A stretch of 64,000 bases of DNA from the NCBI GenBank assembly GCA_951406725.2, contig OX597826.1, positions 43,896,001-43,960,000 on the forward strand. Reading direction: 5' to 3'. The notes beneath the pieces were generated by a model. That model did not search any database. It was given only the letters and a program-made list of their open reading frames with translations, and was not told the DNA's origin. This stretch comes from Octopus vulgaris. Taxonomy: Eukaryota. Made by a program: the position numbers and the translations under genes. Below are positions 1 through 64,000 of this stretch, in pieces (position 1 is the first letter of the stretch; each line of letters opens with the position of its first letter).

Positions 1-159
1 AGTACTAAGCTTACAAAGAATAAGTCCTGGGATCGATTTGCTCGACTAAAAGGCGGTGCTCCAGCATGGCCACAGTCAAATGACTGAAACAAGTAAACGA
101 GTAAGGGTAAAAGGAGTATCGCTTGGTGTGCTAGAAATAGCAGACAAATCACATCCTGT

Positions 160-590
160 GTTTTTATCTTTTACTTGTTTCAGTATTTGAACTGCAGCCA
201 TGCTAAGGTACGGCATTGAAGTGTTTAGTCCAACAATTCGACTCCAATGGATATTTTAATATCTGGTACTTATTTTATCAGCTACATTTGTTGAAACGCC
301 AACTTACGGGGAGGTAAGAAAAAAATCTTACCGCTTTCAAGCACTGGTGGTGGGGGTGGTGGTGATCGTGGGGATACACAAAGGCAAAGATACACACTCG
401 CACGCATCCTCATAAACATACACACACATTCATATATTATATGGGACTCCGTACCGTTTTCGTCTGCCAAATTCATTCACGAGATATTGGTCGATCCAGA
501 GCCTTACCTAAGATGCTGTGCAGTGAAGTTGAACTCCAAATCATATGGTTGCAAAGCGAAAGTGTAACCAAATGGCCATACATAGCTACA
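160..590 (-). mobile_element. degenerate family A SINE (3' end of another copy at 1-113, plus)
   Basis: Colinear reverse-complement similarity to 766-1182, from TTACTTGTTTCAG to GAACTCCAAATCATATGGTT. Confidence 0.75.
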
Positions 591-765
591 GTCTTCAGAA
601 AGGGAGTATAAACCAGGTAATATATTTTTGTTATGTCACATATACTACAAGACGGGGCAATTCTGGTTATAAGCTGGATCGCAGCAAGAGCAAGAGCTAC
701 GGCAATCTTAAGGGAGGATCTTAGATATAAGAGAGGAACAGTAAAAAATACATTGATAACCGTTA

Positions 766-929
766 GCGTAGGAGTGGCTGTGTGGTAAGTAGCTTGCTTA
801 CCAACCACATGGCTCTGGGTTCAGTCCCACTGTGTGTCACCTTGGGCAAGTATCTTCTACTATAGCCTCGGGCCGACCAAAGCCTTGTGAGTGGATTTGG
901 TAGACGGAAACTGGAAGAAGCCCGTCGTA

Positions 930-980
<51 letters not shown>

Positions 981-1182
981 CTGTGTGTATATGTTTGTCC
1001 CCCCAGCATCGCTCGACAACAGATGCTGGTGTGTTTACGTCCCAGTAACTTAGCAGTTCGGCAAAAGAGACCGATAGAATAAGTACTAGGCTTACAAGGA
1101 GTAAGTCCTGGGTCGATTTGCTCGACTAAATGCGGTGCTCCAGCATGGCCTCAGTCAAATGGCTAAAACAAGTAAAAGAGTA
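766..1182 (+). mobile_element. tRNA-derived SINE, family A (full length)
   Basis: tRNA-like head (GGAGTGGCTGTGTGGTAAG...GGGTTCAGTCCC), CORE-like CCTTGGGCAAGT, internal TA/TG microsatellite, tail GAAACAAGTAAAAGAG; near-identical to 33349-33770, 43100-43472 and 59637-60048. Confidence 0.92.
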
Positions 1183-2470
1183 AATATTGAAAGAACATAT
1201 TGAAAGGATTCGACAGAATTGGTTTGGAAACGTATATAAAACATAAACAGTCGAAGTATGTGTACAGAATTTTCCATTTTACAAGGAGATAAAGATGATT
1301 TCTCTTCTGGTATGCACAAGACATACGCACATAATTCTCATATTAACCATAACATAAATTCTAGCCAAAACCTAATCGAATAAATGTTGTAAACCACTAA
1401 AATTCTGACGACGCTATTATTTAACTAAAACCTTGATCAAGATTCAATAAAATGTAAAGACTATATAAAATTACGTTTTGCCAGATGCTTAATGTGAATT
1501 CGTGTGTTGAAATAGATATTGTTATATTTCGGGATGGCAATTTTTAATATTGACCAATAAACACACGCACAATATGCTCATTCTTCACTTTAGCTTTACT
1601 ATTGTTCTTATTTATAGTGTATTTTGTGTGGAATCTTTCGTCACACGTTCTGTAACCTCTTCAGCTACTCTCTATCCTATGTGCCTCCTCTTGTCCTGTT
1701 TACTCTATTCTGTCTTTCTAATATAGTGAGTGTGTTTATTTTGCACACCCCTCTCTACAAAAAATGACCACCCAGAAATATAACATTATATAAAACTTCA
1801 CAAAATGTAAAGATAATAGGAGCAATAAACTAGGAGAGTCTGTATGAAAAGTGGAAAGCAACCTACATAATTAGGTGTATATGCAGGGGCAACATCGACA
1901 TTTTAGATAGCATAAAACTACACCAAAACTGGGAATGTACAAGCAGCTACATAAACATCACAGTGTTTATGTAAGTAAACACAGACATTCATCATCAGCT
2001 GCCGTGCTGCATGTCATTGTGCTTTCGACACGTACCAGTACCATCCAATCCAACAGCATTCCCAACATAAAAATATTCAAACGCTGTTGGGAAACACAAG
2101 ACTTTACAAACCAAAAATGATACAAGCACGCATAAAATGCAAAACTAAACACGAAAAACTCATCACACACAAATGCTTGGTATAGAACATAGCTGCCAAA
2201 ATACATAAACATTATCTACCTTTACAAACCAACTTCTACATAAAAAGTAAAACGTTTGTAAACAACCTTAACCCCAAATGATTAATACTTAAAACTCGCT
2301 TTGATAAATGAATAAACATTAATGTTCAATTAACTAAATTATAATTAACATCATATAATCAGACTTCATATTTGTGTATATTATTAGACCTATGAATTAA
2401 TGACTACTAAACAGACATAGATTAAATGAAATTATATACAGCATGCATGTTATTTATATGCATGTTTACT

Positions 2471-2502
<32 letters not shown>

Positions 2503-2534
2503 TGTATCGATGTATGTATGTATGCATGTATGTA

Positions 2535-2847
2535 TGCTTAGTGGTTAGGGCATTCGGCTCACGATTGTGAGGTTGTGAGTTCAATTCCCGGCGACGCGTT
2601 GTATCCTTGAGCAAGACACTTTATTTCCCGTTACTCCAGATCACCCAAGTGGTAAAAATGAGCTGTACCTGTATTTCAAAGGGCTGGCCTTGTGACACTC
2701 TGTGTCACGCCGAATCTCCCTGAAAACTACGTTAGGGGTACACGTGTCTGTAGATTGCTCAGTCACTTGCACGTTAATTTCACGAGCAAGCTGTTCCGTT
2801 GATCGTATCAGCTGGGACCCTCGTCTCCTAACCGACGGAGTGCTCCA
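2535..2847 (+). mobile_element. tRNA-derived SINE, family C
   Basis: A box GCTTAGTGGTTAGG, B box GAGTTCAATTCCC, CORE-like TCCTTGAGCAAGACACTT; reverse copies at 4142-4405 and 50657-50953. Confidence 0.88.
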
Positions 2848-2850
2848 TAA

Positions 2851-3043
<193 letters not shown>

Positions 3044-3499
3044 TGTTACTGACCCTGAAAAAAGTGGGTGAAAATAGCGCATTGTTTATTTAGCAGTAAT
3101 GTTTAAATGTCTTCGTGGAAATTGTTGTAATTGCTCGAATTATTTTACACTTACACTCACACTCGCACGCGCGCGCGCACACACAAGTGCACAGAAAAAT
3201 CACGCTTGCACACACACATGTGCGAGCCGGTGTGTGTATAGTATTCCGACCTTTGAAGCATTCTTATGTACCAGCAAATCTGAAACGGCTAAACTTTCAT
3301 GAATGTTAACCGTCATTTTTTCTCATTCGTTAATCTAGAATACGGAATCATCTTTTTTCTCAGTAACGTAAGAGATGGACTTTCTGTCTGTTTTGTCCCT
3401 GTCCCTGTGTCTCTTTTTCTCTCTCGGAATCCTTCCTAACTCAGGCCTGCATGCTACGGAGCTAATTTGATTGGTCTTGTTAGACCAAACGAAACATAC

Positions 3500-3587
3500 C
3501 AGCTGTTACACACGGTTGTTTCCTTCGCCTTCTTTCAGCTAAGTTTGTCTTAAAAACCATTGATGAAGCAGCATCATTCTGCTTCAT
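3500..3587 (-). CDS. candidate first coding exon of an unidentified host gene (MKQNDAASSMVFKTNLAERRRRKQPCVTA, phase 1)
   Basis: Non-repetitive sequence; ATG preceded by an in-frame stop; 29 open codons ending at CTG|GTATGT donor; possible acceptor TGTGTATTCAG near 3640. Confidence 0.3.
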
Positions 3588-3966
3588 TGTTCACTCTATA
3601 GATAGATGTCGGTGTGCTGTGCTCGTTGTTTGTAATTATCTGAATACACAATGTCTAAAGTGATCTGCAAGTTTGATATCTCAAACCTTTTCAATTCCCC
3701 TCCACCACAAATTACTCATGTGCCATTCTTTGTGAATTACGTGTCGTTCAAATAAAAGACTAAAATATAGTGATCTTCTTGCAGTAAAAGAAAATAGTAG
3801 TCCTTTGGCTGCTATTTCTAAACTTTTCGGTATGTGGTTAAGCAACTTGTTGCAAATAACCCTTATTGTTATAATTATATAAGTTTTTACCGAATATGGT
3901 CCTTTTCTATACCGAAATACTACTTGGTGAAATTTGTTGATTTTATTAAATTAATTATATGTCACC

Positions 3967-4060
<94 letters not shown>

Positions 4061-4094
4061 CTATATATATGTATGTATGTATGTATGTGTGTGT

Positions 4095-4141
<47 letters not shown>

Positions 4142-4143
<2 letters not shown>

Positions 4144-4405
4144 AGCACTGCGTTGGTTACGATGACGTAAGTCCCAGCTGATACGATCAACGGGACAGCT
4201 TATTCATGAAATTAACGTGCAAGTAGCTGAACACTCCACAGACACGTGTACCCTTAACGTAGTTTCCAGGTAGATTCAGTGTGACAAGACTGGCCCTTTG
4301 AAATACATGTACAACTCATTTTTGCTGGTGAAGTGGACTGGAGCAATGTGAAACAAGTGTCTTGCTCAAGGACACAATGCGTCGCCGGGAATTGAACTCA
4401 CGACC
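4142..4405 (-). mobile_element. family C SINE
   Basis: Reverse complement of 2535-2847. Confidence 0.85.
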
Positions 4406-4517
4406 ATTTTTTCCCCTAAATGTTCTCCCCACTATGTTACTCATAATTCTGACTTTATTTTTCTCCTCAGCTATACATAACTCCTTTCGATAATATTAAG
4501 CATAACTTTTCTATACC

Positions 4518-4750
4518 TATTTCTTTACTGCCCACAAGGGGCTACACACAGAGGGGACAAACAAGGACAAACAAACAGATTGAGTCGATTATATCGACCC
4601 CAGTGCGTAACTGGTACTTAATTTATTGACCCCGAAAGGATGAAAGGCAAAGTCGACCTCGGCGGAATTTGAACTCAGAACGTAGCGGCAGACGTAATAC
4701 CGCTTAGTATTTCGCCCTGTGGGCTAACGTTTCTGCCAGTTCGCGGCCTT
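4518..4750 (-). mobile_element. tRNA-derived SINE, family B (Meta/MESC-like central domain)
   Basis: Reverse of GCCTTTCATCCTTTCGGGGTCGATAAATTAAGTACCAG domain; 16-bp target-site duplication ATAACTTTTCTATACC at 4502-4517 and 4753-4768. Confidence 0.9.
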
Positions 4751-5407
4751 CTATAACTTTTCTATACCGCTCCATAGATGATTATATATGTTTTAGCAGT
4801 GGATAATGTAAGTAAATTCTCCTTCATCTTCATATTTTTATTTTTATTTTTTATTTTCTCATTATGAATTTTTAAATTTTCATTTCATTAACTGTCTTTT
4901 AGTATCAACCTCTTAAAATATCCTTCTTCAATTTTAATTACATTCCGCAATATTACACTTATTTTCTTCTATTAAAATTAGACATATTATTTGCATATAG
5001 CATTTTAATTATAAATTTTACATCTCATAAACCATTCATGATTACTATAAAACACTTTTTTCTAATTAATTACTTAGCCGTATTAATTATTGAAGATTAA
5101 ATATGAATTTTAGTCCCCAGTATTTCAAAATTCCGGACTTCCTTATTTGAGTAGTCCTTTTCCTGTAATAAACAATCCCATCAGGGTTTTACTTCATATA
5201 TGGGAGTTTTAAGTTAGCTCCTTTATACTTGTCTATAGAGAGCATGTTACCCTAATTAGTATTATATATATATCAATATCTAAGCGTTATCCCTTAGTCT
5301 TGTTTTAAATAAGCATGACTCTAAGAACTGTAACACATTACAAAAATTAGTAAGAACATCTTACCTATGAAATTCTAACGTCTTTTTAGCTTTTTTCATA
5401 TTTTCAG

Positions 5408-5483
5408 CTACCGATGAGTACTTTTTGACAACTCAGATTCTTAAAATGAATTTATTGTCTTTCTTTATGAAACGATTGTATAG
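5408..5483 (+). ncRNA. type I hammerhead ribozyme-like motif (U4C, long stem II)
   Basis: CTA-CCGATGA-GTA..GACAA..AGATTC..GAATTT..TTGTC..TAT-GAAA-CGATTG-TA-TAG; stems I, II and III can be paired by eye. Confidence 0.55.
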
Positions 5484-5601
5484 ATACATTATTAAAACAA
5501 AAAAATTATCATCCATATTAACATCTAATCTCCTCCATTTACGTAAAATATGATTGAGTTTGTTGAACTTTATTTATTTAATAACTTAAATCATATACTT
5601 A

Positions 5602-5641
<40 letters not shown>

Positions 5642-6824
5642 TATATATATACGTATATGAATGAATATATACCCACGAATGTGTTTGTGTGCGTGTGTGT
5701 ATATGTATATATATATATATATAGATATATGTGCGTATGTTTGCGTGTGTGTGTGTGTGTGTGTGAATATATATATATATATATTGATTTTTTTTTTCAT
5801 AAAGTTTGTCTATATTATACTGAGCTTCCGTAATGAGTTTCAGTAATTAGGTGACAGGTAATTAACAAAACTTGTTCCTTTTATATCTTATTATGACTTT
5901 TCAACTATCCTTGAAGAATTTTTTTTTGCTTTCTTTTCATTCCAGGTCACATCGCGGTCACGAAATAAACAGACCACCAGAAACTGGCAACGAAAATGAG
6001 TCTCCTGAAGATAACGTTTTTTTTTTTGAAAAAAGTATTACAATGAATTTTCTTAAAAACCTGAAGACAACAAAAGTTAAAATAAAAGAAAGAAGTTTTG
6101 ATTTTGCAAATATTTTACGTTTTTCAAGGTTTTATTTTTTTAAACTACAAAAATGACGACCTTAGAATGGCTGAAAGAATATTTGGACAAATAATATCGG
6201 ATTATCTCACAGAGAAGGCAAAGTTTCCAGCATTTTGCCATGGAAAATATCGTTAGAAAGATTTTGTGAAGAATATAATGGAAACTTAGGACAAAATTAC
6301 TAAAAAAGAACTAAAATTAAAATATTTTTGCAATGGAACTGATGGTAAAATGTTTAAATTAGCTAGTGCTTTGATGATGCCAAAGATTACAGTAAATGTA
6401 AAATATTTTTGAAGTTATGAGAAAATTGACTAGACATCTCGAGTGGGAGAGAAATCGTGTGATGTAGAAATATAATTTTTACAGTTGCTATCAAAAGAAT
6501 GAAATGAGTAATACCACTTTTGTGGCAGAATTAAAACAGAAATCAGTAGACTGTGGTTTCAGAGATAGAGATTTTATGATCAGAGCCAGATTGATTATGG
6601 ATACATGTATGAAAAAAAAAAAATGTTCAACAAGATTTTTTTTTTCTTTTTGAGGGAAACAGACACAACACTTAAATGGCAGCATAGAAAATCGCTTTGG
6701 AAATTGAGAGGTGTTTGTCATAAAGGTCGTCTTTCTCTTACATGAAATGCTGCGCAAAGGTGCCACTTCATGAGCGAAGCTAATTCCTTCCTCCTCATTA
6801 TTATGTTACTCTGCATGGATGATT

Positions 6825-7740
6825 GATTAGCTGAGTCGTTAAAGCATCGATGTTTCTCTCAAATCTTTGCATTCCCAGTTCAAATCCAGGCACCGTCAAC
6901 TCTGTCTATCATACTTTCGGCATCGTTTAAAAAAAAACCCTAATTATATGTGGGGCTTGATATAATCAGTTAAATCTTCGTTTAAAACTTCTAGACTTGT
7001 GCCTATGTTAAAGACTAATACTAAAACGGTGGCGAGTTGGCTGAGTAGTTAGAGGGTCGAAATAAATGGCTTGTATTTGTCCCGGGTTTTACGCTGTGGG
7101 TTCAACCCCACTGTGTTCAACTTTGTCTTTCAATCCTTCGGCGACCATACATTATTTAATCAGTCAAGTATTAAGCTCAGTCAAATTCATTAATCACCTC
7201 CACTCAAAAGTGCTGACTTTGTACCAAAATGAGAAATTATTTTATTATTTAAACTCCGTGGGTAGCGGATTACCAGAATCGCTAGCCCATCACACAAACT
7301 GCCTTGCAGCATCCTTTAAAATCTTTACTTTCCCAGTTCAAAGCCCACAGTGGTCAACGTTCACTGGGGTCAATAAAATAAAGTATCAGCCAAGCACTGA
7401 CGTCGATGTGATCGACGAATACCTCCAGTCAAAACCTGCTGGTCCCGTTCCTAAATAAGTAATTATTATTAAAGATGGTATACTTGCAGAATCGTCAGAG
7501 CGTTCGAAAAATTATTTGCGGTATTTACACCGGTTCTTCGTATTTGAAGTTCAAATCCTGCCGGGTTCGTCTTTTCCTTTACTCGCGGTCGATAAAATAA
7601 TGTCCTTCTCAATAACTGGATTGAAGGTATGGACTAACTAATTGAAGGTATGGCTCCTTTCAAAATTTCTGGTCGTTTATCTAATTTAGAGACAGTTATC
7701 TTTAAGGGTGTGATTTACCAGACTCGTTTGAGCTTCGGTC
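6825..7740 (+). mobile_element. cluster of old, diverged family B-like SINE copies
   Basis: Repeated GTTCAAATCC..GTCAAC.TTG.CTTTCA.CC motifs near 6878, 7099, 7336 and 7548. Confidence 0.6.
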
Positions 7741-7949
7741 AAAATATCTTGCGTTATTTGTTCCACCTCTACATTATTCTACTTAAATTAAAAGCAATTG
7801 CTTTAATATATCTTTCTAGATTGCACTGCGACCAAGACATTTGCACAGAATACATAACTTTACTTACAGAGCTTGCATCGCTCTCTTGGTTGCGGTAAAG
7901 TACAAATATCTTCAAAATGACTCTTAACTGGATCGTACCCGGAACCTTA

Positions 7950-8600
7950 TTATAGCGAAAAGACAAGCCTACGTGAAACTCTTTTTAAATATTATTTAGA
8001 ATTTGTGGTGATTTAAATGCAAGCACTAAACTTTGCTGGTATTTCTGTTTATTTAGATAAGGCCTGGTGAATAACGGCTTGGCCATCTATCTAATTTCAA
8101 CCTATTGACAGAATTACTTCGCATCGGACTATAGATGAATGACACCAGATGTGAATTTTGTGTCATTAACCACGGTTTCAACGATCTGAAAGAACATCGT
8201 AGAGATATCCAGATATTACTGATAGAAACGTCAATAATTGAACGCCAGAACACATATCCCATTGCTTCTCAGAAATATCATTAACCATCTTTTGCATTCG
8301 AGTGACTATCTCGACAAAGATACAAAATTTACGAAGTCTGTATAAAAATATTGATGACAAAACAGCATTAAGTATTTTTTTTTTAATATTCTTAAAAATT
8401 TGTCGGTTGATGCCAAAATTGATTTATCTTTCAAGAAGCAGTCCTACTTTAACGTTTATCGATCTTTTAATTGATTTTGCTAGTGAAACAAAAACTAGAC
8501 ACAGCATCTTACGTTGATTCGTCAAATCTTGTCTCGATTTAAAATTACTTTGCTATTGCGTAATCGCTGTTTGGGTCTCAGTAGCTGTAAAAACTTTCAT
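7950..8600 (+). pseudogene. highly degenerate LINE APE-endonuclease fragment
   Basis: ATTTGTGGTGATTTAAATGCA translates to ICGDLNA (GDFNA-type motif); many stops and frameshifts. Confidence 0.35.
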
Positions 8601-10341
8601 TTTGTTTTGTTTTATGGCATCCCCCATATATCTTGGTTTCTAATGAACGGCATTCTTTGTTTCGGCCAAATTCTGTTGGCCAGAGTAGCCTCATCTGAAC
8701 AAGGAGGAACCTTCTTGTAAACCAAAGCAAGGGTAATGCCGGCAGATGCAAACATTATATAAACGAAGGGCAGACAAATCTGAACGAAGATACTTTCAAA
8801 TAAAAGAGGCAAAAAATGGATGCTGTTTCTATAATTAAAAATTGACAGTTTGTTCTCAGCCTCGTTGTTTTTAACCAACTGGATTGACCAATGACGTCCG
8901 TAGCAAATATCATTTTATTGTTAAGGTGGTTTTAACAGGGTAGACAATTCTGAACAAAGAAGTAATTTCAAATAAAGTAAGACGAGGGAAGTGGGTTTAT
9001 ATTTCATAAGATATAAACCTATCGGTTTGTAAATAAGCCTTGCAGTGCACAAATGCAGCTGAATGGATCAATGCCGATGGTTGCAAAGATAATTTTACTC
9101 TTGCTGTGGCTATAACAGGGGAGACAATCAGAACTAAAAGATATATTCGAATTAGCCGAAGTAAAGAAACTGGTTTGCTTTAATTCTAGCTGACATCTGA
9201 ATAAATGGATCAATGACGTCAATGGCAAACGTTATTTTACTAAACGTCGATGAATTACAAATAGCAGATACAGTAATAATGGATCCTGATATTTGTGTCT
9301 CATGCAGATATCGTTGTGTAAGCTGTATGCATTTCTCGGGTAACATGAACACTCATACAACGTAGCCACGATAAGTTACTGTGACATTCGAGATAACAGG
9401 ATAATGAAACGGTCATTTGACTAAATCAATATCTCATCTCTTAGGAATTGTTTTGGCTCTTAAAAATGGCAGAAGACAGATGAGAAGATTTTATATCCTT
9501 GGAATAGTGAACACTGTCTACTTTGGGGATGCTATCAAGGTGGATTCTTTTGTCACAAGTCATGCCCTAACCTGCACTATTTTTCGGATTCTGCCTCCTT
9601 ATCAGCAAATATAAAATACCAAATATATGTCATCTACAAATTTAAAATTACGTGCTATTTATTTTGACAGTAATAGTGTTTGTCTCCTTTGTTAGATTGG
9701 TTTTTATCTGACTTTTGGGTTAAACCGAAGAATGGCGAAATGGAATATGGCTTCATGAAAAAAATCTCACGAGCTCTTGCACAAAACATCTCTTCTGGCA
9801 GCAACTATTTAAATGCACACAGATACACTCATACACATGTAAATATGAGCATCTATTTATGTATGTATGTGTGTATGTATGTATGTATTCATACACAAGC
9901 ATATATATATATGTATATGTATACACACACACAAACACACATACGCACACACAGAAACACACATACGCACACACACAAACACACATACGCACACACGAGT
10001 GTATGTGTGTACATAATCATATATTGTACATGTATATGGTATGTGATTTAAATGGCGTTTTTTTCATACATAATATAGGCATCACATATACATATACAAC
10101 ATACATAAGCCCAAACATGTAAATATATGCAAACACACATCTACACGCACATACGCACACACACATCCGCGCGCGCACGCACACACATGCACGCGTATCA
10201 ATCTTACAAGGAAAAGATTGAGAAGTACTTCGAAGTCATTGTCAGTCTTTTGACAGCTTACCTCCGTCATCATTCTCTCTCATGACAGCGAGCATACCGA
10301 AGCATTGAAGTCACTGTCAACTTTTTCCATGTAAAGATTAA

Positions 10342-10691
10342 TACACACACACATACATACTTATACACATACACACACACATACATACTTATACACATAC
10401 ACACACACATACATACATACATATACATACATACATACATACATACATACACATACATACATATATACATATATACATAAATATATAAATACATACATAC
10501 ATACATACATACACACATACATACATACAAACACATACATACATACATACATACATACATACATACATACATACATACATACATACATACATACATACAT
10601 ACATACATACATACATACATACATACATACATACATGCATATATACATACATACATACACACATACATACATACATACATACATACATACA

Positions 10692-10727
<36 letters not shown>

Positions 10728-10800
10728 TGTTTCTATGTGTGTGTGTGGGTTAGTTTATCAGTGTGTGTGTATGTGTGTGTGTGTGTGTGTATATGTGTGT
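10342..10800. repeat. (TACA)n/(CA)n microsatellite block
   Basis: Directly visible. Confidence 0.96.
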
Positions 10801-11211
10801 GCGTCTACGAGGAGTAAATGAATGTGAATACGTCGTGCATAAAATATGTGTGAAAAAAGATATTCACATATCTTAAAAAGGAATATTATGAATATTGTTT
10901 TTACACACTTCGACTGTTTCCATTTATGTTTTAATGTAGATTTGCAAAACAGATTTTTTTCTCCTTTTTAACTGTTTTTCTTATTCTTAATTGAAACAGC
11001 TATTTAAAAGAAATGTTGTTTGAAAATGTTTAATGGTTTAATAAACAGAATATAGAAGTACGTATGTACAAGTTACTAATTTGTATGTGTACATGCATAT
11101 ATACATATATACACACATACGAATGTATTATGTACATCGGTTCAACAAAAAGTGGCTAATAGAAACAGTATCAGGGTTGAAAGGCCATAAATAAAAACTG
11201 GTATCGAATTG

Positions 11212-11627
11212 TTTGCCTCACCCTATCCACGATTTGCTCCAGCAGAGCCACAGTTCACATTCTGAAACAAGTAATAGATATACACACAAGTAACAGATGT
11301 ATAGAAGTAATAGATATACATACAAACATACATGCATATATGTGTGTGTTTGTAAGTATGCGTGCGTGCACTGTGTTTGTATTTGTATGTGTGTGTGTGT
11401 GTAAACACGAATTTGCATGTTTGCCTCACCCTATCCACGATTTGCTCCAGCAGAGCCACAGTTCACATTCTGAAACAAGTAATAGATATACACACAAGTA
11501 ACAGATGTATAGAAGTAATAGATATACATACAAACATACATGCATATATGTGTGTGTTTGTAAGTATGCGTGCGTGCACTGTGTTTGTATTTGTATGTGT
11601 GTGTGTGTGTAAACACGAATTTGCATG
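11212..11627. repeat. near-perfect 208-bp tandem duplication
   Basis: TTTGCCTCACCCTATCCACG... starts at 11212 and again at about 11420; units appear identical through AATTTGCATG. Confidence 0.93.
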
Positions 11628-12000
11628 CATATATTTCTTTGTTCTCTTTCTATAATTGTTTTAATTATTGGATTGTGGCCATATTGGAGCACCCGCTGTA
11701 AAAGATTAATCTGTCTAATCAGCTGTAGTATTTTTGTTTTGCGTCTGTTACTTATTCCGTCGTTCTCTTTTGCAAAACTACTAGATAACCAGCCAAAACT
11801 GGCAAGTGGTGTGGGAAAAAACACAAAATCTTGCACCACACAGACATACACACACACCGTACACGCCCATACTCGCATAGACACACTGGCATACACACAC
11901 CTATATACACACACTTTCACCCAGATACACACACACATATATATGCGTAAGCGACGGGTACTCCAACAGTTTGCGTCCGGCATTGGTCGGACCAGGGCTA

Positions 12001-12228
12001 TATATTTCTTTACTACCCACAAGGGGTTAAACACAGAGGGGACAAACAAGGACAGACAAACGGATTAAGTCGATTACATCAACCCCAGTGCGTAACTGGT
12101 ACTTAATTTATCGACCCCGAAAGGATGAAAGGCAAAGTTGACCTCGGCGGAATTTGAACCCAGAACGTAACGGCAGACGAAATACGGCTACGCATTTCGC
12201 CCGGTGTGCTAACGTTTCTGCCAGCTCG
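12001..12228 (-). mobile_element. family B SINE nested in a degenerate family A SINE
   Basis: Full reverse copy flanked by the duplication TCGGACCAGGGCTATA. Confidence 0.9.
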
Positions 12229-13869
12229 TCGGACCAGGGCTATAGCAAAGATGGCTGCCCAAATGTGCGCAGAGTAGGACTGAACCCGAAACTACATGGC
12301 TGCGTCTTTGTATATTAGAAGCGTTTGTGTATTCCTTATGAACTGTCAGCCTTGCAGGGCAATGAGAAGGTAAATGATTGCTGTACTTTCGCACAATCAG
12401 TAAGCATAGAGATGCGTAAATACTTACAGTACACCATTGATCTTTATTTGGCAACGATTCTTCATAATGCTACTAAAGCGAACCAGTATGGCTGGAACTG
12501 TCTGATTGTTGATACTCCATTAATAACAGGAAAGCTACAGCAGAGGTTGACAAATTTCTTTCCCGCTTTCTGAAAATGTTATTATCTAACAACATGAACA
12601 CTTGTAGAAACACAGAGAAAATTATGAGCTTATTTTGATTCCCTGTCCACCTATGTCGATGGAAATTACTGAAATATAAATAATGACTGGCATAGTTAAA
12701 TAGAGAGGCAAATATTTAATCATAGCTTCAAAATGTACGATGACCTAACGTTTCTTTACTTTCTAAAAATGGCGTCAGATTTTTACTCTTTTTTTTTTAC
12801 TTTTTGTGCTGTCAATGACAACTGCACTGGAATGCTTACTAAACCTGGGAATCAAAGGCGTAGGTATTTGTCAAGCATTATTCTAATACAAGGACTGTGT
12901 CTTTTTATATGTGTAGTTAGCAGGTAAGTTCTTGTCATACGATTTGAAAAATGAAAGAGGTTATGCCTTCTTGCAACGAGAAATAGATATTTGTAACATA
13001 TATAAAAGTTTTGAAACATTACAAGCATTCGACTGCGTGCGCCTATATATAATCACGTATGTATGTACGTGTGTGTATGTATGTACGCTCGCACATACAC
13101 ACACAAATATATAAAGGTATGCAGCAATAGAAATATTAATCATAATTTTCTTTTGGAATTTGAATGAGACAATAGGAAGGCTACCTAAAGAGTTGGTATA
13201 TATATTTACTCTATATTAGCGGGTTTCAATGTCATACACAAGCATATACATACCTACAAACACACATACACATATATAGAGGCATAAATATGCGTACATA
13301 CACATGTACACACACACAGATAAATAGATAGATGTGTACGTATGTACGTACATATATATATAGCGAGTTTCTACAAAGTTTGCATCTTCTAATTCCATGG
13401 AAATATATTCGTAGATCTGACAATATAGTTCAAATGGTCGAAGCCAGTTGTAGGAATAAGATCAGGCCAGATACATGGCGTTGGGTAGAGAGCACCTGAC
13501 CACATAGAAATAATTGATTTTTATTTCCTTAAAGAATTATAACATGACTTATGCAAAGGAGGGAGGGCTGCTCTTCAAACCCAGGCGTCAGAAATAGGGA
13601 AGATATAATATCATTGACTTCACATAAATGCTTGCAGCAGAATGATCTGTAAAGATGGCAACACAGTACCAGTTACTCATCGTAGAACTTAGCGATTACA
13701 ACCTTGAGCAGTACGCGTTTAAATATGGATGCAATACATGTGCACATAAAGGTAGCGAGTTGGCAGATTCTTTAGAACGCCAGTTAAAATACTTAACGGC
13801 ATGCCTTCCGTCTTTACGCTCCGAGTTGAAATTCCGCCTTGGGCAACTTTGAAACCAGTATATGTGTAC

Positions 13870-14150
13870 ATAATAAATCCATAAAAGAAAAAAGACGAAG
13901 AAACAAACACACAAAGAAAAAACGTAACAACGCGAGGACATGATACATGTAAAGTATTAGCAGACGCTCAGGGAAGGAAAAAAGATGGTTTAACGTTTCG
14001 AGCAACGCTCTTCTTCAGAAACAATGGAAAGTCCAATAGAAAGGAAGACGGAGAAAGAAGATCGCCAACGATTCATGTGGTTACATTTTGAAATGACTGG
14101 AAGGGAATGGGTGAATAAAAAATGTTCTTTCAAAGACAGGGGAGTGTAAT
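13870..14150 (-). mobile_element. non-autonomous Penelope-like terminal (pLTR-like) module
   Basis: Contains hammerhead motif; tail CAACGCGAGGAC...GACGCTCAGG recurs at 15820-15915 and inverted at 47054-47125, there abutting (TA)n. Confidence 0.65.
13986..14024 (-). ncRNA. minimal type I hammerhead ribozyme
   Basis: Minus strand GTTT-CTGAAGA-A-GAGC(GTT)GCTC-GAAA-CG-TT-AAAC; palindromic AACGTT stem III. Confidence 0.75.
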
Positions 14151-14157
14151 AGAAGGA

Positions 14158-15335
14158 GGTATGTGTGTGTATGTGCGTGCGCGCAAGTTTGCATGTGTGT
14201 AATAGTACGTGTGTGTGCGTATGTTTGTATGTGTTGTGTGTGTGGTATTGGCTGTTTATATGTGTGAGGGAACTTTGCGTCTCTTAATGTTTTAGAAAGA
14301 ATATAGCAACATGGTAACAGGGAGGCGGTGCTTTGTGTAGTTGTGTGCTTCTTCACATGTGCGTAGAGGAATGGTCAGTAGAAAGGTGTTTGACTGGCAG
14401 TTTGAGGTATGTGTGTGCGTGTGTATGTATGTGTTGTGTGTATAGTGTGAGTATGTGTGTGTGTATGTGTGTATGTATATGCGTGTTTGTATGTGTGTGT
14501 ATATGCGAGTGTGTATGTGTGTGCGCGGATGGTTGTGTATGGGGTTGTGTGTGTGTGTGTGAAGCATATGTACGTTCTTGTGTGAGTGCGTGCGTGCGTG
14601 TGCGTGCGTGCATGTGTGTGCGTGTATGTGCGTGTGTGTATATGCCCATGTATGTGTAATTGTGTAATTATGTGCATGTATGTATGAGTGTGTCGTGAGT
14701 GTGTGAGCTATGTGTGGGTCTGCGTGCGTATGTATGTGTGTGCGTGCGTATATGTGTGTGCGCGTGTGATTTTGCGTGTGTCTATGTGCGCATGTACATG
14801 TGTGTATGTGTATGCGTGTGTATATGTGTGTGTGTGTGTGCATATGTGTGTGTGAATGTAGGATTGTGTGTGTGGAGGTATATGTGCGTTCTTGTGCATG
14901 TACGCGCGTGCATGAGTGTATGGGCATGTGCGTGTAGATCTGTCTGCGTGTATGTATGTGTGTATGTGTGTGTGCGTGGGGTTGTGCGTGTTAGGTATGT
15001 GTGCATACCTGTGCGTATGTGCGCGTGAGTGTGTGTCTATGTGCATGTGTTTATGTGCGTGTGTGCGCGCGCGCGTGTGTGTACGTGTGTGTGTGTTTGC
15101 GGATGTATGTGTGCGTGTTATGTGGTATGGTGTGTGGGAAGGTATATGTGAGGTATATGTGCATTGATGTGTGTGCACGTGGGTGTATGTGTATATCTGC
15201 GTATGTGTGCATGTGTGTGTGCGTATAAGTGTGTGAGTATGTCAGTATATATGTGTGAGTATATATATATATATACGTGTGTGTGCGCGTGTGTGTGGGC
15301 GCGTGTGCGTGCGAGCGCGCGTGTATGTGTATATA
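14158..15335. repeat. long degenerate (GT)n/(GTAT)n low-complexity tract
   Basis: Directly visible; source of many spurious His/Thr and Cys/Val ORFs. Confidence 0.9.
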
Positions 15336-15337
15336 TA

Positions 15338-15740
15338 GGCGCAGGCTTGGTTGTGTTGTAAGAAGCTTGCTTGCCAACCGCATTCTCCCGGGTTCAGTCA
15401 CACTGCGGGGCACCTTGGGCAAGTGTTCTCTTTTATAGCCTCGGGCCGACCAAAACCTTGTGAGTAGATTTGGTAGACTGAAACTGAAGGAATCCCGTCG
15501 TAAATATATAGATCTCTGCAAATGTATGCATCTTTCTTCGTGTCTTTATTCGTCCCTCACCCACCACTCGACAATCGGTGTTGGTGTGTTTACCTCTCCA
15601 TAACTTAGCGGTTCGGCAAGAGAGAATAATAGAATAAGTACCAGGCTTAAAAATTTGTACTGGAGTCGATTACTTCGACTAAAATTCTTCAAGACGGCGC
15701 TCCAGCGTAGCCGCTGTCAAAAATGATTGAAACAAGTAAA
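15338..15740 (+). mobile_element. family A SINE
   Basis: Colinear with 33349-33770. Confidence 0.85.
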
Positions 15741-15914
15741 AAAAAAAAAAGAATTCATATATATACATATATACGGACACAAAAATATATACCTTCATAT
15801 ATATATATATATATATAAAGTTAATTCAAACAAGAAAACACAAAAAAAAAAAAACACAGCAACGCGAGGACGTGGAACAAATAAAGTATTATTGGACGCT
15901 CAGGAAAGAAGGGA

Positions 15915-15989
<75 letters not shown>

Positions 15990-16210
15990 TGTATGTATGT
16001 ATGTATGTATGTATGTATGTATATATATATATATATATCTAATTGAAAGCGCTTGAACGTAAAGCCAAACACATTTTGTAAAATCTCTTCTCAAAGGTTA
16101 GTGTCTTTCAACTTTCTAAAAAGGTTCTTTTCCCAATCTTAACTCTTTTAGAAAAAATTTTCCCTCAAAATATTATAACTGTATCAAGGAATTTCCCAAA
16201 GACTCCAAAT

Positions 16211-16244
<34 letters not shown>

Positions 16245-16321
16245 ATATATATATATATATGTGTTTTACTGTGTCTATTTCTATGCGTGTATGTGTGTGT
16301 ATACATATACACATATATGTA

Positions 16322-16376
<55 letters not shown>

Positions 16377-16799
16377 TAGACGGAATTCTAAATAAGGTTA
16401 TAGCCATAAACATAACACAACATATAAATACAGAAATGAATTCTTCAATAATTAATTTTTATAACTTCTGTTTCTTTCTCTCTTTTTTTTTCTTTTCCGA
16501 TTGTTTGATTATATTTGTTGCTTTTTTTTTGAGCATTAAAATTACAATTAAACATTGAAAATGTTCCAATCTTTAATTTACAACAATTACACCAGCAATA
16601 ACAAGAAATATATCTTTATTTTTTCTGTGTTTGTTTACTTTTATTGAAAGAAATATTAATCAAACCTGTCTCTTTGAATTATAAGGGAAAGACATACGGG
16701 CATGTGTGTGTCAGAAGTTTCTCAGACCAGGTTTTGTACATGTATGCTTCAGAAAATATTGTTTTGTTTTTATATATTATATATATTCGAGATCGTCTG

Positions 16800-17100
16800 T
16801 TTATGATGCAGTCTGTCTTGGAAAATACACAACGATCTCAACGCGTTTTCTATTTCTCCAAAAGCACCATAGTTTTTTTTTTGTTGTTAAAGGCGTCCAG
16901 TGCTGTTTTTCATTCAGTTTAAATATATATATACCGTCTTGGATGTTATGTAAGGTTCTTTCAACTTCAATTTCATTTTGGGAGACAGCGTAATGTCATA
17001 GAATGCTTGGTGAATATGGAGGACGTGGTTCAACGCCATTTTTTTAACTCAAGAGGTGTTGATGGATTGTTAGGCGCCTATCCTAATCGAAGACGATACG
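16800..17100 (-). pseudogene. degenerate mariner transposase C-terminal remnant
   Basis: Minus strand reads RPPYSP followed, after a frameshift, by PKMKLKLK, resembling the mariner HPPYSPDLAP..LFPKMK segment. Confidence 0.5.
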
Positions 17101-17912
17101 ACGCCCATGGCATTAACATGTGATTAAAAATTGAAGTATGCGCATTGTCTGACCTTTTGGTCGTCCCTGATGCTCATCGACTTGAACTGATACTTGATTG
17201 ATCTTAAAACGCCCATGGCATTAACATATAATAAAAAATAAAAGACAAACGAAGCAAAGATGTATTCCGGTTGCCGAGCTTTATGTAAATTGGATGTTAG
17301 AAAAATGCTCGAATTTAACAACCATTGTAAAAGCTGCAGCACCGTTCTGCCATTACGTTACAAAACCTCTCATACCATAACTGAATACGTGTAAATAACA
17401 TGTGTGTGAATGTTGAGTGTGTGACACAGTAAATATGTTATCGTGGTTGCAAGTGTTTTTATGAATATGTGATAATCAGAGCGCGTGTAATCGGGAACTT
17501 TTCGATAACACCTCATATTAGTAAATGTAATCTAAGATACATCACATATGAAAAGCCAGAGGGGCTGTTCATGGCAAGAACAGTTAGTAAGAAAAAGTGT
17601 GTGTGAATGTGAGTGTGTGAATAAATATGTTATTGGTTGCTAAGTGTTTTTATGAATAAAATGTGAATGTATGACCTAAAGTGGTAATCAAATGAACTTG
17701 TAATTATCCACAAATCATTATATCTATATTTGAGTATCTAATTAATTTAATTAAGAACCTGGTCTGTTTTCTAAATGAGAGAAATAGTTTGCTAATTATA
17801 TCCCAGGTACAAACTACTCTGAAATAATTATGACCTACAAGTGGTAATCAAATGAACTTGTTTTCCACAAATATTATATCTATATTTGATATTGGATTTT
17901 ATTAAATTGTTA

Positions 17913-17920
17913 TAGTAATA

Positions 17921-17999
<79 letters not shown>

Positions 18000-18037
18000 T
18001 AATAATAATAATAATAATAATGATGATGATGATGATG

Positions 18038-18094
<57 letters not shown>

Positions 18095-18350
18095 GCTTCA
18101 AATTTTGCCACAAGGGAAACAATTTGGGGGGAGGGGACTAGTCGACTACATCGACCCCAGTCTTCAACTGGCACTTGATTTATCAACCCCAAAAGGAGGA
18201 AAAGCAAAGTCGACCACGGTGATACTTGAACGCAGAACGTAAAGGTGGACGAAATGCTGTTAAGCATGTTTCCCGGCGAACTAACTAATGATAATAATAA
18301 TAATAATAATAATAATGATGATGATGATGATGATGATGATAATAATAATG

Positions 18351-18421
<71 letters not shown>
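17913..18421. repeat. (AAT)n/(GAT)n microsatellites around a family B-like SINE (18095-18285, minus)
   Basis: Directly visible. Confidence 0.92.
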
Positions 18422-18423
<2 letters not shown>

Positions 18424-18970
18424 TGCAGTACCAGGCAGTGGCTCTCATGGCTTCTGATCTTAACTGATTGGAAGCGTTATCATGTACATTGTTTTGTCTT
18501 GGTATAAAAGATGGGCTACAGCAAATATTCTGCTCAATACCACAGATTTGCTTGTCAGTTGTTTGACCTTAACCAGTTGAGCATGTCCCTTAGTGGCTGA
18601 CGATATGTGCATCTCTGATCACGAGCAGAAGTAGTGGGGGAGCATCATAGCCATGTATTGAGAGGGATTCTTTAGGGTTTGAATAATTCACCTCTGGAGA
18701 CATGGGTGGTTTTTTCAACATCCTTAAACAACCCTTATTCAGGGACCGTTTGAGCGGGTTGGGCTACTCAACCTGAAGAAAATTCTAACTGGGCCCCACC
18801 TGCAAGGTCATGTGCAGTTTATCTTGATATGAGATCACCATGTCGCGCACATATAGTTGTGATGCATGTGCCTGGTGTACCCTTATCAGACGGGTAGTCA
18901 TGATGGGTATATTGGGCTTCGTATATTTTACCCCAGTGTCACTTTGATGGCATGCACTGCTCTCTCACTC
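18422..18970 (+). mobile_element. about 550-bp non-autonomous retroelement ending in (AAT)n
   Basis: Second full copy with the same ends at 48235-48781 (minus) and a 3' fragment at 48056-48135; all end CTCTCTCACTC-(AAT)n. Confidence 0.8.
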
Positions 18971-19054
<84 letters not shown>

Positions 19055-19648
19055 TATTATTATTATTATTATTATTATATAATAATAATCCTTTCTGCTA
19101 TAATCACAACGCCTGAAATTGTTAGGGAGGTGTCTTAGTTTATTACATCGACTTAATTTATCGACCTTTAAAGGATGAAAGGCAAAGTCGACCTCTACGG
19201 AATTTGAACTCCGAGCGTAAAGCCAGATGAAAAGCAACGTACACATACTGGGGCGCCGTCTAGAAGTGTTTAGTCGAACAAATCGACTCCCAGTAATTAT
19301 TTTTTTAACCCTGAAAATATTCTAACGGTCTCTTCCCAAACAGCTAAAGTATAGGGAGGTAAAGCGTCAGGCGTTGATAGTGGACAAACGCACACACATA
19401 TAGAGTATATGTATACATACACAGACATACACGCACGCAGGCACACAGACACACACACATATATACATATATATATATACATACATACCCCGTGTTTCTT
19501 TCAGTTTCTGTTTATCAAATCCACTCATAAGTCTTTGTTCGGCAAAGAATTATATATGAAACACTTGCTCAAGCTGCTAGGGTGTGAGACTGAACTCAGA
19601 ACTATGTGGTTGGGAAAGCAAACTTTTTACCACATAGCCATGCTTTCT

Positions 19649-19723
<75 letters not shown>

Positions 19724-20157
19724 TATTTTTGGAAAAAGGTAAATTTTTCTATAGGAATCTCTTTCTTGTTATATACTCGTTCTTTAAGGCGCCAGTGTAG
19801 ATCTGCTGAGAAGAGTGGAGGACTGGAAAGGTATCATTATCAATAGATCTAATTACTATAACAGACAAACTTTTTAGGGTACTTTTTAGCTAATTTGATC
19901 ATATATTAACTATTTGCTTTAATGATATTTGATAATGATATCTAATGTTATCGGCATGGTAATCAGGTAATTTTACAAACTTTTGAATTTCACACTTGTC
20001 ATTAATATATTTGACTATGGATGTTTATATGATATAATAATGCAGTCTCTTTGTCTCAAATCTATGTTTGATATTACTCCTCAACATGTCACGTATACAT
20101 ACATATATATGCATAGATAGATACAAGCACACACGCACACGCACATACACACATGTA

Positions 20158-20221
<64 letters not shown>

Positions 20222-20429
20222 GGTATGTATGTATGTATATATATATCACCATCATCATCACGTGACCGACCAGTCCATCAGATGCAGTTACACATCGCTG
20301 GTCACAATGCGTTCGCATTGTTTTAGCCTTCGAATGACGCCACCCCGCTGGCTAAGCGAGCAGGTCAGTATATATATATATATATATATGTCTATATATC
20401 TATATATCTATATCTGCATCTATGTATCT

Positions 20430-20700
20430 GTGAGTATGTCTTCGAAAATCAATTAGAAAGAAGATGACTATGGCCGACTTCTTCGAAAACTCCTGCTTCT
20501 ATATCCGGACTACAAATTTACATTTATACAATAATAATAGGAGCACTTGGTTTTGTAAGTAAACGCCTAACTGTCCATCAGGATAACCTTGAATTTTCAG
20601 AAATAGAAATCAATCAACTGATTTGCACATTACAAATGCAATCTGTAAGCGGAACAGTAAAACTATGCAAGACTTTTCTCAGGTAGCAACGTGACATTGT
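20430..20700 (+). pseudogene. 3' fragment of a restriction-like-endonuclease (RLE) non-LTR retrotransposon
   Basis: Frameshifted translation KEDDYGRLLRKLLLLYPDYKFTFI/IIIGALGFVSKRL...LQMQSVSGTVKLCKTFL. Confidence 0.65.
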
Positions 20701-21492
20701 TTTCGTTATCTGAATTTCAACGATGAAGTTTTGTCTCACTGTTAAAAACCATATCCTTCTTCAAAGGAACAATTTGAATAATTAAATACAGAAGAGAAAC
20801 ATACATAGATACATAGATACATTCATTTATATACATACACACATGCATACATAGATGTACACACACATACACACACATGCACACACTCACATAACGAGAC
20901 GTATATCTGCTATGTACAGCGATATACACACGCACAGACAAGCTATAATATGTGAAAAAAATATTTCTACCGCTTGTTATATAGATTATTATTTCTAATA
21001 AGTATTTTGTATTTCGTATACATTTCTTGCTTTTTCTGTGTAAATAAAAATGTAAATAAAAATTTTGCTGTTATTTTTGTTATTGGTTACCTCTTTCTTT
21101 TCTTTCTTTTTCTTTCTTTCTTTTTTTTTTTTTGATGTCTGCTCGTAATTTACGTCATAATTAATGTCTTACTCATTTGGCAATCAATTATAAACAAAGT
21201 TCTTTTTACAAAAATTTTTCTGCTTCTTTAATTTGTGAAAGGCATCTACAAGATTTCAATCGATTTTTATCACCTGTGTTCATATCATTTCCACAATTTA
21301 CCATCAAAATATGCTTCCTTCATCAAACACCATACAACACACGTCACACATAGTTAATAAGATATTATATACAGAGTTGTTGTTCATTAAGTAAAGCTTT
21401 CTTATTATATGTTGAGTAGTGTATGGACTTGGGGACCGCGTATATCACAGAACTACAAATCCCTGGTCTCTTTCTCTATCTCGCTCCGTGTG

Positions 21493-21590
<98 letters not shown>

Positions 21591-21745
21591 TGTTTTGTGT
21601 ATGTATGTAAATTCAGAGTCCAGACACGTTTTTTCACTAGTCTTTCCATTTACTACTTTCTCTCATCCCTTTCTGTCGAAGAGCGTAGGCTCAACACATC
21701 AAAGACATCAATTTTTCCCGAGCGTGAAACAAATATACGTACATG

Positions 21746-21835
<90 letters not shown>

Positions 21836-22011
21836 GTTGAAATTTATAGAAAACAAAAGACGAAGATAGGTGTAAGAACAGCAAGCAGGTATATTAGTTT
21901 AACCCCATGAGAACGCCTCCTCTAGCTGGTTATCGATGGAATCTGCACCCGATATATAGTGCAAGCAGGAGAGCGAACTCCTACCATCTAGCGACTTGAC
22001 AGGATCACAAG

Positions 22012-22052
22012 AGCGGCTAGTTTCGGGCTATTTTTGTCCATCCTCAGTGGTG
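22012..22052 (-). ncRNA. degenerate minimal hammerhead motif
   Basis: Minus strand CTGAGGA-T-GGAC(AAAAATA)GCCC-GAAA-CTAG-CC; palindromic CTAG; U16.1 replaced by C. Confidence 0.5.
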
Positions 22053-22663
22053 GATATCTGTCCGATAAAGATAGCAGTACTTCTTTCCAGCTCGCAATAT
22101 ATAGAAAAATAAGTGACAATCAGCCACTAATCTTGCAACAAGCGAAGTAGCTAGTTAGAAAATCTCTATGAAAGATGGGAGTATAACTATACTGAGAAGT
22201 ATTGTTTGTCGCCACTTCAACATGGCTGTTCTGTACGAACCGACGTCACTACCATTTTTTTAACCCCAACATGACGCTTCCTCTATATGTTTATCGATGC
22301 AATCTGTACCGGATATTGCAAACATATATGTCTGTATATGTATAAGTACACATATATGTGTATGTGTGTGTGTGTACGAAAGCGTGTATGTCTATGTATA
22401 TGTGATGTGTGTGTGTGTTCTGTGTGTGTAATCGAAACTTACAAAAATAGAGGCTAAAGTATTACACTACGTCCGCCATCTGGAGTTCACATGTTTATAT
22501 AAAGGTCTAAGTTAAACTCACACTAAGTTTTGTTATTTTATAAACATAACGGTTTATGTTACTTAATGTACAATATTTTCTTTCCTCAACTTGAGAAAAG
22601 TAAGTCTACCGCTACTACTGTGGAAATTATCTGAGAAAAATAATTAAATGAGTAGGAAGAAAA

Positions 22664-23545
22664 ACATGGCAAAATTACTTAATTAACATCATTAGTTAAT
22701 TGTTAATACAATTCGATAATTGTCGAAAGAACATATATTATTTCCAAATAAGCAAAAGAAAATTATCCAATTAAGTAATCAGAGAGAAAATTCTGTATGG
22801 TTGCCCCAACAACTTAGAAATAGCAGCTATTCAAAACCACAGAAGATTGTCAACTTCGCTTACTTTCGCTTTAAAATTTAATATTTGGTATCAAAATGTT
22901 CGTCGCATCAAATACATCTGGATGGTAACAGTCTTTATGTAGTTTCCTATGGCTAATATATGTATTTCACGCTGCAATTATTTTAGTTTTAAAGCACGAT
23001 ATCAGATCACATCACTTGACGTCAAGTGCATCTCCGATTTAAATACACACACGCGAACACACAATGAGATATATATCTTATTTGAGTATTAAGGTTACCA
23101 TTGGTTTCATATAAGAATGTCTTAGCAATTCTTCAAGACGATCATATAGAAAAGTTTATGTTTGTCCCCACTTTGGATAAAAATACCAAATTGGATACTA
23201 ACACTGATTTTCCTATGTGATCGGCTTCAAGAATTCTTGAGATCTTTTCGTAACATGAAACCAATTATAGCCTTAATGCACAAATAAAGAATATTTAGCC
23301 ACAAATGAAGCGTCGAGTGCTCATCCTCATAGTTCAATATTTTACACACATGACCCATCTGTCCGGCAGTCGCCATGATAGATCGGTAGCCACTACACAC
23401 ATTTTTTTCTCTCCTTGTTTCTTTCTGTGGAAGACCGTAGGCTCGAAATATAAAATACTTTTTTCAATTCCCGAGCGTTATACTAATACATCTGTTTGTT
23501 TTCTACACCACCTGTCTTCGTCTTTTGATTTTTTCGTGAATTCTC

Positions 23546-23585
<40 letters not shown>

Positions 23586-24514
23586 ATATGATATATATAT
23601 ATATTATAATGAGTATATGTATATATATATGTATACATGGCAAAATTACTTAATTAACATTTATTAGTTAATTGTTAATACAATTCGATATTGTCGAAAG
23701 AACATATATTATTTCCAAATAAGCAAAAGAAAATTATCCAATTAAGTAATCAGAGAGAAAATTCTGTATGGTTGCCCCAACAACTAGAAATAGCAGCTAT
23801 TCAAAACCACAGAAGATTGTCAACTTCGCTTACTTTCGCTTTAAAATTTAATATTTGGTATCAAAATGTTCGTCGCATCAAATACATCTGGATGGTAACA
23901 GTCTTTATGTAGTTTCTTATGGCTAATATATGTATTTCACGCTGCAATTATTTTAGTTTTAAAGCACGATATCAGATCACATCACTTGACGTCAAGTGCA
24001 TCTCCGATTTAAATACACACACGCGAACACACAAAGAGATATATATCTTATTTGAGTATTAAGGTTACCATTGGTTTCATATAAGAATGTCTTAGCAATT
24101 CTTCAAGACGATCATATAGAAAAGTTTATGTTTGTCCCCACTTTGGATAAAAATACCAAATTGGATACTAACACTGATTTTCCTATGTGATCGGCTTCAA
24201 GAATTCTTGAGATCTTTTCGTAACATGAAACCAATTATAGCCTTAATGCACAAATAAAGAATATTTAGCCACAAATGAAGCGTCGAGTGCTCATCCTCAT
24301 TGTTCAATATTTTACACACATGACCCATCTGTCCGGCAGTCGCCATGATAGATCGGTAGCCACTACACACATTTTTTCTCTCCTTGTTTCTTTCTGTGGA
24401 AGACCGTAGGCTCGAAATATAAAATACTTTTTTCAATTCCCGAGCGTTATACTAATACATCTGTTTGTTTTCTACACCACCTGTCTTCGTCTTTTGATTT
24501 TTTCGTGAATTCTC

Positions 24515-24520
<6 letters not shown>
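22664..24520. repeat. about 970-bp tandem duplication, nearly identical units
   Basis: ACATGGCAAAATTACTTAATT starts at 22664 and 23635; both units end TTCTCCCC-(TA)n; only a handful of differences. Confidence 0.95.
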
Positions 24521-24589
<69 letters not shown>

Positions 24590-24653
24590 CTATATGTATA
24601 TATATACATATATACATATATATGGACGTATATGTATATATATATGTATATAC

Positions 24654-24721
<68 letters not shown>

Positions 24722-25257
24722 GTGTGTGTTTGTGTAACTTTAGTTTCAAATTGCAGACAACTAGATATTAGATATATAGCATATGAAAATCTAAAATAAT
24801 AAAAACAAAAATGGTGTTGCTTACTATATTCTAAAGCGATTAATTGTACTAAAATTTTCTGAGAAGCGTTTTCATATACACTAAGTATAACTAAGTGCTT
24901 CTATGATAATTATAACATTTCAGTCTAACAAACGTAATAACACTGCCAAAAGTGAGTAAATGACTTCAATTATTTTTCTGTCAGTTGTATACACTGTATA
25001 CGTATGTGAGTGTGTTTGTGTGCATGTGTGCGTGTATCATATATATATATATGCAGTCACTCTAATTTTTCTTGTTCATTTTTTCCCTTTCCTTATAGTA
25101 GAATTGTTACAATCACTAAAGAAAGAACAGAAAAATATAGAAAAAAATTTGTGGTACTTGACTTCGTCTCTTTATATTCCTAGTTCAAATTCTCTTGGGT
25201 TTTGAGTTTTTAACCTTTCATTCTCAATGAGTTGAATAATCCTGGTTGAATTACAAT

Positions 25258-25329
<72 letters not shown>

Positions 25330-25391
25330 TGCCGCCACCACCACCACCATCACCACCACCACCACCACCACTACTACTACTACTACTACTG

Positions 25392-25448
<57 letters not shown>

Positions 25449-25525
25449 TTGCTGTTGCCGCCACCACCACCACCACCACCACCACCACCACCACCACCAC
25501 CACCACCACCACCACCACCACCACC

Positions 25526-25580
<55 letters not shown>
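25258..25580. repeat. compound trinucleotide microsatellite (CTA)n(CTG)n(CCA)n
   Basis: Directly visible. Confidence 0.96.
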
Positions 25581-25581
<1 letters not shown>

Positions 25582-26082
25582 GCACGTACATACATGTTTT
25601 ATATTTTATCGCTTGCTTCAGTCATTGGACTGCGGCAATGCTGGAGCAATGTCTCCATGGTATGTTTTTGGTCGAAGAAATCGCTCCAACGTACTTATTT
25701 TAGTACCAACATTAGGTCCAGTACATATTCTTCCGTTCCTACTGCCGAACTGTTAAGTAACTGGGACGTAAACGAAGCAACACCAGTCGGCAAACGTGGT
25801 GGTGGTGCATGTCAAACAAAAATGTCCGTCTACCAAATTCCCTAATAAATCATTTGGTTGGCCCGGGGCCATTAGTCTTTATTAGTTGAGATTAGATCAA
25901 CTGCTCACATCCCTCAAGAACATTTTGGGAAGGGGAGGACACAGTTGTATAACCTCCCGCCAAGTATTTGACTGGTGTTATTTCATCGAAGAAGAATAAA
26001 ATCATTGCAGCGTGGATGGTGTTTGTAAGCCATTTAAGAAACACACAAAAGCCGTTCGATTCACTTCAACAGTTAAGTTTAA

Positions 26083-26133
26083 TTTGTCAAAATATTTTCG
26101 TCGCTTTAAGACCGCGACCTGTTCACTGACAAA
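26083..26133 (-). ncRNA. minimal type I hammerhead ribozyme with G3-C8 core
   Basis: Minus strand TTTGTCA-GTGAACA-G-GTCGC(GGTCTTAAA)GCGAC-GAAA-ATATTT-TGACAAA; perfect 7-bp stem I, 5-bp stem II, palindromic AATATT stem III. Confidence 0.72.
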
Positions 26134-26484
26134 AATCCGTGCTGCATCTTCCACGCTGCAATTGTTTTCGTTTCAGCACACGATCTCAGATCAAATCACT
26201 TGCTAAGCAAGTACATCTCCGTAAAAAGAATAAAATCAAAATACAGATTTCAACTAAGGGCGTAAAAGAAAACGAGTGACAAACTAAAGGAAAATATTTC
26301 CGTCACGATCTGTCTGTCTGATTGCTTGTCAATTTGTATGTCTGTCTGCCTATATGTCTAGCTGTCTGTCTGTCTTTATTTCTACATATCTAACTGCTTA
26401 CTTATCCCTATCACTCTGTCCTGCTATCTCTATCAATCTCTACTATCCTATATAATTAGAGTATACATGAATATTATATATATC

Positions 26485-26603
26485 ACATGCTTCGAGGTTC
26501 AGTCCCACTGTATAGCACCTTGAGCAAGTGTCTTATACTATAGCCTAGGGCCGACCAAAGCTTTGTGAGTGGATTTGGTAGGCGGAAACTGAAAGAACCT
26601 GTC

Positions 26604-26639
<36 letters not shown>

Positions 26640-26855
26640 TTGTGTGTTTGTGTCTGTGTTTGTCCCCCCACCATCGCTTGATAACCGATGTTGGTGTGTT
26701 TATGTCTCCGAGACTTAGCGGTTCGGCAAAAGATAGAATAAGTACCAGGCTTACAAAGGATAAGTCCAGGGGTTGATTTCTTCGACTAAAAAGGCAGTGC
26801 TCCAGCATTGTCACAGTCAAAATGACTGAAACCATTAAAAGAATAAAAGAATAAA
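26485..26855 (+). mobile_element. family A SINE (5'-truncated)
   Basis: Colinear with 33349-33770 from the B box onward. Confidence 0.85.
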
Positions 26856-26990
26856 AGTATATAATATAAATATATATATATATATATATATACGCGCACC
26901 CAGTCATAGAAAGGCTTACACATGTAGAATGATGCATAAATGCATGCATTCACAGACACTCATACACAGACACAGACAGACAGACAGACA

Positions 26991-27042
<52 letters not shown>

Positions 27043-28149
27043 CAGACACACACATGCATAAGCAGATATACATACTAAATATAATTTCTACTAGCGTGCC
27101 CATCAGATTATCATTCACTGGAAACACTCAATACTTCACACTGTAAATTATCTATAAACAGTATAAATTCTGTCACACATATTGATGGTCTGACATTTTG
27201 AAAGATGTTCATATCACCCACCACCCAGACATCCACACAGATATGTATACACGCACAGAAAGCAAGAATTAGGAATCCATTCCGTAAGGAAGGATACTTT
27301 TGTAACCAACCGTAAATAACAACTTTAACTAGATATACGTGTGTTCATCAAGCGAAAATGGTGAGGTAACGGTTGACTGTGTGAAATGCCAAATAATGTC
27401 TATTAAATTATAAGGATGAAGGCCAAATACGCTTAATCATACGCTGGTCTAATTTCTTAAGTTTCAAACTTAAGAGATTCGAATCAGTCACTATGATATG
27501 ATTGACGTTGAATTGTTGTTACAGCGTACACATCCTCAATAGCAACAACAGCAATAACACCAACAGCTGCATCAACAACATTGTTCGTTTAGAGACTCTT
27601 AATTGGCTACTTTGAGACGTTTCTGGAATAGTGCTTGTACAAATGTTGTCAGTGATAGTAACATACTGAAAATTATATTAAAATAAACGTTCTACATACA
27701 CATACAGATACAATATTTGGACTTACTGTCTATGTTGTAATCTGGGTGTTTCGAGTCTTTTAACATACACCCACTTCCAGTCGACCTGACCTAGGTTGAT
27801 GATGTCCAGATCTCGACAGATTCAAGCGCGGTTCTCCAACGTTACTGATCTCCTTTTTGTAGTTAGATCCATCAAGGTGCTATCTCGGTAGCTTATATGT
27901 TGTTTATGATTCTTCTTCTGTGAAGTTACGATAGCAACAACAACAATAGGAGCAACAACTGTATCAATAACATTGTTCGTTTAAAGACACTTTCGCTACT
28001 ATGGTTCATAATCCAGGTGCAAATGTTGTCAGTGATAGGAAAATAAAAATATACAAAAATAAATGTAAATATATATATATATAAATATAATTACAAAATT
28101 AAAATAGACATCTCTGTTTTAATTGGAAAACAAAAAGCTTTTTCTCCCA

Positions 28150-28380
28150 CTTATTCCGTCGGGTAGGGTTTTGGGGGTCGTGAGGTCGTGGGGGAAAAGA
28201 CTTCCATCGGGTCGTGTCTAAAGCAACCACCTCCGATTGATCTGGTTGGATCACCGAGCGAGACCAATCGGGCTCATGGATTTTATCTAATAGTCTTGCT
28301 CGTGGCCTAAGTATCTTGCCGGTTGATTTCGCCCTTCTGGCGATGAGATTTTGACCTCACTTGCAAAACGTGGGATAAAC
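28150..28380 (-). pseudogene. RTE-like LINE ORF2 3' fragment
   Basis: GC-richer patch translating RPRARLLDKIHEPDWSRSVIQPDQSEVVALDTTRWKSF, resembling the RTE C-terminal GRPRxRWxD...AxDRxxW motif. Confidence 0.6.
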
Positions 28381-29194
28381 GCATAAAGTTTACGTGTCTC
28401 CAACAAAATAGAAAAAAAAACTGTTCTCATTTTATTATCAGCGAAAATTTCATCGTATTTGGCTTGAAAATTTACATATCAACTGCGAGCTTAATCTCTC
28501 CTAATTGAACGGGATTGTAAATTTTCTAAGACATTATCTAATACCACATGACTTTACAGAGTCCCATTTTTATATTTTCATTCCCACCGACGTGTTCTTC
28601 AAATCACAATCCTTTTATTCCCCATTTGTTATCTTCTTTTAACTATAGCTTTCTTTCTCCATTCTCATCGCGAATTTGCAAGTAATCTCTATAACATCTG
28701 TCAAGATTGCAAAATCCCCCACACGTTAAGATATTCTGCAATAGCGACTTAACTATACAAACATCTTCAGTAGTTCTGTTATTAAATATTTCAAAGACAG
28801 GTCGACAACCACATTCTTGTCGTATTCTTGTTCTATCAATGTCAAGCAACCATTCATAAAATCCAGGTTCTTTATAATTTATAAACACATAAGAAATGCT
28901 GCTTCCTTCTTAACGAGATTAATAAAATAGTACGATAAAATATTTATACAACGTTAAAATACTGCGCGGCAAATTCATGTTCAGTCACTTAAAATATTGA
29001 ACTTGATCCTGCGCTAGAATAATTCTCACATAAAACATGTATCAAATAGAAACATTCTCATAAAATGCAGTTAAATAAATATGTTAGGTAATTACTTACA
29101 TCATTATATAACAACGATATATTCTCAGACTGTAACCTTTTGTTTCAAGCAATTATTCTATGCAAACCTATTGACTTTTTTCTTTTAGCTTTTC

Positions 29195-29600
29195 CCCTTA
29201 CTTGTTTCAGTCACTTGACAGCGGCCATGCTGGAGCACTGCCTTGAATTTTTCTTTTTCTTTAGTCGAACAAATCGACCCTAGGACATACTTTTTTAAAG
29301 CCTTATACTAAGCCAATCCGTCTCGTTTTGCTGAACTGCTAGGTTACGGGGACGTAAACGCACCAACACCAGCTGTCAAGTAGTGGTAGGAGACAAACAC
29401 AGACACAAATACACACACACACATACATATACATACACACACATATACACAATAGGCTTCTTTCAGTTTCCGCCTACCAAATCTACACACTAAGCTTTGG
29501 TCAGCCGATAGCTATAATAGAAGGCATCAGCCCAAAGTGCCGCGCAATGGGACTGAACATGGAACCATGTGGTCTGGAAGTAAGCTTCTCACCATACAAC
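29195..29600 (-). mobile_element. family A SINE
   Basis: Reverse similarity to 33349-33770. Confidence 0.85.
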
Positions 29601-30277
29601 TCTTTCTTTCATCACCTCTTTTACATTTTACTCTAGATTTCGTCCACAATCCATTCCACCATCCAGGCTCGTTTCCTCTTCTCAAAGTTCAGTCTTTTCT
29701 ACATCTACACCACAAATAGTTACAAGTTCCTGTCTCATAAAACAACGGTGAAGTATCTTTGCAATAACAATGATACAATATTACGAAAGGCGGCGAGCTG
29801 GCAGAACCGTTAGCACGCCGGGCGAAATGCGTAGCCGTATTTCGTCTGCCGTTACATTCTGAGTTCAAATTCCGCCAAGCTCACGACCTTACGCTCATGA
29901 GCCGAATGTCCCTAACCACTAAGCCACTCGCCTTCACTAAGAGGACCTGTAATGTGCTACGATTCACATTCCAGTTCCTGTTTTAAATAATTCACCTAAA
30001 CCACTTTCCTAAAAAGTGGAATTCTCCGGATTGGCACACCCTATGGTGTTATTTCTTCAATACATAAATGTTCTACAAATGTCCAAACTAAACATAAACC
30101 TCGAAAAGCTCAGTAATACGAAAAGGACAGCAAACATGATGGGTAACGAAACTCCTCTTCGAGCTTCCTATCATACCGCTCCCCCTCACCCACTGCAAAA
30201 GAAATCTACGAAGCCAAGTGCAAATACAAAATTTTGAAAGTGTTTAAACGAAATATTAATAACAATATTGAATATGT

Positions 30278-30468
30278 TTATTTATTGCCCACAAGGGGCT
30301 AAACATAGAGGGGACAAACAAGGATATACAAAGGGATTAAGTCGATCACATTGACCCCCGTGCGTAACTGGTACTTAATTTATCGACCCCGAATTTGAAA
30401 TCAGAACAGCAGACAAAATACGGCTACGCATTTCGCCAGGCGTGCTAACGTTTCTGCCAGCTCGCCGT
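30278..30468 (-). mobile_element. family B SINE with internal deletion
   Basis: Reverse copy; flanking duplication TAACAATATTGAATA. Confidence 0.85.
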
Positions 30469-30911
30469 CTTATATTAACAATATTGAATAGCTAAGAATT
30501 GACTAGTTGCTTGTTCGCATGTCCCATACGGATTAGCAGAAAGCATGGATTGACAAAGCGAACGACAAAAGAGAACCAAGGAAAAATGGAAATTATCTAA
30601 CAACAAAGAAATATCTAAATTACCCGAAATTGAAATTTTATCTTAGATCTAAAATCATGAGTTGAAATAGCTGCTATCAATTTGGTGCAAAACTAACTAC
30701 AATGTTTAATTAATCAACTTAAAAGAAATATATCTCATCTCAGAATAAATTTTATTAATTGAAATAGCGATTAGAATCAACACATTTTTGTCAACAAGTC
30801 TATTTATTCCAGAAAAATAGAATACTGGAGTCCTGGAATCAACGAGCTCTTGAAAAGCTTTTCGTACTGTTGCGGAGTTGATGAAAATCCGTCGCCAGAA
30901 ATATATGTTAA

Positions 30912-31677
30912 GGCGGCGAGCTAGCAGAAACGTTAGCACGCCAGACGAAATGCTTAGCGGTATTTCGTCTGCCGCTACGTTCTCAGTTCAAATTCCGCCG
31001 TGGTCGACTTTGCCTTTCATCCGTTCGGGGTCGATAAATTAAGTACCAGTTACGCACTGGGGTCGATATAATCGACTTAATCAGTTTGTCTTTCCTTGTT
31101 TGTCCCCTCTGTGTTTAGCCCATTGTGGGTAGTAAAGAAATAGGTATTTCGTCTGCCGTTACGTTCTGAGTTCAAATCCGCTGAGGTCGACTTTGACTTT
31201 CATCCTTTCGGGGTCGATTAATTAAGTACCAGTTACGCACTGGGGTCTATGTAATCGATTTAATCCGTTTGTCTGTCCTTGTTTGTCCCCTCTGTGTTTA
31301 GCCTCTTGTGGGTAGTAAAGAAATAGGTATTTCGTCTGCTGTTACGTTCTGAGTTCGACTTTGCCTTTCATCCTTTCGGGGTCGATAAATTAAGTACCAG
31401 TTACGCACTGGAGTCGATGTAATCGACTTAATTCCTTTGTCTGTCCTTGTTTGTCCCCTCTGTGTTTAGCCTCTTGTGGGTAGTAAAGAAATAGGTATTT
31501 CGTCTGCTGTTACGTTCTGAGTTCAAATTCCGCCGAGGTCGACTTTGCCTTTCATCCTTTCGGGGTTGATAAATTAAGTACCAGTTACGCACTGGAGTCG
31601 ATGTAATCGACTTAATTCCTTTGTCTGTCTTTGCTTGCCACCTCTATGTTTTGCCCCTTGAGGGTAATAAAGAAATA
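30912..31677 (+). mobile_element. family B SINE concatemer (one head, four tandem bodies)
   Basis: GGTATTTCGTCTGC restarts at 30959, 31143, 31326 and 31494. Confidence 0.92.
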
Positions 31678-31699
31678 TGCAATGCATGACGACTCTTGA

Positions 31700-32665
31700 A
31701 AAGGTAGTAGTCAGTTGGAGAGAGGTATTGAGAGTATATTGTTGGTGAGACGCAGCATCATAACCTAATTCGTTCAATCTCTACAATGTTGTTAGAGAGA
31801 CATAATATGATCAGGTGTTAACATGGAGAAAAAAAAAATTTTGTTGACTGACTAATGTTGAGCAGAAATGCTACAATTCTTGGTGTTTTTGTTGAGTTGT
31901 TGGCAGTAGTTCTCTGCTGTAAGTTCCGTCAAAGTTCAAGCAATAGTAAATGATTCCACTTACCAACAACTGAGCAGCGACTATGATATTCTTTTGATGT
32001 AACATAGGTTTAATGGGAGTGTATTTTCTTTTCTTTTCGGTTACTCTTTGCTTTACTACAATCCAGCTATTGCACAAAAAGCCTTTAGGTGTTGTATAAA
32101 TTATAGTTTTTGTCACACATCACAATGAAACCACCAAGGGTCTTTGTTGCATTAAAGAAGCGCAGAACAGACTTTCTAAGAGCGATTTTACAACACAAAC
32201 GATAGCCTAGGTTAAGGGGAGTGCTTTTTGTTTCTTTTTCCTCTTTTACTGCTAGATATTGCTCATTTTGCCATTGTGCAGAAGGCCTTTAGTTGTTCTG
32301 TAAATTCCAATTTTTATCACATAGCACAATGAAAAGGTGGGTTATTTGTGTTATTTAAGAAGAGCAGAGCAGACTTCGTAACAACTATTTTACAACGAAT
32401 TTTTTTTTTCCTGCAGCTCATGTGGCACTAATATGGCAAACTTATTTGGAATTTCTCATGCCGAACAAATGTCGAACAAGTGAACATTTTTATGTTTTTC
32501 TTCAAAATCTTGAGGCTGTTTTCTGTAGATCTGCTTCACTGATAACTCTTCCTCAATCTTATCAAAAGTTAATCTTCCTCAATCGCAGGGGTGTCGTTGG
32601 GAGACCTTCCTCACCCTTAAAGTTCTCGTCTCCACAACAATGACTTTGGAACCAATATTAATACG
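31700..32665 (-). pseudogene. degenerate mariner transposase
   Basis: Minus strand segments WFQSHCCGDENFKGEEG, VPHEL and PIKPMLHQKNIIV...SGIIYY occur in mariner order. Confidence 0.7.
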
Positions 32666-32669
32666 TGTG

Positions 32670-33158
32670 TGGAGCCGCGTGGCTTAGTGGTTAGGGTGTC
32701 AGCATCATGATCGTAAGATGGTAGTTTCGATTCCCGGGCGACGCGTTGTGCTCTTGAGCAAAACACTTCATTTCACGTTGCTCCAGTCCACTCAGCTGGC
32801 AAAAATGAATTACGCTGCGATGGACTGGCGTCCCGTCCAGCTGGGGAATACATGCGTCATAGAAACCGGGAAACCGGGCCCATGAGCCTGGCTAGGCTTT
32901 AAAACGGTGCAGTGGAGGCACATGGCTTAGTGGTTAGGGTGTCAGCATCATGATCGTAAGATTGTGGTTTCGATACCTGAACCGGGCAACGCGTTGTGTT
33001 CTTGAGCAAAACACTTCATTTCACGCTGTTCCAGTCCACTCAGCTGGCAGACTGAGTAACGCTGCGATGGAGTGGCGTCCCGACCGGCTGGGGAACACAT
33101 GCGCCATAGAAACCGGGAAACCGGGCCCATGAGCCTGACTAAGCTTTAAAAGGGCGCT
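32670..33158 (+). mobile_element. two head-to-tail family C-type SINEs
   Basis: TGGCTTAGTGGTTAGGGTGTCAGCATCATGATCG near 32680 and 32922; shared tail GAAACCGGGAAACCGGGCCCATGAGCC. Confidence 0.9.
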
Positions 33159-33348
33159 TTCATTTTGTTTATTTATCATTGATCTCTGTGTACGTCAACT
33201 TCTCCTCTGGCCAAAAGCTTGCCCGACATTGCTAGCAATATCCTTTATTTTGCTCTCCATTTTGAACTTAGGCAATTAATCACATCAATTTTCGTTTTCC
33301 ATCTTTAATTTGACTACCTAAAATTAATAAAAAATATACAATATCATA

Positions 33349-33770
33349 GGCGCAGGAGTGGCTGTGTGGTAAGTAGCTTGTTTACCAACCACATGGTTCC
33401 GGGTTCAGTCCCACTGCGTGGCATCTTGGGCAAGTGTCTTCTACTATAGCCTCGGGCCGACCAAAGCCTTGTGAGTGGATTTGGTAGACGGAAACTGAAA
33501 GAAGCCCGTCGTATATATGTATATATATATATATATATATGCGTGTGTGTGTTTGTGTGTCTGTGTTTGTCCCCCTAGCATTGCTTGACAACCGATGCTG
33601 GTGTGTTTATGTCCCCGTTACTTAGCGCTTCGGCAAAAGAGACCGATAGAATAAGTACTGGGCTTACAAAAGAATAAGTCCCGGGGTCGAGTTGCTCGAT
33701 TAAAGGTGGTGCTCCAGCATGGCCGCAGTCAAATGACTGAAACAAGTAAAAGAGTAAAAGAGTAAAAAGA
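33349..33770 (+). mobile_element. family A SINE (full length, young)
   Basis: GGCGCAGGAGTGGCTGTGTGG head through (AGTAAAAG)n tail. Confidence 0.93.
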
Positions 33771-34040
33771 GTGAAAAACCTCAGCGTAGATCTACAGAAT
33801 GTAGCATATCGTTTTGAAATGGTGCATTACGTGTACACAATTAAAGAAAAATTTATTCTAAAATAAGAATCGAAGTTTCAAAATAACGAAATCATCCACG
33901 ATTTTTGCACCATCATAGTGTATTTAACAGCATCTATTCAAGTAGTAACTATAAAGCTTAGAATCTATCTATATTTACAGTAAACCATCACCATAAATAT
34001 AGATATCATCAACACAGACGGCATTATCATATACATCATT

Positions 34041-34087
<47 letters not shown>

Positions 34088-34710
34088 TGTCATGGTTATT
34101 ATCATCACCGTCATCAGCATCAGCGTCGTCGTCGTCATCATCATCACCAGCAGCAGTATCATTATCATCGTAATTATTGATATGACCACAGTGAAACTAA
34201 CAATTTATTAATGTAAACTACGTCGCCCACATACACAGTCACACATACGCTGAAAGATATAATAGGTTCACACATACACACATACACGCATACGCTCATA
34301 TGCCGATATCTTATTCATTCGAATAAACCACTCGTTTGCATTTTAACTCTATGTTCTCCTATACATACATGGATACAAACCAACATACATACGTGCGTAC
34401 GTACATACATACATACATACATACATACATGCATACATATATCCATACGTACATACACACACACACAAACACACACACACGCACACACACATATATATAT
34501 ATATACATAAATGAACTATCTATCTATCTATCGATCTAGCTATCTATCGATCTGTTTGTCTTTGTATCTATGCAGATATGCTGGTACACCCACACACCCT
34601 CATATATGTATATGTGTATATATGTGTGTGTGTGTGTGTATGTATATGTATGTATATATATTTATATATACGAATATATATGTTTGTATATATATGTATA
34701 TGTACATATA

Positions 34711-34832
<122 letters not shown>

Positions 34833-35832
34833 TGTATAGCGACATGAAACGACTGTTAAGTAGTATACGGTAACAGTGTATTCTTTAAGTATAAGGCAGA
34901 CAGACATATTGATAGATAGATATATAGATAGATACGTTTGTACATTCATACCTACATACATAGATAATTAGATAGATAGAGAGAATGAACAGCAGATATA
35001 AAGATGCTAGCGCCATAGAGCAAAGCAATATGATATAGGAATTATGTTGCTGAAAAGTTCAAAGCTACATCGCTCTGTAATTTCAAAGCACTTCAACAAC
35101 CAGTGCGGCCAGCAGTGTGTGGCGGCATGAAATATCATTGCCAATGATATTTGAGATGCTCAAAGTGTTGACGAAAGGAATGATAATGACCGAAATGTTT
35201 GCGTTGCATGTGTTCGGTAATGGTTGGGAGTCGGATGTTGAATATCATGGCACGATGCAGCAAAGGCTCTGTCAAGATCATTATCTCTGAATGGCAAGTT
35301 TGTAGAAAGATAAACTAACAAAACTAAACAACATATGTCTTTCCGACGGCATCGTTTCATTATTTATGCCAATGTAATGTTTGCTTTTTTTAAAAGTCCG
35401 TATCCCTGAAAAATCACATCTTGCAAACACTGCATACATTCCCATCAGCATTACTATTGACATACAGACAGACAGATAGATAAATATACAAACAACGTAA
35501 CACACGCGCAATTAGGTACAGGCACCTCACTAATGCATTCATACATACATACATACATACATACATACATACATACATACATACATACATACTTACATAA
35601 ATACATGCATACATACATACATACATACATGCATACATACATTCATACATACATTCATACATACATACATACGTACGTATGTATGTATGTATATATGTAT
35701 GTGTGTATATATATATATGTGTGTGTCTGTGTGTGTGTCGAAAGGATTATGCATGATTATATATATACTCATACAAATACATATATACATATTTATGTAT
35801 ATACAGATGTATACACATATATACGTATATAT

Positions 35833-35914
<82 letters not shown>

Positions 35915-35924
35915 ACATGTATAT

Positions 35925-36149
35925 ATATACTTAATTTAAAAGCAGCAGAAATATAACAAAAGCTGTTAATCAGAGTTTCACGTTCCTGTTCGTCGGACAG
36001 TTTTGTTAAAATAGTTTAACGGGGACGTGAAACTCTGAGTAACAGCTTTTGTTATATTTCTGCTGCTTTTAAATAAAGTATATTACTCTACCTCTGGTAT
36101 TTGAGTACTCTTTTTTCCCACCTTATTTTACATTTATGTGCTTACTCCA

Positions 36150-36150
<1 letters not shown>
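35925..36150. mobile_element. inverted Penelope-like terminal module with hammerhead motif
   Basis: Arms 35925-35990 and 36018-36083 are reverse complements; minus strand CTGT-CCGACGA-ACAGGAACGT-GAAA-CTCTGA-TTA-ACAG; both ends in (TA)n. Confidence 0.75.
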
Positions 36151-36198
<48 letters not shown>

Positions 36199-36887
36199 CA
36201 TATGTAAAGGCAAAAATATATATATGTATATGGGGAGTGAGACAGTATGTATATGTGTGTGTGTGAGACACTGTGCTCGAATATGTGTCTGCATGCACCC
36301 GTATAACGAAGAGGCAGCTTGGAAAACAATGAAAAACAAAGAAAGATATGAAAACGCCAAACTGATTGATAGAAAGGCAAAGAGGGAAAAGTTTATCACA
36401 TGAAAAGAGGAGAATATTAAACAAACATAAGGTAATCTCTTTAAACATGTGTAAGCAACTATATATATGTCATAGACTCACAGGTAAATATTAATTGCGG
36501 TAGTATATACATAAACACAAAGTCGTAGACACACATACGCACACACGCGCGCGTGCACACACACACATACACACACACACACACACAGAGTCACACAGAT
36601 TCATGGCCACACGCACAAGTACGACACACAACAATGTGGTATCTTTCTGAGTGAATTTTTCGTGAATTACGTAATGCATATACATAGATACATATATATA
36701 TATGTATGTATGTATGTATATATATATATATATGTATATATGTAAATGCACACATACATATGTACATGTATGTATATATATATATATATATATACATATA
36801 TATACACACACACACACACACACATGAACACATACACAGGTGTGTCATGTTTTCCGTTTCTTGTCTTTTTATTTGATCCTGAAGAAA

Positions 36888-36929
<42 letters not shown>

Positions 36930-37264
36930 AGGGAATAAATCCAAATTTACAGGGAAAAATTAGATTTAGGATTAAATCAATTTTATAGTATAAATATATT
37001 ATATTATATTATATTAAATTAGAGATAAAACCAGTATTAGGCAAATTAAACAGTGAAAAACATAAGCCAATACATAAAATTAATTCAAAAATATAAAAGT
37101 TAAAAATAAAAAATTATCTAAATAATTTAAACTTATAAATTTTATATATATATACGAATATATATATATATATGTATGTATATTTTTATATTTATATATT
37201 ATTTTATTTAGTAATTAATTAATTAATTAATTTTTTTTTTTTTAAATACCAAAAGTGTTAAAAG

Positions 37265-37303
<39 letters not shown>

Positions 37304-37943
37304 ATGTGTGTGTGTGTGTGTCTTTCATTCTTTTCCTTTACTTGTTTTGGTAAATTGTACGCGTCTACGCTGGAGCAATGGCTTCAATAATTTTTGGTCG
37401 AACGAGTCGAATTCAGTGGTCTTTTCCCTTTTGAATTTGGTACTTGTCCTATTGCTCTCTTTTGCCAAAATGCTATGCAACGTGAACGTAATCACACCAA
37501 CACCGGTCGTTAAACGACGGTGAGAGACAAGCATAGACACTAAGAAACACACACACGCACACTCACGGACGGAATACACACACACTCAGACACACTAACA
37601 CACATATACACACACAGAGAAACACACTCAGATTATGGGCTCCTTTTAGTTTCCACCAACTAAATACTCTCACAAGCATTTGGCCATGAGACTGAACCAG
37701 GAACCATGTGGTTGGGAAGCAAGCATCTTACCGCACAGCCACACCTGTACATTGGTTGGTTGGATAGAGGTAAGGTGTCAATCAGTTTACAGTTACATGT
37801 AGGAAAGCATCATGGCGTTTGTTTATAAACTGAAGCAATAAATATACACATACATACACTCATATGTCATACACACATATACTCATAACACACACACACA
37901 CACACACGCACAAACGCATATATGTGTATGTGTATGTGCTTGC

Positions 37944-38300
37944 GGAGGCGCAATGGCCCAATGGTTAGAGCAGCGAACTCTCGGTCGTACGATCACGGTT
38001 TCGATACTCAGACTGGGCGTTGTGAGTGTTTATCGAGCGAAAACACCTAAAGCTCCACGAGGCTCCGGCAGGGAGTCTTGGCGAACCCTGCTGTACTCTT
38101 TCACCACAACTTTCTCTCACACTTCCTGTTTCTGTTGTACCTGTATTTCAAATGGCCAGCCTTGTCACGCTGAATCTCTCCGAGAACTACGTTAAGGGTA
38201 CACCTGTCTGTGAAGTGCTCAGCCACTTTCACGTTAATTTCACGAGCAGGCTGTTCTGTTGATCGGATCAACTAGAACCCTCATCGTCGTAACCGACGGT
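37944..38300 (+). mobile_element. family C-type SINE variant
   Basis: GGAGGCGCAATGGCCCAATGGTTAG head; 3' half shared with 2535-2847; head shared with 62963-63269. Confidence 0.8.
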
Positions 38301-38605
38301 GTGTCGCGATGTGCTTGTGTATGTGTATTGTTTTAGCTATTACATGTTTCAGCCATTGATTGGACTATACCCATACTGGGACACCGTGTCAAAAAGTTGT
38401 AGTTGAATAAATCAACACAAGCACTAAGCCTGCTATTTATTCCATCGGTCTCTATAGTTGAACTGGTAAGTTAAGGGGACGCATTCTAACAATCGTCGTC
38501 AAAGTATGGTGTTGCAAACAGTCAAAAATACCTCCCCCAAATACCAACCTACCTACCTACCTACCTACCTACCTACCTACCTACCTACCTACCTACCTAC
38601 ATACA

Positions 38606-38639
<34 letters not shown>

Positions 38640-38831
38640 CTTACCTACATACATACATACATACATACATACATACATACATACATGCATGCATGCATGC
38701 ATACATACATGCATACATACATACATGCATACATGCATACATACATGCATACATACATACATACATACATACATGCATACATGCATACATGCATACATAC
38801 ATACATACATACATACATACATACATACATA

Positions 38832-38997
38832 GGCGCAGGAGTGGCTGTGTGGCAACTAGCTTGCTTACCAACCACATGGTTCTGGGTTCAGTCACACTGC
38901 GGGGCACCTTGGGCAAGTGTCTTCTACTATAGCCTCGGGCCGACCAAAGTCTTGTGAGTGGATTTCGTAGACGGAAACTGAAAGAAGCCCGTCGTAT
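38832..38997 (+). mobile_element. family A SINE, 5' half
   Basis: Matches 33349-33512. Confidence 0.88.
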
Positions 38998-39343
38998 ATA
39001 TGTATGCCTAAAACAAGTAAAAGATACATACATACATATATGTGTATATGTATAGAAGTATAAATGCATATATATATATATTACCATATTTTAGCCTCGC
39101 ACATTCTCACGAGGCATTGGATGGCCCGAGGCTCCATGACTCCAGGAGAGGAAACATGTCAACAGTGTGGGACTGAACCCGAAACCACAAGGTTGTAAAG
39201 TTAGCATATAAATCACACAGCTATGCTTAGTTGGTTGCTCCTCCAGAATTATGCTGACATGTATGTATGTATGTATGTATGTATGTATGTATGTATGTAT
39301 GTATGTATGTACGTATGTATGTATGTATGCATATATATATATA

Positions 39344-39380
<37 letters not shown>

Positions 39381-39442
39381 GTATGTATATGTGTATGTAT
39401 ATATATATATGTGTGTGTGCATGTATGTATATATGTATATCT

Positions 39443-39473
<31 letters not shown>

Positions 39474-39577
39474 GCGTGTATATATACATATATTTTTGTA
39501 CATACGCATATATGTACATGCGCATGTATGTACATACGCATGTATGTATGTATGTGTGTATGTATGTACCCTCACAA

Positions 39578-39613
<36 letters not shown>

Positions 39614-40109
39614 GCATATAGACATACACATGTGTACCCGCACCTGTATACAAGAACATATGCAGAATCGCAGTAAAACGTACACACTTAGATACAAAGA
39701 CAATCTCCCCCATCTCTCGCTCTTTCACACCCACACACCCAACCACACACCCCAGAACACACATACACACACACACACATAAACACACACACACACACTC
39801 ATGCACACACGCACACACACAAGAACACGTATGTATATGAATATATATACAGACACATCTGTGTGTCTGTATAAATGAATGATTATTTACATATGTGCCT
39901 CAGCTTATTTAGCAGTCGATATATGTAATAAATATAGGCAATTAGGAACCTCTTATTTTCAAGTGCTGCACCATAAAAGACAAGATATCAGAACTGCATA
40001 ATTACACCTAAATACATAGTTGATGTTATAAACTGGTCTAGTTTAACGGATGAAATTGGTTCATTAGCGGTGAAAAACGTCTCCTGATCAACAGAACACT
40101 CATGTCCCA

Positions 40110-40425
40110 AAACCACCACCACCATTTCCATCATCAACACCGCCATCACCGCCCTCATTACCATAACAAATGCCAATAACACCAGCGCTACTAACTGCAG
40201 GAATGGCAATTCTATACCCTAACACTGCCGCCAAATTTTATTGTGGTTGTGATTGTCGTTCTTTAGCTGCTACGGCGGCGGCTGTCTGTTCCCCCACCAT
40301 CCGTTGCTTTCTGAATTCCGTCACGTCACCTCCTACGTACGCGTATAAGATTGTGAGGTCTGTCACGACGAGTACTAAACTCCATCACCCGTATTATGTT
40401 AAACACTACACCATCCTTCGCACAA

Positions 40426-40469
<44 letters not shown>

Positions 40470-41250
40470 ACTAGTGCTACTGCTGAGGCTACCATCGCCA
40501 CCACCGCTCGATAACAATAGGAACCCCCGTTCAGTGTACAATTGGAATCAAATACCTCAGTGGTCGTCACCATCAGCACGACAATAATTCCTTCACTTCC
40601 ATCACCAACGCCAATTTTCGCTGAAGCCGCCGCCGCTGCAGCCACCACCACCAACACCACCGCCACCGCCACCACCATCATCATCATCATCATCATCATC
40701 ATCACTACAACCCCCAACATCACCACACCACTACTGCCACCATCTCCTTACCACCATCTCCTTACCGACACCACCACAACCACCACTATCATCATCATCA
40801 CTACAACCACAATCACCACACCACTACTGCCACCCAAACCCTTACCAAAACCACTTCCCCTACCACCGCCGCCACCACCACCTTCACCACCACCACTATC
40901 ACTACCATCGCCGCCGCCACCACTACTATTATCCACAGCTTCAATCACCACCGTCACCAATACCCTCATCCCCAGCAAGCAACTCCACAATCAGTAGCAG
41001 CTGTAGAACCGCCGACAGCGTTCCCGTCAGCATTTCTGTCACAACCACCACCACCACCACCACCACCACTACTATCAGCACCACCACTACCAGCAGCGCC
41101 AACATGACCAGCATCATAAACAACCATCATTACCACCATCACTATCATCTTCGACATCAGCACCATCATCATTATTATCAACTCCTCCAGCGCACCCTAA
41201 TCATCACCATCTCCTCCCCTCACTCCCATCGCATAATACCATCACCACCA
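40110..41250. repeat. degenerate (CCA)n/(CAT)n/(CAA)n low-complexity region
   Basis: Directly visible; yields Thr/Pro/Ile homopolymer ORFs. Confidence 0.85.
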
Positions 41251-42360
41251 GCTAAGTAGCCATTTCGAGGTTTAGAAGCAGAAATCACATATTTTCCCAT
41301 TAACAATTCAACTCGAAGGTTTTTTTCAATTTTCTTGTTGCATAGTTTTTATTATTTTTTTATTTTGTGAGTGTATGCTCTTTTTTTTTCTTCTTGTTTT
41401 TCTACTGTAAAAAAGGAGAAGAAAAAAAATGCAAAACACGGAGCACTCGCTTATGATTATAGCAGCTTTTTAAAGGAAATTGCATTAAGGTTTTGACATG
41501 CTGAATTTGAAGGAGATTTCTATTATCTTGCATATATTCTCATTAGAATGTATTAAACTACACATGAAAATAACCATTAACTTTCCCAAAGGGCGGCTGA
41601 TTAGACATGAAAAATAACAGACTGAGTGTGAAATACAAAAATTGGAAGAGGGGAAAAATGGTTGAGGGAAGTGAAATTATTGTCCACCCTATTTCACGTA
41701 TGTGTGTGATTGTATTTTTTTCAAGGTGTAAAGTGCTTCTCTTTATGTGTGTATGCATGTGTGAAAGGGAGGGAGAATACGTGTGAGGGAGAGGGAGAGG
41801 GAGAAGTGAGAGAAAGAAAGCGAAAGAGGGACTGAGAGAGAGGGAGAGTATGTCAAAGAATTTGAAATTATTTCAGCGAAAGTGCTAACAAAACAACTCA
41901 ACACTTGCTACTCAGCCTAGCATATTTCTCGTCGTAGACATCACACATATTCGTGCGAGAGGTGGTAGTGATTTATATAAGATGTACGTACGACAATCGC
42001 CCAATATCGACCAAAGCTTTGTGAGTGAATTTGGTGAACGGAAACTGAAAGAAGCCCGTTATACTCTATGCGTAACCTATGAGTGTGTGTGTATGTGCTT
42101 GTCGTTCTGCATGGGTTTTTACCTTACCATCACCTGACAATCGGTGTTGGTTTTTCCCCTCGTAAGCTTCCAGTTCGGGGAAAAAGAGACCGCTAGAATA
42201 AGTGCCAGATTTAAAATACAAGTAGTGAAGTCGATTTGGTTGACTAAGCCCTTCAAGGTGGTGCCCCAGCATGATCCAGTTCAATGACTAAAACAGTATA
42301 AGTTGAATGATATATATATTTATATGATATATATATATATATTTATATTTATATATATGT

Positions 42361-42696
42361 ATATATGGCGTTCCTTCGTTTTAACTCGAGAAAACTATAA
42401 CAAGCTGTCGGTTGTTTCCGTGTCAACTCGACAATTCACTTCGGATATCTTCGTGACCTCCGTGACAGTGTACGTGTTCTGTTTTTATGTATTTATGTGT
42501 TGTGGAATATAGATATAACGAAATTATGCCAGCAAAAAGCCTTGCATATTTGTTCTTATCTGCTTCATGTATGTACGTAAAATCCGCAAATTTTCAGAGG
42601 TCACGAAGATATCCGAAGTGAATTGTCGAGTTGTCACGGAAACAACCGACAGTTTGTTATGGTTTTGTCGAGTTAAAACGAAGGAACGCCATATAT
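42361..42696. mobile_element. foldback/MITE-like element with about 100-bp terminal inverted repeats
   Basis: 42361-42460 is the reverse complement of 42597-42696 with few mismatches; termini GGCGTTCCTTCG and CGAAGGAACGCC embedded in (TA)n. Confidence 0.85.
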
Positions 42697-43099
42697 ATAT
42701 ATAAATTAAATACTAAGGGCCGAAATTAATATTATTAAATAATGTTAATTTCTGCCCTTAATATTTAAATTTTAAATATCCTTGTTCTCTAGTCAGTTAA
42801 TTCACTGCTGAATTCTATTCACTGCGATTTTTTTTTCTGGCTTGGTGCGCTAGTTGAAGACATTTGAATTGGAATTGCGATATATAATAGTGGAACACTA
42901 TGCGCACGTGTCCTCCCACGGAGACGGTTGGTATCTAGTTCGATTATTACGTGTCAGCAGCGATTTCACTGAGGGGCGAAACTTCGAGGTATGGAATTAA
43001 CTGCTTTTTTTTCCTTTCATTTGTCTTGCTCACAAACATCTACCACATTTGAGAAAATATTTTTCGTCGTAGAATGATTTGGCGTCTATCTTCAGCATA

Positions 43100-43472
43100 G
43101 GCGCAGGAGTGACTGTGTGGTAAGTAGCTTGCTTACCAACCACATGGTCCCGGGATCATTCCCATTGCGTAGTATCCTGGGCAAGTGTCTTCTACTATAG
43201 CCTCGGGTCTACCAAATCCTTGTGAGTGGATATGTGTGTATTTGTGGGTGGGTGTATATGTTTGTGAGTCTGTGTTTGTCCGCACAACATCGGCTTGACA
43301 TCCGATGCTGGTGTATTTACGTCCCCGTAACTTAGCGGTTCTGCAAAAGATTCCGATAGGATTAGTACTAGGCTTACAAAGAATAAGTCCTGGGGTCGAT
43401 TTGCTTGACTAAAGGCGGTGCTCCAGCATGGTCATAGTCAAATGACTGATACAAGTAAAAGAGTAAAAGAGT
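43100..43472 (+). mobile_element. family A SINE
   Basis: Colinear with 33349-33770, small internal deletion. Confidence 0.9.
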
Positions 43473-43990
43473 ATACAAGGAATCCAACAGCTGGTAGTGT
43501 TTCATACGACATGTATGTAACAACCAACTAACATCAACTTACATCACGTGGAGTAATAATTCCAGAAGGTATGTTAAGAGGTCTTTCTACAACAATGTTT
43601 AATTTTCATTAATGCTTTCCATTAGAGGCACAAACCCATTTTGTTCACCTAACGTGCGTCGCATTGTGACCGAACTCAAGATATTTTGATAGTGAGCTAA
43701 GAAAGTATCGTCCATTAAAAATATAAGCTTGGTCATCCAGTAAATCGGTATCGATAACGGAAATGCCAAACTAATTATTAGGATCGATAGAAATGAATTA
43801 AAAGCTATCGACCTGTGGCAGCAGGCCAATGACTGACACCAACCAGAGAATGAAGAATATATGTATGTATGTATGAATGTATGTATCTATGTATGTATGT
43901 AAGTATGTATGTATGTATGTATGTATGTATGTATGTATGTATGTATGTATGTATGTATGTATGTATGCGTGTGTCCTTCCATCTGCCTTG

Positions 43991-44033
<43 letters not shown>

Positions 44034-44090
44034 ATCTACCTATCTATCAATACATACATATACCCCGTCACACATATACATATACCCCGC

Positions 44091-44126
<36 letters not shown>

Positions 44127-44790
44127 CATACGTATGATATATCATATATCATACATCATATATATATATATACTTACGTGTACATACATAATTCTTATGG
44201 CATCAGCGATAGATATACATGCATATTTATGTTTGAGTGTGTACATAAATAATGTATTTCTCTATTATGTAGTTAACACAGGTTATGCAGTTCATTCATT
44301 CAAAGCTGACTGTTCCCTCTGTCGTTCTTTCAACTTTCGCGTTTTGTTTCGTGGCAATTGAATATCAAATTTAAATTTTCAACCTCTGAATCATCTCAAA
44401 ATTTCCGTTCAATCGCCTATAAATCTGTTACGTTTGTGTGACGTAGTAAGCCATGTTATACAATTAGTTGCAAGTATAACGCACTGGTTGCGCGCGGACA
44501 GCTTTCAGGTTTTGACTGCTTGATAGATAAGATATTACTTTTACAAATACTGCCAATATAGTATTAACCACTGTTCTCTTTCTTCTGCTTGCTCAATCAT
44601 ATCCCGTTTGCAAGTAAAAATTAAAAAAAAGCAACTAGGGAAGATGCTTATTATCATGTCTACATTTTTAGACGATTTCTTATTCATAAAAAAATTGCTT
44701 AATATCGTGTCTATATTTTCAGACGACTTTCTAGTTCATCATTTACGAGGTGGAATTTGTAAGCACACGAACATTTTCAGCTAGGCAAAG

Positions 44791-45170
44791 TATTCTCTTG
44801 AAAAACGCCGCCGCCGTGGTGATCTCATTCTCGCCCACAACATCATAAGCGGAAAGTGTAACCTCTCGAAAGAGCTGTTCTTCACTCCTGCTCCAGAGCG
44901 TCGGCTGCGGGGTCATTCCGAAAAGCTCTACCTGCGACGATTTCATCTTAATCGAAGGAGAGGAGCTTTCTCCGTCCGGGTTGCGGATCCGTGGAACAAG
45001 CTGCCAGACGAGATGGTGAAGATGCCGACGACCGCTTTGTTCAAAGCCTCCCTGGACCTCAAGTGGCCTGAACTCTTTACATGAACACCACCCTGTACTT
45101 AACTCCATGTCCCCCTACATGGCCTTGCTATTTGCTTTTGAGCCAAATTAACTAACTAACTAACTAACTA
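44791..45170 (+). mobile_element. CR1-type LINE 3' end (ORF2 C-terminus 44791-45084, 3' UTR, (AACT)n tail)
   Basis: Open frame YSLEKRRRRGDLILAHNII...RLRGHSEKL...FSVRVADPWNKLPDEMV...FKASLD, the typical CR1 ORF2 end. Confidence 0.9.
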
Positions 45171-45614
45171 AGCATTTTAAAAGGCCGTATGCGTATATAA
45201 TACGGATATGTAGAGCAGGCGTTTTTATATCGGCTTGCGTAAAATGCTGCATTTAAGGGAATATAAAGAATATAGTGTGTCCATATTTATCTCGCTTTCA
45301 TTTAAATTTCGAATATTATAAAGAATTGGCGTCTTGTAATTATTGATCTAAATGAGTCAGTACATTAACTATGCATACACTTAAAAGCGTTTCAGTGAGA
45401 ATGATGGTATTATTCTCATAGCCACCGCTAACGAACCATGTATACGCGCAGTGCATTGAACTTTATTAACATAATAGGAGGAGGAGATGCGGAAAACATC
45501 CGTACTCCTTCATCACTAGGAAACATAACGCTGAAACGTAGGAAACATAATGCTGAAATATACTCCGTAATATAACCCATGGTCAAATAGCTGACATCAG
45601 AATATATATATTTA

Positions 45615-46855
45615 TATGAGAATGTGCTGAAAAGTTCATAGGCTGACTATGAAGGAGCGATGCTAGAGCTGTGAAATCTTGCGTGCATTAATTTCAACCG
45701 TTTTTATTTATTTCTGCATTGTTCTTTCCAATGAGCTGACATCTGACTACAAATTCAACTTACCATTCTTAAAATTCAACAAAGTTTGGCATCGTAATAT
45801 TATCAAGTAACTGTCAAAAAAAAGGGTTTAGCCTGCAAGAACATTTATGCTGACGCGCTTGCTACAATAGGGAATGACGCTCTAGCTTTATCAACGGTGT
45901 AAAAGCGAGCAGGTGAACTTAGGAGGGAAAGAAAAGTCTTCTAGATGATCCAAGGTCTCGATTGTATTCACCACATCGAGATGGATGATAGGTGACTGAC
46001 TATAAATCAAACAGCAAATACTACTAGCATATTTTGGAGAGGGTTGAGAATATTTTGCACAATGTACATGGTATATCAAAGGTTTCTGTTCAGCGGGTAC
46101 CACATCATCTAACACCTGATCAAAAGTTCACAAGTCTGATCACATCATTGGAAAATCTGGCATTGTTTGAGGCAGATCCAGTTGGTTTCTTTGAGCGTTG
46201 TCCTAACCCAAGATGAGCGTTGCGTTCATTACTTTGAGCCAAAGTCAAAGCGTTAATCTATGCAGTGCAAACCACACCCTCACTTGTTGCAAAGAAAGCC
46301 ATGGTCATTTCATGTGCAGGGAAGTTGAAGGCCTCAATTTTTCGTGGATGCAAGAAGCATTGTGCTTATTGGCTATCTTCAAAAGGGCCACCCATCAGCA
46401 AAGAGTACTATGCGAACTTGCTGGGGTAGTTACGAAAGGCTATGAAGAGCAAACGGTTGGGAAAACTGACGAAAGGGGTCTTGTGTCATCAGAGCAATGC
46501 TTCAGTAACCAAGTAGTTGGTTTCAATGCCTGCAGTGCGTGTCTGTGGCTTTGAACTTTATCGATCACCCTTCCTTTTCTCCTGATTTGGCCTCATCTAT
46601 CATCTATTCTTCAACGTAAATAAACACTTGGCTCGAAACAAGTATCGTAGTGATGAAGTAGTCATATCTGCTGCTGATGACGTTTTTGACTAACAAGATG
46701 AAAGCTTCTTTCCCGATGGGACCCAAGAACTACTTAATCGAAGAATTGTGTAGATCACAATGGTTGGGGGCTATGTTGAAAAATAAACATTATTTGGTCA
46801 CATTCTAAGAGAATACCTTGGTAAGCCTATGAACTTATCAGACGAACCTCTTGTA
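45615..46855 (+). mobile_element. full-length but decayed mariner DNA transposon
   Basis: TIRs TGAGAATGTGCTGAAAAGTTCATAGGCT and AGCCTATGAACTTATCAG..CCTCTTG with TA flanks; about 1.24 kb; remnant ILHNVHGISKVSVQRVPHHLTPDQK. Confidence 0.85.
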
Positions 46856-46944
46856 TGTGTGTGTGTGCGTAAGTATGTTTGTGTGTGTACACACCTACAT
46901 ATATGTATGCACACACACACACACATATATATATATACACACAC

Positions 46945-47043
<99 letters not shown>

Positions 47044-47182
47044 TATATATATAAGCGTCCAATAACACTATACTTGTCCCACATCCTCGCGTTGTTGTTT
47101 TCTCTTTCTCCAAATTTTTCTCTCTATATATATACATATGTATGTATGTATGTATGCATGTATGTATGCATATGTATCTCTC

Positions 47183-47233
<51 letters not shown>

Positions 47234-48234
47234 AAATACAATTTCGTCGATGAGAAAGTGAAACACATGTATTGCATTATAAATGTTATATCGATGTAGC
47301 ATACAAGACAAGACGTTGCTCTAGTCTGAACTGACCGAAAGAGTTAAAACGAAAGAAACAAAAAAAAAAGCCAATGTAGAAAAGGCGCTTTAGCAGCAGG
47401 AAATATTGAAATAATTAAGTTCTCACTGATATCATAAAATAATGGCATAGACGTCAGTCGGTGTATCTTGAGGGCAATATGCGATAGACATCATAGATAA
47501 AGCTCAAATAAACCATTATAGCTTTTTGATATAGCTTGCTTGGAGAATATTGAAATAGACAAAACTTCAACAATATAGAAGAATATTACATTTTACATTT
47601 TATCTTTATATAGAAGACAGCTTTCTGATGGGAATACTGTATAGTATAAAGAATACTCTACGGGTTAAAAATAAATTAATGGATGAGAACGCTGATCTGG
47701 AAGAATCGTTAGTATGCCGAGCATAATGCTTAGAGGCGTTACATTTTGAGTTCAAAATCCGGCGAGGTCAACTTTGTTTTCCTTTCCTCCGGGAGGTGTG
47801 ATAGGTTTGTACCAGTTAAGCACTAAGGTCAATGTAATTGACTTGCTCTTCCCCTGTAAAATTACTGACCCTGCAACAAAATTAGAAAACAATGTTGTTA
47901 TCATAATTTTATTATTCAGTCCAGGTCGACTTTGACTTTCATCCTATCGAGGTCAATCAAATAAGTATCAGTCGGGCACTGGTATCGGTGTAATTGACTA
48001 ACCCCACTTCCACGCAGTTTTTATAATAGGAATAATAATAATTATTATTGTTATTGAGTGAGAGAGCAGCGCATACCATCAAAGTGACACCGGGGTACAA
48101 ATATGTGAATCCCACGATACGCATCATGACTACCTTTCAACTTTGTTTCCATTTCTTGCAGAATGTCTTCTCGAAACACATAGTAAAAAACTCGCTGTAT
48201 ATATTGGTAAATTATCATTATTGTTATTATTATT

Positions 48235-48781
48235 GAGTGAGAGAGCAGTGCATGCCATCAAAGTGACACTGGGGTTCAAATATGGGAATCCCACTATACC
48301 AAACATGACTACTCGTCTGATAAGGATACACCAGAAACATACATCACAACCATACGTGCGTGACATGGTGATCTCACATCAAGATAAACATCGCATGACC
48401 TTGTAAGTGGGACTCGGTTTAAACTTTCTGCAGGTCGAGTAGCCCATCCTGCTCAAAAGTCCCAGAATAAGGTTTGTTTAATGATGATGAACGAAACACC
48501 AATGTTTCCCGGGAGAACTATCCAAACCCTCAAAGAATTCCTCTCAACACATGGATATGACGCTCCCCTACTATACCTGGTAGTGATCAGAGATGCGCTT
48601 ATCGTCAGCCACTAAAGGACATGCGCCACTGATTAAATTCAAGCAATTGACAAATAAATCTGTGGTATTGAACAGAATATTTGCTGTAGCCCAGCTTTAT
48701 ACCAAGACAAAATATGTACATGATAACTCTTACAATCAGTTAAGATCAAAATCCATGACAGCCAATGCCTGGCACTGCATC
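48235..48781 (-). mobile_element. second copy of the (AAT)n-tailed element
   Basis: Reverse complement of 18422-18970. Confidence 0.8.
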
Positions 48782-48789
48782 AGGGCTAT

Positions 48790-48947
48790 TTCTTCTTCTT
48801 CTTCTTCTTCTTCTTCTTCTTCTTCTTCTTCTTCTTCTTCTTCTTCTTCTTCTTCTTCTTCTTCTTCTTCTTCTTCTTCTTCTTCTTCTTCTTCTTCTTC
48901 TTCTTCTTCTTCTTCTTCTTCTTCTTCTTCTTCTTCTTCTTCTTCTT
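48790..48947. repeat. perfect (TTC)n/(GAA)n microsatellite, about 52 units
   Basis: Directly visible. Confidence 0.98.
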
Positions 48948-49081
48948 TTCCCTATTATTATTATTACTAAAACGGTGAGTTGGCAAAATATTTCGCTCGC
49001 TGGACGAAATGCCCAGCGGTGTTTCGCCCGTCGCTACGCTCTGAGTTCAAATTCCGCCGAGGTCAACTTTGCCTTTCATCC

Positions 49082-49635
49082 TTAGAGACACAACACTTTC
49101 CCGAACACATGAGCTGTCCCAAGTATTGCTGCCAACTGAATACTTCCTATGAAATTTGTTAATTGCAGCCTTTGATGCCAGAAGATTGCTCTTTTTGAGA
49201 TAGCCCCATGAGCACCGATCATAATCTGTACCACAGCCACGTTTGAGGCTCTACGGATTCTTTTCACTTCCAATACTAAGTCTTGGTATTTCCCAACTTT
49301 CTAGTCTTCTGTATTTACAAAATTTTAACCTGCAGGTATTGCTCTGTCAATGCAGGTCCATTCTTTGGCTTTGTTCTGTAGGAGAGTATTATCTGGTCGC
49401 TTATGGTACAACATTTTTCTGTATATATTGAGTCTCGCTTGATCATTCTCTGCTACTGGCAAAGGTTGGTCTCATACCTCTTGTTGGGACATTCTAGCCC
49501 ATACTTCTTGCATAACTCCCAGTGTATTCACACAGCTAATTTATCATGGCGTTTTACTTACTCCTTTTAAGTTAGCTTTGAGCTACCACTGATTATATGC
49601 CTAAACGTCTCAGGTGATTTTCCATAACCTAACCT
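49082..49635 (-). pseudogene. R4/Dong-like RLE retrotransposon 3' coding fragment
   Basis: Minus strand ETFRHIISGSSKL..KRHDKLAV.IHWELCKKYG (zinc-knuckle region) and IMIGAHGAIS...IQLAAILGTAHVFGKVL. Confidence 0.78.
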
Positions 49636-50213
49636 TAGAAACCAATACAAATGAATGGATTTCGGTTAGAATTTCTGACTTGGTGTGTTCAGCTGTACAA
49701 TTGACTAAACTACGTGGCATGTAGAATTAGCATATAAGAGGCTGAGTATTCCCCAGTACCGTGTAACCTTAATATAATTCTGAAACAGAGAGTAGTGTGA
49801 TAAGGCTGGACCTATTGATTACAGATACAGGTTGTCTCGAGGGTATCGGTAATTGCGCTTGCTCAGGGTACCACGTAACGGTACTGAAACAGGGACCTCA
49901 TGATTACAAAGTAAACGCCTATAACATTTAGCCATACTAATTAATAATAGAAATGTGATTTAGCAGTAACCACATGTTGAATGATTAAATTAGTCTAATT
50001 GATACAAAAACATTCTTCCACTTAATTTACTTCAAATAAGGTTTCTGTATATCCAGAGCCTAAATGGATCCTAGCAGATTCAATTTGCTGTTTCATTAAA
50101 CGGATCTAAATAGCTCCATAATGTATAAGTATTCATGTCTTTGTTCATCATTCGCTTTTAAACCACGCAGACCACGCAATTACTTTTAGATACAGGAAAA
50201 TTTTATTTGTTTA

Positions 50214-50493
50214 ACTAGCAGTATCACCCGGCGTTGCTCGGGTTTGGAAGGGAAATAACTATATAAGCATTTTTAGAGAGATATAGCCAAAAAATAGCAA
50301 AAAAATGCATTAAAAATGGAAAAAAAATGATGGTAAATTTTTTAAAAATCGTTGACTCATCGTAGACATTTTTAGAGAGTTACTTCCCTTATATAATACC
50401 CGGTTTTGGTTAAACTGCACCGCAAAATGTGGGAGTAGTTAGGAATCTAAATCGTAGGAGACAGACACACAACTTGACTTTTATATATAAAGA
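50214..50493 (-). mobile_element. non-autonomous Helitron
   Basis: Minus strand starts A|TCTTTATATATAAAAG and ends with hairpin CCCGAGCAACGCCGGG plus CTAGT|T; no target duplication. Confidence 0.8.
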
Positions 50494-50499
50494 TATGCA

Positions 50500-50950
50500 C
50501 AGGCGTGACTGTGTGATAAGGAACTTACTTCTCAGCCACAAAATTCCGGTTTCAGTCTCACTGTGTGGCATCTTGGGCAAGTGAGTGTCTTCTGGTATAG
50601 TCTCAGGCTGACCAAAGCCTTGTGAGTGGATTTGCTATTCGGAAACTGAAAGAAGCCCAGCTGATACGATCAACGGAACAGCTTGCTCGTGAAATTAACG
50701 TGCAAGTGGCTGAGCATTCCACAGACACATGTACCCTAAATGCAGTTCTCGGAGAGAGATTGAGCGTGACACAGAGTGTGACAAGGCTGGCCCTTTGAAA
50801 TACAGGCACTACACATTTTTGCCAGTTGAGTGGATTGGAGCAATGTGAAATAAAGTGTTTTGCTCAAGGATACAACGTGTCACCGGGAATTGAACTCACG
50901 ACCTTACGATCATGAACCGAATGCCCCTAATCACTAAGTCACGTGCCTTC

Positions 50951-50995
<45 letters not shown>

Positions 50996-51285
50996 TGCGC
51001 ATATATATACACACACACACATACATACATATGTGTATGTGCGTACGTGTGTATGTGTGCGTGTGTTCGTCTCTGTGGTTGTCCCCTACCACTGCTTGAC
51101 AACCAGTGTTGATGTGTTTACATCCCGTAACTTAGCAATTTGGCAAAAGTGACCGATAGTATAAGTACCAGACTGAACTAAAAAAGATAAGTACTGGGGT
51201 AGATTCATTTGACTAAATATACTTCAGGCCGGTGCCATAGCATGGCCGCAGTCTAATGATCGAGCCATGTAAAAGATAAAAAAAT
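50500..51285 (+). mobile_element. family A SINE interrupted by an antisense family C SINE (50657-50953)
   Basis: 5' half at 50500-50658, 3' half at 51060-51285. Confidence 0.8.
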
Positions 51286-51335
51286 GCACGTACGTGTTCA
51301 ATTTATTCTAAGTGTATGTTCTCTATTGGTAGACA

Positions 51336-51535
51336 CAGAAGTGGGTGCTGAAAAGTTCCGGGCTCTAAGGGTGTCGCAAAGGGCCTGGTTGGAGACCCAA
51401 CATTACAAAAAACAAAGGACCACTGCAATAAGCATATGAATCTGAGGAGGGAATATGTTGAATAAAATCATAATTAACTGATCCTCCTGTATTTTTTTAT
51501 ACCAAAACCCAGGAAATTTTCAGTACTTCCTTGTA
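51336..51535. mobile_element. mariner-derived MITE
   Basis: TIR-like GGGTGCTGAAAAGTTCCGGGCT and ACCCAGGAAATTTTCAGTACTTCCTTGTA, related to the TIRs of 45615-46855. Confidence 0.7.
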
Positions 51536-52023
51536 TTTTAGAAGTTAAAACACTACGAGACACAACTAAACTGCGACTACACACAGAGATTCAAATAATC
51601 ACAACTAAACGCCATGTCGAATACAAATGAACATCCATTAAATACATGACATGTTTTTATGACTAAACACAACATAAGGCACACATAATTACAAGCTAAA
51701 CACTATAATAGCGATAGAAGCCATCTTGTTTAAACGCCTACATGAAACACACACACTCATATACACGCTTGTACGAACAACGCACAAGGATACACGTATA
51801 TACACACGTAAAGAAAAAATGATTCTTCCATAGCTATAAACACAGACATAATTTTCCTAAGCTAAATATCACCATATACATTCATACACACACACAGTCG
51901 CGCGCATACGCACACACATTTGCATAAATTAATCCCAAATAAGCACAACGATAGACACACCACAGTTCGCATTGCTCTCTGTATTACTGTATGATAATCA
52001 CGTGAACATAAGAGTTCGTTTAC

Positions 52024-52059
52024 CTTATAAACATGGCAGCACTAGCTTCTATTTTAATG
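52024..52059 (-). CDS. candidate 36-nt exon (xIKIEASAAMFIR, phase 2-2, or a start exon with GCTGCCATG)
   Basis: Minus strand CTAAC branch-like motif, TTATTACTTACAG acceptor, AAG|GTAAAC donor; length divisible by 3. Confidence 0.35.
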
Positions 52060-54580
52060 CTGTAAGTAATAAGTAATAATATGTTAGATACAACTTTTCT
52101 TTTAAATAACTGTATAAGCAATCTCTCTCTTCCTCCAAAATCTCTATTCATTGCTTGCTTGCAAGATGCGTTATCAATAGTATTATCAACTTCTATTTCT
52201 TTGAATCTCCATTCGCTGATTCCCACTGAAGATATTATCAGTACACAAGAGAATATAAGGTACCCTACGGTCATAAACACTATTTATAAAAACAGAGTCA
52301 TGCCGATTCAAGTTCAAAGAAAATTCCCTGTCTTTTGTAAAACGCAAAATTAAAATGTTGAATCCAAATTTTAATAGGCAGGACCGTATTTTTCCCCATA
52401 GCAACAATGTGCCAATGACAAACCTAATGTAGTTTTTAAATGGGAAGGACACTTTCTTTACACACTAGATTAGGAGAAATTGGATTATTATTATTATTGT
52501 TATTATTTTTTTATTGTTTAATTTTTAAACACTAGCTCAATCGCCCCTCAACATCAAATCAAATCAAACTGCCATATAGCCAAGCAACCACTCAGTTTTA
52601 AATCACGTGTTTTTAATTCATTTTTAATGTATGGAATCGTCTGTAAGAATTACACATCTGAAGGTCTTTTAATGCTTCCATAGTTATTTTTAATGGCTCA
52701 TTCTATAGAACTGTGCTGCTAACGTGTGAGTCGTAGAGCTAAAGCTAATGGTTATTTCTGGTACTTTATATTTGCGATATAAGGCTGTGACACATGGCAT
52801 CCCTTATATGACGCTAATTACCTCCTTCCCACCCACCCACCCAAAAAGGAAACGAAAGCAACAAACAATATTGAAATCTAACGATGTCAACTCTGCCATA
52901 TTTCTGTTTGGAATTTGTTGCAAGAAGTCGATAATTACAAAATGATATTTTCAATAGTCGCACATATTTAAAACACTTTTCTCTATCGACTACTTATATA
53001 TTTACTAGTCACAGAATATAAATTAAACCAGGATTACTGGATCTTATTTTACTCCCTATTATTATTTGTCGATATTGTTGTTAAGTTCTAGATGGGCCAT
53101 TTGTCCGTAAACTTTTAATGAAAGTAATTCCAGTCGTGATCACCCCACTGATTATTCAGCTTTAGTACATCTAGCTCTATGCTAGTCAACAAGTTTTTCT
53201 TGAAGTAATGTAAAAAATTGACCCTTGTTTCTAAGGAGAGCTTCCCAGGTGCATCAGAGTATCGTTTTGGGGCACATAATCAGTTGTTGAAGAGGTGTAA
53301 TATAGTCAGGTACGTCTAATCCGGTACATTTCTAGTACTTAGTCTATCAAATCTTGGGGAAGAACGAAAAGCAAAGTCCACCATAATGTAATTAGAAGTG
53401 AAAATGAAAGAAGAAGAAAGTATGTACAGTAAGTCTTTGAGTAAGACATTCAATATTCTGGCTAATTCCTGGTCCATGTTGCTAAGTATATAATATTGAT
53501 TTCTTTGGCTCAGACGTAAAGCTTCATATTTTTCTGATGGAGGAAAATATTCAGTGGCAGTCGTGTCGATCTTAAGTGTATTTGTAATGGAAGCAACATT
53601 AAATTACTTTAATGAGAAAACAGGGACCAAGTGGCAGCCATTTTTGCCAGCAGATAACTCCATTCTTCAGAAATCACAAATAATAGTATAAAAGAATTTT
53701 TTTTTGACGTTCTAGAAATTTATGTATTTAGATGGAAGAAAACACGAATCATAAAATTAGCTACATATCTTCAGCGAAAAGTCTTAAACTGAGAGTAAGA
53801 ACTGTATATTAATCACCGCTTCGCCGGAAGTTTATCTCATTCTCTATGGAAGTCTTAAACACTAAACAAAATATTCTTTCTTTTTTTAAACCAAGGCGCG
53901 ACTCTAATGTTTGAAGAAAAAGCGATATAATCAGCAATATATACCACAGTTTAATATGAAATATTTATACAAACATCCATAATTGACTTAGTTTTTAACT
54001 TAAAACATTGAAAGCGTGAATTGAATACAGGAAAACACGAAATTTGACATTATATCATTACTGTAAAGCTTTACCTTTACTGAAGTAGGAGGTTGTGATG
54101 TTCATCCTTATATCAAATGCATCAGGGGGAATGTTATTTAAAATGGTTTTAATACGGGGCTGAAACTACTCAAAGGTTTTGGCTGCGCGCCATAAAATAA
54201 TATTAAAATATTGACTAACGTTTTATTTCTGAAAGTTCACCGTTATATAATTGCAACAATGGTATGTTTTCCGATGAGGGTTATCGGAGGCATGATTACT
54301 GCTAAGTGAAAACTATAAATATAATTTTATGAAGTTTCAAAACATTTCAGTAACGACTTCTGTCTGATATAAACCGAATAACAAGAGATTTACTCGATGT
54401 GTTTATGATACTGAAACAAATAAAACCATAAGCGCAATTCATATATCTTAGTCTTATATCTTTCTAGATTTTCTTGCTTTTTGACTTTCATAAAATTGTC
54501 TCCGTCTTTTTGAGTTGATGACATCTTGTTATTATCTCCCTTTACAGCTTTTATGCGGCTATTCTTTCCAATATAGAATC

Positions 54581-54976
54581 ACTAGCAGTATCACCCGGCG
54601 TTGCTAGGGTTTGTTTCGACCCTTTAGAATTGGAATTTTTGAAAAGTAAAAGTTTTGCATTATGTTGCTTGTTATTCTCTTTAAGTGAACATTTTTCTGG
54701 TTGAAATACACCGAAAAATGGCGTCATAGCAGAGAAAAAATCGTAAAAAATCGGGATTTTCATAGAAAGAAAGCACCTTTTTTTATGTAAATAAATTTTG
54801 GTGTTAACATGGTCCGATTTGAATTTTTTCTTCTACGGAAGCAAGAGCAAGCCTTCTTCTATCATACCATTAATTTTGGTCAACTAGCGCCGCAGGGTCT
54901 CAGAGGAGATAGTGTTAGTTGAAAGCTACCAAACCTGCCACACACACACAAACCTTCAGCTTTATATATATATAGA
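54581..54976 (-). mobile_element. non-autonomous Helitron, related termini and different interior
   Basis: Shares ACTAGCAGTATCACCCGGCGTTGCT.GGGTTTG end and TTTATATAT..AGA end with 50214-50493. Confidence 0.8.
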
Positions 54977-55716
54977 TTTGCAGTATATTTTACTTAACGT
55001 TTTACTTTTTACTTGTTTCAGCCACTGGACTGCGGTCAAGCTGGGGCATCGCTTTGAAAAAGTGAAACAGTTTACAATTGTTTATTCTCTTATGTCACAG
55101 GAGGCGCCTTCTTACCAAAGACAAGCAAAATGATCATGGAATTGAATTCAAGCACGGGCGAAGGAGAGAGAGGGCTTGTGATTATGACTTTCTCAATCTG
55201 CAATAAATAGTAACCAAATGTATCTCAAATTGCTCCTTATCATCTTGGTGGTCCTTTGTTCTTTGTACGTATATAAAAGCGAGGATGGTCACAACTGGAA
55301 TACAGGTGGGTATAAGTCAAGTCTGCTTCATCAGGACTGAAATGGAACTAAACAACAACAACAACAACAGCGGTACCACTAGTAACGGCAACGCCACCGG
55401 CATCACCACCAGCAACATCATCAACAGCAACAACAATAATAATAATAATAACAACAACGACAACAACAACGAACATAATTTTAAATGGTGTTCTCATAGA
55501 GTGACGCGTCTCAATATAGCTAACATGCATATTTTAATTGCAAGACGAGTAGATTTGATATTCCGTGTGATTAGGTTATTGTTTAACTCACCGATACATT
55601 CACGGGTCTCTCTATATAAATACACACACACATAAATACATACATACATACATACATACATACATACATACATACATACATACATTCATACATACATTCA
55701 TGCATACATACATACA

Positions 55717-55768
<52 letters not shown>

Positions 55769-55801
55769 CATATACATATATATCTATATCTATATATATC
55801 T

Positions 55802-55832
<31 letters not shown>

Positions 55833-55849
55833 CATATATATCTATATCT

Positions 55850-55905
<56 letters not shown>

Positions 55906-55960
55906 AAAAAATGAAGTTCGAAAATGCTGCTGTATTATACAATTTTTAATTTTTATATAT

Positions 55961-56001
55961 ACATTATAACATGTTTCAGTTCCTGAAATGAACCTTATCA
56001 A
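55961..56001 (-). ncRNA. minimal hammerhead motif with U3-A8 core
   Basis: Minus strand TTGATAA-GGTTC(ATTTCAG)GAACT-GAAA-CATG-TT; palindromic ACATGT; stem I weak. Confidence 0.55.
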
Positions 56002-56883
56002 AAAAAGATATATATAAAAAGAGACAGCTCATGCCGTCAAACACAAGAAATTCATTTATAATACACAACGGAGTCAGACATCTTAGAGTTCATGTATAGT
56101 TGATATATAGTTCATGTATAGTTGATATATAGTTTGAAGTATATTTCAAAGTGTTCGATGCAGTGGCCCACGGTGGCGATACGTATTCAATACAAAAAAC
56201 AGATCAAAGTGGTGGAAAGCGGTCAATACAGAAGATTGATGTTTCCGAAAGAGCGAGGAATTAATTTTTACCTTAAGCAATTGTGATGACCCATGGTGGA
56301 AGTTCGCTGGGTGGTTCTAGTGATTTTTTGTGAAATGCTTGGTTTTATAATGCCTGTTAGGTGGTCAATCTAGCGTAGCGTGACGTCATCAATGTTTTGA
56401 CCAATCGTTTCGTTAGTTGGCTTTAATCAAGTGGAACGGGACGTCATCATTATTTTGACCAATCGGTGCATTATAACTCCCTCTTGTTTGTTTCCTGTCT
56501 TGACCAGTCGCTTCGTTAGTCAAGCATAGCGGGATGTCATTCAGATTCTGCCCAATCACGACTTATAGCTACATTAGATCTGTCCCCTGTCTGTACTTGT
56601 TAGGTGACTATTCAAGCAGAAAAGGACGTCATCAATATTCTGACTAATGACTGTCCCCTGTTTGTATCCTGTCCATTCTAGCAGAGCTAGACGTCATCAA
56701 CTTGTTGACCAATCAGAATCGGGTCTGACCCTTAGCTGTATCGTATGTATCAGGGTCAGATTTGCACGAAAGAATTTTTTTCCCTTTTTTTACTAAGGCA
56801 TATTTCCGTCAGAGTGAGTGTCTGTTTGAAGTAGCGGTCGTGGTGAAATTTGGTTCTCCTTTTCGGAGGACTTATCTTTTGTT

Positions 56884-57810
56884 TTAGTATTCCTGGCCCA
56901 GGGTGTTTAAACTTGGTCTAAATTTTTTTATGAAATATAGTTCTTTATTTTGGCGTTGTGTGAAGGTTGCGTTGTCACTGAATTTATAGAGCGGGTTAGT
57001 TGTAAATTTCGGATTTACATTTCCAGCACATCTATCTATGTGTCCGCTGACCGGTATTTTGCGGTAATCAGGGTTTCTAATTTGTGATTTATGCACCGCC
57101 ATCCTGTTACGTAAGCTATTTTTTGTATGGCCTATATACTGCCTATTGCAGCCTGCGCATGTTATGACGTAAATTAAGTTTTCTGATGCGCAGGTGAAGT
57201 TTGTTCTAATGGTGAACTGGTGGCCTTGTTCCAGTATAAATTCTGATCCTTCTTTCAAGATGACACAGATTCCGCAGTTGGGCCTTCCACATTTTCTAAC
57301 TGCTGGTTTTGTGGTTGATGTTGAGTGCAGTGTAGCTTGGGTTAAAATCCTTTTCAAGGATTTTGGTTGCCGTTTACTTTTAATGATCGTGTGTGTTTCG
57401 AGGATCCGGTTCATCTTTGGGTCTCCCTTTAGTAGGGCTGTGCTTTGTAGTATGGTGTTGAAGGCCTCATTGTTGAGTGGGTTGTGTGTAGAGATGTAGG
57501 GAAGGGTTTTTAATTGTTCTTTCTTTTTTGGTTTTGTTTGTCTCAGGTCTTCTATACTTAATTTAAGTACCCGTTGGATTGCACTGTCTATTAGGGGCTG
57601 TGGATAGTTTCTATTTGTGAGTGTGGTTCTAAGTTCCTGGAGACGTGTGTGTCGGGTGTTTGTGTCTGATATTATGGTGCAAATCCTTCTAGCTAAACAA
57701 AAAGGGACATTCATTCTAGTGTGTCGTGGGTGGCATGAATCAAAGGGTAGGTACTGTTTAGAGTCTGTCGGTTTATAGTAGATATCTGTCTCTATTTTGT
57801 TGCCGGTTAT

Positions 57811-57813
<3 letters not shown>
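56884..57813 (-). CDS. Penelope-like RT C-terminus plus Cys-rich linker plus GIY-YIG endonuclease (partial)
   Basis: TDIYYKPTDSKQYL..SCHP, CGRPNCGIC, NLIYVITCAGCNRQYIGHT..LRNRMAVH, ELYFIKKFRPSLN; the listed N-terminal 22 aa are microsatellite. Confidence 0.93.
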
Positions 57814-57850
<37 letters not shown>

Positions 57851-58421
57851 CATGCATTTATATATGCATTCACACACACAAGTGTATGTGTGTTTGTGTG
57901 CGAAAACGTATATATATCTTCTCTTGTTGATTTGGCATAACTATATGGAAGAATCTATAGCTGCTAGTTGGCTGCGTATCATTAGATACGTATTGTGAAG
58001 ACAACATCGACTACAGAGGAATTAAGCAGAACCTGGGAAATTTTTCAAAAAATAATGAGGCAATCACTATACCCTTTAATTACCTGTTTATTAATCCATC
58101 TGCTGATTTCCTTCCGGATAACATCCTGCTGTTCTTGTTTTACCGCCTTGACATCCAACTATGACAGTAATTACAAATAATTGGTTGTATTACCTTAATC
58201 AGCAAAACTGCACGATTCATTTTGTTAGTTATCGATTGCCTCTTCTCTAAAACCATAATGATACATAGCAACAGATATTGCTGCCAAGAACAACTCGATT
58301 CTAAACATCGCACACAAACAAGCGCGCGTAGTATTTTCTCTTGCTTAAGAAATATAGCTGTATCTTATTTAAATGACGTACGCCTATTTACTTCTTAAAT
58401 ACTGCACCTCAGATTACACAA

Positions 58422-58453
<32 letters not shown>

Positions 58454-58879
58454 ACCAACAAATACTCACACACCTACGCATGTGCATACATACGCATGCC
58501 CACAAACTAAAAAAAAAACAAAAACATTTGTTTATTCTAATAAACATATGTGCATATGTAATGCCTGCGAATGTTAAAATAATTAATCAAATAGCTATTG
58601 AAGAGTTTACTGGAGAATATTTGCGTATATAATTTATAATTACATCGGGATTTACATGTAAAATGAGCAAACTCGTTTATGATATTGTTTACAAGAATTA
58701 TGCAGTTATATGTACATACATACATACATGCATACATACATACATACATACATACATACATACATACATACATACATACATACATACATACATACATACA
58801 TACATACATACATACATACATACATACATACGTGCAATACAGACACACGTATATTTCATAGACACTAATATACATGCGT

Positions 58880-59128
58880 GTGGAGGTGCGTGGCTTAGTG
58901 GTTAAAATCTTGAACTCATGATCGTAAGGTTGTGGTTTCGATTCCTGGACCGGGCGATGTTTTGTGTTCTTGAGCAAAACACTTCATTTTCACGATGCTC
59001 CTGTTCACCCAGCTGCCAAAAATGAGTAATCCTGCGACGGACCGGTGTCCCGCCAAGGGGGCGAATTTCTACGCCACTGAAACCAGGAAACCGGCCCTTA
59101 TGAGCCTGAAATGGCTCGAGAAGGAACA
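58880..59128 (+). mobile_element. family C-type SINE
   Basis: Colinear with 32914-33158. Confidence 0.85.
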
Positions 59129-59172
59129 TTTTATTTTTTATTTAATATACATGCATATATACATACACATAT

Positions 59173-59402
59173 ATATTTCTTTACTACCCACAAGGGCTAA
59201 ACACAGAGGGGACAAACAAGAACAGACAGACGGATTAAGTCGATTACATCCGGCCCCAGTGCGTAACTGGTACTTAATTTATCGACCCCGAAAGGATGAA
59301 AGGCAAAGTAGACCTCGGCGGAATTTGAACTCAGAACGTAGCGGCAGACGAAATACGGCTACGCTTTTTCCCGGCGTGCTAACGTTTCTTCCAGCTCGCC
59401 AC
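59173..59402 (-). mobile_element. family B SINE
   Basis: Reverse of 30912-31141. Confidence 0.9.
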
Positions 59403-59636
59403 CTTATATACATACACATATAAACATGCACATGTAAAAATATGAATACAAACACACATACAGGTTTATAATTACATACACACATACATATATGCATACA
59501 AGAAGTGCATGCTGTATTTACAGCTGGTGGGTTAGACCTGAAAGTGTTTCGATTGTATTTGTCGCTGAGTGGGTGGTTATTCAGGGTATGTGTGTGAGCG
59601 TGTCTGTATGTGTATCTTTTATTCTTTTTCTTTTAT

Positions 59637-60048
59637 TCTTTTACTTGTTTCAGTCATTTGACTGCGGCCATGCTGGAGCACCGCCTTTAGCCGTGCAAAT
59701 CGACCCCAGGACTTATTCTTTGTAAGCTTAGTACTTACTTTATCGTCGTCTTTTGCCGAACCGCTAATTTACGGGGACGTCAACACACCAGCATCGGTTG
59801 TCAAGCGATGTTGGGGGGGTGGACAAACACAGACACACAAACATATACACACACGTACATATATATATATATATATACATATATATGACGGGCTTCTTTC
59901 AGTTTCCGTCTACCAAATCCACTCACAAGGCTTTTGGTCGGCTCGAAGCTGTAGTAGAAGACACTTGCCCAAGGTGCCACGCAGTGGGACTGAACCCGGA
60001 ACCATGTGGTTGGTAAACAAGCTACTTACCACACAGCCACTCCTACGC
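59637..60048 (-). mobile_element. family A SINE (full length)
   Basis: Reverse complement of 33349-33770. Confidence 0.92.
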
Positions 60049-61016
60049 ATATATGGGAGTTTTTAATCTTATTACTCTTTTCTTCTTCTCTGGTAATGTA
60101 TTCGTATACGCATAGTAGTTTGAGCCGTTTAGAAGGGCATGCGTATCAGTTTGGAAGCTTGATTGAACAACAGATATTTCTAATTTCATCATATAAGTTT
60201 AGAGCAAGATAAATATAGGATATATCTCAGAATGGTGAAAACCCATATTATAATCAAATATAAAGCAAAACTGTTTCCAAAAGTGATATTTGCAAAAAAA
60301 GGCACACATAGACGCGCGCGCGCGAGCGTGGATATCCATATGCATACATTACGACAAAATATAAACCAAATAAATAGCAAAATATACAAACTTCTCAGGA
60401 ATCATAGCCACTCATAATCGCTCATACAATATGAACACCGCTAAGCCACACGATATCTCAAGCTTTCATAACTACGAGAAATCCCAGGCTTGTATGAAAC
60501 CGTTGGTTATGAAGTTTATCTCTGTCGCTACTCCTTATAATACGCATATGCTCTTGTGCTGTTTGGCACTTCCTATCAGTTACTGCAAATCACTCTAATG
60601 GGTAACTTTATGCTTTGAACCAGCGTTCCTTTCAAGGTTCATGTTAACCTGACAGCCTAGCTAGTGGGGTGGTATCAATCAAAAGCTAAAACAATGCAAA
60701 GAAACGCATTGTGAACAGCGGTGTATAACAGCATCCAATAGTCAATTATTCGATACAGTTATGCAGTGACACACACTCACACATTTGCATATATATATAT
60801 AATCAAAATAAGCAACAAGAACGACTCCGGTAATTTGGCACGATCGTTTTGTACTACATCATTTTATTAAATATTGTAAGTATTGCAACAGTTTTAAAAT
60901 GCTGAGCACTCATCAGCCAGTTATAGAGGTTTTCAATTAATACAAACATTTTCATATCAAGTGGCAACATTATAGAGAAGGTAGATACATAGACAGAGAT
61001 GTTGATTTAAATTTTA

Positions 61017-61076
<60 letters not shown>

Positions 61077-61463
61077 GTGTGTATAAGAGCGCTGCAGTTC
61101 GTTTGAAGTGTTGTAATATCGAAGAATGTAAAAAAAGAGAAACTAGAAAGCTTCTGATAATGCGGAGAGTTTTTAAAAACATATATATTTCAGGCGCAGA
61201 GACCCATTCTCAGAAGATAAACAGTCTGACCGACGTTTAGAGAGTGACTGCTGCTGCTACATAACACTAGAGGATTTGAATGGGTTAAATGAACGACAAC
61301 ATAACTGGACATTTCCCAAACTATTTTTCTTCTGAAGATGGGCCTTTGCCTCTAAAATATACGGGTTTTATAAAACTTACCGCATTGTTAGGTTTCTATT
61401 TTCTCTTTTTTTTTTTATCTTCTCCGATGCATACAAACATACACACACACACACACAGACACA

Positions 61464-62711
61464 TATTAGGTTGTTTTACATGAAATGTCGTATTTGAAAG
61501 GTAACAATAAAATGTTTCATAAGTGTTAGAGAACTGATTTATTTAATCAGAGTATGATCCATGTTCATTGATGACGTTTACCCAACGTTTCTCTATGTCA
61601 TATATTTCACCTGCAGCAAAACAATTCATCTTTTGCTGTGATAAACTTTCCGAATGCTTCAATTACCTCTTCTCTATTTAAGAATGTTTTATTGCTTATG
61701 AAAAGCTCAAAATGCTTAAATAAGTAATGATCAGAAGGAGAGATATCAGGGGAATAGGGAAAATGTTGCAAAATCTCATAATTCAGGTTTGCAACTTTTG
61801 GACAGTAGCTTGCGGAGTGTCTGGGCGTGCATTGTCGTGGAGAAAAATTGGGTCATCTCTATTCACTAGTCTGGGTTGCTTCTTTTTCAAATTCTGATGC
61901 ATACAATTCATTTCCTGGTTATACGATGTTGCTGTTACCGTTTTTCCTTGTTGCAAAAATGAAAAATGAATAACTCCCTTCGCAAACCACCATATAGTGA
62001 CCACTAACTTTTTAGGGTGCAATGGTGGGTTTGGGTAGTATTTAGGTGGCTCTCCTGCATCTAGTCACTGTCCTGTTCTCCTGCTGTTGTCAAAGAGTAT
62101 CCATTTCTCATCACAAGTAATGATTTGATGCAAAAATGGCCTTTTCCCAGTCGGGAAAGCAATAAGGAGCACACTCCGAGGCATCCGTTTTTTAAATCTC
62201 GTTCGGTCGATGTGGAAGAAACTTATCCGTTTTCTTAACTTTTCCAATTTTTTACAGGTGTCCAAAACCAGTTGTGCGAGATGTTTGGAGTTCTGATGAA
62301 AGTTTTCGAACCTTTGTTCTCGGATTTTGTTCAACCAAAGCATTTAATCCATCATGCCGATTAAATGATTTTGGCCTACTCCTTGGTTTATTGACAAGGC
62401 TATCATCTCCTGAACGAGAGCTTTGAAACCATCTCTGAACAGTTCTGATGTCAACAAAGCCATTACCAAAGGCCCGCTTGATATTCTGTAGAGCTTCTGG
62501 GACAGTGTGACCCAGTTTGTACTTATACGAGAAAATCACTCGACATAGTTTGGTTATTATCATTTTTCATAAGGTCTGTGGGTACGAATTTTGTATACCA
62601 ATATTGTTGGGAAAGATAAAGAGTCAAGATTAAATGCAAGGTATACATAATTGCATTTTTAAATGACTGAAGTAATTAAAATTACTACATTTCATGTGAA
62701 ACAACCTAATA
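61464..62711 (-). mobile_element. full-length mariner transposon, frameshifted DD34D-type transposase (about 61543-62570)
   Basis: TIRs TA|TTAGGTTGTTTTACATGAAATGT and ACATTTCATGTGAAACAACCTAA|TA; motifs RTVQRWFQ, IITCDEKWILFDN, FLHDNARP, YSPDISPSDHYLF. Confidence 0.95.
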
Positions 62712-62848
62712 TATATGTACGTACGTATGTATGTATGTATGTATAAATGTATGTATATAAGTGAAATATAAGTATATATTTAAAAGTCAAAACAATGCAA
62801 GTTTTAAATATTAAATAGTACAGGTCGATGGTTATACTGTTACCAGGT

Positions 62849-62888
62849 ATTTCAATATTTCAGGGTTAGAGCCCTTTCTTCAGGAAAT
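62849..62888 (-). ncRNA. minimal type I hammerhead ribozyme
   Basis: Minus strand ATTTC-CTGAAGA-A-AGGG(CTCTAA)CCCT-GAAA-TA-TT-GAAAT; palindromic AATATT. Confidence 0.75.
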
Positions 62889-62962
62889 TCACGGAGAAAA
62901 AGTATTGTTATCTATCAACCAAGTAACAATACTAACCGTCGACCTGTGTTATTTTATTTATT

Positions 62963-63269
62963 TATGCACCCTTTTCAAGCCTAGCCTGGCTCATGGGCCC
63001 GGTTTCCCGGTTTCTATGGCGTATGTGTTCCCCACCATCTGGACGGTACGCCAGTCCATCGCAGCGTTACTCAAGAAACAGGAAGAAAGAGTGAGAGAAA
63101 GTTGGGGCGAAAGAGTACAACAGGGGTCACCACCACCCTCTGCCGGATCGTCGTGGAGCTTTAGGTGTTTTCACTCAATAAACACATACAACACCCGCTC
63201 TGGAAATCGAAACCGCGATCCTCCGACCGGGAGTCCACTGCCCTAACCACTAGGCCATTGCACCTCCAC
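62963..63269 (-). mobile_element. family C-type SINE
   Basis: Head like 37944, tail like 33100-33158. Confidence 0.85.
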
Positions 63270-63664
63270 GACCTGTGTTATTATTTGAAAAAAAGAATTA
63301 TGCATTTATATATATCAGAGTTACATATATGTATGTATACGTATTTGCAACTTTGCTTTTTGCTATCGCACAATTGTGTAAATTTATGTGAATGAAATTT
63401 TGAATGGATGTTCTCTGCTGCAACTTGGTATCCAAAACAAGTATATTTCTTTTCATTCCGCTTTGAATTTGTTTAGCAAGTGACTTCATCTTAGACAATC
63501 TGTTGAAGTTTAAAGATTTACATCATACAAAACTCAATTTAGCTACTTCAGAAAAACACAAAATCTTGTTAGATTCACTTGAAGTTTTAATGCTAGTAGC
63601 ATTAATATTTGGTGCATCGTCTCGAAAAATTTCAGTTGAAAGAATCGGCTTGAATACTTAATTT

Positions 63665-63885
63665 TCAAGCCTGATTCCTATTCTATCGACCGTTTTTGGC
63701 GAACCGCTCGGTATATTTATATATATATACGACGGTATACTTTCAGTTTCTGTCTACCACATCCACTGAAGAATATTTGGTTGGTCTGAGGCTATGGTAG
63801 AAGACACTAACCCAAGGCAACACGCAGTAGGACTGAACCCGGATCCATGTGTTTGCAAAGCAAACTTCTTACCACCAGCCACGCT
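63665..63885 (-). mobile_element. degenerate family A SINE
   Basis: Reverse similarity to head and body of family A. Confidence 0.75.
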
Positions 63886-64000
63886 CTTCATAATGTTAAT
63901 ATATTAACATAATATTTGGTTCAGTACAGTTTTCTGGGTCGAGTAAGATTTTTCCCTGTAAAGCTTCCTTCTGTATTAAAAAGTAAACATACATAAAAGG

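What the first reader, a model, noticed from the sequence alone, without database searches (positions are those of the whole stretch)
26083..26133. Natural G3-C8 hammerhead: compensatory swap of the catalytic-core tertiary pair
Seen: minus strand TTTGTCA-GTGAACA-G-GTCGC(9 nt)GCGAC-GAAA-ATATTT-TGACAAA, with perfect stems I and II. The core GUGAACA differs from CUGANGA only at positions 3 and 8. Established: C3 and G8 form a Watson-Crick tertiary pair in the active hammerhead, and the double swap rescues single mutants. Inference: selection has kept a working ribozyme that CUGANGA-based searches would miss. With C3-G8 (13986, 62849) and U3-A8 (55995-56001), three pairings occur in this one window. 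The module is also partly inverted (TGCAGCGTGG at about 26006 versus CCACGCTGCA at 26151), as is typical of PLE ends.
Basis: partly seen in the sequence, partly recalled or inferred. Interest (0 to 1): 0.8.

Follow-up and report, generated by a model that had tools for sequence, protein, structure and literature searches.

The report
Swapped-core hammerhead in active Penelope retroelement
Thousands of copies of a recently mobile jumping gene in this animal genome carry a small hammerhead-shaped RNA in which two paired core letters are exchanged (G3-C8, where its sister family has the usual C3-G8), so it is likely a natural, slowly self-cutting variant so far described only as a laboratory mutant, though cutting has not been shown.

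Summary
Confirmed and extended. Window 26133-26083 (minus) is a minimal type I hammerhead with G3 and C8. It is no single-copy accident: 6,460 of 7,079 genomic matches carry G3-C8. The motif lies in the pseudo-LTR of an autonomous RT + GIY-YIG Penelope-like element (PLE): 30 of 30 best ORF loci carry it, 27 as G3-C8. A sister PLE (54% amino-acid identity) has the homologous hammerhead with C3-G8 (94 of 100 listed rows), so the swap is a reciprocal change between lineages. The window copy is a short, target-site-duplicated, partly inverted insertion of that element's first 208 bases.

Against a fast ribozyme: most copies were made from uncut RNA, within-family double changes look like neutral decay, and the sister's young subfamily has lost A9. 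Cleavage is untested; a small excess of junctions at the cut site is only a hint.

Natural U3-A8 and engineered G3-C8 are published; ten paper searches found no natural G3-C8, but key papers were not held. This scan noted G3-C8 candidates before on other DNA (protist PLEs, phages; not checked here). Verdict: new variant of a known kind.

The parts
26083..26133 (-). Minimal type I hammerhead motif with G3-C8 core
26127..26133 (-). Stem I, 5' strand (7 bp with 26083-26089)
26120..26126 (-). Core positions 3-9; G3 = 26126, C8 = 26121, A9 = 26120; followed by unpaired G (9a) at 26119
26100..26118 (-). Stem-loop II: 5 bp, 9-base loop; the loop differs between subfamilies, the stem does not
26090..26099 (-). 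G12-A13-A14, palindromic stem III half (26096-26091), U17 (26090); predicted cut between 26090 and 26089
   Evidence: cut site inferred from hammerhead numbering
26083..26089 (-). Stem I, 3' strand
26004..26149 (-). Element positions 1-146: from the common 5' end of short copies (inferred capped start) through the hammerhead to the first of two 3' end points
26004..26033 (-). First 10 codons of the PLE ORF (ATG at 26033), cut off by the end of the insertion; homologous to the start of the sister's 1,312-residue frame
26148..26224 (+). Inverted, 5'-truncated second piece (element positions 132-208) ending at the second 3' end point; has no hammerhead
25992..26003 (+). Target-site duplication, left copy (12 bases)
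26226..26237 (+). Target-site duplication, right copy (12 bases)

Best explanation
The motif is the hammerhead of a recently mobile Penelope-like retroelement in which the core pair 3-8 is fixed as G-C instead of C-G, and it likely still self-cleaves, but slowly and only as a dimer or with the element's protein. Shown: anatomy, family-wide fixation, location in the pseudo-LTR between the common 5' end and the ORF start, a C3-G8 sister, and the short-insertion structure of the window copy. Inferred mechanism: the element's RNA begins 60 bases before the cut site; the 6-base palindrome cannot close stem III in one molecule, so two hammerheads (the two pseudo-LTRs of one long transcript, or two RNAs) pair through it; G3 pairs with C8 as C3 does with G8 and places residue 8 in the active site. 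Most RNA escapes cutting, binds the RT-endonuclease and is reverse-transcribed from two internal start points (about 146 and 208) at staggered nicks in AT-rich DNA, giving head-to-head insertions such as this one. A minority is cut, which would trim read-through or tandem transcripts. The window copy has one hammerhead and no promoter region or ORF: it is a dead-end record of the variant, not itself the selected copy.
For: 6,460 of 7,079 matches G3-C8, reversed-pattern control 0. No other letter at 5% or more at positions 3 or 8 in 4 of 4 sequencing runs laid, from four coded organisms (4 of 22 runs listed). 30 of 30 best ORF loci carry the motif about 1.2 kb after the ORF: 27 G3-C8, 2 G3-G8, 1 not parsed; ORF pieces up to 100% identical, frames up to 1,025 residues with GIY-YIG. 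Sister PLE: C3-G8 in 94 of 100 listed rows of 4,544, G3 and C8 in 0 (my count). In a 10-row alignment of both lineages the 3-8 cell is C-G in 8 and G-C in 2, never unpaired; 5 of 15 pairs change on both sides; 82% of cells pair against 28-40% in slid controls (the 2 G-C rows are one event). Subfamily differences hit 5 of 9 loop II positions and 0 of 42 other hammerhead positions (Fisher p 5e-5). 7 to 10 of 38 junctions in a 16-position range start at the cut site (my count; p about 0.008 for 7 under a rough uniform null). The C3G/G8C double mutant partly restores cleavage in a PLE hammerhead that needs protein (PMC11167929).
Against: No cleavage or expression data. 82 of 121 pieces start at element positions 1-20, upstream of the hammerhead, and only 2 at 61-70: templates were mostly uncut. 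The 19 double changes include 0 C3-G8 and 11 non-Watson-Crick combinations, close to about 14 expected by independent decay. Conservation of the hammerhead against the rest of the element outside loop II is not significant (0 of 42 versus 10 of 157, p 0.12), and half of those loci were picked by a pattern covering positions 17-36. The junction excess is weak: position 55 has 6 of 38. The sister's young subfamily has C9 instead of A9 (84 of 100 rows), which suggests relaxed constraint in this clade. In the anole PLE, hammerhead mutants did not affect insertion in vitro and no RNA ends mapped to the cut site (PMC11167929). The all-AU stem III duplex is worth only -0.2 kcal/mol alone.
Confidence: 0.65

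Rival explanations
1. The motif no longer cleaves in any useful way. It is kept as a folded RNA element (protein binding, RNA folding near the RT start sites) or is simply carried along in the master lineage, and the swap drifted in.
For: Templates mostly uncut; hammerhead mutants insert normally in the anole PLE in vitro (PMC11167929); sister's young subfamily carries C9; Naiad PLEs multiply without canonical hammerheads (PMC8557442); no pairing bias among decayed copies.
Against: Of the conserved core positions only the two that pair have changed, and reciprocally; all other core letters are shared with a sister at 54% protein identity; loop II varies while core and stems do not; small excess of junctions at the cut site.
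Confidence: 0.22
2. Cleavage serves translation: the cut removes the capped 60-base leader with its upstream ATG and leaves an RNA whose ORF starts 56 bases later, so cut RNA makes protein and uncut RNA is copied.
For: The hammerhead lies between the common 5' end and the ORF start; self-cleavage in 5' UTRs drives cap-independent translation in some RNA viruses and in plant reporters (PMC13725137, abstract and passages).
Against: No data for PLEs or animals; nothing here shows translation or a cap directly; it needs cleavage, which is itself untested.
Confidence: 0.08
3. G3 was forced by an overlapping DNA or RNA signal (it completes a pyrimidine-rich AG, like a splice acceptor, just before the core) and C8 followed as compensation.
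For: The sequence directly shows a T-run followed by CAG ending at G3; an intron end maps to helix I in the fly Penelope element (PMC4209133).
Against: A stronger acceptor-like or initiator-like site with a branch-point-like motif lies 21 bases upstream; no spliced junction to this AG was seen among the 15 of 39 joints shown; not otherwise tested.
Confidence: 0.05

Closest known systems
Minimal type I hammerheads in pseudo-LTRs of Penelope-like elements (Cervera and de la Pena 2014, PMC4209133)
   Same: No stable stem III, palindromic 15.2-16.2 region, unpaired base between A9 and G10.1, G10.1-C11.1 pair, thousands of dispersed single motifs, location in the PLE pseudo-LTR.
   Different: Their consensus core is C3-G8 with a U3-A8 variant in Schistosoma; here G3-C8. 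Their extra base is A, C or U; here G. Stem I is longer (7 bp against 4-5).
Hammerhead of the anole Poseidon element PAc (Frangieh et al. 2024, PMC11167929)
   Same: Hammerhead next to the ORF start, two internal reverse-transcription start points that give a 'tail', AT-rich targets, uncut RNA as main template.
   Different: PAc is naturally C3-G8 and G3-C8 was made as a partial-rescue mutant; here it is the wild type. The ORF starts 56 bases after the cut site instead of inside the hammerhead; the tail is about 60 bases.
Natural core variants of hammerheads (Perreault et al. 2011, PMC3088659)
   Same: Covariation at the 3-8 pair in nature (U3-A8).
   Different: The passages read name only U3-A8; G3-C8 needs two transversions.
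Non-LTR retrozymes (PMC7229834; bioRxiv 10.64898/2026.07.22.740005)
   Same: One locus holds a head-to-tail array of about 30 units of 166 bases, each with the G3-C8 hammerhead.
   Different: The window copy and most others are single or head-to-head PLE end fragments; circular RNA not tested.

Membership tests
Type I hammerhead ribozyme | U4 G5 A6, A9, G12 A13 A14, A15.1-U16.1, H17 | tested here: met
   core list from PMC3088659
Type I hammerhead ribozyme | C at 3 and G at 8 (consensus letters) | tested here: not met
   G3 and C8 in the window and in 6,460 of 7,079 matches
Type I hammerhead ribozyme | Watson-Crick pair possible between 3 and 8 | tested here: met
   G-C; 10 of 10 rows pair across both lineages; the pair itself is inferred from complementarity
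Type I hammerhead ribozyme | Stems I and II | tested here: met
Type I hammerhead ribozyme | Stable stem III in one molecule | tested here: not met
   2 bp with a 2-base loop; unpaired in the fold
Type I hammerhead ribozyme | Match to an Rfam hammerhead model | tested here: not met
   no hammerhead family up to E = 10
Type I hammerhead ribozyme | Site-specific self-cleavage | not testable with these tools
   only contigs were available; junction excess is a weak hint
Minimal (dimer-type) PLE hammerhead | Unpaired base between 9 and 10.1, G10.1-C11.1, palindromic stem III region | tested here: met
   features from PMC4209133; the extra base is G, outside the published H consensus
Minimal (dimer-type) PLE hammerhead | Lies in the pseudo-LTR of a PLE | tested here: met
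   30 of 30 ORF loci
Minimal (dimer-type) PLE hammerhead | Cleaves as a dimer | not testable with these tools
   co-folding gives a strand-swapped dimer but says nothing on activity
Endonuclease-bearing Penelope-like element | One ORF with RT and C-terminal GIY-YIG | tested here: met
   GIY-YIG PF01541 E 1.8e-5 at residues 915-1005; RT motifs read from the alignment with the window's other PLE; no Pfam RT hit
Endonuclease-bearing Penelope-like element | Inverted 5'-truncated copy and tail with two 3' end points | tested here: met
   45 of 67 loci head-to-head; 40 pairs with one short and one long end
Endonuclease-bearing Penelope-like element | Intron in the pseudo-LTR | tested here: inconclusive
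   acceptor-like site at the common 5' end, equally readable as a transcription start
Endonuclease-bearing Penelope-like element | Clade (Neptune, Nematis, Penelope/Poseidon) by RT phylogeny | not tested
   no reference set held; a Cys-rich linker is seen, which PMC8557442 gives for Neptune and Nematis
Non-LTR retrozyme | Head-to-tail units each with a hammerhead | tested here: not met
   window copy is single; met only at one other locus, L002/L061

The most novel reading that the evidence does not exclude
A natural G3-C8 hammerhead, fixed in an active animal retrotransposon, that selection keeps as a deliberately slow switch: uncut capped RNA is reverse-transcribed, cut RNA is routed elsewhere (translation or trimming), and sister PLEs in the same genome reach the same tuning by other core changes (C9, U3-A8). 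The clade would be a natural series for testing what PLE hammerheads do.
Probability: 0.25. Interest if true: 0.75.

Novelty: new variant of a known kind. Interest (0 to 1): 0.55.

Why it matters
The 3-8 tertiary pair is known from crystal structures and laboratory double mutants; nature was known to use C-G and U-A. A G-C pair fixed in thousands of copies, next to a C3-G8 sister, is evolutionary support for the pair and shows that core-pattern searches undercount animal hammerheads by whole families. Because the parent element has near-identical, long-frame copies and the variant needs two transversions through forms reported as inactive, it bears on an open question: whether PLE hammerheads must cut in vivo, and how fast. 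It gives a ready wild-type versus sister comparison for that test.

Tried and rejected
Single-copy mutation or chance fold: rejected. A C3-G8 subfamily of the same element: not found; 0 of 19 double changes; a looser pattern gave 71 matches against 43 for the control, of which 3 are copies of this element with C3-G8 (L143-L145), about what decay of several thousand copies could give. Independent SINE or retrozyme with no parent: rejected once the ORF-linked copies were found. The other active PLE in the window (ORF remnant 56884-57954) as parent: rejected, no similarity to the element in 30 loci and 20% protein identity. A shared sequence after the 3' end in 10 loci is another, older repeat that carries an insertion, not the ORF. 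Expression: no RNA holder listed on record; the four runs laid are contigs and show no RNA ends. A genome count of copies beginning at the cut site gave 56 matches but has no neighbouring-position control and many fit stem I microhomology: inconclusive. Rfam: no hammerhead among the 150 of 246 rows shown for the window or for the local stretch. No solved-structure relative of the ORF. A protein search with the 30-residue ORF start could not be run. No earlier notes on this genome or sequence. Not held, so not read: Lunse 2017 (PMC5785218), Przybilski and Hammann 2007 (PMC1986816), Hammann 2012 (PMC3334697), Weinberg 2015 (PMC4509812), Martick and Scott 2006, Nelson and Uhlenbeck 2008, Lee and York 2008; any of the first four could already list a natural G3-C8.

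Full report
Observation. A scanner that leaves positions 3 and 8 free found it as the best-paired motif of the window, with a 7-bp stem I, an unpaired G after A9, a 5-bp stem II closed by G10.1-C11.1, the GAAA box, a 6-base palindrome and U17. Stems I and II are the minimum-energy fold (z -2.35). Rfam does not see it. The U3-A8 motif at 56001 lies in the pseudo-LTR of a different active PLE, is the same in the 3 copies printed, but has no stem I of 3 bp or more in 30 of 30 loci, so it is a doubtful third pairing; a cleaner U3-A8 motif occurs in L190.

G3-C8 is the family state. The genome (G000, 2.8 Gb; it looks like an octopus genome, which is my guess and comes from no call) holds 7,079 exact matches to a 20-base pattern with 3, 7 and 8 left open, control 0; 6,460 are G3-C8. 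Nineteen have both positions changed: A-T 7, T-G 5, A-G 3, A-A 2, T-A 1, T-T 1, C-G 0 (my count), near the roughly 14 expected from independent decay. A looser pattern for a canonical core with this stem III gave 71 matches against 43 in the control; 3 are copies of this element with C3-G8. In contigs of 4 of the 22 runs listed, from four coded organisms, no other letter reaches 5% at positions 3 or 8. In 99 pieces from 56 loci (4 of 60 dropped: a tandem array and three overlaps), G3 is in 71 of 72 and C8 in 72 of 74; second alleles of 15% or more occur at 5 of 9 loop II positions, 0 of 42 other hammerhead positions and 10 of 157 positions elsewhere (p 5e-5 and 0.12). Half of these loci were chosen by a pattern over positions 17-36, which biases that part.

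What carries it. The motif sits at positions 17-67 of a 208-base unit. In 68 loci, 121 pieces start mostly at positions 1-20 (82) and end near 146 (52 at 141-160) or 208 (59 at 201-208); 45 of 67 loci with a piece are head-to-head pairs, 40 pairs having one short and one long end. 23 of 45 pairs have a non-simple target-site duplication of 8 bases or more and 13 lie in simple repeats. The window copy is such a pair: positions 1-146 on the minus strand (26149-26004), positions 132-208 inverted (26148-26224), inside a 12-base duplication. This matches the two internal reverse-transcription start points and AT-rich targets shown for the anole PLE (PMC11167929, parts 1-2 of 4 read) and the inverted 5' copy with a tail described for PLEs (PMC8557442, passages).

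The parent. About a tenth of 100 listed 5' flanks share an upstream extension. Following it led to an RT + Cys-linker + GIY-YIG ORF. A search with that ORF gave 125 matches, the best 99-100% identical. All 30 best loci carry the unit about 1.2 kb after the ORF: 27 G3-C8, 2 G3-G8, 1 not parsed. The longest frame fetched is 1,025 residues with GIY-YIG at its end; no fetched copy joins the unit to a complete ORF. More diverged ORF copies also show G3-C8 where the core is intact. An ATG 56 bases after the cut site opens a frame homologous to the start of the sister's ORF. 52 of 100 listed flanks have a G just before position 1, where the parent has C or T (my count; some are explained by microhomology); an extra G from copying the cap is my recalled reading, so position 1 as capped start is inferred. 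The same site also looks like a splice acceptor.

The sister. A second active PLE, 54% identical over about 800 residues with 1,312-residue frames, has the homologous hammerhead at the same place. Its pattern has 4,544 matches; among the first 100 rows C3-G8 is in 94, G3 or C8 in none; position 9 is C in 84, A in 14, T in 2 (my count). I aligned 10 motifs (the window, one active parent copy, one C3-G8 copy, 5 of the 14 sister stretches, L146 and L187): the core letters other than 3, 7, 8 and 9 are invariant, the 3-8 cell is C-G in 8 and G-C in 2, and 5 of 15 pairs change on both sides. The rows are related and the swap is one event; outer stem I pairs hold poorly in the sister rows (63% of cells). 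Since C3-G8 is the general consensus (PMC4209133 supplement), G3-C8 is the derived state (inference).

How it likely works. Stem III cannot close in one molecule; PLE minimal hammerheads are proposed to act as dimers with low activity (PMC4209133, parts 1-2 of 4). G8C lowers the rate about 100,000-fold and C3G partly restores it (review PMC8495972, passages); the same partial rescue was shown in a PLE hammerhead that cut only with protein, and whose uncut RNA was the template. One paper notes, data not shown, that a G3-C8 variant depends on residue 17 (PMC3884650, passages). Here too most copies come from uncut RNA. Among 38 junctions whose second piece starts at positions 48-63, 7 to 10 start at the cut site, 6 at position 55 and 1-3 at the others (my count; p about 0.008): a hint of some cleavage, no more; a follow-up count was inconclusive. 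I therefore commit to a slow, dimer- or protein-dependent ribozyme (0.65), with a non-cleaving structural relic as main rival (0.22).

Comparison and novelty. It works like a minimal PLE hammerhead and meets that group's architecture, but fails the literal C3/G8 consensus, so I file it as a variant. Natural U3-A8 is published (PMC3088659, passages; PMC4209133). Ten searches of the held library found G3-C8 only as an engineered mutant. Other papers seen as passages or first part only: PMC6765202, PMC7229834, PMC7761336, PMC6257768, bioRxiv 10.64898/2026.07.22.740005 (part 1 of 5), PMC13725137 (abstract and passages). Of the PMC4209133 supplement I searched the PDF and read part 1 of 3; its other file was not searchable. 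Seven relevant papers were not held, so absence from print is not established. Earlier notes of this scan mention G3-C8 candidates in protist PLEs (with an extra core base) and in phages; I did not check them, and they do not enter the score.

Noticed in passing
L187-L193; G000 pattern matches: The sister PLE's young subfamily has C instead of the conserved A at core position 9 (84 of 100 listed rows; older rows keep A9): a second high-copy core variant in the same clade.
   Followed up: partly
window 55930-57954 (minus): 5'-truncated copy of another very active PLE (781-residue frames elsewhere, up to 100% identical) with repeated promoter-like boxes in its 3' region and a U3-A8 hammerhead-like motif that lacks a clear stem I.
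   Followed up: partly
L002:1610-3245 and L061:1-4100 (G000 C2, about 17.908-17.913 Mb): Head-to-tail array of about 30 units of 166 bases, each with the G3-C8 hammerhead; the same unit junction is in run X5. A transcript would hold many hammerheads in cis, like a retrozyme.
   Followed up: partly
L104-L113: An old head-to-head insertion of the element inside another repeat family (about 80% identity between copies, over 1 kb) that was then amplified with it; G3-C8 is present in these old copies.
   Followed up: partly
rows; L152-L181 just upstream of element position 1: An extra G before position 1 in 52 of 100 listed flanks (possible cap copy); in the parent the same site has a branch-point-like motif and pyrimidine run ending in AG.
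   Followed up: partly
L001-L073 head-to-head pairs: Target-site duplications cluster at 11-13 bases, consistent with a fixed stagger between two nicks.
   Followed up: partly
window 13988-14022 and 62849-62888 (minus); L043, L055, L075, L186, L190: Further minimal hammerheads of other families, with C3-G8 or U3-A8; the genome holds many PLE hammerhead families.
   Followed up: no
window 30959-31677, 32669-33151, 11210-11627: Tandem arrays of 183, 247 and 208-base units, apparently copies of common interspersed repeats.
   Followed up: no
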